64,000 nucleotides of DNA from a virus. Both the position numbers and the translations under genes were made by a program. A model generated the notes under the pieces. That model saw only the letters and a program-made list of their open reading frames with translations, was not told where the DNA came from and ran no database searches. How positions within the stretch are numbered: the stretch's first letter is position 1; each line of letters opens with the position of its first letter. The stretch is from IMG/VR virus record IMGVR_UViG_3300020421_001669, positions 1 to 64,000 of that record. One strand, 5' to 3'. This document shows, piece by piece, positions 1 through 64,000 of the stretch.

Positions 1-87
1 AGTATGGGCAAGTATCGTAGAAGGAGTGATTATACTCCAGACAAGTTTAATTATGACATTAATGTAAGGGAGATGTTTTATGAGTGA
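1..87 (+). CDS. 3' end of an upstream CDS (partial)
   Basis: Frame 1 is open from the window start to TGA at 85-87 and overlaps the next ATG. Confidence 0.5.
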   Translation, partial: SMGKYRRRSDYTPDKFNYDINVREMFYE

Positions 88-1306
88 AACATTTTGTCCT
101 TTACCTTGGAATCATTTAGCAACTCATCCACATGGGATATGTACTTTATGTTGTGAGTCAAATCAAGAAGAGGGTCAGTCTCAAGCATTTAATGAAACAA
201 ACAATAAATCATTTAGAAAGTTTTTGACATTACAGGATGTAAGTGATTTTTCTGAAATTACTAATTCTGACAGTTTTAGTAAAGTTAGATTACAAATGTT
301 AAATGGTGAAAAACCTGTTGAATGTAGTAAGTGCTGGGAAGCAGAAAGTGTAGGTAATAAAAGTAAACGATATTATGAAAGTCGCCGTTTGCCTATGACT
401 TTGAAAGAGGCAAAAGAAATAACGAATGATGATGGAACTTTAAAGGAGGTCAATTATGAATTTGTGGAATTGCGTCTTGGCAACCATTGTAATGTTCAGT
501 GCCGGACTTGCAATCCTTACTCGTCTTCTAGGTGGTTAAAGGATTGGGATAACATATATCCAGAAAGAAGAGCGCTTCCAGAATTCACGCGAAAAAGTAG
601 TTTTAACTGGCCATTGGAAGAAGAGTTCTGGGAAAAACTTATTGATAGGTGTAACGAACTACGATTGTTGTATATCAATGGTGGTGAACCCTTTCTTATA
701 GACAAACATTTTAATTTTCTACAAACTCTAGTTGATAAAGGAATATCAAAGAATGTAGAAATAGTTTATTCTACTAACTGTACCATTATTAATCACACAT
801 ATGAAGATATATGGAAGGAGTTTAAAAAGGTACAGTTTATGTTGTCTATTGATTGTGTCGGTGAAAGGAACGAGTATATTAGAACTTATACCGCGTGGTC
901 TAAAGTATTAGAGTTTGTTGATTGGATGAAAGATATTACAAGTAAGAATGATAACCTAGATTATAACATACTTCAAACTGTATCTACATATAATATATTT
1001 TATATACCAGAGTTCTATAAGTATTTTGATGGCGAACATATAAGTCATAACTTTGTAAAAGACCCCTCTCAGTATGACCCACTAATTTTACCACAAGTCA
1101 TACAACAAAAGATTTTAGATAAGTTGTCTGGTTGTGGGGGATATGATGTTGTCAAAAACTATTTTAACATAGAAGGTATATCATATACTGACTTGGATTT
1201 AATGAAATCGTTTTTTCAAAAAACAGGTGCCATGGATGTTACAAAGAAAACATCTTTTAAGAAAACCTTTCCAGAATTTTATGAGTTAATTAAAGATTAT
1301 GAGTGA
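80..1306 (+). CDS. Radical SAM protein with N-terminal SPASM/twitch-like Cys domain
   Basis: CNVQCRTC (CxxxCxxC), GGEP, N-terminal CPLPW..CC..CSKC. Confidence 0.9.
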   Translation: MSETFCPLPWNHLATHPHGICTLCCESNQEEGQSQAFNETNNKSFRKFLTLQDVSDFSEITNSDSFSKVRLQMLNGEKPVECSKCWEAESVGNKSKRYYESRRLPMTLKEAKEITNDDGTLKEVNYEFVELRLGNHCNVQCRTCNPYSSSRWLKDWDNIYPERRALPEFTRKSSFNWPLEEEFWEKLIDRCNELRLLYINGGEPFLIDKHFNFLQTLVDKGISKNVEIVYSTNCTIINHTYEDIWKEFKKVQFMLSIDCVGERNEYIRTYTAWSKVLEFVDWMKDITSKNDNLDYNILQTVSTYNIFYIPEFYKYFDGEHISHNFVKDPSQYDPLILPQVIQQKILDKLSGCGGYDVVKNYFNIEGISYTDLDLMKSFFQKTGAMDVTKKTSFKKTFPEFYELIKDYE

Positions 1307-2558
1307 TAAGAAAAATCTATGTATGTTGCCGTGGGTTCATCTACACACATGGCCTAATGGAACAGTATATCCTTGTTGTGTTACTCCCATGAATTACAAA
1401 GCAGGAAACTTAAACGATAATACTTTAGAAGAGGTATATAACAGTGACTTGATGAAAGACATTCGTGTCAAGATGATAAACGAAGAAAGACACGATGCAT
1501 GTTCTAGGTGTTGGTTACAGGAAGACCAAGGCGGTATGTCAATGAGACATAGAGCAAATAAAAGTTGGACGGAATACGAACACATGATTGATGATACTAA
1601 AGAAGATGGTACAGTGGAAGAAATGAAACTGCCATACTGGGACTTTAGGTTTTCTAATATCTGTAATTTTAAATGTCGTAGTTGTGGGCCTCAATTGAGT
1701 ACTGGTTGGTACACAGATGTAAAAAAGATTTCTGTTATAGAAACTGGTAAACCAACATTACCAAACGATATACCAAAGGGAAATAAATTTGATTTGTGGG
1801 AACAGATAGAACCACACTTTGAATCTGTAGAGGAAATATATTTTGCTGGTGGTGAACCCCTTATAATGGAAGAACACTATCGCATATTAAAAAAACTAGA
1901 CGCGATGGGAAAACACGATGTCTTGTTAAGATATAATACAAACTTCAGTGAAATGAGATATAAAGATTTGCATGTACTAGAATTCTGGCCAAAATTTAAA
2001 AATGTAGAGGTTGGTGCTAGTATAGATGGGATGCAAGAACAAGGTGAATTTATTCGTAGTGGATTTAACTGGGAACAGTTCAAAGAAAACAGAAACAGGA
2101 TGAAAGAAACATGTTCTCATGTAAACTTTTATGTTAGTTCTACTATTAGTATTCAAAATGCATATCATGTAGTACCATTCCATCACGCGCTTGTAGACGG
2201 TGGGTATATTGACAGTTACAACTCTTTTAATGTTAATATCGTAACAGAACCGCCTTGGCTTGATACTAGAATATTACCAGACCATCACAAACAAAAACTT
2301 GTTGAAGTATATAATACTCATATTGATTTTCTTTCAGATAAAAATGCGTGGGCAACAAAACAGGGGTTTGAGGGGTTACGAAATCATGTTTCATCTGAAT
2401 TAGACCCAAATACATCTTCATCTGGAAATCATTATCCAAGAAAACCAGAAGGATTGAGACAACTATTTAAATATAAAATGGAACAACTAGACGAAATAAG
2501 AAAAGAAAGTTTCTCAGAAACATTTCCAGAACTTGAGGATTTATACGATGCCGTTTAA
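1299..2558 (+). CDS. Radical SAM protein with N-terminal SPASM/twitch-like domain (paralog 2)
   Basis: CNFKCRSC, AGGEP, YNTN, N-terminal CMLPW..YPCC..CSRC. Confidence 0.9.
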   Translation: MSDKKNLCMLPWVHLHTWPNGTVYPCCVTPMNYKAGNLNDNTLEEVYNSDLMKDIRVKMINEERHDACSRCWLQEDQGGMSMRHRANKSWTEYEHMIDDTKEDGTVEEMKLPYWDFRFSNICNFKCRSCGPQLSTGWYTDVKKISVIETGKPTLPNDIPKGNKFDLWEQIEPHFESVEEIYFAGGEPLIMEEHYRILKKLDAMGKHDVLLRYNTNFSEMRYKDLHVLEFWPKFKNVEVGASIDGMQEQGEFIRSGFNWEQFKENRNRMKETCSHVNFYVSSTISIQNAYHVVPFHHALVDGGYIDSYNSFNVNIVTEPPWLDTRILPDHHKQKLVEVYNTHIDFLSDKNAWATKQGFEGLRNHVSSELDPNTSSSGNHYPRKPEGLRQLFKYKMEQLDEIRKESFSETFPELEDLYDAV

Positions 2559-3675
2559 AGAAAATGATAGACCTCGAAAAGAAGATAGGGTTTTTAAGAC
2601 AGGTGTGGGTCATTGTAAGGATGCGGTGATTACATTAAGATTGAGAAATAGTAGAAATAATGATGTGTCACCATTGAACATAAAAATTAAATTAGATGAT
2701 AATGATGCCGTTCAGTTATGGTATCAAAGATTTAAACACGAACTAAAAAGTAATGCCTTTTTAAGAAAAGAACATGTATTCATGGGAGAAAGTACTTTGG
2801 ATACAGAGGAGATGATTGAAAAAGTAAACTCCACCTTAGACCACATATCAAAGTTTGACTTTGTTGCTGAACAATGGTCTCGGTGGCAAGACTTTGTAAA
2901 AGCAGACCAGACAAATGTAATTAATCAACCCCTAACAAAAAACCCAGAAATATCTGAAAGATTATCAATAGAAGATTTTGCAGACGGCAACGATAATGAA
3001 AGAATGAATGTTGTTCATAATTATTTTCCATTGTTGTCAGGCCCAGCAGATAAAACTACTGCTCATTTATATGTTGCACCACCAGATGTTCAGGCTAGTA
3101 TTTGTAGATTAAATTTAGAAGTTCACGAACTCCATACTACACTACAGAATGATGAACAGGCAGACTTTAATATGCATGTTAATGTTTCTTGGCAAAGAGC
3201 GCCAAAGAAATTACCTGTATTACCAGAATCTTTTGACGATTTGTTTACCAAGTATACTAAGTTTGGGGATGTACTACTTGGATATCCTCAGATTGGAAAG
3301 ACTCATATAGAAGCATACGCGGAAGAGGACGAAGAGCTAGAAGATGAACATGTAGAACCTATCAAATATCTTTCTGGTGATATGTTGATAAAATTTTCTA
3401 CAGACCAACACGAAAACTGGGTAGAGGGATTTGATAACTGGTTAATAGAACAGGGATTAGACCCAGAAGATAAAACAGGTAGATATGGATATGCTAAGTT
3501 GGGAACAGTCGTAGATGTTGACTTAGATTTTGTACAAGAAGAAATATCTGGTAAGTATGATGATATTGATAGAATAATTGTGGTAGATAAAGAAGAACAC
3601 CTTGACCATGAGTTTCCTTATAGCAGACACGATGATGACTATGAAACTAAATTCTTGAGGTATTTACATGACTAG
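2548..3675 (+). CDS. Hypothetical protein
   Basis: Long ORF coupled to both neighbours; ATG at 2548 preferred over the TTG at 2533. Confidence 0.75.
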   Translation: MPFKENDRPRKEDRVFKTGVGHCKDAVITLRLRNSRNNDVSPLNIKIKLDDNDAVQLWYQRFKHELKSNAFLRKEHVFMGESTLDTEEMIEKVNSTLDHISKFDFVAEQWSRWQDFVKADQTNVINQPLTKNPEISERLSIEDFADGNDNERMNVVHNYFPLLSGPADKTTAHLYVAPPDVQASICRLNLEVHELHTTLQNDEQADFNMHVNVSWQRAPKKLPVLPESFDDLFTKYTKFGDVLLGYPQIGKTHIEAYAEEDEELEDEHVEPIKYLSGDMLIKFSTDQHENWVEGFDNWLIEQGLDPEDKTGRYGYAKLGTVVDVDLDFVQEEISGKYDDIDRIIVVDKEEHLDHEFPYSRHDDDYETKFLRYLHD

Positions 3676-4216
3676 AATAAGCAGTGCGGATATAAGGGGT
3701 TTAGGAAATTGGAACTTTGACGAATATGTAGGGATGTTACCAGAAGAAGGAAATTTATTAGAAATAGGTTCGTTGTTTGGTAAGTCTGCTGTTTGTTGGG
3801 CTGAAACATTTGAGAGATATAATAAAAATTGGAACATACACGCGGTAGACTTGTTTGCTGGTTTTGCTGCTGGTGGAGGCATTTGGTCTAGTGCCAAACA
3901 AAGGATTAATCCAGACCCAGAATTTCATTGTACAGCTAAAGAACATTTAGAAGAGTTCAAACGCAACACATCTTCATGGGATAACATTACATGGCAAAGA
4001 ACCAATCATATCGGATATATTCCAAAACAAAAACCAGATGCACTATTTTATGATGGTGACCATTCTTACATAGGTATGAAAGATACTATGAAAAACCTGT
4101 GGGATATAGAGTTTATATTTGTGGATGATTGTCATATGCCAGAGACAGTTAAAGTATTGGAAGAACTTGGAAGACCCTTTGAAATAAAACATGGAATGGC
4201 GGTCATCAATGGATAA
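3668..4216 (+). CDS. Class I SAM-dependent methyltransferase (Methyltransf_24-like)
   Basis: LEIGSLFGKS motif I, AVD, YDGDHSY and VDD motifs. Confidence 0.85.
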   Translation: MTRISSADIRGLGNWNFDEYVGMLPEEGNLLEIGSLFGKSAVCWAETFERYNKNWNIHAVDLFAGFAAGGGIWSSAKQRINPDPEFHCTAKEHLEEFKRNTSSWDNITWQRTNHIGYIPKQKPDALFYDGDHSYIGMKDTMKNLWDIEFIFVDDCHMPETVKVLEELGRPFEIKHGMAVING

Positions 4217-5390
4217 ACTTTGCGTATTGCCTTGGGTTCATACAGAGTTCACTACAGATGGAACTGCTAATCCATGTTGTTTGTATAAAGGAGACCCAAT
4301 GGGCAACTTGAAAGAAGAAAACTTTCTTGATGTTTGGAATGGGGACTCTTACACAAACCTAAGAAAAGAATTCCTTGATGGAAAGAAACCAGAAGGTTGT
4401 GCTATGTGTTGGGAAGGTGAAGATGCTGGATACCAATCTAAAAGACTTCAAGACAATAAACGATTTGAGAGACAACTAAAAGAAATAAAAGAACAACAAA
4501 ACTTTATTGCAACTGATACTCCGAAATATCTTGATTTAAAGTTTGGTACTCTATGTAATTTAAAATGCAGAACATGTGGTAGTATAAACAGTTCAAAATG
4601 GCAAACAGATGAGAAAAAACTATACGGTAGAATATTAAACAAAAAAGACCCTCTGTGGATTATTAAAAACCCAAATGTGTGGGACGAACTTTTTGAGATT
4701 ATGCATACGGTAGAACAAATGGACTTCACTGGTGGTGAACCATTTATGATAGAAGAACATTTTGAGTTGTTGCGTAGAACAGTCGAGGCAGGACACGCGG
4801 AACACATATCTTTACATTATAACACAAACGGAACTATTCGTCCACCACAAAAAATATTTGACTTGTGGAAAGAGTTCAAGTCTTGTGAAGTGATGTTTAG
4901 TATTGATGGAATATTCAAGAAATTTGAATATATCAGACACCCAGCAAAATGGGATGAAGCGTGGGATAACTATAACTACTTTAAATCACTTGATTGGATG
5001 TATGTTCAAGTATGTCATACAGTCAGTCTTTATAATGTATATTACCTAGATGAGTTTATAGACTTGTTTGGTAGAGAAAACATATACCTTAATCTTTTAC
5101 ACTTTCCTAGACAGTATTGTATTAGAAATATGCCAGATGTGTGTAAAGAAAAGGTTGCAGATAAACTTATAAATATTCCAGACATAAATGATATTATATT
5201 GTTTATGAATCAAGAAGCTCAATATGACAAACTTGATATGGGATTTTTGCATGTTACAGAAAAATTGGACAACATAAGAAATGAAAGTTACAGTGAAATT
5301 TTTTCAGAATTTTATAGGATATTGATAGATGGCGGAATCGGAAGAGAACCTTGGACAGTTAAACAATACTTTAGACCGATTGGTGAATGA
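4209..5390 (+). CDS. Radical SAM protein with N-terminal SPASM/twitch-like domain (paralog 3)
   Basis: CNLKCRTC, TGGEP, YNTNG, CVLPW..PCC..CAMC; start at MDKLC by alignment with the paralogs. Confidence 0.9.
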   Translation: MDKLCVLPWVHTEFTTDGTANPCCLYKGDPMGNLKEENFLDVWNGDSYTNLRKEFLDGKKPEGCAMCWEGEDAGYQSKRLQDNKRFERQLKEIKEQQNFIATDTPKYLDLKFGTLCNLKCRTCGSINSSKWQTDEKKLYGRILNKKDPLWIIKNPNVWDELFEIMHTVEQMDFTGGEPFMIEEHFELLRRTVEAGHAEHISLHYNTNGTIRPPQKIFDLWKEFKSCEVMFSIDGIFKKFEYIRHPAKWDEAWDNYNYFKSLDWMYVQVCHTVSLYNVYYLDEFIDLFGRENIYLNLLHFPRQYCIRNMPDVCKEKVADKLINIPDINDIILFMNQEAQYDKLDMGFLHVTEKLDNIRNESYSEIFSEFYRILIDGGIGREPWTVKQYFRPIGE

Positions 5391-7062
5391 AGTAGCTGGT
5401 CTTAGAACAGAATTATCAGACCTCAAAAAAATCAATACCAGTATACTTAAAAAACAACTGGTGAGAAAGGGTGCCGACAAAGAACGACATTTTTTGTGGT
5501 TCGATAAAAAAAGCACCCAGACAAACCACGAAGATATTTTTACTTGGCCTCAGGCAAACTGTTCTTCTAAACCCAACCATGTTTTTGCTAATATGACTAA
5601 AATACTGTCACATTACCAAACTGTAGATTGGCCTTACCAAGTTGGTGATATTGAAAACTTTGACCCAAACGGTGTTCACAAAAATACTAACAATCTTTAT
5701 TTCTTAGAACCACAATATGTGTTTTCAAATCACTGGGAACATTGCATCGACTTTATTCCAGAAACAGTTCAATGTTGGTTGCGAGAAAGAAAAATGGCTT
5801 TGGTCTTGTGGTTTCCCCACGAAGGATTTAATTTTGAACAGGGATTTAACCAAACAGGATGGTTGCAACATTTTCACAACCAAATGCGAAAACATCAATT
5901 GGAAAACATTATAAGTTACTTTGTGTTTGGTGATTTACAAGCATCTCCAAACTATGATACCTTTTTAAGAACGCGACAAGGTAATGAAAGAACTCAATTT
6001 GAATTCACAAAAGTTATTTCTTATGATTTTTTTCACCAAGATTACTGGAGAGATTATTCAGAAAGAACTGGTATCTATATAAGCAGAACCCAAAATCCAA
6101 AATACATGCATCAAAACACATATGGTCATTCTGAGTTAACAGGAGGATTTACTGACCATGTTATAGTTCCATATGAAGACTTTGATAGTGGTCTTTTACA
6201 AAGAGAAGCAGACCAAATAGTACAAGACTCATATGAAAGATGTAAACCAGATGAAGTATTAGTAGGGATTCCAAATGGGATTGAGAAAACCGCAGACCTT
6301 GTTTGTTTGAATGCTAGACCAAGGTCTCATAGACCAGTGCTGGTTGCTGAATTACATAGAATAGGATATAACAATGACAATTCATACATAAGTTTTCTTG
6401 GTAGAGAAGATATGATAAACCAACATGGAGACCTTATTAGTGGTCAACCTATTTGGAAAGAACATATGTTTAGGAATTTGGACATCACAGCATTTACTGC
6501 TAGAAAAGATAATCCTTTTATTGCTTTTCTTTCTCATGATATTCAGATAGAACACACTTATAGATTTTGGAAAGAAAGAACTATGGTTCTCGCGGATAAA
6601 CCAGTGTTGGAAGTACATGATGATGACAGACTAGTAACATCACAGATGTATAAAGATTCATTTTTTAGTTTAGTATCAGAGACATTGTTTGGAGAAGATA
6701 AAGAATCACTTTTTATAACAGAAAAAACATTTAAACCAATAGCATATCGACATCCATTCATGATTGTTGGTAGCATGGGTACTTTAAGACATCTAAGATA
6801 TCTTGGATATGAAACATTCCCAGAAATGTTTGATGAAAGTTATGACCAAGAATATGACCCGAAAAAAAGGTTTTCTATTATATTAAGAAACTTGGAAAAC
6901 TGGTATCAATTGACAAGAGATGAAAAAATTCACAAATATAACGCTGTAAGAGAAAAATTAAAACACAACTTTGAACTATTTAAAAACTCAAGAGGTCAAT
7001 TTGAGAAAGACACAGCTTATGTACTAAGTCAATTGTCATCTCACAGTGTAGAGTTAATCTAA
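5329..7062 (+). CDS. Putative glycosyltransferase-like protein (TEKTFKP family)
   Basis: LNARPRSHR and SET..ITEKTFKPIAYRHPF motifs, reminiscent of a GT10-like C-terminal nucleotide-sugar binding region. Confidence 0.5.
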   Translation: MAESEENLGQLNNTLDRLVNEVAGLRTELSDLKKINTSILKKQLVRKGADKERHFLWFDKKSTQTNHEDIFTWPQANCSSKPNHVFANMTKILSHYQTVDWPYQVGDIENFDPNGVHKNTNNLYFLEPQYVFSNHWEHCIDFIPETVQCWLRERKMALVLWFPHEGFNFEQGFNQTGWLQHFHNQMRKHQLENIISYFVFGDLQASPNYDTFLRTRQGNERTQFEFTKVISYDFFHQDYWRDYSERTGIYISRTQNPKYMHQNTYGHSELTGGFTDHVIVPYEDFDSGLLQREADQIVQDSYERCKPDEVLVGIPNGIEKTADLVCLNARPRSHRPVLVAELHRIGYNNDNSYISFLGREDMINQHGDLISGQPIWKEHMFRNLDITAFTARKDNPFIAFLSHDIQIEHTYRFWKERTMVLADKPVLEVHDDDRLVTSQMYKDSFFSLVSETLFGEDKESLFITEKTFKPIAYRHPFMIVGSMGTLRHLRYLGYETFPEMFDESYDQEYDPKKRFSIILRNLENWYQLTRDEKIHKYNAVREKLKHNFELFKNSRGQFEKDTAYVLSQLSSHSVELI

Positions 7063-8117
7063 TGTACTGGTCAAAAGGTGCCGACATAGAAAGTGGTAGT
7101 CAGCATATAACCGAATTTGAAAGAATTTTTGTTAAAGAACTAATTGCTCAAAAACCAGATGACTGTGTTCTGGTAAATTCTACATGGTTTTCAAAACCAG
7201 AAAATGTTGATGATTTAAAAAAATGGTTTGAAGATAAAGGAACCCCCAGAGTTTTATTGTACTCTGGTATGGATTGGGAAAACTCCACATGCACAGAATC
7301 TACGCAAGAAGCACATAGGTTCCTTAATAAGAATTATGAAGTCATCAATATAGGGAATACTGGCACTGGGCATTACTTTAGTTTTTGGTTGTCCTTTATA
7401 CACAAACACCTTGACACCTTCTTTGATTCGTGTTATACTGAGACACCTAACATAAAAAAATACTTTATGTGTTTGAATCATCAACCGCATAAACACAGAA
7501 TAGAGTTTTTAAATCTTTTAAATGAAGTTGGTATATTTCACCACGGTACTATTTCTGCTATAGTTCCTCATGAAGAATATAAGTTTGATAATCCTATCAT
7601 TCTAAAAGAAAATAGACCACCTCATATTATGGAAAAATCTCATGAATGGGAAAGAGTAAATGACAACCACTTAGCAAACGATATCATTTCTCTGGGAGAC
7701 CCTAATTATTGGAACTCTCATTTTTGCACCGTTGTAACTGAAAGTGTAATGCATAGTGATGTGTTTTTAAGTGAGAAAACATTTAAACCATTAATAGGAC
7801 TTAGACCTTTTATTATTTTGGGTGATGGTTTGTTATATGATAAACTAAAGGAACTCAAGTTTGATACATTTGAAGACTTGTTTCCAAGAATACATCGTAA
7901 AGGACAGGATGAATATTGGCGGGGAGGCGTACCTCGTGGTGAACGCATAAATAACGCCGTACAAGACCTTAAAAATCTTCAAGAGAAATATGGAGATGCG
8001 GATAGTCTAATTACCTTATATAATAGTTTGGAAGATAGATTGATGTATAATAGACAGAGGGTTTTAGAGGTGATTAATGAGAATTACAACAAGATAATGG
8101 AGATTAGTAAGTTATGA
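7062..8117 (+). CDS. Putative glycosyltransferase-like protein, paralog of the preceding gene
   Basis: LNHQPHKHR, VTES..LSEKTFKPLIGLRPF. Confidence 0.5.
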   Translation: MYWSKGADIESGSQHITEFERIFVKELIAQKPDDCVLVNSTWFSKPENVDDLKKWFEDKGTPRVLLYSGMDWENSTCTESTQEAHRFLNKNYEVINIGNTGTGHYFSFWLSFIHKHLDTFFDSCYTETPNIKKYFMCLNHQPHKHRIEFLNLLNEVGIFHHGTISAIVPHEEYKFDNPIILKENRPPHIMEKSHEWERVNDNHLANDIISLGDPNYWNSHFCTVVTESVMHSDVFLSEKTFKPLIGLRPFIILGDGLLYDKLKELKFDTFEDLFPRIHRKGQDEYWRGGVPRGERINNAVQDLKNLQEKYGDADSLITLYNSLEDRLMYNRQRVLEVINENYNKIMEISKL

Positions 8118-9355
8118 CCAACATTGCATTTATTGGATTTGGTAAATTAGGTAAACCTTGTGCTGAGGTGATTGCACAAAAAGGACACGATGTAAGCGTT
8201 TATGATACACGCGAAGTAGAAAGTGAATATTGTAATGTTAAAGATACAATAGAAGAGGTTGTCAAAGATAGGTTATTTGTATTTGTCGCAGTGCCAACAC
8301 CACATGACCCATTGTACGATGGTTCAGAACCTACTTACCACTTACCACCAAAAGATTTTAATTACGATACTGTTAAAGAAGTAATCGCAGAAGCAAATAA
8401 ACATATGAATGAGAAGCAGACATTGGTTCTTATTAGTACTGTATTGCCTGGCACTGTAAGAAGAGAGTTTGTTCCTTTGATTACAAATACTAAGTTTGTT
8501 TACAATCCTTACTTGATTGCCATGGGTACAGTCGCGTGGGATATGGTAAACCCAGAGATGGTAATGATAGGTACAGAAAACGGAGAAGAATCATTAGAGG
8601 CACATAGTCTCATACACTTCTATAATGAGATAATGGAAAACGAACCGCGTTATGAAGTTGGTACTTGGGATGAGTGCGAATGTATTAAGGTGTTTTATAA
8701 TACCTTTATTAGTGCAAAGATTGGTCTTGTAAACATGATACAAGATGTCGCAGAGAGACAGGGTAATATTAATGTAGATGTAGTGACAAATGCATTAAAA
8801 AAGAGTTCTCAGAGAATCATGGGCCCCAGTTATATGAAATCTGGTATGGGTGATGGTGGCGCGTGTCATCCAAGAGATAATATTGCACTTAGATACATGG
8901 CACAAGAATTAAATCTGGGGTATGACTTGTTTGCTGAAATAATGAAGGCACGAGACATACAAGCAGAAAACATGGCAGTTGCCATTTTAAAACACGGAAA
9001 TAAAATTGGATTTACATCTGACTCATATAAACCAGATGTTCCATATACAAATGGTAGTTACAGTTTATTAGTTCAACACTATGTAAAAGAACACGGTGGA
9101 TTCATTACACCTCTTTCTTCACACCCACATGTGATTGTAAAGGTACATGAGTCTGATTTAATAGAAACCGATTTTGAGGGGGTCGTATTTGACCCTTGGA
9201 GAAGTCATGTGGGAATAAATGTTGTACACTACGGAGATACGAGAAATGAAAATTTTAAAGAAAAACAAGCAACTGCACAAATTCATGAAAGCTGGGAGAC
9301 TAACCAAAGTGATCAAGAAGGCGTTGTCGGAGGTCTCGGAGAAGACCGACTCTAA
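8114..9355 (+). CDS. ugd: UDP-glucose/GDP-mannose 6-dehydrogenase family
   Basis: GFGKLG Rossmann motif, VPTP, STVLPGT, YNP, catalytic GGACHPRD. Confidence 0.9.
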   Translation: MTNIAFIGFGKLGKPCAEVIAQKGHDVSVYDTREVESEYCNVKDTIEEVVKDRLFVFVAVPTPHDPLYDGSEPTYHLPPKDFNYDTVKEVIAEANKHMNEKQTLVLISTVLPGTVRREFVPLITNTKFVYNPYLIAMGTVAWDMVNPEMVMIGTENGEESLEAHSLIHFYNEIMENEPRYEVGTWDECECIKVFYNTFISAKIGLVNMIQDVAERQGNINVDVVTNALKKSSQRIMGPSYMKSGMGDGGACHPRDNIALRYMAQELNLGYDLFAEIMKARDIQAENMAVAILKHGNKIGFTSDSYKPDVPYTNGSYSLLVQHYVKEHGGFITPLSSHPHVIVKVHESDLIETDFEGVVFDPWRSHVGINVVHYGDTRNENFKEKQATAQIHESWETNQSDQEGVVGGLGEDRL

Positions 9356-9458
9356 ACTTGATGAGATAGAACAGAAAGAAAAAGAAAAAAGAAAAGAAGA
9401 AGAACTCCAACGCAAGTTAGAAAAAATGCGAGAGAGAGACCCCTTTATCTATGACTAG
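9246..9458 (+). CDS. Small charged hypothetical protein ending RDPFIYD
   Basis: ATG at 9246; stop overlaps the next start; overlaps the ugd 3' end. Confidence 0.65.
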   Translation: MKILKKNKQLHKFMKAGRLTKVIKKALSEVSEKTDSKLDEIEQKEKEKRKEEELQRKLEKMRERDPFIYD

Positions 9459-10260
9459 ACTTGTATCATATGGATGTTCCCACACATCTGGTGCAGAATT
9501 AGCTGACCATATAATGTTGGGGACAGACATAGAAACTGTTGATAAATTAAAATCTAAGTATATCTCTGGTGGTGATACACTACCGCAAGCTTGGAAAAAG
9601 ATTTGGAACGAATATGGATTTTCGTTTGACCCATATTCTAAATTTGATGACATCTTTCGTAGTGTTTCTTTAAAAGAAATACCGCATTTAGAAAGTGGCG
9701 AAGATATATGTAGGTCTTTAACATGGGTAAGGTATCTAACAGAACTACGCGGTCACACACATTACATAAATCGTGGTTTCGGTGGTGGTTCATTAGAACT
9801 TTGTGTATATTTATTGGAAGGGGATATCATTGACGGTATTATTGATACTAAGAAAGATGAAGTTATTGTTCAAGTTCCTCACCCCTATAGATGGATGGAA
9901 TTAGATTTTGATGGGATGCACAAAACCATTACTCCATATGAACAGGGAAACTACTGGAATATGACTTGGAGTTATTATCAATTATTAAGACACATAAAAC
10001 TGTTGGGTGTTAAATATTTTTTTATAGAAAAACCAACATGGAGACTAAGAAATGAAATTAGGGAAGACAATTTTGACTCTTGGTCAAATCCAATCAATAA
10101 CAATAAAGAACTTTTTGCGAAATATTGGAACTGGATTGGAGAAAATGCGATACCAACAAACGATGAGTTTTACTCTAATCCTAAACACGCTGGTGAACAT
10201 TACTACACAGAAACACATAAATTGATGGCGGAAAATTTAAATGATAAGTTGGGGAATTAG
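9451..10260 (+). CDS. SGNH/GDSL-like protein
   Basis: N-terminal YGCSHTSG, NRGFGGGS, C-terminal His. Confidence 0.55.
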   Translation: MTRLVSYGCSHTSGAELADHIMLGTDIETVDKLKSKYISGGDTLPQAWKKIWNEYGFSFDPYSKFDDIFRSVSLKEIPHLESGEDICRSLTWVRYLTELRGHTHYINRGFGGGSLELCVYLLEGDIIDGIIDTKKDEVIVQVPHPYRWMELDFDGMHKTITPYEQGNYWNMTWSYYQLLRHIKLLGVKYFFIEKPTWRLRNEIREDNFDSWSNPINNNKELFAKYWNWIGENAIPTNDEFYSNPKHAGEHYYTETHKLMAENLNDKLGN

Positions 10261-11656
10261 TGCTTGTACACATGACGCTTCTTTAGCGGTTGTTAAAGAT
10301 GATGAGATATTGTTTGCCTCTCATAGTGAGAGATTTAGCGGTATAAAAAATGATGCATTTCTTAATCCAGAAATTATCACGGAAGCAAAAAAGTATGGTG
10401 AACCAGATTATGTTTATTGGTATGAAAATCCTTGGTTAAAATGGACAAGAAAAAAATACGCGGGCCAACAAAGACCGTGGGTAAGTCCTAAAAAATATTT
10501 AAAACACTTTGGAATAAAATCACCCTATTACACTACTCATCACAAAGCACATGCAGCTGCTGGGTATTACACTTCACCTTTTAATAGTTCAGCAGTATTG
10601 GTTATTGATGCTATTGGTGAATGGACTACTACATCCATATGGAAAAATATGGAGAAAAAGTGGGCTGTAAGTTATCCAATATCATTGGGATTGTTTTATT
10701 CCGCGATGACAGATAGAATTGGATTGAAGGCAAATGAAGATGAGTATATTCTTATGGGTATGTCTGCTTATGGTGACCCAGATAGATTTTATGATGATAT
10801 TAAAGAATTACTAAAAGAGAATCTACATAGAGGTTGTAAGTGGTGGAATCCACTATTAGAGGAAAAAGATTATTTCGATGTTGCAGCTGCCACGCAAAAA
10901 ATATACGAAGAACATTTTGTGTCATTGTTAGAAAGAACTAAAGATATGACAGGTGAGGACAATCTAGTTTTCATGGGTGGTTGTGCTTTAAACTGTTTGG
11001 CAAATAGACTTATTCCAGAGCATTTTGATAATCATTGGATAATGCCGAATCCTGGCGATGCTGGTTCTTCTATTGGTGCGATTGCATCTAAAGAATGTAT
11101 AAAACTAAAATGGAAAACTCCGTATCTTGGATATAATATAGAAGGTAAATATCCAACCAACAATCTATTCAAAGAATTGGTAGATAATAAGATAGTTGGT
11201 GTTGCAAATGGGAGAGCTGAATTTGGCCCAAGAGCATTGGGTAATAGAAGTTTACTTGCAGACCCGAAAGGTTCTAAAATGAAAGACCTTGTAAACAAAA
11301 TAAAAAAGAGACAAGAGTTTAGACCATTTGCACCTGTAGTATTAGAATCAGAAGTACACAAGTACTTTGATGTACCAAGGGGATTCCAATCACCATATAT
11401 GCAACATGTGGTTAAATGTAAACAACCAGAAGACTTTCCTGCCATCGTACATAAAGATGGAACTAGTAGGGTACAAACAGTAAACTCAGAACAACACAGT
11501 GGATTATCTCAGTTATTAAGAAAGTGGAAAAAACACAGTGGACACCCGATACTACTAAATACCAGCTTAAATATTAAAGGTGAACCAATCGTCAACGATG
11601 AAAAAGACGCGATTAGGTTTGAAAAAAAGTATGGAGTTAAAGTGTGCGTGAGATAA
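10241..11656 (+). CDS. Carbamoyltransferase (NodU/CmcH family)
   Basis: HDAS, ERFS, HHKAHA, DAIGE, GGCALN, EFGPRALGNRS, RPFAP, LNTSLN. Confidence 0.95.
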   Translation: MISWGISACTHDASLAVVKDDEILFASHSERFSGIKNDAFLNPEIITEAKKYGEPDYVYWYENPWLKWTRKKYAGQQRPWVSPKKYLKHFGIKSPYYTTHHKAHAAAGYYTSPFNSSAVLVIDAIGEWTTTSIWKNMEKKWAVSYPISLGLFYSAMTDRIGLKANEDEYILMGMSAYGDPDRFYDDIKELLKENLHRGCKWWNPLLEEKDYFDVAAATQKIYEEHFVSLLERTKDMTGEDNLVFMGGCALNCLANRLIPEHFDNHWIMPNPGDAGSSIGAIASKECIKLKWKTPYLGYNIEGKYPTNNLFKELVDNKIVGVANGRAEFGPRALGNRSLLADPKGSKMKDLVNKIKKRQEFRPFAPVVLESEVHKYFDVPRGFQSPYMQHVVKCKQPEDFPAIVHKDGTSRVQTVNSEQHSGLSQLLRKWKKHSGHPILLNTSLNIKGEPIVNDEKDAIRFEKKYGVKVCVR

Positions 11657-12510
11657 AGTATCATAATGGTGAAACTATAAAGGTAGACGGACTACATTTC
11701 TATGGGTGTTCTTATATTGCTGGACAGGAATTACTTGACCATGAAATACCAGACCCAATGGCTATTGACCCCAAAAAGATGATGCAACAAAAAGGAGAAA
11801 GAGTCGAAGATTATTATAGACGAAAACTTGCTAGAGAACTTCTTTTTAAGAAAAAACTAAAACTAGAAAAACAATTATCTTGGTGTCAACACACAACCAA
11901 CCAACTAAAACTTAGATGTTATAATCATGGTATACATGGATGTTCTACTACTCAAGTAAAAGGTTTGATTGTACAACATATGGTACAGGGGTTATACGAA
12001 AAACAAAAAGAAGCTATAGTAGTTGGTATGACAGGATTTGCCAGAGAAATGGTTTTTGCAGAAGATGAATCTATGCTTTTAAATGTTGGAACACTTGGTT
12101 CCGCGAGAAGTTTAGTTGTAGCCACTCATGCAGAAAGAAGAGGTGATGTTCAGTTTGCAAAAAAATATATGATGCTCAAGGGTGTCTACACTTTGTTTTG
12201 GAATTATCTCCATGAAATCTACAATATAATCAATATTTGTGAACTAAATGATATCAAGTTATATCTTATCCCCATGTTAGACCCATTTGACCCCAAATGG
12301 TATAAAAAACAATATGACATTGGTTTTAAAGAGGGTGAATTCAATGAACAAATTCAATTTATAGAATCAAAAATAGATAAGTATATAATAGAAGATATGA
12401 AGTTAGACCCTTTGGGGGCTAACATTATAAAACGATTACCAAGGGGCCATCCGTGTGCCGAAAGTCACGAAAAGTACGGTACTAAGGTTGGTGAGAAGTT
12501 AACAATATGA
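11644..12510 (+). CDS. SGNH/GDSL-like protein (paralog)
   Basis: FYGCSYIAG, NHGIHGCS, C-terminal GHP. Confidence 0.55.
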   Translation: MREIKYHNGETIKVDGLHFYGCSYIAGQELLDHEIPDPMAIDPKKMMQQKGERVEDYYRRKLARELLFKKKLKLEKQLSWCQHTTNQLKLRCYNHGIHGCSTTQVKGLIVQHMVQGLYEKQKEAIVVGMTGFAREMVFAEDESMLLNVGTLGSARSLVVATHAERRGDVQFAKKYMMLKGVYTLFWNYLHEIYNIINICELNDIKLYLIPMLDPFDPKWYKKQYDIGFKEGEFNEQIQFIESKIDKYIIEDMKLDPLGANIIKRLPRGHPCAESHEKYGTKVGEKLTI

Positions 12511-12803
12511 ACAACATATTAAGGTTCCCCACCAAAAAGAAATGGGAACCTACTGGATACAGAATTAATCTATACACAGAAGAGGATATCTATATAGTTC
12601 TCTTATGCCTCAACATCTCCGATGATTTAGATGAACCGCAAAAATGGGTCAGAAAAGACCTACGCACCTTAGAGCCAGAATTTGTTATAGACAAGATGTC
12701 TACATGTCTTGACAATCAAGTTTTGTCCGATGCTTGTAAAAAAAGTATTAGGAAAATAATCAATTCAATAGAGGTCATACCTCTGTCAGCACTACACAAT
12801 TAA
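12507..12803 (+). CDS. Hypothetical protein
   Basis: ORF coupled to the upstream gene. Confidence 0.7.
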   Translation: MNNILRFPTKKKWEPTGYRINLYTEEDIYIVLLCLNISDDLDEPQKWVRKDLRTLEPEFVIDKMSTCLDNQVLSDACKKSIRKIINSIEVIPLSALHN

Positions 12804-12874
12804 GGAGAGACCATGTAATAGAAATCTTTATGATGGATATCAATTTTTTAACCAACCATCTGGAGAGATACCAA

Positions 12875-13636
12875 ATGCCAAGACGCAAAACGAACCTTCA
12901 AGTAATCGAAAATTTAAATTCCGATGTGAAAAGGGTGAAAGAGAAATCTACCTTAAAAATGCGTATAGAGGATTTAATTACAGTCGATGCAATCACAGAA
13001 ACCCAAGGACAATTTTTTGCAGAGTATAAAAAAGATTGTAAAGCAATGTTACTACATGGGTGTGCTGGTACAGGAAAAACATACATTGCCCTGTATCGAG
13101 CATTAGAGGAGGTTTTACAAAGAGGAAACCCATACAAGAAAGTAGTCGTTATTCGGTCAGCAGTCCCATCAAGAGAGATAGGTCACTTGCCGGGCGATGA
13201 AACAGAAAAGACACAAGTATACATGCAACCATATATTGACATGTGTTCCGATTTATTCCCAAAGAAAACACAAGCATTCCAAAGACTAATTGAACAAAAA
13301 TATGTAGAGTGGATGATTACATCTTTTGTAAGGGGAATCACACTGGACAATTCAATTATAATAGTCGATGAATGTCAAAATATGAACGACATGGAGATAA
13401 ATTCAATCATAACTCGCGTAGGACACAATAGTAAGATACTATTCTGTGGAGATTTCCGTCAAACAGACCTATATAAAAGAGGTGATTTGAGTGGATTGCA
13501 GAAATTCATGGTAATTGCTGAAAATATGCCTTCATTTAGGACTTTAGAGTTTGATACAGACGATATTGTTAGGTCTGACCTAGTAAAAGAGTACTTAGTG
13601 GCGAGAATGTCATACGAAGAACAATATGGTACTTGA
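12875..13636 (+). CDS. phoH: PhoH-like ATPase
   Basis: GCAGTGKT Walker A, IGHLPG, RGITL, DECQN, GDFRQTDL, DIVRS; SD GGAG before ATG 12875. Confidence 0.95.
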   Translation: MPRRKTNLQVIENLNSDVKRVKEKSTLKMRIEDLITVDAITETQGQFFAEYKKDCKAMLLHGCAGTGKTYIALYRALEEVLQRGNPYKKVVVIRSAVPSREIGHLPGDETEKTQVYMQPYIDMCSDLFPKKTQAFQRLIEQKYVEWMITSFVRGITLDNSIIIVDECQNMNDMEINSIITRVGHNSKILFCGDFRQTDLYKRGDLSGLQKFMVIAENMPSFRTLEFDTDDIVRSDLVKEYLVARMSYEEQYGT

Positions 13637-13661
13637 CTTTTGCTAAAAGGCCGTGTATAAT
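13633..13661 (+). promoter_or_regulatory. sigma70-type promoter
   Basis: TTGACT-17 nt-TATAAT with extended -10 TG. Confidence 0.8.
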
Positions 13662-13688
13662 GGTCACATAATATAGGATTTTTACATA

Positions 13689-14348
13689 ATGTTTACACAT
13701 ATTGACAAAAAGCACGATTTCCCCCAGTTAATGAGGGAGAATTTTGAAGGAAAACGGACATATGTAACGGAAAATGGTGATAGATACCCTTCTATCACCA
13801 CCGTTCTTGGATATAAGATAAAACCAGCCATAAAAGCATGGAGAAAGAAGGTAGGAGAACAGGCAGCGAACAAAATATCGCGTCAATCGTCTGTTCGAGG
13901 AACCAAAATTCATGGTATTTGTGAGGATTATCTTAATAACAAGGAACTTGATACTAAAATGTTGTCCTTTGTAGAGGAAGACATGTTCGATAACATGCGC
14001 CTTTACCTTGATAAGATAGATAACATACACGCGATTGAACAATTTTTGTACAGCGACCATCTAAGACTTGCTGGTCAGGCTGATTGCATCGCTGAATTTG
14101 AGGGAAAATTGTCAATCATCGACTTTAAGACATCCGCAAAACTCAAAAAGAAGTCATATATCAAGAATTATTTCGCTCAATGTGCTGGTTATGCCATCAT
14201 GTTTGAGGAAAGAACTGGTATTCCAATAGACCAAAGTGTAATTATTATAGGTGTACAAGACGAAGAACCACAACTTTTTGTAGAACATCGTGACAATTAC
14301 ACAGATTACCTACTAGAATGTAGAGATTTGTATGAAAATAACGCTTGA
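13689..14348 (+). CDS. PD-(D/E)XK exonuclease of T4-like phages
   Basis: YPSITTVL, RGTKIH, AGQADC, IIDFKTS, QCAGY. Confidence 0.85.
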   Translation: MFTHIDKKHDFPQLMRENFEGKRTYVTENGDRYPSITTVLGYKIKPAIKAWRKKVGEQAANKISRQSSVRGTKIHGICEDYLNNKELDTKMLSFVEEDMFDNMRLYLDKIDNIHAIEQFLYSDHLRLAGQADCIAEFEGKLSIIDFKTSAKLKKKSYIKNYFAQCAGYAIMFEERTGIPIDQSVIIIGVQDEEPQLFVEHRDNYTDYLLECRDLYENNA

Positions 14349-14378
14349 CATTTGGTTGGTAAGCTGGTATTATAAATA
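14345..14378 (+). promoter_or_regulatory. Overlapping sigma70 promoter and T4 late promoter driving the tmRNA
   Basis: TTGACA(14345)-17 nt-TATTAT(14368), overlapped by TATAAATA(14371-14378). Confidence 0.75.
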
Positions 14379-14380
14379 AA

Positions 14381-14640
14381 TTAACTCGTTGAAACAAGTC
14401 AAACGGTTAACAGGACGAGGGTGCAAATCCCTCCGCCTCCACCAATTAATCCTTATAGACTCGACTAAGGGGGCGAATAGGATCGACTGGGACTTATTAG
14501 AGGAGTGGAGAGTTCGGAAATGGAGCTGCCGTAAGTGCGACAAAACTATAAACGCAGAAGAAGATACTGCTTATGAGGATTACGCTTTAGCGGCGTAAAA
14601 TCGCTCGGGGTTCGGGGACGCCTATCAACAGAAGTCCCCA
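14381..14640 (+). ncRNA. ssrA: Circularly permuted (two-piece) tmRNA
   Basis: T-arm GAGGG-TGCAAAT-CCCTC plus CGCCTCC-A-CCA (to 14444) precedes GGGGGCG (14469); these pair as a 7 bp acceptor stem with G3:U. Tag ORF 14554-14598 encodes AEEDTAYEDYALAA*. Outer ends are approximate. Confidence 0.92.
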
Positions 14641-14645
14641 TTTTT
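14614..14645 (+). terminator. Hairpin/terminator closing the tmRNA coding piece
   Basis: GGGGAC...GTCCCC followed by ATTTTT. Confidence 0.6.
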
Positions 14646-14670
14646 ATCTCATTAAGAGAAGGAGGAAGAT

Positions 14671-14781
14671 ATGTGGTTAATTACAGGACTCATTATCGGA
14701 GTCGTAGTTGGAGCATGGATTAAAGACCGAAAATCTTGGTTAGATTTTCTTGACTCACCATTTGATAAGCTGCCGTTTTAA
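14671..14781 (+). CDS. 36 aa small membrane protein (MWLITGLIIGVVVGAWIKDRKSWLDFLDSPFDKLPF)
   Basis: Strong SD AGGAGG, hydrophobic N-terminal helix; absent from the ORF track. Confidence 0.75.
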   Translation: MWLITGLIIGVVVGAWIKDRKSWLDFLDSPFDKLPF

Positions 14782-14798
14782 CAAACTAACACTTTCAA

Positions 14799-15353
14799 AT
14801 GTACAGTTGGTTTTTGACCGCCGTATGTGCTGTATCACTTTGTTTGATACCAGTACAAAATGCGAATGACTACTTCATCGAAGAAGACAGGGTTTTAGTT
14901 GTTGACGAAGCAATAATCTTTATCGATAAAGAAATATCTTGTCTTGCAGTTAACATTTATCATGAAGCAAGGGGCGAAAGCAAAGAAGGTAAACTTGCAG
15001 TTGCTTTCGTAACCTTGAATCGTGTTAAAAGTAATGCATATCCAGACACAGTTTGTGGCGTTGTTTATCAAGGATACCACAAACCGTCTTGGAGAGATGA
15101 AACAAAAATGGTTCCAATCAGGCATCGTTGTCAGTTTAGTTGGTACTGTGATGGTAAACCCGACATAGTACGCGATTTCAACATATACGAAGAAATCATT
15201 AAACTGTCAATAGATGTTTGGGAAGATAGGTATGAAGATAATACAAATGGAAGTTTGTTTTATCATGCCGATTATGTGGAACCGACATGGGCGCAACACA
15301 TGGCGAAAACAGTAAAGATAGATAGACATATATTCTATACCGCGAGTTATTAA
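14799..15353 (+). CDS. Cell wall hydrolase (SleB/Hydrolase_2)
   Basis: CLAVNIYHEARGE, VTLNRV, CQFSWYCDG, HIFY; hydrophobic N-terminus. Confidence 0.9.
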   Translation: MYSWFLTAVCAVSLCLIPVQNANDYFIEEDRVLVVDEAIIFIDKEISCLAVNIYHEARGESKEGKLAVAFVTLNRVKSNAYPDTVCGVVYQGYHKPSWRDETKMVPIRHRCQFSWYCDGKPDIVRDFNIYEEIIKLSIDVWEDRYEDNTNGSLFYHADYVEPTWAQHMAKTVKIDRHIFYTASY

Positions 15354-16273
15354 TGACAAACAAGACTCATAATTTTATCGTGACAGGTGGATGTGGATTT
15401 ATTGGTTCACATTTAGTAGAAGCATTACTCCTACATGGACAGAATGTTCTTGTCATAGATGATATGAGAACTGGGAAGACTAAACTCGATAGTAAGAATG
15501 TAGAGTACTTACATCAAGATGTTGCATCAGCAATTCCAGTTGGAAAGTTTGACGCAATATTTCACCTAGCCGCCACGCCCAGAATTAGGTTATCTCAGAA
15601 AGACCCATTCGGGACAATCACAAATAACTTTAATTCAACAATGGTTGTTGCTGAGTATGCAAGAAGAGAACGAATTCCTTTGTTTTTCGCTGCTTCTTCT
15701 AGTACTCAGTTTCTTCATCATCAAGATAATCCTTATACTTTTTCTAAATGTGTAAATGAAGAAGTCTTACAACTCTATAATAAAATATACGATTTAGAAT
15801 ATCACATGTTGTATTTCTATAATGTATATGGCCCGCGAGAAGCAGACTACGGTGAATATAGTACTGTAGTTAGAGCATTTAAAAAATGCGTAGAAGAGGG
15901 AACCCCTCTCAGAGTTTTTGGTAGTGGTAGAAAACAGAGAGACTTTACTCACATACACGATGCCATAGATGGTATACTAAAATTGCTAACAACAAAAAGT
16001 AAACCAAGAAATGTTCATTTAGGTTCTGGTAATCCAGTAAGTATATTGGATGTCGCAAAGGCATTTGACCATGATTTCATTCATGAATTCGATAAGCCTG
16101 GCGAGGCAGAAATAACAGAATGTGAAAAACCATATATTGAACCTTCATATGATGTTATAGCATATATCAAAAAATGGAAACAAGATTTTGAAGAAGAACA
16201 AATATTACATAATGTAAACAAAGATTTAAGAAAAGTGGAAGAAAAATATGCCAAAATTGATAGTGGACAATGA
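15353..16273 (+). CDS. NAD-dependent epimerase/dehydratase
   Basis: TGGCGFIGSH, HLAA, YTFSK, NVYGP, RDFTH. Confidence 0.92.
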   Translation: MTNKTHNFIVTGGCGFIGSHLVEALLLHGQNVLVIDDMRTGKTKLDSKNVEYLHQDVASAIPVGKFDAIFHLAATPRIRLSQKDPFGTITNNFNSTMVVAEYARRERIPLFFAASSSTQFLHHQDNPYTFSKCVNEEVLQLYNKIYDLEYHMLYFYNVYGPREADYGEYSTVVRAFKKCVEEGTPLRVFGSGRKQRDFTHIHDAIDGILKLLTTKSKPRNVHLGSGNPVSILDVAKAFDHDFIHEFDKPGEAEITECEKPYIEPSYDVIAYIKKWKQDFEEEQILHNVNKDLRKVEEKYAKIDSGQ

Positions 16274-16535
16274 CAAAGAAGAAGAAAAGGTTAGTGATGT
16301 ATTCATGGTCACTAAAGAGTTTCATACATCAGCCGAGTTCTCACAACACATAGAAAAGAAAGCTGTTCAGGCGGGAAATTATATTGATGTTCTTGTTGAA
16401 TATTGTGGCAGAAATGAAATCGAAATAGAGAGTGTTAAGAAATTACTTACAGCATCTCTAAAGGAAAAAATCAAAGCAGAAGCAATTGGACTTAACTTAG
16501 TTAAGGGACAGAAGTCTTGTAAGTTACCTATATGA
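16248..16535 (+). CDS. gp33: Late transcription coactivator gp33
   Basis: FSQHIE..YID..LKEKIKAEA..LN..KLPI; position before gp59/gp32. Confidence 0.8.
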   Translation: MPKLIVDNDKEEEKVSDVFMVTKEFHTSAEFSQHIEKKAVQAGNYIDVLVEYCGRNEIEIESVKKLLTASLKEKIKAEAIGLNLVKGQKSCKLPI

Positions 16536-17113
16536 TTGAACCTTATGAAGTTTATAAACTATACCTAGCGATTAAACTTCATTTCACTACTAAGTCATAT
16601 GATGTAGTGAAGTATAAGGGTAAGGTTAGAGTAAAACCAGAGACTTTTCGTAAAAGAAAAGATATGGTATCTATAAAGAAACTTGCCAGAGACTATAAAC
16701 GCGAGGAAATAATAGATTTTTTAGTTGCTAATTTTGTATCTGGAGAACGATGGGGTGGATTGTTTGATATACAGGCATCCAAGAGATACGAGGATTGGAA
16801 GATAAAAAAGAATCAGAGAGAATATCTCTTCAAAAGAGATGTCTCAAAGATACTACTAGAGATGGAAAAACAAAAAGTTGACGCTTTTTTTGAAAAAAAT
16901 GGAAAACAGGGCTTGACTTTTCGTCTGTACTTTGGTAGAATGATCGAAATTGAAACTCTTGTTATATTAGATAAGATTTTCGATTTTGTAGAAGAAACGG
17001 ATGATATTTTACTAGAAGATGTTGTACTGCTAGTTAAAAAATATCGACCTTTCATAAGGGTGACCGACTCAATGAAGGAAGTCGCCAAAACACTTACTCA
17101 AAAACCTGTATAA
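16532..17113 (+). CDS. gp59: Helicase loader gp59
   Basis: YKLYLAIKLHFT..YD..KY.GK, FLVANF, KKYRPF. Confidence 0.85.
   Translation: MIEPYEVYKLYLAIKLHFTTKSYDVVKYKGKVRVKPETFRKRKDMVSIKKLARDYKREEIIDFLVANFVSGERWGGLFDIQASKRYEDWKIKKNQREYLFKRDVSKILLEMEKQKVDAFFEKNGKQGLTFRLYFGRMIEIETLVILDKIFDFVEETDDILLEDVVLLVKKYRPFIRVTDSMKEVAKTLTQKPV
16913..16941 (+). promoter_or_regulatory. sigma70-type promoter inside gp59
   Basis: TTGACT-17 nt-TAGAAT with extended -10 TG. Confidence 0.55.
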
Positions 17114-17116
17114 ATA
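17109..17116 (+). promoter_or_regulatory. T4 late promoter
   Basis: TATAAATA. Confidence 0.65.
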
Positions 17117-17128
17117 GGAGTATACATT

Positions 17129-17311
17129 ATGAGTAGGAAACTACGACCTCAGAATGATGAGAAGCGTATACGGAGAGTACCTAGTGAAGATAAGACTAGG
17201 CTTGACAAATACAAACATCTCGTGTATAATGAGGAAATCTATGAGTCTGAAGAGTTTTTGGACGCTTTAGATAAAAAAAGTAAAATACAACGCAAACATA
17301 AACCAATATAA
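17129..17311 (+). CDS. Small hypothetical protein
   Basis: SD GGAG, 60 aa ORF. Confidence 0.6.
   Translation: MSRKLRPQNDEKRIRRVPSEDKTRLDKYKHLVYNEEIYESEEFLDALDKKSKIQRKHKPI
17202..17230 (+). promoter_or_regulatory. Consensus sigma70 promoter for gp32
   Basis: TTGACA-17 nt-TATAAT with extended -10 TG. Confidence 0.85.
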
Positions 17312-17328
17312 CGCACAAGGAGAAATAT

Positions 17329-18234
17329 ATGTCGTTTAATACTATAGAAGAGCTACGCAAGTCGCGTGGCAACATGGACACTCTCATGTCACAAGTTGAG
17401 AAGATGTCTACAACCACCACCGAGTCTAATGACGATGGTAGGGAATGGAAACCAACTGTTGACCAAGCTGGCAATGGGTATGCAGTCATCCGATTTTTGC
17501 CCCCAGCAAAAGGTGAAGACCAATATTGGGCACGACTCTGGACTCATGGTTTTCAAGGGCCTACTGGAAAGTGGTACATCGAAAACTCTCTCACAACTCT
17601 AGGACAACAAGACCCTGTTTCAGAATTGAACAGTGAATTGTGGAATAGTGGTGTTGAGTCTAACAAAGACATTGCTCGTAAACAAAAGCGTAGACAGTCT
17701 TTTTACTCCAACATTCTTGTTGTGAAAGACCCATCGAATCCAGAAAATGAAGGTAATGTATACCTTTATCGTTATGGCAAAAAAATCTTCGACAAAATTC
17801 AAGACTTGTTAAAGCCAGAATTTGAAGATGAAACTCCAGTAAATCCTTTTGATTTCTGGGACGGCAGAAACTTCAAACTGAAGATTCGTCAAGTTGAGGG
17901 ATTCCGAAACTATGACAAGTCGGAGTTTGAGTCTGCTCCATCACCAGTAGCTGCTGATGATGAAATTGAGGCAATTTGGGCGAAACAATACTCTCTTGCA
18001 GAGATTGTAGACCCATCTAACTTCAAGTCTTATGAAGACCTTAAATCCAAATTGGATATGGTTCTTCAAGGTGCAAGCAAGGTTCCTACTGCTTCAACTG
18101 TTGCAGCCCAGACAGGCGACATTGAAGATGACTTGTTTGTTAACCAACAATCTGAAACTACGGTAGTCTCCAATGGTTCAGATAGTGATGACGATGCAAT
18201 GTCGTACTTTGCAAAACTTGCTGACGATTCCTAA
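17329..18234 (+). CDS. gp32: Single-stranded DNA-binding protein gp32
   Basis: GNGYAVIRFLP, WYIENS, YGKKIFDKI, NYDKSEF, acidic tail with SYFAKLA. Confidence 0.97.
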   Translation: MSFNTIEELRKSRGNMDTLMSQVEKMSTTTTESNDDGREWKPTVDQAGNGYAVIRFLPPAKGEDQYWARLWTHGFQGPTGKWYIENSLTTLGQQDPVSELNSELWNSGVESNKDIARKQKRRQSFYSNILVVKDPSNPENEGNVYLYRYGKKIFDKIQDLLKPEFEDETPVNPFDFWDGRNFKLKIRQVEGFRNYDKSEFESAPSPVAADDEIEAIWAKQYSLAEIVDPSNFKSYEDLKSKLDMVLQGASKVPTASTVAAQTGDIEDDLFVNQQSETTVVSNGSDSDDDAMSYFAKLADDS

Positions 18235-18253
18235 TATCGTTTAAGCGTTTGCG

Positions 18254-18286
18254 AGGGGCGACATAAATAGTGTCGCCCCTTTTTTT
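18254..18286 (+). terminator. Rho-independent terminator after gp32
   Basis: AGGGGCGACA-taaatag-TGTCGCCCCT plus T run. Confidence 0.9.
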
Positions 18287-19816
18287 ATGGCAGAAATTAT
18301 GGATGGAATTATATTTGGCGGACAATTAGAAGACTTTGCTGGTTCAATACACAAAGAAGATTCTAAAAACATTTCAATGAGAAGGTCTTCTGGTGGTCAC
18401 AAGATTGCCACCTTTTTGAGGCAGAATGGTTATGAAATTGATGTAGTAGATTATGTCCATCGCTGGAAAATAGAACAACTCAAACAATATCTAAAACCAA
18501 TCGCAAAGGATTGTAAGTTCTTTGGATTTGGTTCTACATTCTTTTTAGACAGTCCAGTTGTCAAAGAACTGGTTGCGTGGTTAAAAGAAGAGTATCCTAA
18601 TGTACCGCGTGTCGCTGGTAGTCAAAATGATAGCATGCGTAGTTTGGACATGGATTGGTATGTCTATGGTTATGGTGAAAATGCCATGTTAGAACTACTC
18701 AAACATTTTGATGGTGGGCCAGAACCCATACACTACAATAAAGTAATTAACTGTTATGTAAATTACAAATCATTTCCAAAAGAAGATTTAACAGTATCCT
18801 ATCAAGAAAGAGATTTTGTCAATCCACGCGAAATCATGATGATAGAGTTTGCCCGTGGGTGTAAGTTTAAATGTAAGTTTTGTAGTTTCCCGATACTAGG
18901 TGTTAAGGGGGATTACTCTCGTACAGCACAAAGCGTATATGATGAGATGTCAGAAAACTATGACAAGTGGGGTATAGAACACTATCTTGTTATTGACGAA
19001 ACATTTAATGATAGTTCAGAGAAAATAGAAAAGTTTGCTAATGCAATAGAGAAACTTCCTTTCCAACCAAAGATGACCGCATTTATTCGTGGTGACTTAC
19101 TTGCTTCGCGTCCTAGAGATTGGGACAATCTAATTAAGATGGGAATTACATCTCATTTCTATGGTATTGAAAGTATGAACCACAAGGCAGCTAAATCGGT
19201 TGGTAAGGGGATGAATACTGGTAGGATACAAGATGGTCTATTAGAAGTAAAAGAATACTTTCAGACAAATGCTGGATACTACAAGGGTCTAATATCCTTG
19301 ATTGCTGGTTTGCCTTATGAGACTATTGATAGTTTACGCGAGACAGTTAGATGGTGTTCTGAATACTGGTCTGACCAGAGTTATCATATGAACATATTGA
19401 TGATTAAGTTATTAGGTAAACCATCTCTCAATCATAACTCAGAATTTGATTTGAATTGGAAAGATTACGGTTACAGGGAGTCCCAGTTCCCCAAAGATGA
19501 TATAAAGTGGGATATGAGTATCAATCCGTTCTATAAGTTCCTCTATGAGTATGTGGCGACCTCTGGCGAGTACATTATGTGGGAAAATGACCATACTAAC
19601 ATGTATGATTGTTTTAAATTCTGCGTAGAAGAGTTTAGTCAAGCTAAGTTGAAGAACGCATTAGACCCATTTATGTATGATAAGTTCTTTATTGACCCAA
19701 CTGTAAAGTGGAGTGATTTTGCTACTGAGACACATATGGAAAGGAGAGAATCCCATATCTTAGAACATGTGGATGGATATATTCAGTCTAAACTTAATCT
19801 TGCATCAAGAGTTTAG
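18287..19816 (+). CDS. B12-binding-type (class B) radical SAM protein
   Basis: EFARGCKFKCKFC, DETFND, GIES, IAGLPYET; N-terminal cobalamin-binding-like region with GYGE. Confidence 0.8.
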   Translation: MAEIMDGIIFGGQLEDFAGSIHKEDSKNISMRRSSGGHKIATFLRQNGYEIDVVDYVHRWKIEQLKQYLKPIAKDCKFFGFGSTFFLDSPVVKELVAWLKEEYPNVPRVAGSQNDSMRSLDMDWYVYGYGENAMLELLKHFDGGPEPIHYNKVINCYVNYKSFPKEDLTVSYQERDFVNPREIMMIEFARGCKFKCKFCSFPILGVKGDYSRTAQSVYDEMSENYDKWGIEHYLVIDETFNDSSEKIEKFANAIEKLPFQPKMTAFIRGDLLASRPRDWDNLIKMGITSHFYGIESMNHKAAKSVGKGMNTGRIQDGLLEVKEYFQTNAGYYKGLISLIAGLPYETIDSLRETVRWCSEYWSDQSYHMNILMIKLLGKPSLNHNSEFDLNWKDYGYRESQFPKDDIKWDMSINPFYKFLYEYVATSGEYIMWENDHTNMYDCFKFCVEEFSQAKLKNALDPFMYDKFFIDPTVKWSDFATETHMERRESHILEHVDGYIQSKLNLASRV

Positions 19817-21596
19817 TTTCTGGGTCAACCATTTGACTACTGGTATCTCTGTAGACACCAATTTTCTCTACCTTAGTTGCACCGACACCACTTCCTGTAC
19901 TTGGCATGGTTGCAGTTCTTATTTCACTTGCTAATTGATTTTGTGAGGCAGCAGCTGCGTCTGCGCTTCTTCCAAACTCTGCGGCTGAAGCTTCTGAGGT
20001 AGCCATATTAATTGTTGTTGGCCCAGTGGGTGATGTTCCAGCTTGAGTTGATTCAATTGGTGCCATATCAGCAGCTGAAGTTTCAGTGATATTCATTTTT
20101 AAAGTACCATCTGGGTTATGCGTGGCACCATATTGCTCATCCCATGATGCTTGTTTCTTTTCCATTGCCTTAACATTACCACCAGTTAAGCCTGGGTTAT
20201 CCATACTTGGTCTTGGTGGAGCAGTTCCATCACCTTCCATTAATTTCGCCAATTTCTCCTGTACAAAGTCCATTATCATCCCATAGTTTTCTTTATACGC
20301 TGGGAAGTCTCCAACAGCAGCAAGAGATGCGTGGGCATCGTGTGGTCTTGGATCTTCTTCAGTACCAAATGCATCGTTGTATATGTCTCTTGCCAATAAA
20401 CCAGCATCAATAGTAAGTGACCCAGCTACACTTGGAACAAACATACCAGCTGCCTCTGCACCAGCACCAGCAAAGTCTCCTTCAAATAATCGTGAAATTG
20501 CAAATCCTAACCCAGCACCAGCGCCGATAATTGGAATTGCTTTTAATCCAAATTTACCAACATGTTTTGTAAATGATTTTGCCATCATTTTGGGGTCTGG
20601 TTTTGGTAGTTTTGGTTTTTTCATTTTTACATCAACATTATCGTTAGCTGACGCAACTGGAGTTGAATTGATTGTTGAACGGGCATCAATGGTATCTATA
20701 GGTGGAGTATTAACTCTTGGAGCATCTATAGGTTGTTTTGTATTAATGTCGATAACATTACTAGTAGGTGATTTTGGTTGACCAGCAGCATTTAGTGATG
20801 ATGCAACGGATTTACTAGGTGGTTTTGGTAGTTTGCTAGCCAGTGTAGTTACACCTTTGCCAACAGCTTGAAGCGCGGGTTTCAACATATTGTCTAATGT
20901 TTCTGTTAAAATGGGAACACCAGACATTATCTTACCAAGGTTTTTTGTTATTCTTTGACTGAGGTCACCGAACACACCACCCAGTTCTTCTAACGATTCA
21001 TCAACTCTATTTCTTAACGCTTCTGATGCTTCTTCAGCTTTTTCTCCACCACCTAAATTATCAAAAAGACCCATCGCTTGAGCAGCTGCCAATCCTCCGA
21101 GTCCAGCAGCCATTCCACTACTCATGCCGCTTCCTTTTCCTCCGCCCATACCAAGTCTTGCCCTAATAGAATTTTCTGACTCAACTGCTGGCCCAGAAGC
21201 AGCACTCAAACCAGAAGCCATAACTGCGGTGTCTCCTTTTATATCAACTAATACTTTTTCGATATCTTGTAATTGATTTACTACTGGGTCTCTACTAGAA
21301 ACATCTGACAATGTAGATGTGGCTTGTGATGCTGATACTCCTGTTCCTGCTGATGATATTCCACCACCCATTCCAGCACCAGCAAATTTTCTTTGTCCGC
21401 CACCACCGATTCCACCAGCCTCTCCAGGCGCGTTTATTGGTTCTGGAGCACCAAATACAGCATCTCCTATTCCATATCCTAAAGCAGTACCACCGACTTG
21501 TCTTCCAAAACCTCCAGATGCTCTAACGCCAGATTGGGCTACTCCTTTGCCGCCTCCCAAGAGTTTTTGACCAAATCTAGTAAAAAATCCTATCAA
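19794..21596 (-). CDS. Tape-measure-like tail protein (gp29 analog)
   Basis: 600 aa, Gly/Ala-rich, KAIPIIGAGAG hydrophobic segment, follows gp26/gp51; TTG start with SD GGAGA. Confidence 0.6.
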   Translation of the reverse strand: MIGFFTRFGQKLLGGGKGVAQSGVRASGGFGRQVGGTALGYGIGDAVFGAPEPINAPGEAGGIGGGGQRKFAGAGMGGGISSAGTGVSASQATSTLSDVSSRDPVVNQLQDIEKVLVDIKGDTAVMASGLSAASGPAVESENSIRARLGMGGGKGSGMSSGMAAGLGGLAAAQAMGLFDNLGGGEKAEEASEALRNRVDESLEELGGVFGDLSQRITKNLGKIMSGVPILTETLDNMLKPALQAVGKGVTTLASKLPKPPSKSVASSLNAAGQPKSPTSNVIDINTKQPIDAPRVNTPPIDTIDARSTINSTPVASANDNVDVKMKKPKLPKPDPKMMAKSFTKHVGKFGLKAIPIIGAGAGLGFAISRLFEGDFAGAGAEAAGMFVPSVAGSLTIDAGLLARDIYNDAFGTEEDPRPHDAHASLAAVGDFPAYKENYGMIMDFVQEKLAKLMEGDGTAPPRPSMDNPGLTGGNVKAMEKKQASWDEQYGATHNPDGTLKMNITETSAADMAPIESTQAGTSPTGPTTINMATSEASAAEFGRSADAAAASQNQLASEIRTATMPSTGSGVGATKVEKIGVYRDTSSQMVDPETKLLMQD

Positions 21597-21597
21597 C

Positions 21598-21795
21598 TTA
21601 ATTTCTCCATTTATTAGACTTCATATCGTCTGCTTTTTTCTTTAAATGTTGGACTAACATTGATATATACACTTGCCTTTCCCACGGAACCCAACTCTCT
21701 ATTTCTGTTAAACTATATTTATGTTCTTGCATAAGTAGAAAGTTCGTTTTAAAGTAATTTTCTAAATTCTCATGAAAAAGGCTTATCCGAAAAAA
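21598..21795 (-). CDS. gp51: gp51-like baseplate hub assembly/tail chaperone ORF (probably reached by -1 frameshift; internal ATG at 21732)
   Basis: HENLENYFKTNFLLMQEHKYSLTEIESWVPWERQVYISML, typical of marine T4-like gp51; absent from the ORF track. Confidence 0.8.
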   Translation of the reverse strand, partial: FFRISLFHENLENYFKTNFLLMQEHKYSLTEIESWVPWERQVYISMLVQHLKKKADDMKSNKWRN

Positions 21796-22484
21796 TCGTA
21801 ATACCCATTCAAAAAGGTTTTGTTATTCTTTTCGCATTTCGGACAACTATATTCAATCTCGCTTTCTATCACGGGCATTGACTCAAAAAACTTTTTAAAT
21901 GCCTTGAATTGTTCTGAAGTAAGGTTATCAATAAATTCTTCCTTATCTTCTGGACTCAAATCTTCAGATTCAATGATACTGTCTCCAGCAAATATTTTGT
22001 CAATACATAGTTCCGCGACCTTAAATACATCCCCTTCTGTTTCTGACTTACCTAACATCATCATTTCTTTTACATTTGGATATCTCATTTCAACTAATAC
22101 ATCCTCAGAAAGTCTTACTTCTTTTTCATGACCTTCTGTTTCATGTAATTTAAAATTACCCAAATCAATAGTGATGTCGATAGCATTTTCACAATGACCG
22201 CAGGCTAGTCTCGCCTCTACTGTTTCTGATATTGAAACCTTCCTTAGATTTAAAAAGATATTTTGCATATCAAACACTGGAAGTTCATCTCCAGAAATTT
22301 CACCAAATGAACAGTTCGTGATAATTTGTTGAGTAGCCTTTATCATCTCATCTATATCTTTGGTTTCGTTTGCTAATATAAGCAGTTTCTCCTCTTTAAC
22401 TAGGAAAGGTCTGAATTTTACACTCTTATTAAGAGAGTGTACGCGAACATCTATCAGAGGATGTTCTGTCTGTGGTAGTGCCAT
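21783..22484 (-). CDS. gp26: gp26-like baseplate hub assembly protein (copy 2)
   Basis: MALP, FRPFLVKEEKLL, two CxxC, ends DFFG; SD GGAGG before ATG 22484. Confidence 0.88.
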   Translation of the reverse strand: MALPQTEHPLIDVRVHSLNKSVKFRPFLVKEEKLLILANETKDIDEMIKATQQIITNCSFGEISGDELPVFDMQNIFLNLRKVSISETVEARLACGHCENAIDITIDLGNFKLHETEGHEKEVRLSEDVLVEMRYPNVKEMMMLGKSETEGDVFKVAELCIDKIFAGDSIIESEDLSPEDKEEFIDNLTSEQFKAFKKFFESMPVIESEIEYSCPKCEKNNKTFLNGYYDFFG

Positions 22485-22498
22485 ATTATCCTCCAAAC

Positions 22499-23182
22499 CT
22501 ATTCCGAAAACGACATATATCCATTCATTATATTGACATTTGTCGCTTCGCACTTTTCACAATTAAAAAATACTTCATTTTCAATAACTGGGATTGTCGC
22601 AAAAAATAAATTAATTTTTGCAAACTCATCTTTTGTTAAATTGTCAATGAACTCTTCTTTTTCTTCTAAGGTGGCATCTGATATTATTTCGCCACCATAC
22701 TCTACTTTATCGATACACAAAGCAGCTATATCGAAAAAATCTATTTGATTGTTTTTTTGTTCTGTTAGTACCATTGATGCGGTGGGATACTTCATTGATA
22801 TTCTCAATTCATCGCGTATAGTTATGATATTTGTATGTTCTTTAACAACCTTCATTTTAAAGTTGTCCATATCAACAGCTATTTGATTCTCTTCACCGCA
22901 CTCGTTACAGAAAATTAGATATTCTGGTGCATCTACATTTGATATTTTTTGCAATTGAATCCAGATATTTTGGGTATCAAAAATAGGTAAAGTAGTCGCA
23001 TCTACTTCACCCAAAGAACAATTTGTTATGCACTGAGATATATTCTTGATAAGTGTTTGTGGGTCATCTATGGACTCAAACAATCTTTCTTCTTTTACCA
23101 AGAATGGTCTAAAAGGTATTTCTTTATCTAAAGCATAAACATAAATGTTTGTCAAAGGATATTCCGCCTTTGGTAAAACCAT
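22499..23182 (-). CDS. gp26: gp26-like baseplate hub assembly protein (copy 1)
   Basis: MVLPK, FRPFLVKEE, CNEC and CEKC, MKYP. Confidence 0.82.
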   Translation of the reverse strand: MVLPKAEYPLTNIYVYALDKEIPFRPFLVKEERLFESIDDPQTLIKNISQCITNCSLGEVDATTLPIFDTQNIWIQLQKISNVDAPEYLIFCNECGEENQIAVDMDNFKMKVVKEHTNIITIRDELRISMKYPTASMVLTEQKNNQIDFFDIAALCIDKVEYGGEIISDATLEEKEEFIDNLTKDEFAKINLFFATIPVIENEVFFNCEKCEATNVNIMNGYMSFSE

Positions 23183-23199
23183 TACAAACCTCCAAAATT

Positions 23200-23832
23200 T
23201 TAATCAAGCCAATCGTTAATACTATTTGCTACCTTGTTGTTTATAGCATTTCTAATACTTCCCTTACGGAAGTTAAATATACCAAACAATCTTTCTGCCT
23301 CACCAGCTGAAACTCCCCTAGAAGTCCATCTTCTAAAGGCAAATGTTACATTAACTCTCACAATACCCTCAGCACTTTGACCCATTGGTAGAATGTTCAT
23401 AAGTCTTGGAAATGCATCATATAGTTTCCATCGCGTGACTCTGTTGTCTTCTCTATCTAGGGTGTAAACTTCTACTGAACCAGTGTAATCTTCTGGAAAT
23501 GCCACTTCTTTGGATAGTGGGTCTGCAATGAGAGTCATCCAATTTTCAAAGTAGGTTCTTGCGTCCCAGTTATCGTCACAGAAAAATGTAAACGCTGCTG
23601 TATCACCAAAGTATTCTATACCATGCGCTCTTTGTTCTGTCCAGTGAGATATTTTTGTAGGTGTCCACATAATTTGCAGGCCTGGTATTTGTGCTTCCTC
23701 GCACAATAATGATACTTCTCTATCAGTCAAGAAATTAGCAGGACTGTTAATTAGTACCTCAAATCTATTTGACCTTGCGAGGTCATTCTTTCTGACTTTA
23801 GATATGAAGTCATTTGTTTTAAAATATGCCAT
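23200..23832 (-). CDS. Tail tube initiator gp54-like (gp19 fold)
   Basis: LARSNRFEV, LCEEAQIPG, FENWM, LYDAFP, VTFAFRRW. Confidence 0.7.
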   Translation of the reverse strand: MAYFKTNDFISKVRKNDLARSNRFEVLINSPANFLTDREVSLLCEEAQIPGLQIMWTPTKISHWTEQRAHGIEYFGDTAAFTFFCDDNWDARTYFENWMTLIADPLSKEVAFPEDYTGSVEVYTLDREDNRVTRWKLYDAFPRLMNILPMGQSAEGIVRVNVTFAFRRWTSRGVSAGEAERLFGIFNFRKGSIRNAINNKVANSINDWLD

Positions 23833-24401
23833 TAAATCATGCTCCTAGACTTTTGGAATACGGTATTCTTGTTAACATTAAAATCTTCTACTGGCAAAAA
23901 TATTGCGCCTTTCCAATCTTGTGGATTGATTTCATAAAACCTTGACCTCATCTGTCTGGTTAAGTATCTTTTGACACATGGTTTTACTTCTGGGAATGTT
24001 GCTGAATTAGATAACAGGTTCCAGTTATATCTCATGGTTGTTTTGTCATCTATTCCCCTGTCGTTTACTGTTTCCATGAGTTTGCCTAATAACTGCGCTC
24101 TCATCATATAAGGTAGATAATGCAAATTCAATCCCCAGAATCCATCATTGGTTGGTTCAAAGGGGAGACACAAAGGAAACGCATCAAAGTACGGTAATTT
24201 TTCTTTGTGTTTAGCATCATATCTAAACATGTACATAGAACCAATTTCAAATTGACTTACTATCTTTCCTATGTCAGATGATATAGCGCTGGACGGACTG
24301 TTTACGCCACGCATAATCTGCCTTACTTGGTTCATGTACCAATTAAATGACTTTCTTCCAGAGTCGGAGTTGGGTCTTATTTGTAGAAATGGATTTGCCA
24401 T
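23832..24401 (-). CDS. gp2: DNA end protector gp2
   Basis: YDAKHKEKLPYFDAFPL, GLNLHYL, CVKRYL, AIFLP. Confidence 0.92.
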   Translation of the reverse strand: MANPFLQIRPNSDSGRKSFNWYMNQVRQIMRGVNSPSSAISSDIGKIVSQFEIGSMYMFRYDAKHKEKLPYFDAFPLCLPFEPTNDGFWGLNLHYLPYMMRAQLLGKLMETVNDRGIDDKTTMRYNWNLLSNSATFPEVKPCVKRYLTRQMRSRFYEINPQDWKGAIFLPVEDFNVNKNTVFQKSRSMI

Positions 24402-24406
24402 AGCGA

Positions 24407-24847
24407 CTATTTATAATACATTCCCAATTCTTTTTCAGTAATTATTTTAAATTCCCATCCTCTATTAAGACAAAATTCTTTTGCTGATTTCCACTTTGCT
24501 CCATTGACACCATATTGGGCAATTTCTTGTAAGTACTTTTTTGTTTTCCTTCTTGGTTCTGGAGGTTTGGTGAATCGTTCTGGTTTGATTTCTATCAGAT
24601 ATGTACCACCAACGGTCTTTAGATAGAAGTCTACAAAGTATCTGTGTATTTTCATGTCTATGGGTGACCTATAAGGTATCGCTATAGGTTCAGATGCCCA
24701 CTCTAAAACATCTTGGTTCTTGTCGCACCAATTCATAAATTTTAGTTCATAGGCAGACCTATAAATAACCTGTGAAACATTCCCACGATACTTTTTTGTG
24801 TTTTTTGGAATAAATTTCCCTTGGTGAATATCTTTTCGGTACGGCAT
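24407..24847 (-). CDS. gp4: Head completion nuclease gp4
   Basis: YRSAYE, WASE, HRYFVDF, IEIKP, AKW, ITEKEL. Confidence 0.92.
   Translation of the reverse strand: MPYRKDIHQGKFIPKNTKKYRGNVSQVIYRSAYELKFMNWCDKNQDVLEWASEPIAIPYRSPIDMKIHRYFVDFYLKTVGGTYLIEIKPERFTKPPEPRRKTKKYLQEIAQYGVNGAKWKSAKEFCLNRGWEFKIITEKELGMYYK
24408..24415 (-). promoter_or_regulatory. T4 late promoter 6 nt before the gp2 ATG
   Basis: TATAAATA on the minus strand. Confidence 0.65.
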
Positions 24848-24849
24848 GT

Positions 24850-24886
24850 TATAAATAGTCCAATAAAATCATAAATACTATTTATT
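24850..24886. promoter_or_regulatory. Divergent late promoters between gp4 and gp48
   Basis: TATAAATA (+, 24850), CATAAATA (+, 24870), AATAAATA (-, 24879-24886). Confidence 0.7.
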
Positions 24887-24898
24887 CGGAGTTTTTAC

Positions 24899-26269
24899 AT
24901 GAGCAGTTCCATTTACAATTGGTTAGATGAAAAACTAGGTGGTATACTGCCAGGCGCGGTGCCACTTGGTGGTGGGGAACGAGACCAAGGCAGTGACCCA
25001 GAAGCAGCAGCTAACAAAGTTGCCAATGCGAACTCAACAGCAACTGATAAAAATAATACCTCCAAAGAAAACAAAACTGCTACTAGAAGGAAAGTTACTT
25101 TTCAACAATTATCTTATCCAGACGGACTAGATAACACAGAAGAGTTTCCTCACCAAATCATATTCAATGTTTTAATTAGAGAAAGTTCTTTGGAATCTGG
25201 GGCAAACTCAGACATACCTAAAGCTGGCCGCGGTGAAACCTTTATGGACGATATGTCAAATGAAGGTGCAAAAGAAGTAGTAAAAAGTGTTGCGAAAGGT
25301 TCCGTTGTAGGTGCTACAGTTGCTTACGGTCTAACTCAAAATGCAATAAAGGGTGGTGCTATTGCTGGTCTTGGATTTCTAGGTAAAGATTTTTTTGCAG
25401 ATAAAGTTGGACAACTAACTCAACCAAAGATGGCAAGAAGGAATGTCGCTTCTATTAGATTAGCTATGCCACAATCACCACAAAACAAAATGACTGCGGA
25501 ATGGGATGTAACCGATTTTGGTGCCCTCATGGGTGCTATTGCTTCAAAGGATGGTGATAAAGCATTGAAAGATATGATTCGAGATGCAGACATGCAAACT
25601 GAAGCTGGACAATCTTTGTTAAGAACTGCCGCTGGTACATTGAACATAACAAAACAATTAGGATTAAACTTACCACTGCAATCAAGTATAGAATTGATGA
25701 CTCGTAAAGTGCAGAACCCATTTAAAGAAACACTATTTAAAACTATGGGATTTAGGGACTTTCCTTTTGTATTTAAATTTGCACCCAAGAACAGACATGA
25801 GTTACTACAGGCATTAAAAATTGTAAATGTATTTGAAAGGTTTATGACTCCACAAAAATCTCCTGCTAAGTTATTCCTTGAATACCCAGCTGAGTTTGAG
25901 ATAGTGTATATGTACAAAGGTAAAGAAAATGCTTACTTTACAAACTTTTTTAATGACACTGCTTTGACTAGTTTCCAAGTTGACTATGGTAACAACGGAA
26001 TGTATACCGCGTTCCAAGGAACAGAAGGTGCTCCATCTGAAATTACTATGAGTCTAGGATTCAAAGAACTTACACTTCTTCACAGAGATGCTATTGTTGA
26101 CTTCACAGACCAAAAAGAAGTTATGGGTGGATTCGACCAAGGGTCTATGGGTATAGGAGAGGGTGCTACTATTTCTGGGGAAACACAAATTACACCAGAC
26201 CCCGCTACAGCAAAAATTACTGAGACTAGTAACGCAGAACCCTCATCAAGTAGTGGAGACAGTCAATAA
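24899..26269 (+). CDS. gp48: Baseplate tail tube cap gp48
   Basis: LSYP, NPFKETLFKTMGFRDFPFVFKFAPKN, YPAEFEI, LGFKE. Confidence 0.85.
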   Translation: MSSSIYNWLDEKLGGILPGAVPLGGGERDQGSDPEAAANKVANANSTATDKNNTSKENKTATRRKVTFQQLSYPDGLDNTEEFPHQIIFNVLIRESSLESGANSDIPKAGRGETFMDDMSNEGAKEVVKSVAKGSVVGATVAYGLTQNAIKGGAIAGLGFLGKDFFADKVGQLTQPKMARRNVASIRLAMPQSPQNKMTAEWDVTDFGALMGAIASKDGDKALKDMIRDADMQTEAGQSLLRTAAGTLNITKQLGLNLPLQSSIELMTRKVQNPFKETLFKTMGFRDFPFVFKFAPKNRHELLQALKIVNVFERFMTPQKSPAKLFLEYPAEFEIVYMYKGKENAYFTNFFNDTALTSFQVDYGNNGMYTAFQGTEGAPSEITMSLGFKELTLLHRDAIVDFTDQKEVMGGFDQGSMGIGEGATISGETQITPDPATAKITETSNAEPSSSSGDSQ

Positions 26270-26781
26270 TGTCATTTTTTAAACAATTTCCTAGAACTCT
26301 TTATCTTGTAGATGGTACTCTGGTAAACATACCAGATTTATTTCGCCGTGTCAAACCGAATGAGTTATTTGACAACATGGCTTATCTAAATGAATATGAA
26401 GTTCAAGATGGACAAAGACCAGAACATATTTCATACGATTTATATGAAACTGTTGATTACTACTGGGTTATATTAGTATGTAACAATATCATTGACCCAT
26501 ATCATGATTGGCCCAAGTCAAACCTAGATTTAGCTGAATTTGCAAAACAAAGATATGGTGAAGAAAACTTAGGTAAGATACACCATTATGTTGATTCAAC
26601 AAATGAAAATATTAGGGTTAATTTTGATGAGACAAAATTTAATTTAAATCAAATTAAAATTGTTACCAATATTCAACACGAAGAAAAAATAAATGAAGAG
26701 AAAAGAAAAATCAAATTACCTAAACCAGAGTTTATAGAAGAAATATCTGGACAATTTAGGTCATTGATAAGAGGAAGATAA
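26269..26781 (+). CDS. gp53: Baseplate wedge gp53
   Basis: FFKQFP, RPEHISYDLY, YYWVILVCNNIIDP..DWP, NEEKRKI. Confidence 0.92.
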   Translation: MSFFKQFPRTLYLVDGTLVNIPDLFRRVKPNELFDNMAYLNEYEVQDGQRPEHISYDLYETVDYYWVILVCNNIIDPYHDWPKSNLDLAEFAKQRYGEENLGKIHHYVDSTNENIRVNFDETKFNLNQIKIVTNIQHEEKINEEKRKIKLPKPEFIEEISGQFRSLIRGR

Positions 26782-26787
26782 TACATT

Positions 26788-28233
26788 ATGGCACAAGTAC
26801 AAATTCAAGCCGCTGGTGGCGTAGATATTGGAAAAATAATGCTCAAAGCTTCTCAAGAAGCTGGTGGTAAAGAAGTAGAAATCACTAACATGGTTGGTGA
26901 TATTGTTATTCAAGAAAGTATTCATACAAATTATATGACTATGGAGTTAACATGTGGTGACTCCGCAAATCTAATAGGTACACTTCCTATAGTTGGTGGT
27001 GAACTAATAACAATTAGGTTACATTCAAATCATTTGGAGTCAGATAAAGATTCACAAATTATCCACCAAACATTTGTTATAGATTCAATTGTAAACAGAA
27101 GATTCAAAGATGACAGGGAAGAGACTTATACTATAAAATGTATTACTCCAGAAGGATATAAAAACAATACTACTGTAATCAGTGAAAGGTTTTCTGGGCC
27201 TCCGCGAGACATATTCCTAGAAATTTATAACAGGTTTATTAGGGATGGAAAAGTAATAACTGACGAAATACAAAAAGAGGGCCCAGATTTAAGTTTTCTT
27301 GACATGTCACAACAAACTTTTAAGAAAGATAATCACTGTTTTATTTCTAATTACTGGACACCTTATAAATGCATGAATTATTTGGCGAGTAAAGTTGCAC
27401 CAGCTCCTGCTGCTGGAAAAGAATTGATGCCGAATGTAAAATATTTTCAGTCTGATAAAGGACATTATGTAACAAGTCTTTCTAAGTTAGCTGCTTTTTA
27501 CAAGGAACAGGGAGTTATATATGATGAGTTTTTCTTACTACCCAATAATGATACTCCATTCATGTTAGATGAACAAAGAACAACAGTTAGTGGTTATAGA
27601 TTTTTAACTCCATTTGTATCAAAACAATTAAACACAATGGGAACTTTGGAAATGCCATTTTACACGCATGACATTAAAGACCAAGTTTCTGGATTTCAAG
27701 GTAATATGACAGTCGGGTTTGACATGACAACAAGATTACCTTATCATATGGAATTTGATTATACACCAAATCAACCAGAAAGAAGAAAACAGAATGTAAG
27801 AACTATGCCACAGGGGTATGAGGATTTTTTCCATCTTGAAGACTTAACAACAATGAGACAGTTGTCAATGTCAGAACCAAGGTCTGCTTTGAATGTACAG
27901 ATAGGTTCCTCTCAGATATGGACTGATAATGACTTTGGTATTGATTGGAGATTTTTCTTGGACACTGCTTACAGAGATACCGCGATAGAAGAGTTAAATA
28001 GATTGGAGATTGCTTTTACTGCTCCAGGCAGAACAGATATAGACTTGGGTATGTTAGTGTATCTGAATATACCTAAAACTGGAGAAAAACCAAAAGGTTC
28101 CACATCTGTGTTTGATAAAAGACTGTCTGGAATTTATATTATAACTGCAATAAGACACGGTGTGGGTACTGCTGATAGTAGTCACAATATGCGAATAACA
28201 TGTGTCCGAGACAGTGTGGGGAGGGATGACTAA
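26788..28233 (+). CDS. Baseplate hub protein (gp27-like)
   Basis: Position between gp53 and gp5; IQESI, LPIVGGE, PG..DLG, LSGIYIITAIRH. Confidence 0.7.
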   Translation: MAQVQIQAAGGVDIGKIMLKASQEAGGKEVEITNMVGDIVIQESIHTNYMTMELTCGDSANLIGTLPIVGGELITIRLHSNHLESDKDSQIIHQTFVIDSIVNRRFKDDREETYTIKCITPEGYKNNTTVISERFSGPPRDIFLEIYNRFIRDGKVITDEIQKEGPDLSFLDMSQQTFKKDNHCFISNYWTPYKCMNYLASKVAPAPAAGKELMPNVKYFQSDKGHYVTSLSKLAAFYKEQGVIYDEFFLLPNNDTPFMLDEQRTTVSGYRFLTPFVSKQLNTMGTLEMPFYTHDIKDQVSGFQGNMTVGFDMTTRLPYHMEFDYTPNQPERRKQNVRTMPQGYEDFFHLEDLTTMRQLSMSEPRSALNVQIGSSQIWTDNDFGIDWRFFLDTAYRDTAIEELNRLEIAFTAPGRTDIDLGMLVYLNIPKTGEKPKGSTSVFDKRLSGIYIITAIRHGVGTADSSHNMRITCVRDSVGRDD

Positions 28234-30587
28234 TGTCAATTAATAAAATGAACACAAGATATCCAACTTTTGCTTGGTGGCAGGGTGTTGTTGAAGATAG
28301 AAATGACCCAGAAAAATTTGGAAGATATAAAGTTCGTATTTTAGGATATCATACACTTGATAAAAGTGTATTACCAACCGAATCTCTGCCTTGGGCTATT
28401 CCTATGCAACCAGTTACCTCTGCTGCTATATCTGGTGTTGGTTCATCACCAACTGGGTTAGTGGAAGGTTCTGCTGTTATTGGGTTTTTTGTTGATGGAG
28501 ATGATGGTCAAATACCTGTTATCATGGGTTCATTTGGTGTTGAGGATAATGTTCCAACCGTCTTGCGTGAAGGAGAGGCCTCTCCAGAAAGTCCAGAATC
28601 TTTGGCACGAAGAGGATTCTATGACCCCAATGGAAAGTTCCCACGCAGAAAACAATTAAAAGTACAAGAAAACATAACAGATAATGTCTTAAAGGATAAA
28701 GTAAAAGGATTTGTTTCAGATGGTCTTGGGGGATTAGTAAACGAAAGCGGAGACAAACTTACAGGAAAAGAAGAGGGTGTTGAAGAAGTAGATGTCGGAA
28801 AAAATGTATTAGAAGAGGCATCTTCATCCAGACTTTCCAGAGGTACAGAATCATCTGAAGCTCACTATTCTTTAAAAGCAAAAAGAGACTCAAGGACAGT
28901 AAAAATACCAAGAGGGTTTGCAAGTAAAATAACTGGATGGAACAATAGAGAAATTCCATTTGAACACGATGAAAGAAAGTCTCTTACAGATGCTATTGAA
29001 GGCATTGGGAATTTTATTACTAACAGTACAGATGAAAAAGACGATGGTAAAATTTTAGTCAAGCCAGGCTTGTACGAACCAACTTATTGGGAAGAACCGC
29101 ACCCACAAGGTTCGGAGAATTCTAAATCTCAGTATCCTTATAACCATGTAAGAGAAACAGAAAGTGGACATGTGTTTGAAGTTGATGATACGCCAGGCGC
29201 AGAAAGAATTCATGAATATCATACCGCTGGTTCATTTAAAGAAATTCAACCAGATGGAACCAAAGTAGAAAAAATAGTTGGTGATGACTATGTTATTGAT
29301 TTAAAAAACCGACTCATGTATGTCAACGGAAACTTTGACTTGATGGTAGAGGGTGATTATAACCTTAATGTTAAAGGTAACAAATACGAACACATATCTG
29401 GCCACTCTTATAATACGGTCAAGGGAAACAGACTGAATAAAATTCAAGGACATGAATTAGTTGATACACAGAGTTCATACTTGTTAATGACTGCTGGTAA
29501 TTTCAATTGCCAAGTAGGACAATCTGACGGAGATAGTAAAAAAATTGGTAATTATAGACTGCGTGTTTTAGGAGAACACAATACAACAGTCCAAGGTAAA
29601 CAAAAAGTTATGAATAGACAGGATTATAAACACACTGTCTCTGGAGACTTTACAGTAAATACAAGTATTAGAACTACTCTTGACCCAACTGCTGCCGTAG
29701 AAGCAGCCTCACAGGGTTCAGTTCCAACCCCAGATGCATTGATTACAGGTGGTTCAATCAAATTACAAGCTGTCAAGAATATTCAAGTAACAGCTAAAGC
29801 AGATGGTACACCAAAAGTGCCAGGCTCTCCTTTTGGTAGTTCAGTTAATATTGTTGGTGATAGAATTAATACTACCGCGAGAATAGATATGGTTGAAAGA
29901 ATTGGTGGATTACCAGGCCCTGTACCTAATCCAGTTGATTTCCCACCGATACTTCAAACAGCAGACTCTTATGGTAAAAAATACGCTTTCCATATTGGTA
30001 CTACTGCTGGTATGTCAAGAGTTGTATTGTCTGCTCCAACTGGGCCAATTTTAGATGGTCTTGTTCCAACTTTCTCAGTACCTACAATCGAAAACAAAGT
30101 TATCGGTGCTGGTACAATTGTTGACATGGTTGATGGTGCTGGACAGATAGACCAATTGATAACTGGTATTGGTAATATCAACCAAGGAGTTGGTGGTGCT
30201 GGAACGATAAACCAGAACATATCTTCTCCAAGCATTCTTGCTATGGTTGGTGGTGCGAATCCATTACCGTCTATCGGGCCTATTGTTGATGGTACAAGTC
30301 ATAGACAGATGTCGCCTGCTTCTATCCTTGATAGAACAATTGGTTTCTACACTAATACTGTAGCGGGAATAACCACATTCGCTTCTACTGGTAATGTCCT
30401 AATAGGTGCGCCGGTGGTTGCTATAACGGCACCTGCTACTACCATGTCTGGTACTCTTACTGTTACTGGAATAGTTACTGGTACTGGTGTCACACTTCAA
30501 GGTCACACTCATGTATACGCGCCTGGTACTGGTGGTGCAAGTTCTCCGCAACCAGCAACAACTAGCACCTCTACTGGAGTAGGATAG
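28233..30587 (+). CDS. gp5: Baseplate spike gp5 (no lysozyme domain)
   Basis: WWQGVVEDRNDP..GRYKVRI OB-fold, YPYNHVRETESGH..DDTPGAERI, beta-helix repeats, C-terminal HTH. Confidence 0.92.
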   Translation: MSINKMNTRYPTFAWWQGVVEDRNDPEKFGRYKVRILGYHTLDKSVLPTESLPWAIPMQPVTSAAISGVGSSPTGLVEGSAVIGFFVDGDDGQIPVIMGSFGVEDNVPTVLREGEASPESPESLARRGFYDPNGKFPRRKQLKVQENITDNVLKDKVKGFVSDGLGGLVNESGDKLTGKEEGVEEVDVGKNVLEEASSSRLSRGTESSEAHYSLKAKRDSRTVKIPRGFASKITGWNNREIPFEHDERKSLTDAIEGIGNFITNSTDEKDDGKILVKPGLYEPTYWEEPHPQGSENSKSQYPYNHVRETESGHVFEVDDTPGAERIHEYHTAGSFKEIQPDGTKVEKIVGDDYVIDLKNRLMYVNGNFDLMVEGDYNLNVKGNKYEHISGHSYNTVKGNRLNKIQGHELVDTQSSYLLMTAGNFNCQVGQSDGDSKKIGNYRLRVLGEHNTTVQGKQKVMNRQDYKHTVSGDFTVNTSIRTTLDPTAAVEAASQGSVPTPDALITGGSIKLQAVKNIQVTAKADGTPKVPGSPFGSSVNIVGDRINTTARIDMVERIGGLPGPVPNPVDFPPILQTADSYGKKYAFHIGTTAGMSRVVLSAPTGPILDGLVPTFSVPTIENKVIGAGTIVDMVDGAGQIDQLITGIGNINQGVGGAGTINQNISSPSILAMVGGANPLPSIGPIVDGTSHRQMSPASILDRTIGFYTNTVAGITTFASTGNVLIGAPVVAITAPATTMSGTLTVTGIVTGTGVTLQGHTHVYAPGTGGASSPQPATTSTSTGVG

Positions 30588-30591
30588 ATAA

Positions 30592-31215
30592 ATGAGTTGT
30601 AAAGGAATAGGAGAAGCGTTTAGTGAACTTGCTGGAGGAATCGATGAGATTTCGGAAAAGCTAGACACCGCTATTGATGAACTTGTCGATGGTGTTGCGG
30701 ATGGTATAGGACTAACCGCCGCCAAAGTTAAGTTTGACGCGATGCTGATAGAAATAGAAGCAGCTTTCCGAAAAGAATTTCCCGGCTTAGAAGATTTTTT
30801 TGAACAGTTAAAAGAAGGAATACCTTTATCAGAAGAACTTCAAACTGTTATGAATCTTGGCGCACAAACAGTTGCCGCTGTAGAGAAAGTCAAAGAGTTA
30901 AAAGAAAAGTATGGAAGTGACTCAGTAGTAGATGATATTCTAAACGACCCAGCTGGATTTGTTGATAGTTTGGGGGGTGACTTAGAAGCTTTGTGTGAAG
31001 CTATGCCTAATTATGAGAAGGCAAAAGATGGTTCAATTAAAGTCAAGGCAGCTAAATTTAATTTTGATGGTGCAGAACTAGATGTTCAAGAAATAGCAAA
31101 CGAAGGTCTTTCACCAACGATAAGGAGAATCAAGGAATCTTTAAAGAACCTAACAGTAACCTTTGAGTCTGCTTCAACAACTGTTAATAAAGATTTAGCT
31201 AATCCATTTACTTAA
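30592..31215 (+). CDS. Hypothetical acidic helical protein
   Basis: ORF between gp5 and gp25. Confidence 0.7.
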   Translation: MSCKGIGEAFSELAGGIDEISEKLDTAIDELVDGVADGIGLTAAKVKFDAMLIEIEAAFRKEFPGLEDFFEQLKEGIPLSEELQTVMNLGAQTVAAVEKVKELKEKYGSDSVVDDILNDPAGFVDSLGGDLEALCEAMPNYEKAKDGSIKVKAAKFNFDGAELDVQEIANEGLSPTIRRIKESLKNLTVTFESASTTVNKDLANPFT

Positions 31216-31224
31216 AGGAAGTAT

Positions 31225-31232
31225 TATAAATA
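31225..31232 (+). promoter_or_regulatory. T4 late promoter before gp25
   Basis: TATAAATA 5 nt before the ATG. Confidence 0.7.
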
Positions 31233-31237
31233 GTCAA

Positions 31238-31633
31238 ATGATTAAGAAACCTACTACAATATACAAAGATTTCGATTTGAGTTTTACAAAAAACCCAAAT
31301 ACAAAGGATATTGCTCGTAGAGTAGATGTTCAGGCGGTCAAGCAAGCATTAAAAAGTTTATTGTTGACTCAGTATTATGAAAAACCATTTCAACCCAACT
31401 TTGGTTCACCAATCAGAGGATTGTTGTTTCAACCAGTTGACTTGGTAACAGGAACTAATCTTGCTACTGAAATAAAAAGATGTATTCAAAACTTTGAGAA
31501 AAGAGTTGTAGTAGAGGATGTAGAAGTATATCCAGAAGTAGACCAGAACGCATTTAGATGTAAAATATTTTTCTACATAAGAGGTATAAAAAATTTACAA
31601 GAACTTGGAATAGTATTAGAGAGGGTAAGATAG
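31238..31633 (+). CDS. gp25: Baseplate wedge gp25
   Basis: YKDFDLSF, AVKQ, EKPFQPNFGS, NFEKRV, LERVR. Confidence 0.93.
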   Translation: MIKKPTTIYKDFDLSFTKNPNTKDIARRVDVQAVKQALKSLLLTQYYEKPFQPNFGSPIRGLLFQPVDLVTGTNLATEIKRCIQNFEKRVVVEDVEVYPEVDQNAFRCKIFFYIRGIKNLQELGIVLERVR

Positions 31634-33567
31634 TGGCAGTCAAAAATGTAACAGAATTAGATTTCGATACAATAAAAACAAATCTAAAAACACACTTAAA
31701 AAATCAAACTGAGTTTGAAGACTATGATTTTGAAGCATCTGGTATTTCTCAACTTGTAGATTTATTGGCATATAATACACATTATAATGCTGTTCTTGCT
31801 CACATGGTATCAAACGAATCGTTTATTGATTCTGCGGTAAAAAGAAACTCGGTTGTGTCTATTGCGAAGACAATGGGATACACGCCAAGGTCTGCCCGTT
31901 CAGCAAAAGCAACTCTCGATTTAACTGTTGTTCCTGCTCCGTCTTATACAGCGACCAGTTTAACTATCAGTAAAGAGAAAGTTTTTACTTCCAATGTAAA
32001 CGGAAGAAATTATAATTTTGTACCAGAAAAAGATTACAGTGTAGACAAATCGATTGTCAATGGTGTTTCAGCTTTTAGATTTACTGATATTGTTGTCGTG
32101 GAAGGAACAAGAGTACAAACATCCGAAGTAATTAGTTCTACAAATCGTTCTGGCCCAGTAGTACTACCAAATGATAATGTTGATACCACAACACTTTCTG
32201 TTAAGGTTCAGACCTCTACAACTAATTTAAACGCGACCACATTTGCTAAATCAGAAACAATTACAACCGCTAAATCAACTTCAGCGATATATTATCTTGA
32301 AGAGAGAACGGATGGATACTACCAAGTTGTATTTGGTGATGGTGTTTTAGGTAAACAATTAGATGTTGGAAATATAGTTATATGTGACTACATCATTTCT
32401 AATACCACAGAAGGTAATGGTGCAAGAACATTTAGTCCACCCACGAATATTACAGGAACAGGAGAACAAATAACAGGACAAACGAAAAGTGCCTCCAGTG
32501 GTGGATTTGATTTAGAAACTGTAGACAGTATTCGATTTAACGCACCGCGATTCAACTCTGCGAAAGGTAGGGTTGTTACTGCAACTGACTACGAAACAGC
32601 AATCAAACAGTCCAACCCCAATATTAAATCCGTAACTGTGTGGGGTGGAGAAGACAATGTGCCTCCAGTTTACGGTAGAGTTTACATATCATTACAACCT
32701 CAAAGTGGGTTTGTTATAACAGAATCAGAAAAAGATGATTTAGTTAAAAATGTTATTAATCCAAAACTACCAGTATCTTTGGTTACAGAGTTTGTTGATT
32801 CAGAAAACTTGTTTATCGGATTTAATATCGCGGTTACTTATGACCCGAAATTAACCACACAGAGTTCAGATGCAATCAAGACAGATATTTTAAATAAAAT
32901 TTCACAACACTTTGAAACAAATGTTAATGAGTTGAAGAAAAACTTCTTCTTCTCAAAACTAAGTAGAGAACTTGATTTAGTAAATGATTCTATTATTGGT
33001 AACAATATAGAAATGAGATTAATGAAAAAAATAGCACCTACTATTGGTGAAGATACTAGGTATGAATTAAAATACAATAATAAATTATTAGCTAGTTCTG
33101 TAAGAACAAATTATTTTACTGCTAATATTAACGGTTCCCAAGATGAGGTCTATATAACTGATAGACCAGATGAAACCTTTACTGCGTCACAACAATACAA
33201 CGGACAAAGATTTAATCTCGCAAAAGGTGACCTTATCTTAAAATTAAAAACAACCAACGCTGTTGTCGGTGGAACTGTGGGTACTATTGATTATGATACT
33301 GGGTCATTAGATATAAAATCTTTGAGAGTAGACGCGGTTAGTGGAGCATCAAACAATAATATCAGAGTTTATATAACTCCGCATGAAAGCGCGAAAAATA
33401 TTTCTACAGATGATTTGGTTCGTGCAACCGAAGAACAATCATATGCTGTTACTGCTTTACCAGCAAGAAATATAATACTGTCCCTTGATGACTCTCAGAT
33501 AGACACCACAAACAATGTTAAACAGGGTGTTGCTGTTACAATGATATCAAGGGTACAGGATGACTAA
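31633..33567 (+). CDS. gp6: Baseplate wedge gp6
   Basis: LDFDTIK, DYDFEASG, LAYNTHY, RVVTATDY, VWGGEDN.PP.YGRV. Confidence 0.95.
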   Translation: MAVKNVTELDFDTIKTNLKTHLKNQTEFEDYDFEASGISQLVDLLAYNTHYNAVLAHMVSNESFIDSAVKRNSVVSIAKTMGYTPRSARSAKATLDLTVVPAPSYTATSLTISKEKVFTSNVNGRNYNFVPEKDYSVDKSIVNGVSAFRFTDIVVVEGTRVQTSEVISSTNRSGPVVLPNDNVDTTTLSVKVQTSTTNLNATTFAKSETITTAKSTSAIYYLEERTDGYYQVVFGDGVLGKQLDVGNIVICDYIISNTTEGNGARTFSPPTNITGTGEQITGQTKSASSGGFDLETVDSIRFNAPRFNSAKGRVVTATDYETAIKQSNPNIKSVTVWGGEDNVPPVYGRVYISLQPQSGFVITESEKDDLVKNVINPKLPVSLVTEFVDSENLFIGFNIAVTYDPKLTTQSSDAIKTDILNKISQHFETNVNELKKNFFFSKLSRELDLVNDSIIGNNIEMRLMKKIAPTIGEDTRYELKYNNKLLASSVRTNYFTANINGSQDEVYITDRPDETFTASQQYNGQRFNLAKGDLILKLKTTNAVVGGTVGTIDYDTGSLDIKSLRVDAVSGASNNNIRVYITPHESAKNISTDDLVRATEEQSYAVTALPARNIILSLDDSQIDTTNNVKQGVAVTMISRVQDD

Positions 33568-36500
33568 TAGAATACCATCATATCTTGAGTATGTAAAAAA
33601 TATCACTGTAACAAGCGGTGGTACTGGATATAATAGCTCAAGCTTAACAGTAAAGATTAGTGCTCCCACTGGTGATAACCCAATTCAAGCAACCGCAACT
33701 GCTACTATTGATTTTGCTGGTGCTGGTGACATCACCGCGATTAATGTTACTAATGCTGGTGATGGATATGAAGGAACTCCTAATGCTATAGTTCAAGGTG
33801 GTGCTACTAGTGTAGGCATAACATCTGGTAATTTAAATACTGGACTTGATGCTGGAACATATACTGGAGTTGCCCCTACTTCTACAAGTCAAGATGGTGT
33901 CCTTGCTACATTCAATATTGTTATTGATGCAAATGGTGATGTAACATCTATATCAACCAATGCAAAGGGTAATGGATTTGCACAGGGAGATACTATATCA
34001 TTTCTTCCTACAGCACTCGGTGGTACAGGTTCAGAAAAAACAATTGTTGCCACTGTAACTCATATTGAAGGTGGCCAGAACGCTGTACTTGCAGTAGAGA
34101 TTGATAAGATTGCAAAATCTGACATATATTCTCAACCAAAAATTTCTAAGATGATTGGGAATCAATTACCAGAATTTATTAGAGATGACCATCAACTTTT
34201 TGTAACTTTCATTGAAAAGTATTTTGATTTTTTAGAATCTACAAATACAACAGATTCAACCAAACACGGCCCATTAAAAGTACTACAGGATTTTCTATCT
34301 AAATTAGATGTAGACTTTAACGATGACGGAAGTATAAACACAGATGATAACTTCCTTAAAGAATTTTATAAAGACTATGCAAAAGATTTACCTTTAGGTC
34401 AGACTGCTAAATTAAGTCTTGTACTAAAAAGAATCAACGACTTCTATACCGCAAAAGGTAGTAAAGAAGCAATAAAACTTTTATTTAGAATACTTTACGA
34501 TGAGGATGTAGAGTTATTTAATGCACAAGAATTCGTACTTAGACCATCTTCAAGTAAATGGCAACAAGATTATGTTGTTAAGGTATACGAAAGGTCAACA
34601 TATATCAATGCAACCACACCCGATTATGACCCACAGGATTTTTCTGGTCAACAAGTAGACCTTCATTATTATCAGTCAACTGGTTCGGTTACAAATTCTT
34701 TTACTAAAAGAGCAAGTGTTCAATCTGTTAAGAAGATTGCTTACACTAACCCACAAGCATATGAACTCGTTTTAACTGGGATTGATAATACATTCTCATT
34801 GCCCGGCGGTGGTGCTGCCAGTGTTTCATATGATGAAATATTACAACCAGAAATAGCTGGTGACATAGGAACAATTGTAGGAACAGGAAGTGGTGGTGTT
34901 TATGAAAACCCAGATGTTTCAGTAGTTGATGGCACATATAGTATTGGTGCTTCAGATTACAGTTCTTACATTGACATACCTTATTCAAATAATCTTGTTG
35001 TATCAAAAGGCACTTATGTAAAGACAGCTGGAAACAAAATATACCTTGCTGTTAATAGTGGAACAACAAGTAATAGTGGAAGTGGCCCAACTCACGAATC
35101 GGGTGAAAATACAGATGGTAGTGTTAAATTTAGATTTATTCAACTAACAACTGCTACAGGTCATTATAGTACAGGAAGTTCTGGTGCTACATTTACTGTC
35201 GTTATTGCTGGTAACGCGGTATCTAGTGTCACAGTTACAGATGATGGTACAGATTACTATCCGAATGAAGTTATAGAAATTCCTGCTACTAAGTTTGGTG
35301 GAACAGGAACAGGTGTTAAAATAAAAGTTGCCACTATCACCAATGGTAAAATTAAAAAGGCAATTATTATAGATGGTGGTTCTGGTTTTGCTGCTAATCC
35401 AGATGTTCTCATAACTCCAAATAGTTCAGATACAATTGCTACTACTGCTCTTTTAGAAACAAGAACTACGGATGGTGCAATAACAGATATAGTATTTACT
35501 AACAATACAAGTGGTGTTGGATATAATAATTTACCAGCTTTAAGAATATCTGTAGGTCTGACACTCACCTTTGTTAGTTTAGCAGGAGAGACTTTCCCAT
35601 CTGGCGGAACAGATGTTTTCAGTGCCATGAAAGGTATTGTAACAAGAGTGTTAAACTCTGCAAAATTTAATTCTATAAAGACAGGTTCAAGTGCAACTGC
35701 TGGTGGATTTAAAATTGGTGATTCATATGTTATCAATGAAACTGGTGGTATTCTGGGAGTGTATGCTACTGATTACTTCCTTGAAGATTATACAATAACT
35801 GGTATATCGAATAATGCATATATTAGAATTACCTCTCTTGATGCAAATGGATACCCTGCTACATTTGAAGTACTCGCGGTAGGACAGGGATTCAATAGAG
35901 AAGATTTTACAATAGAACTAACTTCCCCAACAGGAAATATTGCTCTTGTAGATTTTGAAACAGGATATAATGCAGTACTCGGTGGAGTTGCTGGAGATGC
36001 TGGTGGATTCTTATCAGACGCGAACAAGTTATTTGATAATTTAGTTTATCAACCATTTGCTTATCAAATACAATCAGAGTTACAAGCAAAAGAATGGAAA
36101 GAATATGTTAAGAGGTCTGCTCACCCAGCTGGATTTGCTGTATTTGGTGACTTGCAGATTAAACAAGATATCGATTTCTCTAGTGGATTCACAGTTGAAA
36201 CAGATGTTTACATGTTCTTCAAGTATCCAGATGTAGAAGAATTACTAGTCGCTGAAACAGTTGTCAAAGATATTAGTATTACAGAAGCAGGGCCTGACGA
36301 AATATTCCCAGGCGATGCAATCAATAATTTTGATATAGGAATTGCTTCTGCTGATTCAGTTGGTGTTTCAGACGAAGATGGCCCGTATACATTTACTGGT
36401 ACATCCGTAAGAATTTACTACGCGACTTCAGATGGAACTGAAACTGGTGACCCATACTTTGTACAACATGGAACAGCATCGGATGACTATGTAGAAAGAT

Positions 36501-37363
36501 TTGGTGTTGGTGACTACTTCTTAAATGATGGTGGTGCATATGTAGAACTCGGTAATCCACAAAAACTAGTAGAAATCAACTTTAACTCTACTGATACTGG
36601 AGAGTACGCGACAGATTACTTCTTAAATGATGCTGGTAGATATACAGTTCTCATCGCAGACGATGCTGAAAGAAGTACAGAATTCTACTTTGCTGGAGAT
36701 GTATTAACATCACTCGAAGTTCAGACTGTCGCAACCGATAGTGTAGACATGGGTGAGACTGTATTGATATCATTCGTATTCTTCAGAGAACCTACTGATA
36801 CATTCGATACTGCTGATAGTGTTGTTGTAGAAGCTCAACCAAGACCTACTGACACATTTGACATCGCTGACGCGGTGAACAAGTTTGATATCGGAGTCAA
36901 CCCAACAGATACACCAAATGCTGATGAGTCAACAGTATTTGATGTAACTGCTGCTAGAGCTGATACATTTACAAGTGATGATACTATATCAATAGAACCA
37001 CAATTGATTGGTACTGACACTACCGCGATGCAAGACTCACCATCTTTAGAACACGGTGGTGTATATGCAGATACATTTAACATCGCTGATGCGGTGACCA
37101 AGTTTGATATTGGTGTAAATCCATCTGATACAGGCGCTACTGCTGACAGTATAAATAACTTTGATATCACAACTGCGCCGACAGATACTTCAAATACTGC
37201 TGATTCGCTTACCACTTTAAACATAGAAATCGACTTAACAGGTTCTTCTGTAGACGAAGATGTTGCTATGGGAGATAGTGGTAGTCTTATATCACAGTCA
37301 TATACAGTCGATTTAACTTATTTTGCCGAAGATTATGTCGCTGATACTGTAGTGAATTTTTAA
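33560..37363 (+). CDS. gp7: Baseplate wedge initiator gp7-like with extra repeat domains
   Basis: QLPEFIR, FIEKYFDFLE, FYTAKGS, LFRILYDE, HPAGFAVFG; lies between gp6 and gp8. Confidence 0.75.
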   Translation: MTNRIPSYLEYVKNITVTSGGTGYNSSSLTVKISAPTGDNPIQATATATIDFAGAGDITAINVTNAGDGYEGTPNAIVQGGATSVGITSGNLNTGLDAGTYTGVAPTSTSQDGVLATFNIVIDANGDVTSISTNAKGNGFAQGDTISFLPTALGGTGSEKTIVATVTHIEGGQNAVLAVEIDKIAKSDIYSQPKISKMIGNQLPEFIRDDHQLFVTFIEKYFDFLESTNTTDSTKHGPLKVLQDFLSKLDVDFNDDGSINTDDNFLKEFYKDYAKDLPLGQTAKLSLVLKRINDFYTAKGSKEAIKLLFRILYDEDVELFNAQEFVLRPSSSKWQQDYVVKVYERSTYINATTPDYDPQDFSGQQVDLHYYQSTGSVTNSFTKRASVQSVKKIAYTNPQAYELVLTGIDNTFSLPGGGAASVSYDEILQPEIAGDIGTIVGTGSGGVYENPDVSVVDGTYSIGASDYSSYIDIPYSNNLVVSKGTYVKTAGNKIYLAVNSGTTSNSGSGPTHESGENTDGSVKFRFIQLTTATGHYSTGSSGATFTVVIAGNAVSSVTVTDDGTDYYPNEVIEIPATKFGGTGTGVKIKVATITNGKIKKAIIIDGGSGFAANPDVLITPNSSDTIATTALLETRTTDGAITDIVFTNNTSGVGYNNLPALRISVGLTLTFVSLAGETFPSGGTDVFSAMKGIVTRVLNSAKFNSIKTGSSATAGGFKIGDSYVINETGGILGVYATDYFLEDYTITGISNNAYIRITSLDANGYPATFEVLAVGQGFNREDFTIELTSPTGNIALVDFETGYNAVLGGVAGDAGGFLSDANKLFDNLVYQPFAYQIQSELQAKEWKEYVKRSAHPAGFAVFGDLQIKQDIDFSSGFTVETDVYMFFKYPDVEELLVAETVVKDISITEAGPDEIFPGDAINNFDIGIASADSVGVSDEDGPYTFTGTSVRIYYATSDGTETGDPYFVQHGTASDDYVERFGVGDYFLNDGGAYVELGNPQKLVEINFNSTDTGEYATDYFLNDAGRYTVLIADDAERSTEFYFAGDVLTSLEVQTVATDSVDMGETVLISFVFFREPTDTFDTADSVVVEAQPRPTDTFDIADAVNKFDIGVNPTDTPNADESTVFDVTAARADTFTSDDTISIEPQLIGTDTTAMQDSPSLEHGGVYADTFNIADAVTKFDIGVNPSDTGATADSINNFDITTAPTDTSNTADSLTTLNIEIDLTGSSVDEDVAMGDSGSLISQSYTVDLTYFAEDYVADTVVNF

Positions 37364-37380
37364 AAACTAATTTTAATTCT

Positions 37381-37388
37381 TATAAATA
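37381..37388 (+). promoter_or_regulatory. T4 late promoter
   Basis: Intergenic TATAAATA. Confidence 0.75.
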
Positions 37389-37428
37389 AGGAATAACAAG
37401 GCAATAACTAATATTAGAGGAGATAAAC

Positions 37429-37878
37429 ATGTTGCAAAATAATGCCTTAAGCGCCAAGGGTCGATTGACCGTTGAGCTCTTTGACAAAAGGGGTACTCTT
37501 CTTGAGACCCAAGAAGTAAAGAATGTTGTTGTAAACAACGGTCTTAATTATATCGCATCTCGTATGAAAGATGCCACTGCCACTGCGATGTCACATATGG
37601 CAATCGGTTCAGATAATACTGCTGCCGCTGCTGGTAACACCGCACTAGGTACAGAACTTGGTAGGGTCGCTTTGACTTCTACTACTGTAACTTCAAACTC
37701 AGTCGCTTATGTTGGGGACTTCCCCGCTGGTACTGGTACTGGAGCAGTAGTTGAGGCAGCTATCTTAAATGCCAGTTCGGGTGGAACACTACTATGTAGA
37801 ACCGTATTCAGTGTGGTGAATAAAGCCGCTGCTGATACGCTAAAAATCACTTGGACGGTTACTGTATCTGACTCCTAA
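37429..37878 (+). CDS. Virion structural protein (tail/baseplate associated)
   Basis: NVVVNNG, HMAIGS, EAAIL, CRTVFSVVNK; strong SD. Confidence 0.65.
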   Translation: MLQNNALSAKGRLTVELFDKRGTLLETQEVKNVVVNNGLNYIASRMKDATATAMSHMAIGSDNTAAAAGNTALGTELGRVALTSTTVTSNSVAYVGDFPAGTGTGAVVEAAILNASSGGTLLCRTVFSVVNKAAADTLKITWTVTVSDS

Positions 37879-37901
37879 GAGTTAAACTAAGGAGTTAGTA
37901 C

Positions 37902-39500
37902 ATGGCCATTCTGTTACTAGAACAGGCAAGGTTTCATCAGGCGAGGTCTTTCTATAGAGATATCTATAACGGCAATGATAAATTTTATCTTGCGGCCTCG
38001 CGTACTGAAACATGGACGGATGATACTGCGCCTGATACATCGGTAGATAATCGTATTGATGTACAGAATTTCAGAGATAAGATACTTTTTGTAAAGAAAG
38101 TACAATCTGCTGACACGGCTATGTTAGCTCGAAGGATTGATTGGGTAACTGGGACAGTATATGATAGGTATGATGATAACTATTCATCTACGAATGCCTC
38201 TTATTCTGGTGCGACTTCATTACAGACTGCTAATTTTTACATTTTAACAGACAATTTTAATGTCTATAAATGTATTGACAATAACAATAGTGGACAAAGT
38301 ACTGTAAAACCAAATAGTACTGGTACTGAAATATTTACAACCTCAGATGGTTATAAATGGAAGTTTCTATTTCAAATAGGTGCTTCTGATAGAACTAAGT
38401 TTTTATCTACAGCATTTATGCCAGTCAGAAAAGTATCTGGTGCTGGTCAACCATCGTTTGATGTAAACGGTGAGATTGATAGTATTACAGTTAGTGCTGG
38501 AGGAAGTGGATATACTTCTGTTCCTACCATTACTATAAACGGTGATGGAACTGGTGCTACTGCTGTTGCTACTCTTTCTGGTGGTGCTGTATCGTCAATA
38601 ACCGTTACCACTGCTGGTACTGGATACACATTTGCAGATATAGTAATAACTGGTGGTGGAGGTGCTAACGCAAAAGCAGATGCTGTTTTAGGTAGTACTG
38701 ATACTGCAACACTACAAACGAATGTAGAAGGTACTGCGGTAAAAGGTACTATTGATAATATACTTGTAACCAATCAAGGAACAGATTATACTGCCGGAGA
38801 TGTAACACTCAAAATTACTGGCGATGGAGCTGGGGCAACCTGTGCTGCTGTAGTAAATACAAACGGAAATATTACAGGTGTTACTATTACAAATCCAGGC
38901 TCTGGATATACAAACGCAACAATAACATTAACACAAAGTTCTGGTTCTGGTATTAATGCTAGTTTTAGAGTTATTATATCACCGATTGACGGACATGGTG
39001 CTCACCCACAAAAAGAATTGTTTTGTAAAAGAGTGGGAGTAACAGTATCATTTGATAATGACTCAAGAGATTTAATTACTGGTAATGATTATAGACAAGT
39101 AGGATTGGTAAAAAACATTACTAAATATGGGTTAAGTAGTCTATTCGATGATGCAACTGGTTCTCCTCATTTTATTATCGGAGTCACAGACCCAAATAAT
39201 TATGGCGCGGATGATATTGTAGAATCAACAACTGGAGGTAACTTTACAGTAGCTCAGTTGAGGGATACGACAGGAAACGGAACAGACGATAGTGTATATC
39301 TGCAAGAAAATACTGCTGGTATTGGTTCTTCAGACACTATTAATAATTTAACAAAAGGACTCTCTAATTTGACTATAAATAGTCTTACAAATCCAGAAAT
39401 AGACCACAATTCTGGAGATGTTATTTACTTTGACAATAGAAAACCTATTACAAGGGAAGAGGGTCAAGTAGAGACAGTAAAAATAATATTTACTTTCTAA
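37902..39500 (+). CDS. gp8: Baseplate wedge gp8 with GSGY repeats
   Basis: [46 protein letters not shown]. Confidence 0.9.
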
Positions 39501-39512
39501 AAGGGATAAAAG

Positions 39513-42500
39513 ATGGCGATTGATTTAAATGTAACACCATATTATAATGACTTTTCAGCGGCTAAGAAATTTAATCGCGTGGTCTTTAAGCCTGGTGTTG
39601 CTGTACAAGCAAGGGAACTAACACAACTCCAAGATTACATGCTGAACACTTTTAAGGAGTTTGGTGATTTTGTATTTAAAGATGGTGCTACTGTAAGAGG
39701 TGGTTTTGGATATCCTGTTCTTATCCCATTTATAAAAATCAATGACCTAGATGCTGATTCTACAGCCATATCAAATGATACTCTTGCAAATTATGTTGGC
39801 GATACTATAGTAGGTGGTACAACAGGAATAGAAGCAGTAATTAAATCTGTAAGAACTGGTACTGATACAGAAGCGGTTGAAAAGAAAACTCTTTATTTAA
39901 ACTATACCAAAGGTAACGAAAAAAGTGCTGGAACTATTGCTTCTAATGTCAGATTTGATGCTGGTGAAACTTTAACAGTTACCAGTACTAATGTTGAGAG
40001 AAATGGTGATACATTTGTTGTAGATAACAATACAGATATAAACAGTTTTACAAAAAATTTCTATGGATATGCTATTGATTTTGTATTAGAAGAAGGTATA
40101 ATTTATGCACAGGGTAAATTTGTCTCTCATGATACTCAAATAATTAGACTTGATAACTATAATCCAAATGTTAATTATTTTGTTGGTGTCAAAGTTAACG
40201 AAACAATTGTTTCATCGGATGATGATACAAGTCTTTTAGACCCAGCTACAGGCGCTTACAATTTCAATGCGCCTGGCGCCGACAGAACAAAAGTAGACAC
40301 AGTAATTACTAAAGTACCTTTTGGTAAAAATCACGAACTCAATAAAACATATGAACTGGGTGAGTTTATATCAAATGGTGATAACATTTATGAAGTAACT
40401 ACTGCTGGTACGACTTCCTCTTCTGGTACTGGGCCAAATCATACGACAGGAAATGCTACAGATGGTAGTGTTGTATTTAAGTATTTTGAATTCCCCGAAG
40501 GATTCACTGCCCTGTATAAAATTAACAAAGGTCAAATTGAAAAAAGATATGACGGTGATTTAACCGAACTCGCGGAACTGGGTAAACAGTTGGCTGCTGA
40601 ACAAAGAGAAAGTGATGGTGATTATGTTGTAGAACCTTTCACCATTAAAATTAGAGAACATTTAAAAACCGTAAAGGGTGTTACATTTGACACATCTACA
40701 AATACAAATTACGGTCAAGGACAATTTGTAAATCACTTAGGAAAACTTTACGAAGTGGTTTTAGCTGGTACTTCCGATTCATCTACTCCGCCAACCCACT
40801 CCAGTGGTGATGTTTTAAGTGGTACTGTTAAGTTTGGTGCTAGAGGTGCTTCATACAGGTTTGATAACGATGGAACAAACTTTACAACAGATAGTGACCC
40901 TGGCGATGCTGATAGACTATCGGTGACCGTATCGCCTGGCGTAGCATATGTAAATGGTTTCCGCAGACAATTTTATAAAAATACTGCTCTTAAAGTCAGA
41001 AAAGGAACATCTACGGAAATAAAGGAAGCGAGAGATGTTACATTGGGATATGGTAACTTTTTCGATGTCAAAGAAGTTTGTGGTACATTCGATATAGAGA
41101 ATGGTGCTTTATGTAACATTGGTTATTATGGTACTATAGGTTCACAGACAGGTGCAGCCGCAGTTTCAGATGGAACTTTTGGTACTCATGCTTCTTTAGG
41201 AACAGTTATTGGTACATGTAGAGTTCGCGCTATGAAAAGAGCATCTGGAAATCCAGGCGCTGCTACTACTCAATACAGACTTTTTGTATACGATGTAAGA
41301 ATAAAAGATGGTAAACTATCTGACGCGAGAACAATTCAATTTCCAAACTCTACCGACAGTGGATTCGCTGATATTTTATTAGAAGACCTTAATGGAAATG
41401 GAACAAAAGATTCTGCTGTACTTAGTGGTACAATGTATAACAAGATGGTGTATCATACACCTTGGAACTTTACTAAAACACTTGCAGCTGCTGGTGGTGG
41501 TTCATATGATACTCAATATTATTATACTGAAGAATTCAATGTAAGTGTTGCCGCTAATGGTACATTTAGTATTAGTACTTCCTCGCTTGGGTCTGAAGTT
41601 ATATTCCCATATTCTGTCTCTGGACTTACACAAACCATATTAGATAATAGATTTTACATGGTTTGTAAAACGCCAGGCATCACAGATTTTGGTGATGGAA
41701 CTACCATATCTGGTTCCGAGGGTAGAGTTATCCGACTCACACCTAGTCAAGTAACTGCAGCTGCTAATGGACAAAGTATGTCGTTTGACATGGGAGCTCC
41801 TAGTGCTGGATACGATGCTTACATACAAATGGAAGTAAAAGTAGTAGACGCTGTACCAGTACCAAAATCTTATAATACTGGTAGATATGTGACCATCGAC
41901 ACCAATGATAACGCTGGAGGCAGTGACGGGCCTTGGAATCTTGGTATCACGGATGTTAAATCAATTGAAGCAATATACATTCAACCATCATCAACAAATG
42001 TATACTTGGATGATGCAGATGGCAAAACAAATTACAAAGACGATTTTATTTTAGATAATGGACAAAGAGATAATTTTTATGGTCACGCGAAACTCATTAA
42101 GAAACTTGGAAGTCCAGTAAGCACCACTGCAGCTTATATAACTGTTAAGTTAAGTCACTTTACCGCTAACTATGGTGGTTCCAACGGAACATATTTTGCA
42201 AAAGATTCCTATCCAGTAGACGATACTGGTGCCACTGGTATTTACACTTTTGAAATTCCAAATTATATATCAAACCAATCGGGACAGTTTATTTTAAGAG
42301 ATTCCATTGATTTTAGACCTATGGTTAAAAATACAGCTGTTTCTGCTACAACATTGGCGACAGCAACTAACAATCCATATAGAACAGAGGAATTTGATTT
42401 ACCTTCTAATGGTATTCAATTCCCAACTCCAAATACTAGTTTTACTACAGATGTAGAATATTACTTACCTAGAGTTGACAACATTATTATTGATAGGTCT

Positions 42501-45500
42501 GGGTCATTCCGAGTTATAGAAGGTATTTCAAAAATACCAGCTAAACCCCCAATTGAAGATGCAGACTCTATGCAAGTAGCAGAAGTTTTTGTTGCGCCTT
42601 TCCCATCGGTTGCGCCAAGTGTTGCAACTAAATTTGATGCCCCAGAATCACAGGTCAGACATCAATTGAAGGGACAGAACAGACGATATACAATGGAAGA
42701 TATTGGTCAAATTGAACAAAGAATTAATCGACTAGAATATTATCTTGCTTTATCTCTTTTAGAAATGCAAGCAAAAGACCAACAAATACTAGATGCAAAC
42801 GGAAATGACAGATTTAAAAACGGTATCTATGTAAATTCTTTTGATAGTGACTCACTAAGTGATTTGGATGACCCAAATTATTCTGCTTCCTATAATTCAT
42901 CTAAGAAAAGATTAGGCCCAGCTTTTAATGATTATCAAGCAGATTTAATATTAAACGAAACACATGGTACTTCTGGTTGGACAAGACAGGGTTCTGTCAT
43001 AACCAGACCATTTATCTTAGAGTCTGGTACTGAAAACCGATACGCTACTAAAGTAAGAAATTGCGTAGGTGAGTTACAATTTAATTACGAAGGAGAAATG
43101 GAAATTTTCCCTCGTTCAGATAACCAACCAAGTTCAACACAAGATGACCCAAATCCACAGTTTATTGGTATATCAAATGCACAAGCGACTCAGAATGCTG
43201 CCTCTGCGATTAATGCCTCAAGAAATGTAGTTGGATTTGAGACTTCATTTGAAAGAGGTCTTTATGACGCAGCTACTGACACAGTAGACCCAACTGGGTA
43301 CTTTGACCATAACACAAGAGAAGTTACAATTGAAACTGGTTCTGAAGCTGGAGCGTTTACTGGAGATGTTACGGGCACGGTTGGAACAAACACCCAATTT
43401 AATGAGGTTTTTGGCACATTGTTTGAACAAACTGGTGCTGGTGCTGTTAGTGGACAGATAACTGGAAATGTTTCGGGTTCTGTCTCATTGACTCCAACTA
43501 TGAAAGTTCAACATATTGTTGAAACATCTGTTCCAATTATACAAACTGCTTCATCTCAACTTCAACATACTCAAAAATTTAAAATAGACGATGTAGTTAG
43601 GGATGTTTCACTGTTACCTAATATGCGACAAAATAGAATCGCTGTTAGGGTTCGTAGAATGAAACCAAATACTAGATTGTATTTTTACTTTGATGACCAA
43701 CCACAGAGTAATAGATGTTGTCCTTGTGATGTCGAAAGATTTGATGCACATATTCCAGTATGGCAGGCTTCTGGTGCAAGAACAGGTCACTCATTCCTTC
43801 AGACTAGACTAATAAACACTCCATTGGGTGTGGCAGAAGACCCAGACTTAAATTACCTTTACACTGGTTCAGCTCCTGCTGATATGGGAGACCCAGTTGT
43901 TACTGACCAAAATGGTGACGCTGCTTTTGTTTATTTCTTGCCTGCTGGTAATGGTGCTGCTGAAGGTTCTGGATTTGATAACATTACTTTCCCTGTGGGT
44001 ACTCGTAGAATGAGAGTTACAGATGACCTAACAGATAGGTATAATTTTGTAACCACACAAGCTGAAACAGATTACTCTGCTTTCGCATTACATCAATATA
44101 GAAAAAGTGTAGATTTAACCGTTGAACATCATGTCATGAGTACATCTACTACAAAAGATTTTTCGGGTGCCACAAAAAATGTTACGGGCGAACATATTCT
44201 TGATGTTGGTATTCAGCCTGGCGAAATGGAAATATCCATTAATGACTTGAAAGCTGACCTAGATGTTACACAACCAAGTTTCATAGTTCATCCACCGAGA
44301 TTTGTCGGTGACCCAATTGGACAAACTTTTGGAATAGGAGATGCTCCAAATGGAGCCTTTGTTAAAAAAGTAAGAGTTTTCTTCAGAGACAGGCCAGGCC
44401 AAAGTGCTAATGTTGCAAATCCGGCTACTGATACTGGACAAGGTATCACTATGCAAATAAGAAAAGTTGTCAATGGATATCCAGGCCAAATGATAATGGC
44501 TTCAACTTTCAAGCAAGCTAGTGAAGTAAAAACTACAGAATCTTTATCAATTACTGGTGGCGTAGATTTAGGAACAAATTATAATTTTGCTGCCTCGCAA
44601 GCTACAGATTTTGAATTTGATGAACCAGTATATGTTGCACCAAACGAAGAGTATGCATTTGTTCTTCTACCAGAAAGAAATGACCCTAATTATAATATAT
44701 GGATTTCTAAGTTGGGTGAAAATAAACTTGGAACTACACAAAGAGTTACTGCTGAAGAAACAAATATTGCTGGAATGTTATTTACATCTTCAAACAGTAG
44801 GGCTTGGAGTGCTCATCAAACAGAAGATATAAAATTTAGTATATTCTATTGTCAGTTTACTCTCGGAGAAGGAACTGTAGAGTTTGTTAACGAAGACGCG
44901 GAATATATTACTGGTTCAGATTATACTGCTGGTAGACCACAAGAGGGACAAAATGTTCATGGGTTTGATGTAACTATTTCTGGTGGCGGTTCTGGATACA
45001 GTGTCAATGATGTTATTCAACTGAACCAAATCAATACTACCTCTAATAATAACACTATTGCTGGTAGTGGAGTAAAATTAAAAGTTACTAGTGTAAGTTC
45101 TGGTGCTGTAACTGGTGTAGAGGTTCTTGATACTGGAACAGGTTTCCAACCAATTAGAGGTTTGACCCCAGCATTGGTACATCCCGGCAGCGTAGGACAA
45201 TTAGCTGTTGTTCCTACTGGTGGTTCTGGTGCTAACTTTACATTAAAAATAAAACATGGTATAGTAGAACAAGTTGACCCTCGCACAGAAAAAATTGAAA
45301 TAACTTACGATAAGGTTGTTGCTGACCAAGCCATAACCGATAGTTCATTGTACTTTAAAGTCGGTGAAGTTATAGGAACTGGTGCTACTGAATTGGAGGG
45401 TGGTTTAAGAAAAACAGAATTTAAAGTTGCTAGTATTTCTAACAAAGTATTCAACAACTTTAGAACAAACACTACCATAAAAGATTTCCCACGGGCTAAA

Positions 45501-46616
45501 CTGACTTACAGTGCTGCTGTAACAAATTCTACTGGTGCAACTGCGCCTGGCGGAACTTATGTAGATGTCCAACCAGTAGATAGAAGATTTACTACAGAAG
45601 AGGCTGCTATATATTCTGCTTCCAATGAGTTCGCACTTACTGGTAGTGGTAGATATGGTAAGAAAACTTTTAGACAAAGATATACCATGTCAACGGATAC
45701 CGAAGACTTATCACCTATAATACCTCTTTATAGAAACGCGGTTATTACTAGGGCATTTGAAATTAATAATGATTCTACAGGTGAGGAAGCAAACGGTGGT
45801 GCTGCTAAATCTAAATTTATTTCCAGAAAGGTTAGACTTGATGATGGACAGGAAGCAGAAGATGTCAGACTTTCTGTTGCTTTGAAACAACCCGCTGGTT
45901 CTGAGTTCAAGGTATACTTTAAAGGTCAATCCCCAGAGGATGACGGTGATTTTTATGAAGATTTGCCTTGGACAGAAATGGAATTAGTAACTGGACAAAA
46001 TCAAGGTAATTCTGCATCGCGGAATCAGTTTATTGACTTTGACTTCCAGTTACCAAGTACTGTTCTTGACGGAAATGGTGTATTTAACTATACTACTAAG
46101 CGTGTAAACGCACTTACAATAGGAACTGCTGGTTCTGGTTATGCCAATACTAGTTCAGTGGACTTTATTGTAACTGGTGGTGGTACACCTACAAGACCTG
46201 CCGCTATTAAGGCAACTGCCTTAGCTGGTGGTGGTTTGGGAACTATTGAAATTGTAGACCCAGGCCGAGGATATAGTAGTGCTCCTACAATAACTGTGGC
46301 AAAAAACCACGCGGTAAGTACATTTATTGCAGGCGGAACATTTGTAGGTAACGGTTCAAACTTATATGAAGCTACTGTGGGTGGTACAACTGGTGCTGCT
46401 TCAGCTTCATCCGCACCAGTACATACAAGTGGTACTGCTACAGACGGTGATGTTACTTGGACTTATAGAGGAGTAAGACCTGTAGTAACTTGCACAGTTG
46501 CGGATACTACATTTGAGAGGTTTAAAACCTTCTCCACTAAATTAGTTATGCTTACATCCAATACTTCTTCTATACCAGAAGCTAAACAATTGAGGATTAT
46601 CGCCTTACAGGCGTAA
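39513..46616 (+). CDS. Large baseplate/tail structural protein (VrlC/DUF4815-like)
   Basis: LNVTPYYNDF, FKPGVAVQARELTQLQ, APGADR, RINRLEYY, DRFKNG, LRIIALQ. Confidence 0.85.
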   Translation: MAIDLNVTPYYNDFSAAKKFNRVVFKPGVAVQARELTQLQDYMLNTFKEFGDFVFKDGATVRGGFGYPVLIPFIKINDLDADSTAISNDTLANYVGDTIVGGTTGIEAVIKSVRTGTDTEAVEKKTLYLNYTKGNEKSAGTIASNVRFDAGETLTVTSTNVERNGDTFVVDNNTDINSFTKNFYGYAIDFVLEEGIIYAQGKFVSHDTQIIRLDNYNPNVNYFVGVKVNETIVSSDDDTSLLDPATGAYNFNAPGADRTKVDTVITKVPFGKNHELNKTYELGEFISNGDNIYEVTTAGTTSSSGTGPNHTTGNATDGSVVFKYFEFPEGFTALYKINKGQIEKRYDGDLTELAELGKQLAAEQRESDGDYVVEPFTIKIREHLKTVKGVTFDTSTNTNYGQGQFVNHLGKLYEVVLAGTSDSSTPPTHSSGDVLSGTVKFGARGASYRFDNDGTNFTTDSDPGDADRLSVTVSPGVAYVNGFRRQFYKNTALKVRKGTSTEIKEARDVTLGYGNFFDVKEVCGTFDIENGALCNIGYYGTIGSQTGAAAVSDGTFGTHASLGTVIGTCRVRAMKRASGNPGAATTQYRLFVYDVRIKDGKLSDARTIQFPNSTDSGFADILLEDLNGNGTKDSAVLSGTMYNKMVYHTPWNFTKTLAAAGGGSYDTQYYYTEEFNVSVAANGTFSISTSSLGSEVIFPYSVSGLTQTILDNRFYMVCKTPGITDFGDGTTISGSEGRVIRLTPSQVTAAANGQSMSFDMGAPSAGYDAYIQMEVKVVDAVPVPKSYNTGRYVTIDTNDNAGGSDGPWNLGITDVKSIEAIYIQPSSTNVYLDDADGKTNYKDDFILDNGQRDNFYGHAKLIKKLGSPVSTTAAYITVKLSHFTANYGGSNGTYFAKDSYPVDDTGATGIYTFEIPNYISNQSGQFILRDSIDFRPMVKNTAVSATTLATATNNPYRTEEFDLPSNGIQFPTPNTSFTTDVEYYLPRVDNIIIDRSGSFRVIEGISKIPAKPPIEDADSMQVAEVFVAPFPSVAPSVATKFDAPESQVRHQLKGQNRRYTMEDIGQIEQRINRLEYYLALSLLEMQAKDQQILDANGNDRFKNGIYVNSFDSDSLSDLDDPNYSASYNSSKKRLGPAFNDYQADLILNETHGTSGWTRQGSVITRPFILESGTENRYATKVRNCVGELQFNYEGEMEIFPRSDNQPSSTQDDPNPQFIGISNAQATQNAASAINASRNVVGFETSFERGLYDAATDTVDPTGYFDHNTREVTIETGSEAGAFTGDVTGTVGTNTQFNEVFGTLFEQTGAGAVSGQITGNVSGSVSLTPTMKVQHIVETSVPIIQTASSQLQHTQKFKIDDVVRDVSLLPNMRQNRIAVRVRRMKPNTRLYFYFDDQPQSNRCCPCDVERFDAHIPVWQASGARTGHSFLQTRLINTPLGVAEDPDLNYLYTGSAPADMGDPVVTDQNGDAAFVYFLPAGNGAAEGSGFDNITFPVGTRRMRVTDDLTDRYNFVTTQAETDYSAFALHQYRKSVDLTVEHHVMSTSTTKDFSGATKNVTGEHILDVGIQPGEMEISINDLKADLDVTQPSFIVHPPRFVGDPIGQTFGIGDAPNGAFVKKVRVFFRDRPGQSANVANPATDTGQGITMQIRKVVNGYPGQMIMASTFKQASEVKTTESLSITGGVDLGTNYNFAASQATDFEFDEPVYVAPNEEYAFVLLPERNDPNYNIWISKLGENKLGTTQRVTAEETNIAGMLFTSSNSRAWSAHQTEDIKFSIFYCQFTLGEGTVEFVNEDAEYITGSDYTAGRPQEGQNVHGFDVTISGGGSGYSVNDVIQLNQINTTSNNNTIAGSGVKLKVTSVSSGAVTGVEVLDTGTGFQPIRGLTPALVHPGSVGQLAVVPTGGSGANFTLKIKHGIVEQVDPRTEKIEITYDKVVADQAITDSSLYFKVGEVIGTGATELEGGLRKTEFKVASISNKVFNNFRTNTTIKDFPRAKLTYSAAVTNSTGATAPGGTYVDVQPVDRRFTTEEAAIYSASNEFALTGSGRYGKKTFRQRYTMSTDTEDLSPIIPLYRNAVITRAFEINNDSTGEEANGGAAKSKFISRKVRLDDGQEAEDVRLSVALKQPAGSEFKVYFKGQSPEDDGDFYEDLPWTEMELVTGQNQGNSASRNQFIDFDFQLPSTVLDGNGVFNYTTKRVNALTIGTAGSGYANTSSVDFIVTGGGTPTRPAAIKATALAGGGLGTIEIVDPGRGYSSAPTITVAKNHAVSTFIAGGTFVGNGSNLYEATVGGTTGAASASSAPVHTSGTATDGDVTWTYRGVRPVVTCTVADTTFERFKTFSTKLVMLTSNTSSIPEAKQLRIIALQA

Positions 46617-46626
46617 TAAATAGAGT

Positions 46627-46851
46627 ATGGAAAACAAGGTTTCAAGTTTAGAGTATAGAAGAGATGATGAATCTGGTGCATTATTAAATGTTGACCATAA
46701 TTCATTGGCTGCATACAAAAGGAGGAAACATCTTGCTAACCAAAAAACAGTTCAGATTAATGAAATGTCAAATGATATAAATAGTCTAAAGCAAGATTTC
46801 CAAGAAATCAAAAGCATTTTAATGCAACTTGTTAATAACATTGATAAATAA
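46627..46851 (+). CDS. Small coiled-coil hypothetical protein
   Basis: RDDESGALLN..LKQDFQEIKSIL, commonly follows VrlC-like genes. Confidence 0.75.
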   Translation: MENKVSSLEYRRDDESGALLNVDHNSLAAYKRRKHLANQKTVQINEMSNDINSLKQDFQEIKSILMQLVNNIDK

Positions 46852-46867
46852 AAGATAGGGAAGAGAC

Positions 46868-47713
46868 ATGTCAACTATAACACTAAGAGCATCTAAGGGT
46901 TCACCCCTCACTAATACTGAGGTGGATACTAACTTTAGTAACCTCAACAACGACAAGTATGAGTCGGGTAATAATGTGTCAGTTGGTACTCTTACTGCTA
47001 GTGGCAATGTTACTTTCGGCATCGCTGCCACTGTATCTGCTGCTGGAAGTACACAGGGTACTGCTACTGCATTAACCAAAACATACAACATTGTATCTAC
47101 TGCATCTGCGAACCAAGGTATTATTTTACCTTCTGCAGCTGCTGGTCTGGTAATCAACATATATAACATTAGTGGCAATACTATTAAAGTATATCCCGCT
47201 TCTACAGAAACCATCGATGGTGGTTCTGCAAACGCACCAGTTGAAGTAGTAACTGCAAACGGTGCTGAGTTAGTTGGTGTTAGTACTGGTGGTTGGAGAC
47301 AAGTTGGTTCTGGCGGTAGTAATTTAGCTTCAATAACAGTAAACGATTCCGCAGAACTATTGGGAGACTTGAAGTATGGAATTAATGCTTCACTTTCAAC
47401 TTCTGGTTCTGGACAAGGTGATGCAACTGCAATAACTGAAACAATCAATGTGGTTGGTACAGTTGGTGGTAGTTCAGAGGGTGTGGTTTTACCAACCGCA
47501 GCTGCTGGATTACATGTAGTTGTTGCTAATATCACTACGACTGATTGCAAATTGTATCCCGCTACATCGGATACTATTGAAAGTGGTTCCGCAAACGCAG
47601 CTGTAACACTGCCCGCGAAAACTACATTTACTTTAACATGTCAAGACGCGACCAATTGGGTGAAACATAGAGGACTTGCAGTCTACAATTCATCTGGTTC
47701 GTTGCTAAACTAA
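46868..47713 (+). CDS. Tail fibre-like protein with internal duplication
   Basis: LRASKGSPLTNTEVDTNF N-terminus; two ~100 aa repeats. Confidence 0.7.
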   Translation: MSTITLRASKGSPLTNTEVDTNFSNLNNDKYESGNNVSVGTLTASGNVTFGIAATVSAAGSTQGTATALTKTYNIVSTASANQGIILPSAAAGLVINIYNISGNTIKVYPASTETIDGGSANAPVEVVTANGAELVGVSTGGWRQVGSGGSNLASITVNDSAELLGDLKYGINASLSTSGSGQGDATAITETINVVGTVGGSSEGVVLPTAAAGLHVVVANITTTDCKLYPATSDTIESGSANAAVTLPAKTTFTLTCQDATNWVKHRGLAVYNSSGSLLN

Positions 47714-47724
47714 GGAGAAATTGA

Positions 47725-48699
47725 ATGGCAGGGCCAGTTACACTTAAAGCAGGGTCATATCCGGCGCCCGTTGGGGGATTACAAGGTCTCAGAGAATTAT
47801 CAGCCACTGAGATTAAAGACCAAGTAGCCGGCGTGCTTACTTTGAAATTTGCCGCTGACACGGATGGTTCTGGGACAGGAGAACTAAATGTTGTTACTGG
47901 TGGTTCTGCTGGTAGTGATGAAATCGGAACATTTACAAACAGAGAGAGAACTGAATCTGTAGGTGACCACCCTGCTGGTGGTGGAACTACGGATACTATC
48001 TACCGATTTAATCAACCAGTTGCTGCTGTAAGTGAGTCTGGACAAATTAATCCTATGCGATGGACAGGAACAGCTTTAGAACAATCAACAGATACAGAAT
48101 TAGACACTGAAGTATTAGATTTAGTTTTAACTGCAATGGCTGCTGAAGACGCAAATACAGTCGGACAATATAAAATTGGAACATCTTCACCTTCTGGTGG
48201 AACATGGACTTCAAGATATACTATTACAGAGACACAAGTTGACGGAACAGATGTAAACTACTACCTCTATCAAAAAACTGCACCAACTACAGATGCTGGA
48301 ACAGACCAAAATTTACTTTTAAAACTTGGTGACGAAGGTCAACCAAACGAAATGTCAACTGCAAACTTACAAACATTAGTGCCTGCAATGAGAAACAGAA
48401 TTGTTTCTAGTGGAGTAGGAACTTATCTACTTCAAACAGGTTCACCATCTGCTACTGGAACATGGGTACAGATGGGGTCAACGATGACTGACCAATTAAA
48501 AGACATCTCATCACAGAACTATGCTGGAGACTACACAGGGTCATACACTGGGTACTATGACCGATTCTTTGCTGGATTCTTAAATGGTGCATACGCTGGT
48601 TCATATTCTGGTACATATACTGGATATTATGCTGGTAACACTGTACAATCAACAAGTTCCACGCAAGAAACAAAACAGCTGTTTATTAGAACCGCTTAA
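47725..48699 (+). CDS. Putative virion/tail protein with C-terminal Y-x-G-x repeats
   Basis: Thr/Gly-rich; YAGDYTGSYTGYY...YAGSYSGTYTGYYAG. Confidence 0.6.
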   Translation: MAGPVTLKAGSYPAPVGGLQGLRELSATEIKDQVAGVLTLKFAADTDGSGTGELNVVTGGSAGSDEIGTFTNRERTESVGDHPAGGGTTDTIYRFNQPVAAVSESGQINPMRWTGTALEQSTDTELDTEVLDLVLTAMAAEDANTVGQYKIGTSSPSGGTWTSRYTITETQVDGTDVNYYLYQKTAPTTDAGTDQNLLLKLGDEGQPNEMSTANLQTLVPAMRNRIVSSGVGTYLLQTGSPSATGTWVQMGSTMTDQLKDISSQNYAGDYTGSYTGYYDRFFAGFLNGAYAGSYSGTYTGYYAGNTVQSTSSTQETKQLFIRTA

Positions 48700-48702
48700 G
48701 AC

Positions 48703-48742
48703 TTGACATATATAGTGGGGTAGGTGTATAATAAACCTACCC
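48703..48742 (+). promoter_or_regulatory. sigma70 promoter with its -10 inside an inverted repeat
   Basis: TTGACA(48703)-18 nt-TATAAT(48727); GGGTAGGT/ACCTACCC arms. Confidence 0.7.
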
Positions 48743-48763
48743 ATTTAATCATGAGGAAATATT

Positions 48764-49276
48764 ATGACCGAAGAAAAGGCGAAATATCGCAACCCCCGAT
48801 GGATAGATAAAGAAAACCGATCGCTATTCTGCGAGATTTTGGTTGGGCAAAATTATCGTCCAGCACAAATTAATGTTGGTAATATCAAAGAAGGTCTTGT
48901 TAACGAAGACTTTAATGCCGTCATGGAAATCTTCACCGAAGAAGACATCGATGCAAACACAGAAGCACATAAGAATGTTGTCATTGAACAGGAAGAGAAA
49001 GACGCAGAACAACGCGAGGTTCATAGAAATAGAGTAATGCAAGAAGCATTGTTCAATATGAAACTAGAAGCTTTTGAAATTCCTGCCATCAAAAACTCAG
49101 ATGATAAACGAATCAAAAAACTAATTCGTAAAGCAAAAACTCAATTAGAAGTACAGGCATGGGTAACTACATTACTTCAAATGGAAGCATTGTATCAAGT
49201 TCCCAACATGTTTAAGCCAGATGGTACACATCCAGAGTTTGCTCCAGATATACCAGAACCCCCAACGGAACCGTAA
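48764..49276 (+). CDS. Hypothetical protein, possibly a tail fibre assembly chaperone
   Basis: YRNPRWIDKENRSLFCEI N-terminus reminiscent of fibre assembly proteins; follows the fibre genes. Confidence 0.45.
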   Translation: MTEEKAKYRNPRWIDKENRSLFCEILVGQNYRPAQINVGNIKEGLVNEDFNAVMEIFTEEDIDANTEAHKNVVIEQEEKDAEQREVHRNRVMQEALFNMKLEAFEIPAIKNSDDKRIKKLIRKAKTQLEVQAWVTTLLQMEALYQVPNMFKPDGTHPEFAPDIPEPPTEP

Positions 49277-49980
49277 TGAACGGATATCTTTATGTCGCAT
49301 CTCGTGATGAAAGATATCTAAAAGCTGCTGTCCAATCTGCTGAATCATTATTAGATTTTCATCCCAATGCAAAGATAACACTCTTCACAGAAGAAAGGTG
49401 GGATGGAACATACGACAGAAAACTTTTTGATAATATCATTTATTGTGATGACCATGTGAGAGCAAAACTATGGGCGTTATCCAGAACTCCATATGATAAA
49501 ACAATGTATATAGATTGTGACACCTATATTCAACACGAAGATATAAAAAAGGTCTTTACTTTACTAGGAAAAGATGATATAATATTCACGCGGAATAGAC
49601 CCTACAATGCAAAAATAACTAAACTAAGCGATACTGAAGAGATGATATATCATTGTGGTATCTTTGCATATAAGAAGAAACCTATTGTGATGGATTTAAT
49701 GATGGATTGGTTTCAGCAATACTGTGACCAGATTAGACCAGAATATGACCCCTCACCATATCCAAGGGAAGTATGTAAGTGGGATACATTTAGTATGTGG
49801 TATCTCTTAGAGAAAAAATACAAGGATAAAATTAAAGTTGGAGACTTCCCATGGCCAGATGCTAGATGGAACTTCTGCATGGGACAACGACCAGAAGAGT
49901 TGGCGGGGATGCCGATTATTATAACACATTATACTTTGAATAGAGTATACAAAGAACAGGAATCATTTCAGTTAAGATGA
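49276..49980 (+). CDS. GT-A fold glycosyltransferase-like protein
   Basis: RAKLWAL, TPYDKTMYIDCD (DxD), WD, RWN, ITHY. Confidence 0.7.
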   Translation: MNGYLYVASRDERYLKAAVQSAESLLDFHPNAKITLFTEERWDGTYDRKLFDNIIYCDDHVRAKLWALSRTPYDKTMYIDCDTYIQHEDIKKVFTLLGKDDIIFTRNRPYNAKITKLSDTEEMIYHCGIFAYKKKPIVMDLMMDWFQQYCDQIRPEYDPSPYPREVCKWDTFSMWYLLEKKYKDKIKVGDFPWPDARWNFCMGQRPEELAGMPIIITHYTLNRVYKEQESFQLR

Positions 49981-50603
49981 AAACTATAGAATTGAAAAAT
50001 CCAGATGTTTTAGACATCCTTGACAGGTGGATGGATTTTTATAATAACAATGTAAAAGAACCTTTACCAATGGATGAAAGAAGGTTTGGTAACAGGGATA
50101 TGGATTACTATTGTTCAGAAGAGTATCTTAGAGAAGTTCAAGCAAAAGGTGAAGACCACAAAGGCCCACCAGAGTATGCGAAGGTATGTGATTTCCACTT
50201 GACACACGGAGTTGATAAAGAACTTAGAAGAGAGTCCTTGAAGACTTGTGCTGAATTATCCGCGTGGTTGTGTGCTAAATTTAATGCGGTACATGTTTAC
50301 TATCCAGCTGGTGGTTTCATGTCGTGGCATAATAACTGGGATTGTCCCGGCTACAATATTTTATTATCACATAGTGATGGTTGTGGATTCTTTAAACACT
50401 TAGATGAAGATGGAAATGTTGTGACTATCCATGACCCAATTGGTTGGAACTGTAAGATAGGATATTATGGTGGTAAAGATGAACAACCATATTGGCATAC
50501 CGCTGGGAGTCGAGGCCCAAGACAAACATTTGGTTTCGTTGTTCCAGATAAAGATTTGTGGCAAGATATGGTTGAAGATATCTCTACTATAGATGTAGTC
50601 TAA
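49977..50603 (+). CDS. 2OG-Fe(II) oxygenase/cupin-like protein
   Basis: YYPAGGFMSWHNN...YWHTAGS..RQTFGF. Confidence 0.6.
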   Translation: MKTIELKNPDVLDILDRWMDFYNNNVKEPLPMDERRFGNRDMDYYCSEEYLREVQAKGEDHKGPPEYAKVCDFHLTHGVDKELRRESLKTCAELSAWLCAKFNAVHVYYPAGGFMSWHNNWDCPGYNILLSHSDGCGFFKHLDEDGNVVTIHDPIGWNCKIGYYGGKDEQPYWHTAGSRGPRQTFGFVVPDKDLWQDMVEDISTIDVV

Positions 50604-51283
50604 AAGAATCCTTCCCTTTGTCCTATGACCATGAATCGGTCAAACTCTTTCTTACCATCCCAAGAATAATATATTTGTTGTTTGGTTCCCTCATATCCAC
50701 ACTCTTCTATTCCTATTTGTTCTTTTAGTGCCTCTATTGAGTTCACACAATTGATACCATACATCTCTTCAACTACATTTGAGTTTTGCATCGCGTAGAC
50801 GGCATTAGGATTCTTACCCACTAGTTCTGTTAGAGGATACATTTGTTCGGTGTGAATACAGATTACTACATCAACATCAATCTTGTTTAGATTCTCAAAC
50901 TCAAATGGTATGTCCAGATTCCAATGACGAATGTTTACAAATTTTTCTTGGGCGTAATACTTGTGAAATGATTTAGAAAGATTGATACTCTCTTCATCCA
51001 TGTCCACCAAATGAATCTGAGAGACATCTAGGTTCTCACATAAAAGTGGAACCATAGGAAGACCTAACCAAGAATTAAGAATTAATATTCTAAGGTTACC
51101 TTGTTTGGTATAATATTCTTCCAAGTATTCTTTTAGTTCTTCAACCAACCAGATTGAAGCATCCATATTATTTTCCTGTAGAGATTGCCTAAAATCTACA
51201 AGTTTGTGAGGCATTTTGTTTTCTATAACATGTAGCGCCTCACCCCAGTATTTAAAGTTATTTAAAAAATTAAAATTTAACAT
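50600..51283 (-). CDS. Methyltransferase-fold protein (degenerate motif I)
   Basis: WLVEEL, ILILNSWLG, HLVDMD, VICIHTEQM, QNSN, INCVNS, RFMVIG. Confidence 0.5.
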   Translation of the reverse strand: MLNFNFLNNFKYWGEALHVIENKMPHKLVDFRQSLQENNMDASIWLVEELKEYLEEYYTKQGNLRILILNSWLGLPMVPLLCENLDVSQIHLVDMDEESINLSKSFHKYYAQEKFVNIRHWNLDIPFEFENLNKIDVDVVICIHTEQMYPLTELVGKNPNAVYAMQNSNVVEEMYGINCVNSIEALKEQIGIEECGYEGTKQQIYYSWDGKKEFDRFMVIGQREGFF

Positions 51284-51944
51284 CTTCACCTTTTCCCATT
51301 GAGTCAAAAATACAAACATAAGGTAGTTCGCGGTATGTATGTTTATCTATATCGTGTGGGAAGATATAGCCTTGGTTAAAACTATATACCCAACCTATAG
51401 GAAACAATTTGATTTTGGTTATTCTTCTGTTATAAAAGAAGTTATCAAGACCACGATAGTACCATAGTATTTGTTTCTGATATTTATTAAAATATTCTGT
51501 AATCTCTTCTGTGTTTAAGTTATCATTCCACCTCAGAACCGAAGAGTTTAGATCTGTATATTTATGTGGAATGTGTCTAGTGTTTTTAAATTGAGTTTCT
51601 AAATCGTGCCAGTATGTCTTTACAAAACAAAGACAGTCTTCTGGGTCATAGTCTGCGATGGAACTTATATCTTTCTGAATGATAGTATCAATATCAAAGA
51701 ACATCTTTTCACCCTTCTGTGTAACAATAGTTTCATCGAAGAGATACATTTTATTCCACCACTTTACTAACTTGTTTCCGCCCGGCAATGCGAGTGGCGT
51801 AATGTTCTCATCTAGTCCCTTTGGATTTTCTGTTAAGCAATAGAAACTAAAATCTTGTGGGAGATATTGTAGACAAGCCTCATAGATATTATTTACATGT
51901 TGGTGGTTGTATTTGTCACCCCACTTTACTGTGTAGATATTCAA
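51270..51944 (-). CDS. Glycosyltransferase (KWGxKY family, GT-A)
   Basis: VKWGDKY, WWNKMYLF, FFDID, NSSVLRW. Confidence 0.75.
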   Translation of the reverse strand: MNIYTVKWGDKYNHQHVNNIYEACLQYLPQDFSFYCLTENPKGLDENITPLALPGGNKLVKWWNKMYLFDETIVTQKGEKMFFDIDTIIQKDISSIADYDPEDCLCFVKTYWHDLETQFKNTRHIPHKYTDLNSSVLRWNDNLNTEEITEYFNKYQKQILWYYRGLDNFFYNRRITKIKLFPIGWVYSFNQGYIFPHDIDKHTYRELPYVCIFDSMGKGEDVKF

Positions 51945-52573
51945 AATGGTTCCCTCACATAAACTACATTACCAGACGCGGTAATTCTTTCTTCATCTGA
52001 AGTGTAAAAAGGATAAACCATATGTGGTAGTTTCGCATCAAACAAAATCATCTTTCCTTCAAATCCTTTATCAACTGGTATCGCTACTTCTTCTGGGACA
52101 CCCATTGGAGAGTTCATCACAAAACAAAGTCTTGATGTTTTAGGGTCTTTCTTTTCTGGAAAGAATTTGTCTTCCTCCTCTAAATCATATGGTACATTTA
52201 TAAAGATAACAAATGAAAACAATCCGCCATGATTATGCATGGGATTGAATTCATGTTTCTTCTGATAGTTTATCCACACACTTTCTAATCCTATTGGAAG
52301 TAGAGGGTGACTAGTATCTTTTTGCACTTTCATATAGTGTTCTATTTCTGGTCTGTAGAAGTTATTCATGATATCTACTTTTACAGATGAAGGCATGTCT
52401 TCTATTCTTATTTGCCTTTCCAGATGCCCTGCTAAATTATAATTGTTTGAAGTATTACCAACAAAGTTTCTATAATACTCCAAGGTTTCGGGACTCACCT
52501 CACCTGTCCATATGCAGTTATGTTTTGATATTAGTTCTTCTGCTATGAACCAGTTGGGACTCATCATTGCCAT
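51941..52573 (-). CDS. 2OG-Fe(II) oxygenase
   Basis: WINYQ..HEFNPMHNH, FSFVIF, HMVYPF, RITASGN. Confidence 0.8.
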   Translation of the reverse strand: MAMMSPNWFIAEELISKHNCIWTGEVSPETLEYYRNFVGNTSNNYNLAGHLERQIRIEDMPSSVKVDIMNNFYRPEIEHYMKVQKDTSHPLLPIGLESVWINYQKKHEFNPMHNHGGLFSFVIFINVPYDLEEEDKFFPEKKDPKTSRLCFVMNSPMGVPEEVAIPVDKGFEGKMILFDAKLPHMVYPFYTSDEERITASGNVVYVREPF

Positions 52574-52578
52574 GTATC

Positions 52579-52737
52579 CTACCAATGTCTTAATACTCCC
52601 GATATAATAAAGAAACAGGTGAAGAAGTTTACCAAGACAACTACGGTTCTCATTATTGCAACCATATCAGCCTCGTGTGAATCATCCGATGCCTTTTCCC
52701 CTAAAGACATGCACCATAGTTTCCAAAGTTTTTTCAT
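52579..52737 (-). CDS. 52 aa small membrane protein (MKKLWKLWCMSLGEKASDDSHEADMVAIMRT...RHW)
   Basis: SD, C-terminal TM helix, fills the intergenic gap; absent from the ORF track. Confidence 0.7.
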   Translation of the reverse strand: MKKLWKLWCMSLGEKASDDSHEADMVAIMRTVVVLVNFFTCFFIISGVLRHW

Positions 52738-52739
52738 TC

Positions 52740-53552
52740 CTACCTCCAATGTTCTAATAGTTTGGGGTCTGCAAGTTCGTCTTGTTTAGTATGTCCTCTA
52801 CTTTCATCCTCAAACGGTAATAAATCTACATTAAATACACACAAAATACAATTGGGTCTGTATATACCCACATTCAAATCATCTTCATCCCATGACCTAC
52901 CTCTATTATATGAATATGCCATATGTGATGGAAAGTAATCCCATAGTTTAGCACCATACTCACCCCATCTCCATGAGTGATAGTTATCTGTTCCGTCTGT
53001 ATATGTGAACCATATCTTTTCTTGATTCTCTAATACATCTTCCCATATAGGTTCACATTGGTCATCACTCCATACTTGACAACTTCCATTCGTGTACGCG
53101 CCATGTGCTAGTTTAAATTGTCTAGTCTGCATGGGTTTCGGGTCTTGCCACCAAGACCGCATTTTAGTTGGTTGTTCTGTGTTGTAAGTTAGAAGTGGTG
53201 TAATATCATTCTGGATAATTACATCCAAATCAAAGAAGATGAAGCGTCCTGTCGGCTTATCTGGGCCGAAATTGTGAGTATTAAAAACGAAAGTTTTAGG
53301 CCTGTCCCAACAGCGAGCCATGCCGTACTTAAACTCGTCAGCGCCGAACCAGTATTTAGGATGGATGGTAGGGATATCGGGAAATGGTATAACCTTAATA
53401 TCTGGTAATAGTCCCTTATCATTGTCGGTATAACAGTAGAAATGAAAATCCATTGTCGAAGGTGTATTGCGCTTAGACATGTTATAAAGACGGTTAACAA
53501 AGTGCGGGCCATATTTTTCTCCCCATTTACTACAAACTACATTAACTCGCAT
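52740..53552 (-). CDS. Glycosyltransferase (KWGxKY family)
   Basis: CSKWGEKY, CYTD, FFDLDVII, NGS, GTDNY. Confidence 0.78.
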   Translation of the reverse strand: MRVNVVCSKWGEKYGPHFVNRLYNMSKRNTPSTMDFHFYCYTDNDKGLLPDIKVIPFPDIPTIHPKYWFGADEFKYGMARCWDRPKTFVFNTHNFGPDKPTGRFIFFDLDVIIQNDITPLLTYNTEQPTKMRSWWQDPKPMQTRQFKLAHGAYTNGSCQVWSDDQCEPIWEDVLENQEKIWFTYTDGTDNYHSWRWGEYGAKLWDYFPSHMAYSYNRGRSWDEDDLNVGIYRPNCILCVFNVDLLPFEDESRGHTKQDELADPKLLEHWR

Positions 53553-56058
53553 GGCAATCTCCACAATTTCTGGTACAAACGCTGAGGGGTTTCCTCTTCA
53601 AGTGTTGACTTATATTCTCAAAGTCATGGTTATAAATTATCTCACCGATATTAAATTTCGTCCCATCATTATACTTGAAATTGTATGTATAGTCAATAGG
53701 ATGATAAGGAAATAATTTGTGTTCCATTACATCTCTAGCAATGTACGCACACGGAAAAAGGTTGCCTTGCGAATTCACATAAAAATATTCACTTTTCCTC
53801 GCGTCACACCATACTGGTTCCTTCTCTTTCATCTTAGGTTTCTTGGTTCGTACTTCCTCATCCTTCTTAAACCGTTTCAATGTTTCCAGACTCACTGGAA
53901 TATCACTAGCAATACTATCATTTACCTTTATTTCGTTTTCGGTTGGTTGTGTAGGAAGTACATGTTCAACCCTATCAACAAAAGGTAGGTCTTTTATATA
54001 TGCCTTGAATGTTTGAACGGTGACTGTACAACCTAATTTTTCTTTAAAATACCGACAAATGGACTCAATTTGGTCACAATTGGTTGGGTCAGTAATTTCA
54101 CACATAAATGTAACCCATTGTAACTTAAAGTTTTCAACTACAGTCTTGAGAGAATCTAGTGTATGTTCCTTTCCATTAACAAAAATATCATTAAATTCAT
54201 TCCCAGTATCATTTTGTTTGGTAGATAGTTGTATTAATGCACCTTCTGGATTGCCATCATCATATAATCCTGTGTATAAGTCACTATATTGTTCTCCATG
54301 CATTTGGAAATACTTGACAAGAGTGTCATTATCTTTTACACTATCTTGATTTATAATGGATATGAGTTCTTGTTTGGGCATGATGTTGTATAGTCGCTCA
54401 AATACTTTCTCATAATCTTCTTTATAAAATAATTCTTTTAGGTTTTGCAGATAGTATTTTTTGTACAGGGATTGAACATCCTCAATTGATGCATCCCAGA
54501 ACACTCTTTGCATCCCATGTTCTTTAATGTTATCCATAACATCTTTTTTGATTTGTGGTAGTGTGTTCTTATCCCATAGTCTTTTGTACAACGCAAAACA
54601 TTGTAGAAAACTTATGTTCCAGAAATATCTAACAGGCCCCAGTTCTTTCGCTTCATCAAACGCGGTTAGGTGAGACTTGTATATGTACCTTTGTTTGTAT
54701 AAGTCATATATCTCATTTGCATCTTTATTCCAATACAAAGACTCATCACCCTGTAATAGTACAGGGTCATCTGGATAGTCAGCGAGAAACTTTTTATGCA
54801 TTGAAATCATATCACCAGAGTCATATAGTTCTTTGATAATATCCTTGTGGTGCGGTTCTATTTGTCGTATAAAGATAAGGTCAGATATCTCTCTTTCTAA
54901 TTCTGGTACATGTACCTTCACTTCAGAAATTGTACCTTTAAAATATTCCTCCAACTCTGGGAAGTCATTAATCATTTTCTCTGAGAGGGATTGCAAATCA
55001 TTTGTTTCAATAAGTTCTTTAATGTCTGATATTGTATTCTTATCCATATAGTTTTCTTGTAGCATACTATCTGTTAGAGATTCAAATCCAATCCACTCGC
55101 GTAGTGTTTCAAACTCTTTTGAATATTGTTCCCAATCTTGTTTTAGTTGTGGTAAGTCTTTGAGGAATTTTTCTTCTAGTGTGTCGTAGTCCTTGGTACG
55201 CAACAATTGAGATATCTTGTTGGTATGTTTATTTTTATCAAAGAAGTTATCTGGGAACTTGGGTAACCACAATCTTTCAAATTCTGTTTTGCCGTGCCAA
55301 TGCGTGAGTAGATTGTAATCTCTCAACTCGTGTGGTTTAAGATTGTTTTTGTTTCTACCACCAACGGATGCTTCAAAGATACAGAACTTTGCATCTTCTC
55401 TATACAGGTGTTGCGTGACATCATTTGGATGTTGTCTCCCTCTATTGTAGGAGTATACCCAATCACTAGGTAAGAACGACCAATAGTTATCGCCTACTGC
55501 TTGATGTTCTCTGTATGGGTAGTAGTTATCGGTTCCTTTCCAAAAGGTTTTAAACACCGTGTCCTTGTGTTTCATTACATCATTGTAAATCTTTTCCCCT
55601 TGGTCAGTACACCATAACATGACACTAGAGTTATATAATGTGCCACGCATATCTGTAAATCTTCTGTCATTGAGAACTTTTGGATTTTCCCAATTGGAAT
55701 AAATCATGTGCGGAGTTTTCGATAGTTCAAATATGTCATCGATGTTATTTTGAATGATAACATCTAAATCCAAATAACAAAAAGGCCCTTTGGTTTTTAA
55801 CCAGTGGTGAGAATTTAGTACGAGAAATTTTGACCTATCCCAACAGAAGTTTTCTTGACCAAACCAATGCCGTGGATGGAGAGGGTCTACATTGGGTATA
55901 GACCGAATCTTAATATCCTTGTGTATATCTTCTGGTTCGTCTGTGTAGCATATGAACTTAAACCTTTTGGTGTAGTTCTGCTGAACCATTCTGTATAAAT
56001 TGTTTACATATTCTGGAGAGTACTTATTGCCCCATTTCATGCAAAGAAAGTGCATCAT
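53542..56058 (-). CDS. Glycosyltransferase fused to helical repeats and a degenerate radical SAM/SPASM domain
   Basis: N-terminal CMKWGNKY..YLDLDVII..NSSVMLW; C-terminal CDA..YVNSQGNLFPCAY..CTRNCGDC. Confidence 0.72.
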   Translation of the reverse strand: MMHFLCMKWGNKYSPEYVNNLYRMVQQNYTKRFKFICYTDEPEDIHKDIKIRSIPNVDPLHPRHWFGQENFCWDRSKFLVLNSHHWLKTKGPFCYLDLDVIIQNNIDDIFELSKTPHMIYSNWENPKVLNDRRFTDMRGTLYNSSVMLWCTDQGEKIYNDVMKHKDTVFKTFWKGTDNYYPYREHQAVGDNYWSFLPSDWVYSYNRGRQHPNDVTQHLYREDAKFCIFEASVGGRNKNNLKPHELRDYNLLTHWHGKTEFERLWLPKFPDNFFDKNKHTNKISQLLRTKDYDTLEEKFLKDLPQLKQDWEQYSKEFETLREWIGFESLTDSMLQENYMDKNTISDIKELIETNDLQSLSEKMINDFPELEEYFKGTISEVKVHVPELEREISDLIFIRQIEPHHKDIIKELYDSGDMISMHKKFLADYPDDPVLLQGDESLYWNKDANEIYDLYKQRYIYKSHLTAFDEAKELGPVRYFWNISFLQCFALYKRLWDKNTLPQIKKDVMDNIKEHGMQRVFWDASIEDVQSLYKKYYLQNLKELFYKEDYEKVFERLYNIMPKQELISIINQDSVKDNDTLVKYFQMHGEQYSDLYTGLYDDGNPEGALIQLSTKQNDTGNEFNDIFVNGKEHTLDSLKTVVENFKLQWVTFMCEITDPTNCDQIESICRYFKEKLGCTVTVQTFKAYIKDLPFVDRVEHVLPTQPTENEIKVNDSIASDIPVSLETLKRFKKDEEVRTKKPKMKEKEPVWCDARKSEYFYVNSQGNLFPCAYIARDVMEHKLFPYHPIDYTYNFKYNDGTKFNIGEIIYNHDFENISQHLKRKPLSVCTRNCGDCHAS

Positions 56059-56677
56059 AATATTTTTGTCTCAAATTGTAATTGACTTCATTTTGTCCGT
56101 TTAGTAGAACAATTGGATAATCTTTTTTTATTTGATGAGCTCTTGGTGAAGTATCTGTTTCCATATCTACCCCAGCAAGAAAAGAATATATCAATCCTTT
56201 TGGGAATGTTCTTTTGAAAAACCTTCCATCATATAAAAAATTATCATCCTTACCATCGTATTTATGCAAGTTAAAATCAAAGTTTTTGAAAAACGACTCT
56301 GTTATATAGGCGGCATTATCACAGTGCCACGCCATGACACTAGAGTTCCACGCACCGCCAAAGTCTTTCCAGTAAGTTTCACATATAGTGGGTTCATCAC
56401 AATACCCAAACAGTGGCTCAAGGTCTCCCTGTACGATTAAATCTAAGTCTAAATATAAAGTTGGGCCACCAAAATCTTTACCAAGAAGTAAAATTTTTTC
56501 CCAGTTGCCCAGACCAGTAGACTTCTGTGTAAGTATTCCTTGTTGTAATCCTTCTGGGTCATCGGTGCGACACCAAAAGTTACCACCCTGTAGATAAGGT
56601 TTACACATATTATAAATAGTGTTTACATCATTGGAAGAGTATTTGTTTCCGTATTTTAGCGTAACAATTGTTCTCAT
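56024..56677 (-). CDS. Glycosyltransferase (KWGxKY-like family)
   Basis: LKYGNKY, CRTD, WEK, LYLDLD, WNSSVMAW. Confidence 0.75.
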   Translation of the reverse strand: MRTIVTLKYGNKYSSNDVNTIYNMCKPYLQGGNFWCRTDDPEGLQQGILTQKSTGLGNWEKILLLGKDFGGPTLYLDLDLIVQGDLEPLFGYCDEPTICETYWKDFGGAWNSSVMAWHCDNAAYITESFFKNFDFNLHKYDGKDDNFLYDGRFFKRTFPKGLIYSFLAGVDMETDTSPRAHQIKKDYPIVLLNGQNEVNYNLRQKYYDALSLHEMGQ

Positions 56678-56695
56678 AATTTAAAGGTATATTCC

Positions 56696-57031
56696 ATGGC
56701 AAAAAAAGTAATTAAAAATTTAACGATAGACCAAGGTGCAACCTTTAGCGAGACCTTAACTGTAACTACAGATGGGTCAACCGCTAAAAATCTTACTGGC
56801 TATACAACAACATCACAGTTCAGAAAAAGCTATGACAGTACTACTTATACAAGTTTTACAACCGCTCAAGTTGACGCTACTGGAGTTATAACTTTATCTC
56901 TGACTGCTACACAAACTACCGCGTTAAAGTCTGGTAGATATGTATATGATGTTGAAATTGCAAATTCGCCAGAAGTACTTAGAGTACAAGAAGGTATCAT
57001 AACAGTAACACCACAAGTAACTAAATCATAA
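56696..57031 (+). CDS. Small virion structural protein
   Basis: IDQGATF, NLTGY, LSLTATQT, GRYVYDVEI, EGIITVTPQVT. Confidence 0.75.
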   Translation: MAKKVIKNLTIDQGATFSETLTVTTDGSTAKNLTGYTTTSQFRKSYDSTTYTSFTTAQVDATGVITLSLTATQTTALKSGRYVYDVEIANSPEVLRVQEGIITVTPQVTKS

Positions 57032-57040
57032 GGAAGAACA

Positions 57041-57184
57041 GTGACAAAAGATTTTCGTAGTGTACAACAGGACTTGACCGAATTAAATGGGGATGGTAAC
57101 CGCGATAGGGGTAGGTATGGTGAAGACGAACCTAAAGAAAACCTAGAGGAAAAACCTAATTCGGAGACCCAAAAGGAAGAATAA
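57041..57184 (+). CDS. 47 aa hypothetical protein (ELNGDGNRDRGRYGED)
   Basis: GTG start after AGGA; stop overlaps the next ATG. Confidence 0.55.
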   Translation: MTKDFRSVQQDLTELNGDGNRDRGRYGEDEPKENLEEKPNSETQKEE

Positions 57185-58698
57185 TGGACGAGCTAAAAAA
57201 ACTCTTTGAAGCAGTTGCAAAAGAAAAAACTAGAAACCAGCAATTGCAAAAAGAAGAAATTCTCAAAGAAGTAGAGAAGTCTCAAAAGAAGAAAACCCAC
57301 AGTAAAAAAGTCCAAGAGGATTTCTGGGGGGTGTTTAAGAGCGAGTTAAATAAACTTTCAGAAGTTGAAGAACAAAACAAAAATAAGTTACAAAAGTTAG
57401 AAGAAATCAGAGATGAATTTAAAGATGTAACTCCAATCATATATGAAGAAGAGGTTGAAGAGGTACAGGAACAAGTTGTTCCAGATTTCTTTGCAGACAT
57501 TGACCCACAAAAAATGGCATCAGAGTTTGATATTCGACCAGTGAGTCAGATATCAGAAAATGATATGTCTCAATCTGAACCATATGAATTAAAAGACCAT
57601 CCTACTACACTTGTAGAAATGCCAGATAAAACAGTAGACCCAGACATTTCTATATTAGAAGCAAAAGTTAATAAGTTAGAATTGAAATATGCTGGTTTAG
57701 TGGATGAAGAACCAGAAGAGATAACAGAAGAATCACAACCAGAGTCATTCAATGTAAGTAAGGATGCCTATAGTGCGGTCATGGATGTCCTTAATCTCAA
57801 ACCTGTAGAGAAGAAAGACAAGGACGAAAGACAATTACAAGAACTCGCGGTACAATATCTTGCTGATAAGAAACAGTCTGTACAGGAACAAGTTGATGAG
57901 ACTGCAAGTGTACAGAAACAAATAAACGAAATCAATACAAACATCCGACAATTGATATTGGGTATGCAAGGTATCGGTGGCGGTGGTGAAGTTAGATTAG
58001 AATTCCTAGATGATGTTGACCGTTCATCCGCTACAACAGATGGTAGGTTCTTACGCTATAGTTCTTCCACTAAGAAGTGGGAAGGCATTGCAATTGATAC
58101 AGGTGACCAAGCTGCAATACTGGATAATTCTGGAACACCATCACTTGCATCTGGTGTAACAGCAGCTGAAATTAGAACATTAATTGATGCCCAACCAACT
58201 GGTTCTTATGTAACTCTTAGTTCATTATCTGTGGGTAGTGAAGCATCTGCATCTGGTGACGGAGGAATTGCATATAATAATTCTACTGGTGTATTCACAT
58301 ACACACCACCAGATTTAAGTTCATTTGCGACACTCGCTAGTCCAGCACTTACTGGTAATCCTACTGCGCCAACACAATCCGCGAGTGATAATAGTACAAA
58401 GATTGCTACTACTGCTTATGTTGAAACAGCTACTGCAAATCTTGTTGACTCTGCTCCCTCAACTTTAAACACTTTAAATGAACTTGCGGCTGCTTTGGGA
58501 GATGATGAAAACTTTTCTACTACAGTAACAAATAATATTGCTACTAAAGCACCACTTGCTAGTCCATCATTAACAGGAACACCAACTGCTCCAACCGCGT
58601 CTACTGGTACAGATACAACACAAATCGCCACTACAGCATTTGTAAAACAGGAAATTGATGCGCTCAAGGCCTTGTTATACGCTTACGACCAATCCTAA
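57184..58698 (+). CDS. Fibre/whisker-like protein (coiled coil plus tail-fibre repeats)
   Basis: GGGGEVRLEFLDDVD, two ASPxLTGxPTAPT..TxIATTA repeats, APSTLNTLNELAAALGDD; occupies the T4 wac position before gp13. Confidence 0.65.
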   Translation: MDELKKLFEAVAKEKTRNQQLQKEEILKEVEKSQKKKTHSKKVQEDFWGVFKSELNKLSEVEEQNKNKLQKLEEIRDEFKDVTPIIYEEEVEEVQEQVVPDFFADIDPQKMASEFDIRPVSQISENDMSQSEPYELKDHPTTLVEMPDKTVDPDISILEAKVNKLELKYAGLVDEEPEEITEESQPESFNVSKDAYSAVMDVLNLKPVEKKDKDERQLQELAVQYLADKKQSVQEQVDETASVQKQINEINTNIRQLILGMQGIGGGGEVRLEFLDDVDRSSATTDGRFLRYSSSTKKWEGIAIDTGDQAAILDNSGTPSLASGVTAAEIRTLIDAQPTGSYVTLSSLSVGSEASASGDGGIAYNNSTGVFTYTPPDLSSFATLASPALTGNPTAPTQSASDNSTKIATTAYVETATANLVDSAPSTLNTLNELAAALGDDENFSTTVTNNIATKAPLASPSLTGTPTAPTASTGTDTTQIATTAFVKQEIDALKALLYAYDQS

Positions 58699-58702
58699 GT
58701 CT

Positions 58703-58710
58703 TATAAATA
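58703..58710 (+). promoter_or_regulatory. T4 late promoter
   Basis: TATAAATA before gp13. Confidence 0.75.
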
Positions 58711-58745
58711 GTCAAAGTATTAAAACTATTTAAATAGGGGTTCAC

Positions 58746-59702
58746 ATGGCTTTATCCACAAGACAAGGACTCATTGACTATTGTTTACGAAGGTTGGGAC
58801 ACCCTGTAATAGAAATCAATGTCGATGAAGACCAAATATCAGATAGAATCGATGACGCCTTTCAACATTGGAATGAGTACCATTTCGATGGTGTCGAAAG
58901 GGCATACATCAAACATAAACTAACTGGTTCAACATTAACCTTAACTGGTAGCGCTACTTTTGAAACTGGAGAAACCATTACTGGTGGAACATCTGGTGCA
59001 AAATCAACGGTACACGAATCAAGTTCTGGTACTTCAGTAGTATATGAAAAATCAAGTACAGCAGCTGCATTTGAGGCGAATGAGGTTATTACTGGTTCAA
59101 ATTCTGGTACAACTGCTACGATACAAAGTATATCAAAGGGAGATATAGAAAACGGATACATCCCAATAGGTAACGAAGTATTAAATATAGTTAGAGTATT
59201 TAAGTTTGGTGCATTAGTTGGTAGTAAATCAGATGGACTATTTGATGTAGATTATCAATTTGCATTGAATGACTTATATAATCTACTTTCTGCTGATATT
59301 ACATACTACTCAATGGTCAAGACACACATGAATTTATTGGAAAACATTTTCAGAAATGAAAGACCCATTAGGTTCAATAGAAAAACAAACAGACTATATC
59401 TTGATACAGATATGGATGGAACATTTGACATTGATAATTACATTGTCGCGGAGGCATATTCAATTATAGACCCCGCTACATTTACAGAAGTCTACGATGA
59501 TATGTTCTTAAAAAGATATGCGACTGCTCTTATCAAGAGGCAGTGGGGCGAGAATATGAAAAAGTTTGGGGGAATCGCGTTGCCAGGCGGTGTAACACTG
59601 AATGGTGACCAGATATATGGAGAGGCAATTCAAGAAGTTTCTATTATAGAAGATGAAATGCAAATGAAATATGAATTACCCCCAATGATGATGACAGGGT
59701 AG
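58746..59702 (+). CDS. gp13: Neck protein gp13
   Basis: YCLRRLGHPVIEINV, YHFDG, KRQWGENMKKF, LPGGVTLNG. Confidence 0.95.
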   Translation: MALSTRQGLIDYCLRRLGHPVIEINVDEDQISDRIDDAFQHWNEYHFDGVERAYIKHKLTGSTLTLTGSATFETGETITGGTSGAKSTVHESSSGTSVVYEKSSTAAAFEANEVITGSNSGTTATIQSISKGDIENGYIPIGNEVLNIVRVFKFGALVGSKSDGLFDVDYQFALNDLYNLLSADITYYSMVKTHMNLLENIFRNERPIRFNRKTNRLYLDTDMDGTFDIDNYIVAEAYSIIDPATFTEVYDDMFLKRYATALIKRQWGENMKKFGGIALPGGVTLNGDQIYGEAIQEVSIIEDEMQMKYELPPMMMTG

Positions 59703-59706
59703 ATAA

Positions 59707-60459
59707 ATGGCTACAAATGTTTACTTCCAATCAGGCAATACAAGTGGTACTACTAATGAACAACGATTAGTAGAGGACTTGGTTATTGAAAGTCTAAAGA
59801 TATATGGACACGATGTTCACTATATGCCTAGGACTTTGGTAAACAGGGACACCATCTTTGATGAAGATGAGTTATCTAAGTTCACGCAACAGTATCCACT
59901 CGAAATGTATATGGAAAATGTCGAGGGATATGAGGGTGAAGGAGAACTATTTACTAGGTTTGGAATAGAAATCAGAGACCAAGCAACATTTGTTCTTTCC
60001 AAGAGAAGGTGGGAACAGATGGTTGATAGAGAAGAAGATGCTGGCGGTACATTCCAGTTGACGGCAAGACCCGCTGAGGGAGACTTGTTATACTTTCCTA
60101 AAACCAAATCTCTCTTTGAGATTAAACTAGTAGAGTTTCAAAATCCATTCTATCAACTAGGAAAGATTTACACATTCAGACTTCAATGCGAACTCTTTGA
60201 GTACAGTTCAGAAAGATTGGATACTGGTGATACTGATATTGATGGAATAGAAGACCTACAAAGTCTTGACATTCTACAGTTCCAGTTCCAGTTAGAGAAC
60301 GGAGACTTGTTGAAACAGGAAAATAATGATACTCTAATATTAGAGAGTTTCCAAACTAGTAGAGGAAATGTTGGTGTTGACAACAAAGACTTTGATGACT
60401 GGCAGTCAGCATCGAACATACTTGATTTTACGGAAAGTAATCCATTTGGTGAGATATAA
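59707..60459 (+). CDS. gp14: Neck protein gp14
   Basis: EQRLVEDL, YGHDVHYMPR, RPAEGDLLY, PFYQLGK, DFTESNPFGE. Confidence 0.95.
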   Translation: MATNVYFQSGNTSGTTNEQRLVEDLVIESLKIYGHDVHYMPRTLVNRDTIFDEDELSKFTQQYPLEMYMENVEGYEGEGELFTRFGIEIRDQATFVLSKRRWEQMVDREEDAGGTFQLTARPAEGDLLYFPKTKSLFEIKLVEFQNPFYQLGKIYTFRLQCELFEYSSERLDTGDTDIDGIEDLQSLDILQFQFQLENGDLLKQENNDTLILESFQTSRGNVGVDNKDFDDWQSASNILDFTESNPFGEI

Positions 60460-61454
60460 TGTTTAAAAATAAACAATTTTACAATCAACATACACGCAAA
60501 GCCATCATTGCATTTGGTACTATTTTTAATAATATCCAAATAAACAGGGTGAACGCGAGTAGTGTTACTGAACAAGTAGTTAGGGTTCCACTTTCTTATT
60601 CTACAAAACAAAAGTTTTTGACTAGGATTGAGGCAATTCCAGACACGGAATCGCGTGGAGAGGTTGCAATTAGTTTGCCTCGCATGGGGTTTGAGATAGT
60701 TGGGTTTCAATATGACCCATCCAGAAAAGTCTCACCTATACAGAAAAACATAACTACATCTGGTGCAGCCACAAACTCATACAAAACAAGTTTTGTTTCC
60801 ACTCCATATGACATGAACATGTCTTTGTATGTGTTCGCAAAAAATCAAGAGGATGCATTACAAATAGTAGAACAGATTTTCCCATACTTCAACCCAGACT
60901 TTAATGTGACGATAAATGATTTGCCTGAGTTGGGTATTAAAAGAGATATAAAAATAACTTTGGATAGTGTTAGTTATGAAGATACCTTTGAAGGTTCTTT
61001 TGCAGATAGACAAAGTATCAACTGGACACTAAATTTTACAATGAAATTAAATTATTATGGATTTGTAGATAAACAGTCCTTCATTAAGAAAGCAATAGCA
61101 AATGTGTTTGAAAATGAAAACCTAGAAGGGCCTAAAGTACAACTTGGATACTCAGTTGGAACAACACTACCAACCGCAACCGCTACTATAGGTAGTGGTT
61201 CGGTAACAGGATTTACTATAACATATGGTGGGTCTGGATATACTAGTCCACCAAATATTACTCTTACTGGTAATGCCAGAGCTCACGCGGAACTTACAGA
61301 TGGAGTAGTTACCAGTATTGTTATAGATGACGCTGGAAGTGGTTATTCAGAAGCACCTACTGTGACATTTGAGGAACCACCTAATTATAATGCAGACCCC
61401 TATAAGGATGACCCATATAGGTTCGTGGAGGAGTTTGACCAAACTTATGTATAA
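60459..61454 (+). CDS. gp15: Tail sheath stabilizer/terminator gp15
   Basis: FGTIFNNI, VPLSY, LPRMGFE, QIVEQIFPYFNP, WTLNFT. Confidence 0.95.
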   Translation: MFKNKQFYNQHTRKAIIAFGTIFNNIQINRVNASSVTEQVVRVPLSYSTKQKFLTRIEAIPDTESRGEVAISLPRMGFEIVGFQYDPSRKVSPIQKNITTSGAATNSYKTSFVSTPYDMNMSLYVFAKNQEDALQIVEQIFPYFNPDFNVTINDLPELGIKRDIKITLDSVSYEDTFEGSFADRQSINWTLNFTMKLNYYGFVDKQSFIKKAIANVFENENLEGPKVQLGYSVGTTLPTATATIGSGSVTGFTITYGGSGYTSPPNITLTGNARAHAELTDGVVTSIVIDDAGSGYSEAPTVTFEEPPNYNADPYKDDPYRFVEEFDQTYV

Positions 61455-61456
61455 CT

Positions 61457-61900
61457 ATGCCAAAAAATAAAGTATTTGATGCACTTGATAAAACATTCAA
61501 CACCGTAACTACAGAACTTGCTGAAAAGAAAGGTGGTGCTATCACTGTGCCCGAAAAAGAGGATGAGAAACTAGATAAAGATTTTGAGGAAGCAAGAAAT
61601 CTTTTGAAACGCTCTGCTGAGTATGCGGAAGAAGCTGCTCAAGGTATTTTAAATGTTGCTACCAACAGTGACAACCCTCGTGCCTATGAAGTTGCTGGAC
61701 AAATTATCAAGACTATGGGTGAACAAGCCAAAGACATGATGGAAGTCCAAGAAAAGAAACACCGAATAGAAAAGAATTCGGATACACCAAAGACTATTAG
61801 TAGAACAACTAACAACTTGGTGTTTACAGGAACAACTTCAGAACTTATGAAACAATTGAAGAAAGAAAACGAAAAAATTATAGACCATGAATCAGATTGA
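61457..61900 (+). CDS. gp16: Terminase small subunit gp16
   Basis: DFEEAR, PRAYEVAGQIIK, NNLVFTGTTSEL. Confidence 0.93.
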   Translation: MPKNKVFDALDKTFNTVTTELAEKKGGAITVPEKEDEKLDKDFEEARNLLKRSAEYAEEAAQGILNVATNSDNPRAYEVAGQIIKTMGEQAKDMMEVQEKKHRIEKNSDTPKTISRTTNNLVFTGTTSELMKQLKKENEKIIDHESD

Positions 61901-63515
61901 GGCATCATATCACGGTAATCCCAACCTAAAATCAATTGGATATGAACATGATTTTTCTAAGGAACAATTAGAAGAATTAATTAAATGTGAAAGTGACCCA
62001 GTTTATTTTATAGAGAACTACTGTCAAATTGTAACCTTGGATAAAGGTCTACAACCTTTTAAACTGTACGACTGTCAGAAAAGAAAGGTAGATTTCATTA
62101 TGAATAATCGAAAGACTATTCTTATGGAAGGTAGACAGCAAGGTAAAACAGTAACAGCAGCTGCGTGTATATTACATTATTCTATATTCAATGCAGATAA
62201 AAACATTGCTATCATGGCGAACAAAACTGCTGCTGCTCGTGAAGTATTAAACAGATATCAAACTATGTATGAGAACCTTCCTGTCTGGATGCAACAGGGT
62301 GTCAAGACATGGAACAAGGGGGATGTGGACTTAGAGAATGGTTCTCGCGTGTTTACATCTGCAACCACATCATCTGGTATTCGGGGTAAATCAGTTAACT
62401 GGTTGTACATTGATGAGGCTGCAATCATACCAAATAACATAGCAGAAGAGTTTTTTGCATCTGTATATCCTACTATCTCTGCTGGTGAGACCACGAAGAT
62501 TCTTCTTACATCTACACCACTGGGATACAATCACTTCTGGAAGTTCTGGAATGAATCAGAAAAGGGTACGAATGGATTTCAAAATATGTTCATTCCCCAT
62601 ACTGAAATCCCAGGCCGAGATGATAACTGGGTAGAAGAACAGTTCAAGTTATTAGGTGAAGTGAAGTTTAACCAAGAGGTGTTGTGTGACTTCTTGGGGT
62701 CAACGAATACTTTGATTAGTGGTAAATCTCTTGCTACTATGTCATCAACAGACCCAGTATATAAGAAGGATGGTCTGGATATTTATGAAGAACCTCAAGA
62801 AGATAAATATTATGTGATAGCGGCTGACACTGCGAGAGGAATAGGGGGAGATTTTTCTGCCTTTATTGTTATCGACATAACAGCGATGCCGTTTAAAGTT
62901 GTTGGTAAGTATAGAGATAATAAAGTTTCACCTTTATTGTATCCAGACTTCATAGGAAAAGTTGCAAGAGACTACAACGATGCTTATGTTTTACTTGAGA
63001 CAAATGATATAGGACAACAAGTTGTAGATATACTTCACCAAGAACTAGAGTATGAGAACATTTTTAGTACAGTACAGGAAAAAACTAAACAATATGTTTC
63101 GCCTGGCTTCGGAAAACAAAGTACTCTAGGGGTGCGAACATCAAAAGCAGTAAAAAGACAGGGATGTTTGGCACTAAAAAGTTTGATTGAGGAACAGAAG
63201 TTCTTAATATTTGATGCTGAGTGTATAAGTGAACTGTCAACTTTTGTTGAGAGGAGTGGTACATTTGCTGCTGATGAAGGATACCACGATGACCTTGCCA
63301 TGTGTATGGTACTATTTGCATGGTTATCAACCAATACATTCTTTAAGGATTTGACTAATGTCGATATTCGTGACAATTTATACAATTCACAAATGAGAAT
63401 GATAGAAAATGATTTAACACCATTTGGGCTTGTGGTAGACGGACATGAACCAGAAGCAGAAGTTATGGATGGTGACTACTGGATGTTTGGTGATGAGAAA
63501 GAAAAATTTTTATAA
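61887..63515 (+). CDS. gp17: Terminase large subunit gp17
   Basis: YHGNPNLK, RQQGKT, YIDEAA, STPLG, HDDLAM. Confidence 0.97.
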   Translation: MNQIEASYHGNPNLKSIGYEHDFSKEQLEELIKCESDPVYFIENYCQIVTLDKGLQPFKLYDCQKRKVDFIMNNRKTILMEGRQQGKTVTAAACILHYSIFNADKNIAIMANKTAAAREVLNRYQTMYENLPVWMQQGVKTWNKGDVDLENGSRVFTSATTSSGIRGKSVNWLYIDEAAIIPNNIAEEFFASVYPTISAGETTKILLTSTPLGYNHFWKFWNESEKGTNGFQNMFIPHTEIPGRDDNWVEEQFKLLGEVKFNQEVLCDFLGSTNTLISGKSLATMSSTDPVYKKDGLDIYEEPQEDKYYVIAADTARGIGGDFSAFIVIDITAMPFKVVGKYRDNKVSPLLYPDFIGKVARDYNDAYVLLETNDIGQQVVDILHQELEYENIFSTVQEKTKQYVSPGFGKQSTLGVRTSKAVKRQGCLALKSLIEEQKFLIFDAECISELSTFVERSGTFAADEGYHDDLAMCMVLFAWLSTNTFFKDLTNVDIRDNLYNSQMRMIENDLTPFGLVVDGHEPEAEVMDGDYWMFGDEKEKFL

Positions 63516-63518
63516 ATA
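63511..63518 (+). promoter_or_regulatory. T4 late promoter before gp18
   Basis: TATAAATA. Confidence 0.75.
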
Positions 63519-63579
63519 ATTGTCAAGGAATAACTATTTAGTCAAGATAGATTAAAAACGAAATACGAAGGAGAACAAA

Positions 63580-64000
63580 ATGGCTTTCCAATTATCGCCT
63601 GGCGTCTTAACGAAAGAACAAGACCTTACTAATGTTGTCCCCGCTGTAGCCACTACTATTGGTGGAATCGTGGGAGACTTCCAGTGGGGCCCTGCTCATG
63701 AGATTGTTGCTATAACTAGTGAAAATAATCTCGTAGAGAGGTACGGCAAACCCACATCAAGTGTATATTATGACCACATGGTAGCATCAAGTTTCTTGGC
63801 TTACGGTTCACAATTGTTAACTGTCCGAGAAGTAGGAGCTGCTGCTAGAAACGCAGTTGGTACTGGTACTGCTGTAATAATCAAAAACAGAGAAGCATAT
63901 AATGAAAACTATGCTGCTGGAGAAGGTGCTGTTGGCCCTTGGGCTGCAAAATACCCCGGCACTAGAGGTAACGCGCTTAAAGTAGAAATCGCTGATATTA
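63580..64000 (+). CDS. gp18: Tail sheath protein gp18 (5' partial)
   Basis: MAFQLSPGVLTKEQDLT..FQWGP..AKYPG..GN; SD AAGGAG. Confidence 0.95.
   Translation, partial: MAFQLSPGVLTKEQDLTNVVPAVATTIGGIVGDFQWGPAHEIVAITSENNLVERYGKPTSSVYYDHMVASSFLAYGSQLLTVREVGAAARNAVGTGTAVIIKNREAYNENYAAGEGAVGPWAAKYPGTRGNALKVEIADI

Follow-up and report, generated by a model that had tools for sequence, protein, structure and literature searches.

Does the short interval between an exonuclease gene and a cell-wall hydrolase gene in this viral genome hold a complete two-piece tmRNA gene, and, if so, to which lineage does it belong and what would a phage do with it? The DNA analysed (the window, 64,000 nt) is the first 64 kb of IMGVR_UViG_3300020421_001669, a 161,406-bp IMG/VR virus record that is 91% complete (CheckV). 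The source virus is a marine, lytic, T4-like myophage, whose gp32 has its best protein matches in Methylophilales phage Melnitz (54% identity), Pelagibacter phage HTVC008M (53%) and cyanomyophages (about 52%). No psbA was found in the record, which is a weak argument against a cyanophage, and no integrase gene was found in the record, so that the tmRNA gene is not an attachment-site remnant. The RNA genes of the whole phage, as called by ARAGORN, are the two-piece tmRNA and a single tRNA. The latter is a tRNA-Arg(TCT) (G000:C1:144761-144837), and the same specificity is found in Melnitz and the pelagimyophages (PMC9004378).

The gene was recognized by two Rfam models in a cmscan of the 64-kb window: tmRNA_permuted (RF04321; 103.2 bits against a cut-off of 47, E 5e-19, positions 14383-14598) and alpha_tmRNA (RF01849; 95.4 bits against a cut-off of 50, E 1e-24, positions 14341-14642), the latter being the top family within its Rfam clan. 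ARAGORN called no tmRNA in the window at its default threshold; at a 90% threshold (-ps90) it placed a 'Permuted' tmRNA at 14353-14689, its tag frame at 14554-14598 reading AEEDTAYEDYALAA. The default miss is therefore a threshold effect and not a sign that the gene is absent. A preliminary description of this DNA had proposed a permuted two-piece tmRNA with its own tag ending in LAA, to be checked with ARAGORN and Infernal. The proposal is borne out by both Rfam models, with scores far beyond chance, and by the ARAGORN call at 90%, which returned the same peptide. The gene order is permuted, with the encoded CCA ending at 14444, upstream of both the start of the acceptor 5' strand (14469) and the tag frame, and the T arm, the acceptor strands with their G3:U pair, the discriminator A, the CCA, the 24-nt segment and the GCA codon all lie where the preliminary description had placed them (Table 1). 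The window gene is a complete ssrA that encodes an alpha-type two-piece tmRNA with the family's hallmarks in sequence and structure.

The ARAGORN result extends beyond this gene. In a set of 120 phage two-piece tmRNA stretches (the window, the same stretch again as L001, and the 118 IMG/VR loci L006-L123 among the matches listed), the default settings missed 38, among them the window and the two relatives closest to it, and the 90% threshold recovered only part of these 38. Because the defaults miss many two-piece tmRNAs, phage surveys that are based on ARAGORN undercount them. BLAST against cultured phages gave no nucleotide match for the tmRNA and the 14 kb around it, and relatives were reached by protein search and pattern search instead.

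Table 1. Features of the tmRNA gene and of its neighbourhood, in window positions.
Feature	Position	Strand	Details and basis
PhoH gene	12830-13636		
PD-(D/E)XK exonuclease gene	13689-14348		upstream of the tmRNA
Predicted sigma-70-type promoter	14345-14373	+	-35 TTGACA 14345-50, 17-nt spacer, TG-extended -10 TATTAT 14368-73; 11 of 12 consensus matches
Putative T4 late-promoter-type motif	14371-14378	+	TATAAATA, overlaps the -10 box; motif match
Acceptor piece (3' half of the tRNA-like domain)	14383-14444	+	cmscan alignment, covariation
P2 5' strands	14383-87, 14406-08, 14411-13	+	AACUC, GUU and CAG; cmscan alignment
T arm	14417-33	+	GAGGG 14417-21, loop UGCAAAU, CCCUC 14429-33
Acceptor 3' strand, discriminator, CCA	14434-44	+	CGCCUCC 14434-40; A 14441; encoded CCA 14442-44
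Intervening segment	14445-14468	+	24 nt; too short for a gene; removal in maturation predicted
Coding piece	14469-14645	+	cmscan alignment, covariation
Acceptor 5' strand	14469-75	+	GGGGGCG; 7 bp with the acceptor 3' strand, G3:U
D-loop analogue	within 14469-14645	+	AAUAGGAUCGA; in the coding piece
P2 3' strands	14487-89, 14491-93, 14510-14	+	CUG, GAC and GAGUU
Hairpin CGG(A)/(G)CCG	14515-18 with 14528-31	+	fits the Rfam model
Tag frame	14554-14598	+	resume codon GCA 14554, peptide AEEDTAYEDYALAA, stop TAA 14596-98; ARAGORN -ps90
3' hairpin	14614-14647	+	GGGGAC 14614-19 / GUCCCC 14634-39, loop motif AACAGAA 14627-33, then U-run; covariation
69-aa ORF	14389-14598	+	extends the tag frame upstream across the RNA gene; TTG 14389 start; not a gene
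36-codon membrane-type ORF	14671-14781	+	strong ribosome-binding site AAGGAGG; directly 3' of the tmRNA hairpin, before the hydrolase gene
SleB-type cell-wall hydrolase gene	14799-15353	+	downstream of the tmRNA
Sugar epimerase gene (NAD-dependent)	15353-16273	+	between the hydrolase gene and gp33
gp33	16248-16535		downstream of the tmRNA
gp59 helicase loader gene	16532-17113		
gp32	17329-18234		

The structure was examined in 60 non-redundant related phage genes, with base pairs counted directly on their MAFFT alignment (A1, 542 columns). For the Rfam-type structure, 89% of the cells are paired, compared with 69% in shuffles and at most 53% in slid controls on the same alignment, and its covariation score of 0.437 (0.141 in shuffles) was reached by none of 500 shuffles. 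The acceptor stem is 100% paired, with G3:U invariant in all 60 relatives; the T stem is also 100% paired, with four of its five pairs covarying; and the P2 helices are about 94% paired, with ten of 11 pairs covarying. For the outer P2 helix (AACUC with GAGUU), the figures are 94% and five of five. The window tmRNA departs from canonical pairing in one middle P2 sub-helix of the Rfam model, and in the region of pseudoknot PK1, upstream of the resume codon, where the MAFFT alignment is poor, 52-70% of the cells are paired. A single-sequence MFE fold of positions 14383-14645 gave z = -0.5 and did not recover the acceptor stem, the method being uninformative for tmRNA here.

The pseudoknot-like element of the preliminary description stood in part. 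Its CGG/CCG half fits the Rfam model, whereas its AGTTC/GAGCT half fails the covariation test and was rejected (28.9% of cells paired across the 60 relatives, under the shuffled level); this stem is wrong because AGTT lies within the GAGUU strand that is the P2 partner of AACUC. In the related locus L065, the A-G mismatch of the CGG(A)/(G)CCG hairpin is replaced by a U:A pair. A pairing of GC 14525-26 with GC 14537-38, seen by eye, is a tentative candidate for the second PK1 stem.

The stem of the 3' hairpin covaries, and its loop motif AACAGAA is at least 90% conserved in the relatives and is also part of the alphaproteobacterial consensus; this conservation suggests a candidate binding site rather than a plain terminator. 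The hairpin was not called in a simple terminator scan because its loop is 14 nt long, and the U-run behind it indicates that the transcript probably ends there. The Rfam structure line leaves this region (14614-14639; A1 columns 393-434) unpaired.

An exact-pattern scan of IMG/VR for the tmRNA core yielded at least 118 viral contigs. To the clade of the window belong nine copies in IMG/VR, 86-96% identical, and all but one of the nine metagenome contigs that were matched by the scan, several of them from Tara Oceans; the exception (L131) carries the tag of the outgroup. All clade members have a spacer of exactly 24 nt. The tag of the 18 clade copies compared (IMG/VR and metagenomes) follows the pattern AE[EDN][DN]TAYE[DG]YALAA, in which changes are limited to positions 3, 4 and 9, and the frame, the stop and the C-terminal YALAA are kept. 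Selection has maintained both the fold and the tag frame in many related phages.

The position of the gene is as constant as its fold. Among the at least 118 loci listed, the exonuclease gene lies directly upstream on the same strand in 51 of the 56 loci with an exonuclease homologue, and gp33 lies downstream in all 54 loci with a gp33 homologue. The same short matches in cyanomyophages bear the annotations of both the exonuclease gene and gp33, so that the two appear to be direct neighbours there, and the tmRNA therefore seems to sit at that junction in its marine T4-like branch. No tmRNA is annotated after the exonuclease gene of phage C48C1, the best exonuclease match. The lower the gp32 identity of a relative, the lower also the identity of its tmRNA to that of the window, and descent of the gene appears to have been vertical within the phage lineage. 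In this T4-like lineage it is an old, positionally fixed part of the replication/late-transcription module and not a recent pick-up. In one related viral contig (L010, 1167-1245), the Rfam 'freshwater-2' RNA motif was found about 500 nt upstream of the tmRNA (67.3 bits against a cut-off of 49.9).

For the expression of the gene, the promoter hexamers and the late-promoter-type motif (Table 1) are conserved in the clade relatives and the spacer sequence between the hexamers diverges, which is the pattern expected of a working promoter. The late motif TATAAATA occurs in all clade members and, among the matches listed, no more than 30 nt upstream of the acceptor piece in 64 of 116 related viral loci; in the window there are 14 copies of it, with 7.4 expected.

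Two-piece tmRNAs of phages are already on record. The phage tmRNA list of 2014 contains one-piece forms only (PMC4131195), and the preliminary description still held this view, which is out of date: Buchholz et al. 2022 (PMC9004378) described a two-piece tmRNA in Melnitz and, in their Table S1, 53 unique two-piece tmRNAs, 50 of which come from marine or aquatic phages, in a set of 18,146 public phage genomes. Their list includes HTVC008M and Mosig (both permuted), Caulobacter phiCbK-like phages, cyanophages and roseophages, and permuted tmRNAs were reported for 17 of 47 Melnitz-like contigs. The window tmRNA is of this published kind, and Melnitz and HTVC008M were already known to have this gene at the corresponding genome position. 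The published kind thus gains one example and no new principle, and another abundant open-ocean phage group, represented in Tara Oceans and other marine metagenome contigs, is seen to carry its own ribosome-rescue RNA.

Melnitz and HTVC008M gave one RF04321 match each (113.4 and 90.6 bits). Melnitz, likewise a marine T4-like myophage without an SmpB of its own, has the same alpha-type two-piece tmRNA at the same place, after the PD-(D/E)XK exonuclease gene and before gp33; it differs in its tag, in its spacer (142 nt, compared with 24 nt) and in a glutamine riboswitch (RF01739, 52.8 bits) immediately behind the tmRNA. No match to this riboswitch was found in four clade loci, nor, with E values of up to 10 allowed, in the window. 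In Melnitz (MZ577097.1; L004 1584-1748), a 54-codon ATG frame opens in the spacer and runs into the coding piece. HTVC008M shares the RNA family and the exonuclease-tmRNA-gp33 order, but has a spacer of 49 nt and the tag ANFNEYALAA (window, 24 nt and AEEDTAYEDYALAA), and the host of HTVC008M and Mosig is SAR11. In both phages gp33 follows the tmRNA more directly, whereas the hydrolase and epimerase genes lie between the two in the window.

The alphaproteobacterial two-piece tmRNA (RF01849), shown to work in Caulobacter according to the citation of Keiler, Shapiro and Williams 2000 in PMC9004378, shares with the window tmRNA the permuted order, the G3:U acceptor stem, the P2 helices that join the pieces, a tag ending in AA and the AACAGAA hairpin after the tag. 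The window copy differs in that it lies on a phage without smpB, in its T loop UGCAAAU, which is off the alpha consensus, and in the linker after the acceptor stem, which is 1 nt shorter than in that consensus. A phage tmRNA without a phage SmpB is also found in mycobacteriophages of the Bxz1 group, in Bacillus phage G and in DS6A (PMC4131195); these are unrelated phages of soil hosts, with a one-piece form (Bxz1 group, phage G) or a tRNA-like domain only (DS6A), whereas the form in the window is two-piece.

Taken as a whole, the gene is very probably the ssrA of a lytic marine T4-like myophage and would provide a two-piece tmRNA that works via host factors. The absence of smpB from the window, mentioned in the preliminary description, extends to the 161-kb record (91% complete by CheckV), in which no PF01668 match was found; ClpP and RF-1/ArfB domains were searched for in the whole phage, and none were found. 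Lacking SmpB, ClpP and ArfB genes, the phage must draw on host factors, and activity would depend on compatibility with the SmpB, AlaRS and RNase P of the host. Published phage tmRNAs, too, are assumed to use host SmpB.

A single precursor of about 265 nt would be transcribed from the sigma-70-type early promoter and the overlapping T4-late-type promoter, with its end at the 3' hairpin and U-run. By analogy with the two-piece system of Caulobacter, host RNase P would cut before G14469 and 3' trimming would expose the CCA at 14444, leaving a 62-nt acceptor piece and a coding piece of about 177 nt held together by the acceptor stem and P2. Host AlaRS would charge the molecule via G3:U70 and the discriminator A73, and host SmpB and EF-Tu would bring it to ribosomes stalled on broken mRNAs, where translation would resume at GCA 14554 and append AEEDTAYEDYALAA, the LAA end of which would mark the product for host ClpXP-type proteolysis. 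The benefit to the phage is the least certain step; likely, ribosome rescue would continue after host transcription shut-off while mRNAs decay, much as phage tRNAs sustain translation. The replacement of a host tmRNA cleaved by defence nucleases, also raised in the preliminary description, would be a conjectural use.

The host itself is poorly indicated by the RNA. The preliminary description had taken the permuted form as a hint at an alphaproteobacterial host, and the RNA is indeed of the alpha type by Rfam; yet Melnitz, which has the orthologue at the same position, infects OM43 (Methylophilales), a non-alphaproteobacterium (PMC9004378). As the host of Melnitz lies outside the Alphaproteobacteria and the gene looks vertically inherited, the alpha-type RNA says little on the present host, and the hint is weak. 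The type of a tmRNA is an unsafe predictor of the host of a phage.

The tag invites a further reading. The nearest outgroup (L116 and L131) has the usual tag ANDNFAYDDYALAA, so that the acidic N-terminal half of the tag appears as a novelty of the clade, with YALAA unchanged. In E. coli and Caulobacter, the N-terminal tag half is the part that is read by the SspB adaptor. The tmRNA lineage may have evolved for long inside phages, distinct from host copies, with the N-terminal half of the tag rebuilt (ANDNF to AEEDT, net acidic) and rescued proteins routed differently from those of the host. We consider this unlikely; if true, the phage would reroute rescued proteins, e.g. to ClpX-dependent, adaptor-independent decay, and would not merely top up the tmRNA of the host.

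The preferred reading, rescue with host factors, has also to be weighed against the view that the RNA acts as a decoy or inhibitor, which sequesters SmpB of the host or acts as a competitor of its tmRNA and so blocks trans-translation in the host. A model for such a role is the tRNA-like-domain-only tmRNA of DS6A, as a similar molecule strongly inhibits tmRNA, perhaps by titrating SmpB (PMC4131195, PMC11915505), and the window phage brings no SmpB of its own. The tag frame, the resume context, the stop and the C-terminal YALAA, however, are conserved in the clade and in the wider phage family; a pure decoy would not need a tag frame, and its conservation renders this role quite improbable.

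A change in the fate of tagged proteins, beyond the maintenance of rescue, would fit the difference between the outgroup tag and the clade pattern, and selective tagging has been proposed (PMC9004378). N-terminal tag residues vary widely among bacterial tmRNAs, however, and the C-terminal degradation signal is unchanged in the window tag, so that we give little credence to such a change.

It is hardly credible that the gene is useless to the phage, be it a host gene captured passively or in decay, or a chimera produced in assembly. Phages can gain fragments of host tmRNA genes by imprecise excision, as is discussed in PMC9004378, but dozens of phage contigs and two cultured phages have the gene at one fixed locus, compensatory changes are seen in the helices, the promoter is conserved and the record contains no integrase. 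The nine metagenome contigs with a scan-matched tmRNA all agree in their phage gene order, and in none of them are the surroundings bacterial. Exact patterns for the T loop of the clade (UGCRAWW) and for its short linker, two clade-specific features, had 0 matches in 185,579 bacterial species genomes in a search with no positive control, a null that is only suggestive as a sign of the distinctness of the clade.

A real protein gene at the 69-aa ORF has virtually no chance of being the explanation, for although the frame is open in the window and its closest relatives, it lies entirely within the 103-bit RNA gene, the open frame upstream of the tag ranges from 14 to 71 codons in relatives (median about 26), substitutions in the region track base pairing and not codons, and no PHROG family was matched; the preliminary description was right to dismiss this ORF as an artefact.

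Other genes are found close to the tmRNA. The hydrolase and epimerase genes (14799-16273, + strand) lie between the tmRNA and gp33 only in the clade and in the near relatives L116, L016, L020 and L112. Genes for sugar metabolism and modification are present nearby on the + strand (8114-11656, 15353-16273 and 18287-19816), comprising a UDP-glucose dehydrogenase, a Nol-type carbamoyltransferase, the epimerase and a radical SAM protein. The 36-codon ORF, for which no PHROG family match was obtained, encodes a product with a hydrophobic N-terminus and a charged tail, and is kept as a protein in all nine IMG/VR clade copies (83-94% identity, conservative changes); it may yield a small membrane protein that acts together with the hydrolase, e.g. 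a holin-like or anchor peptide.
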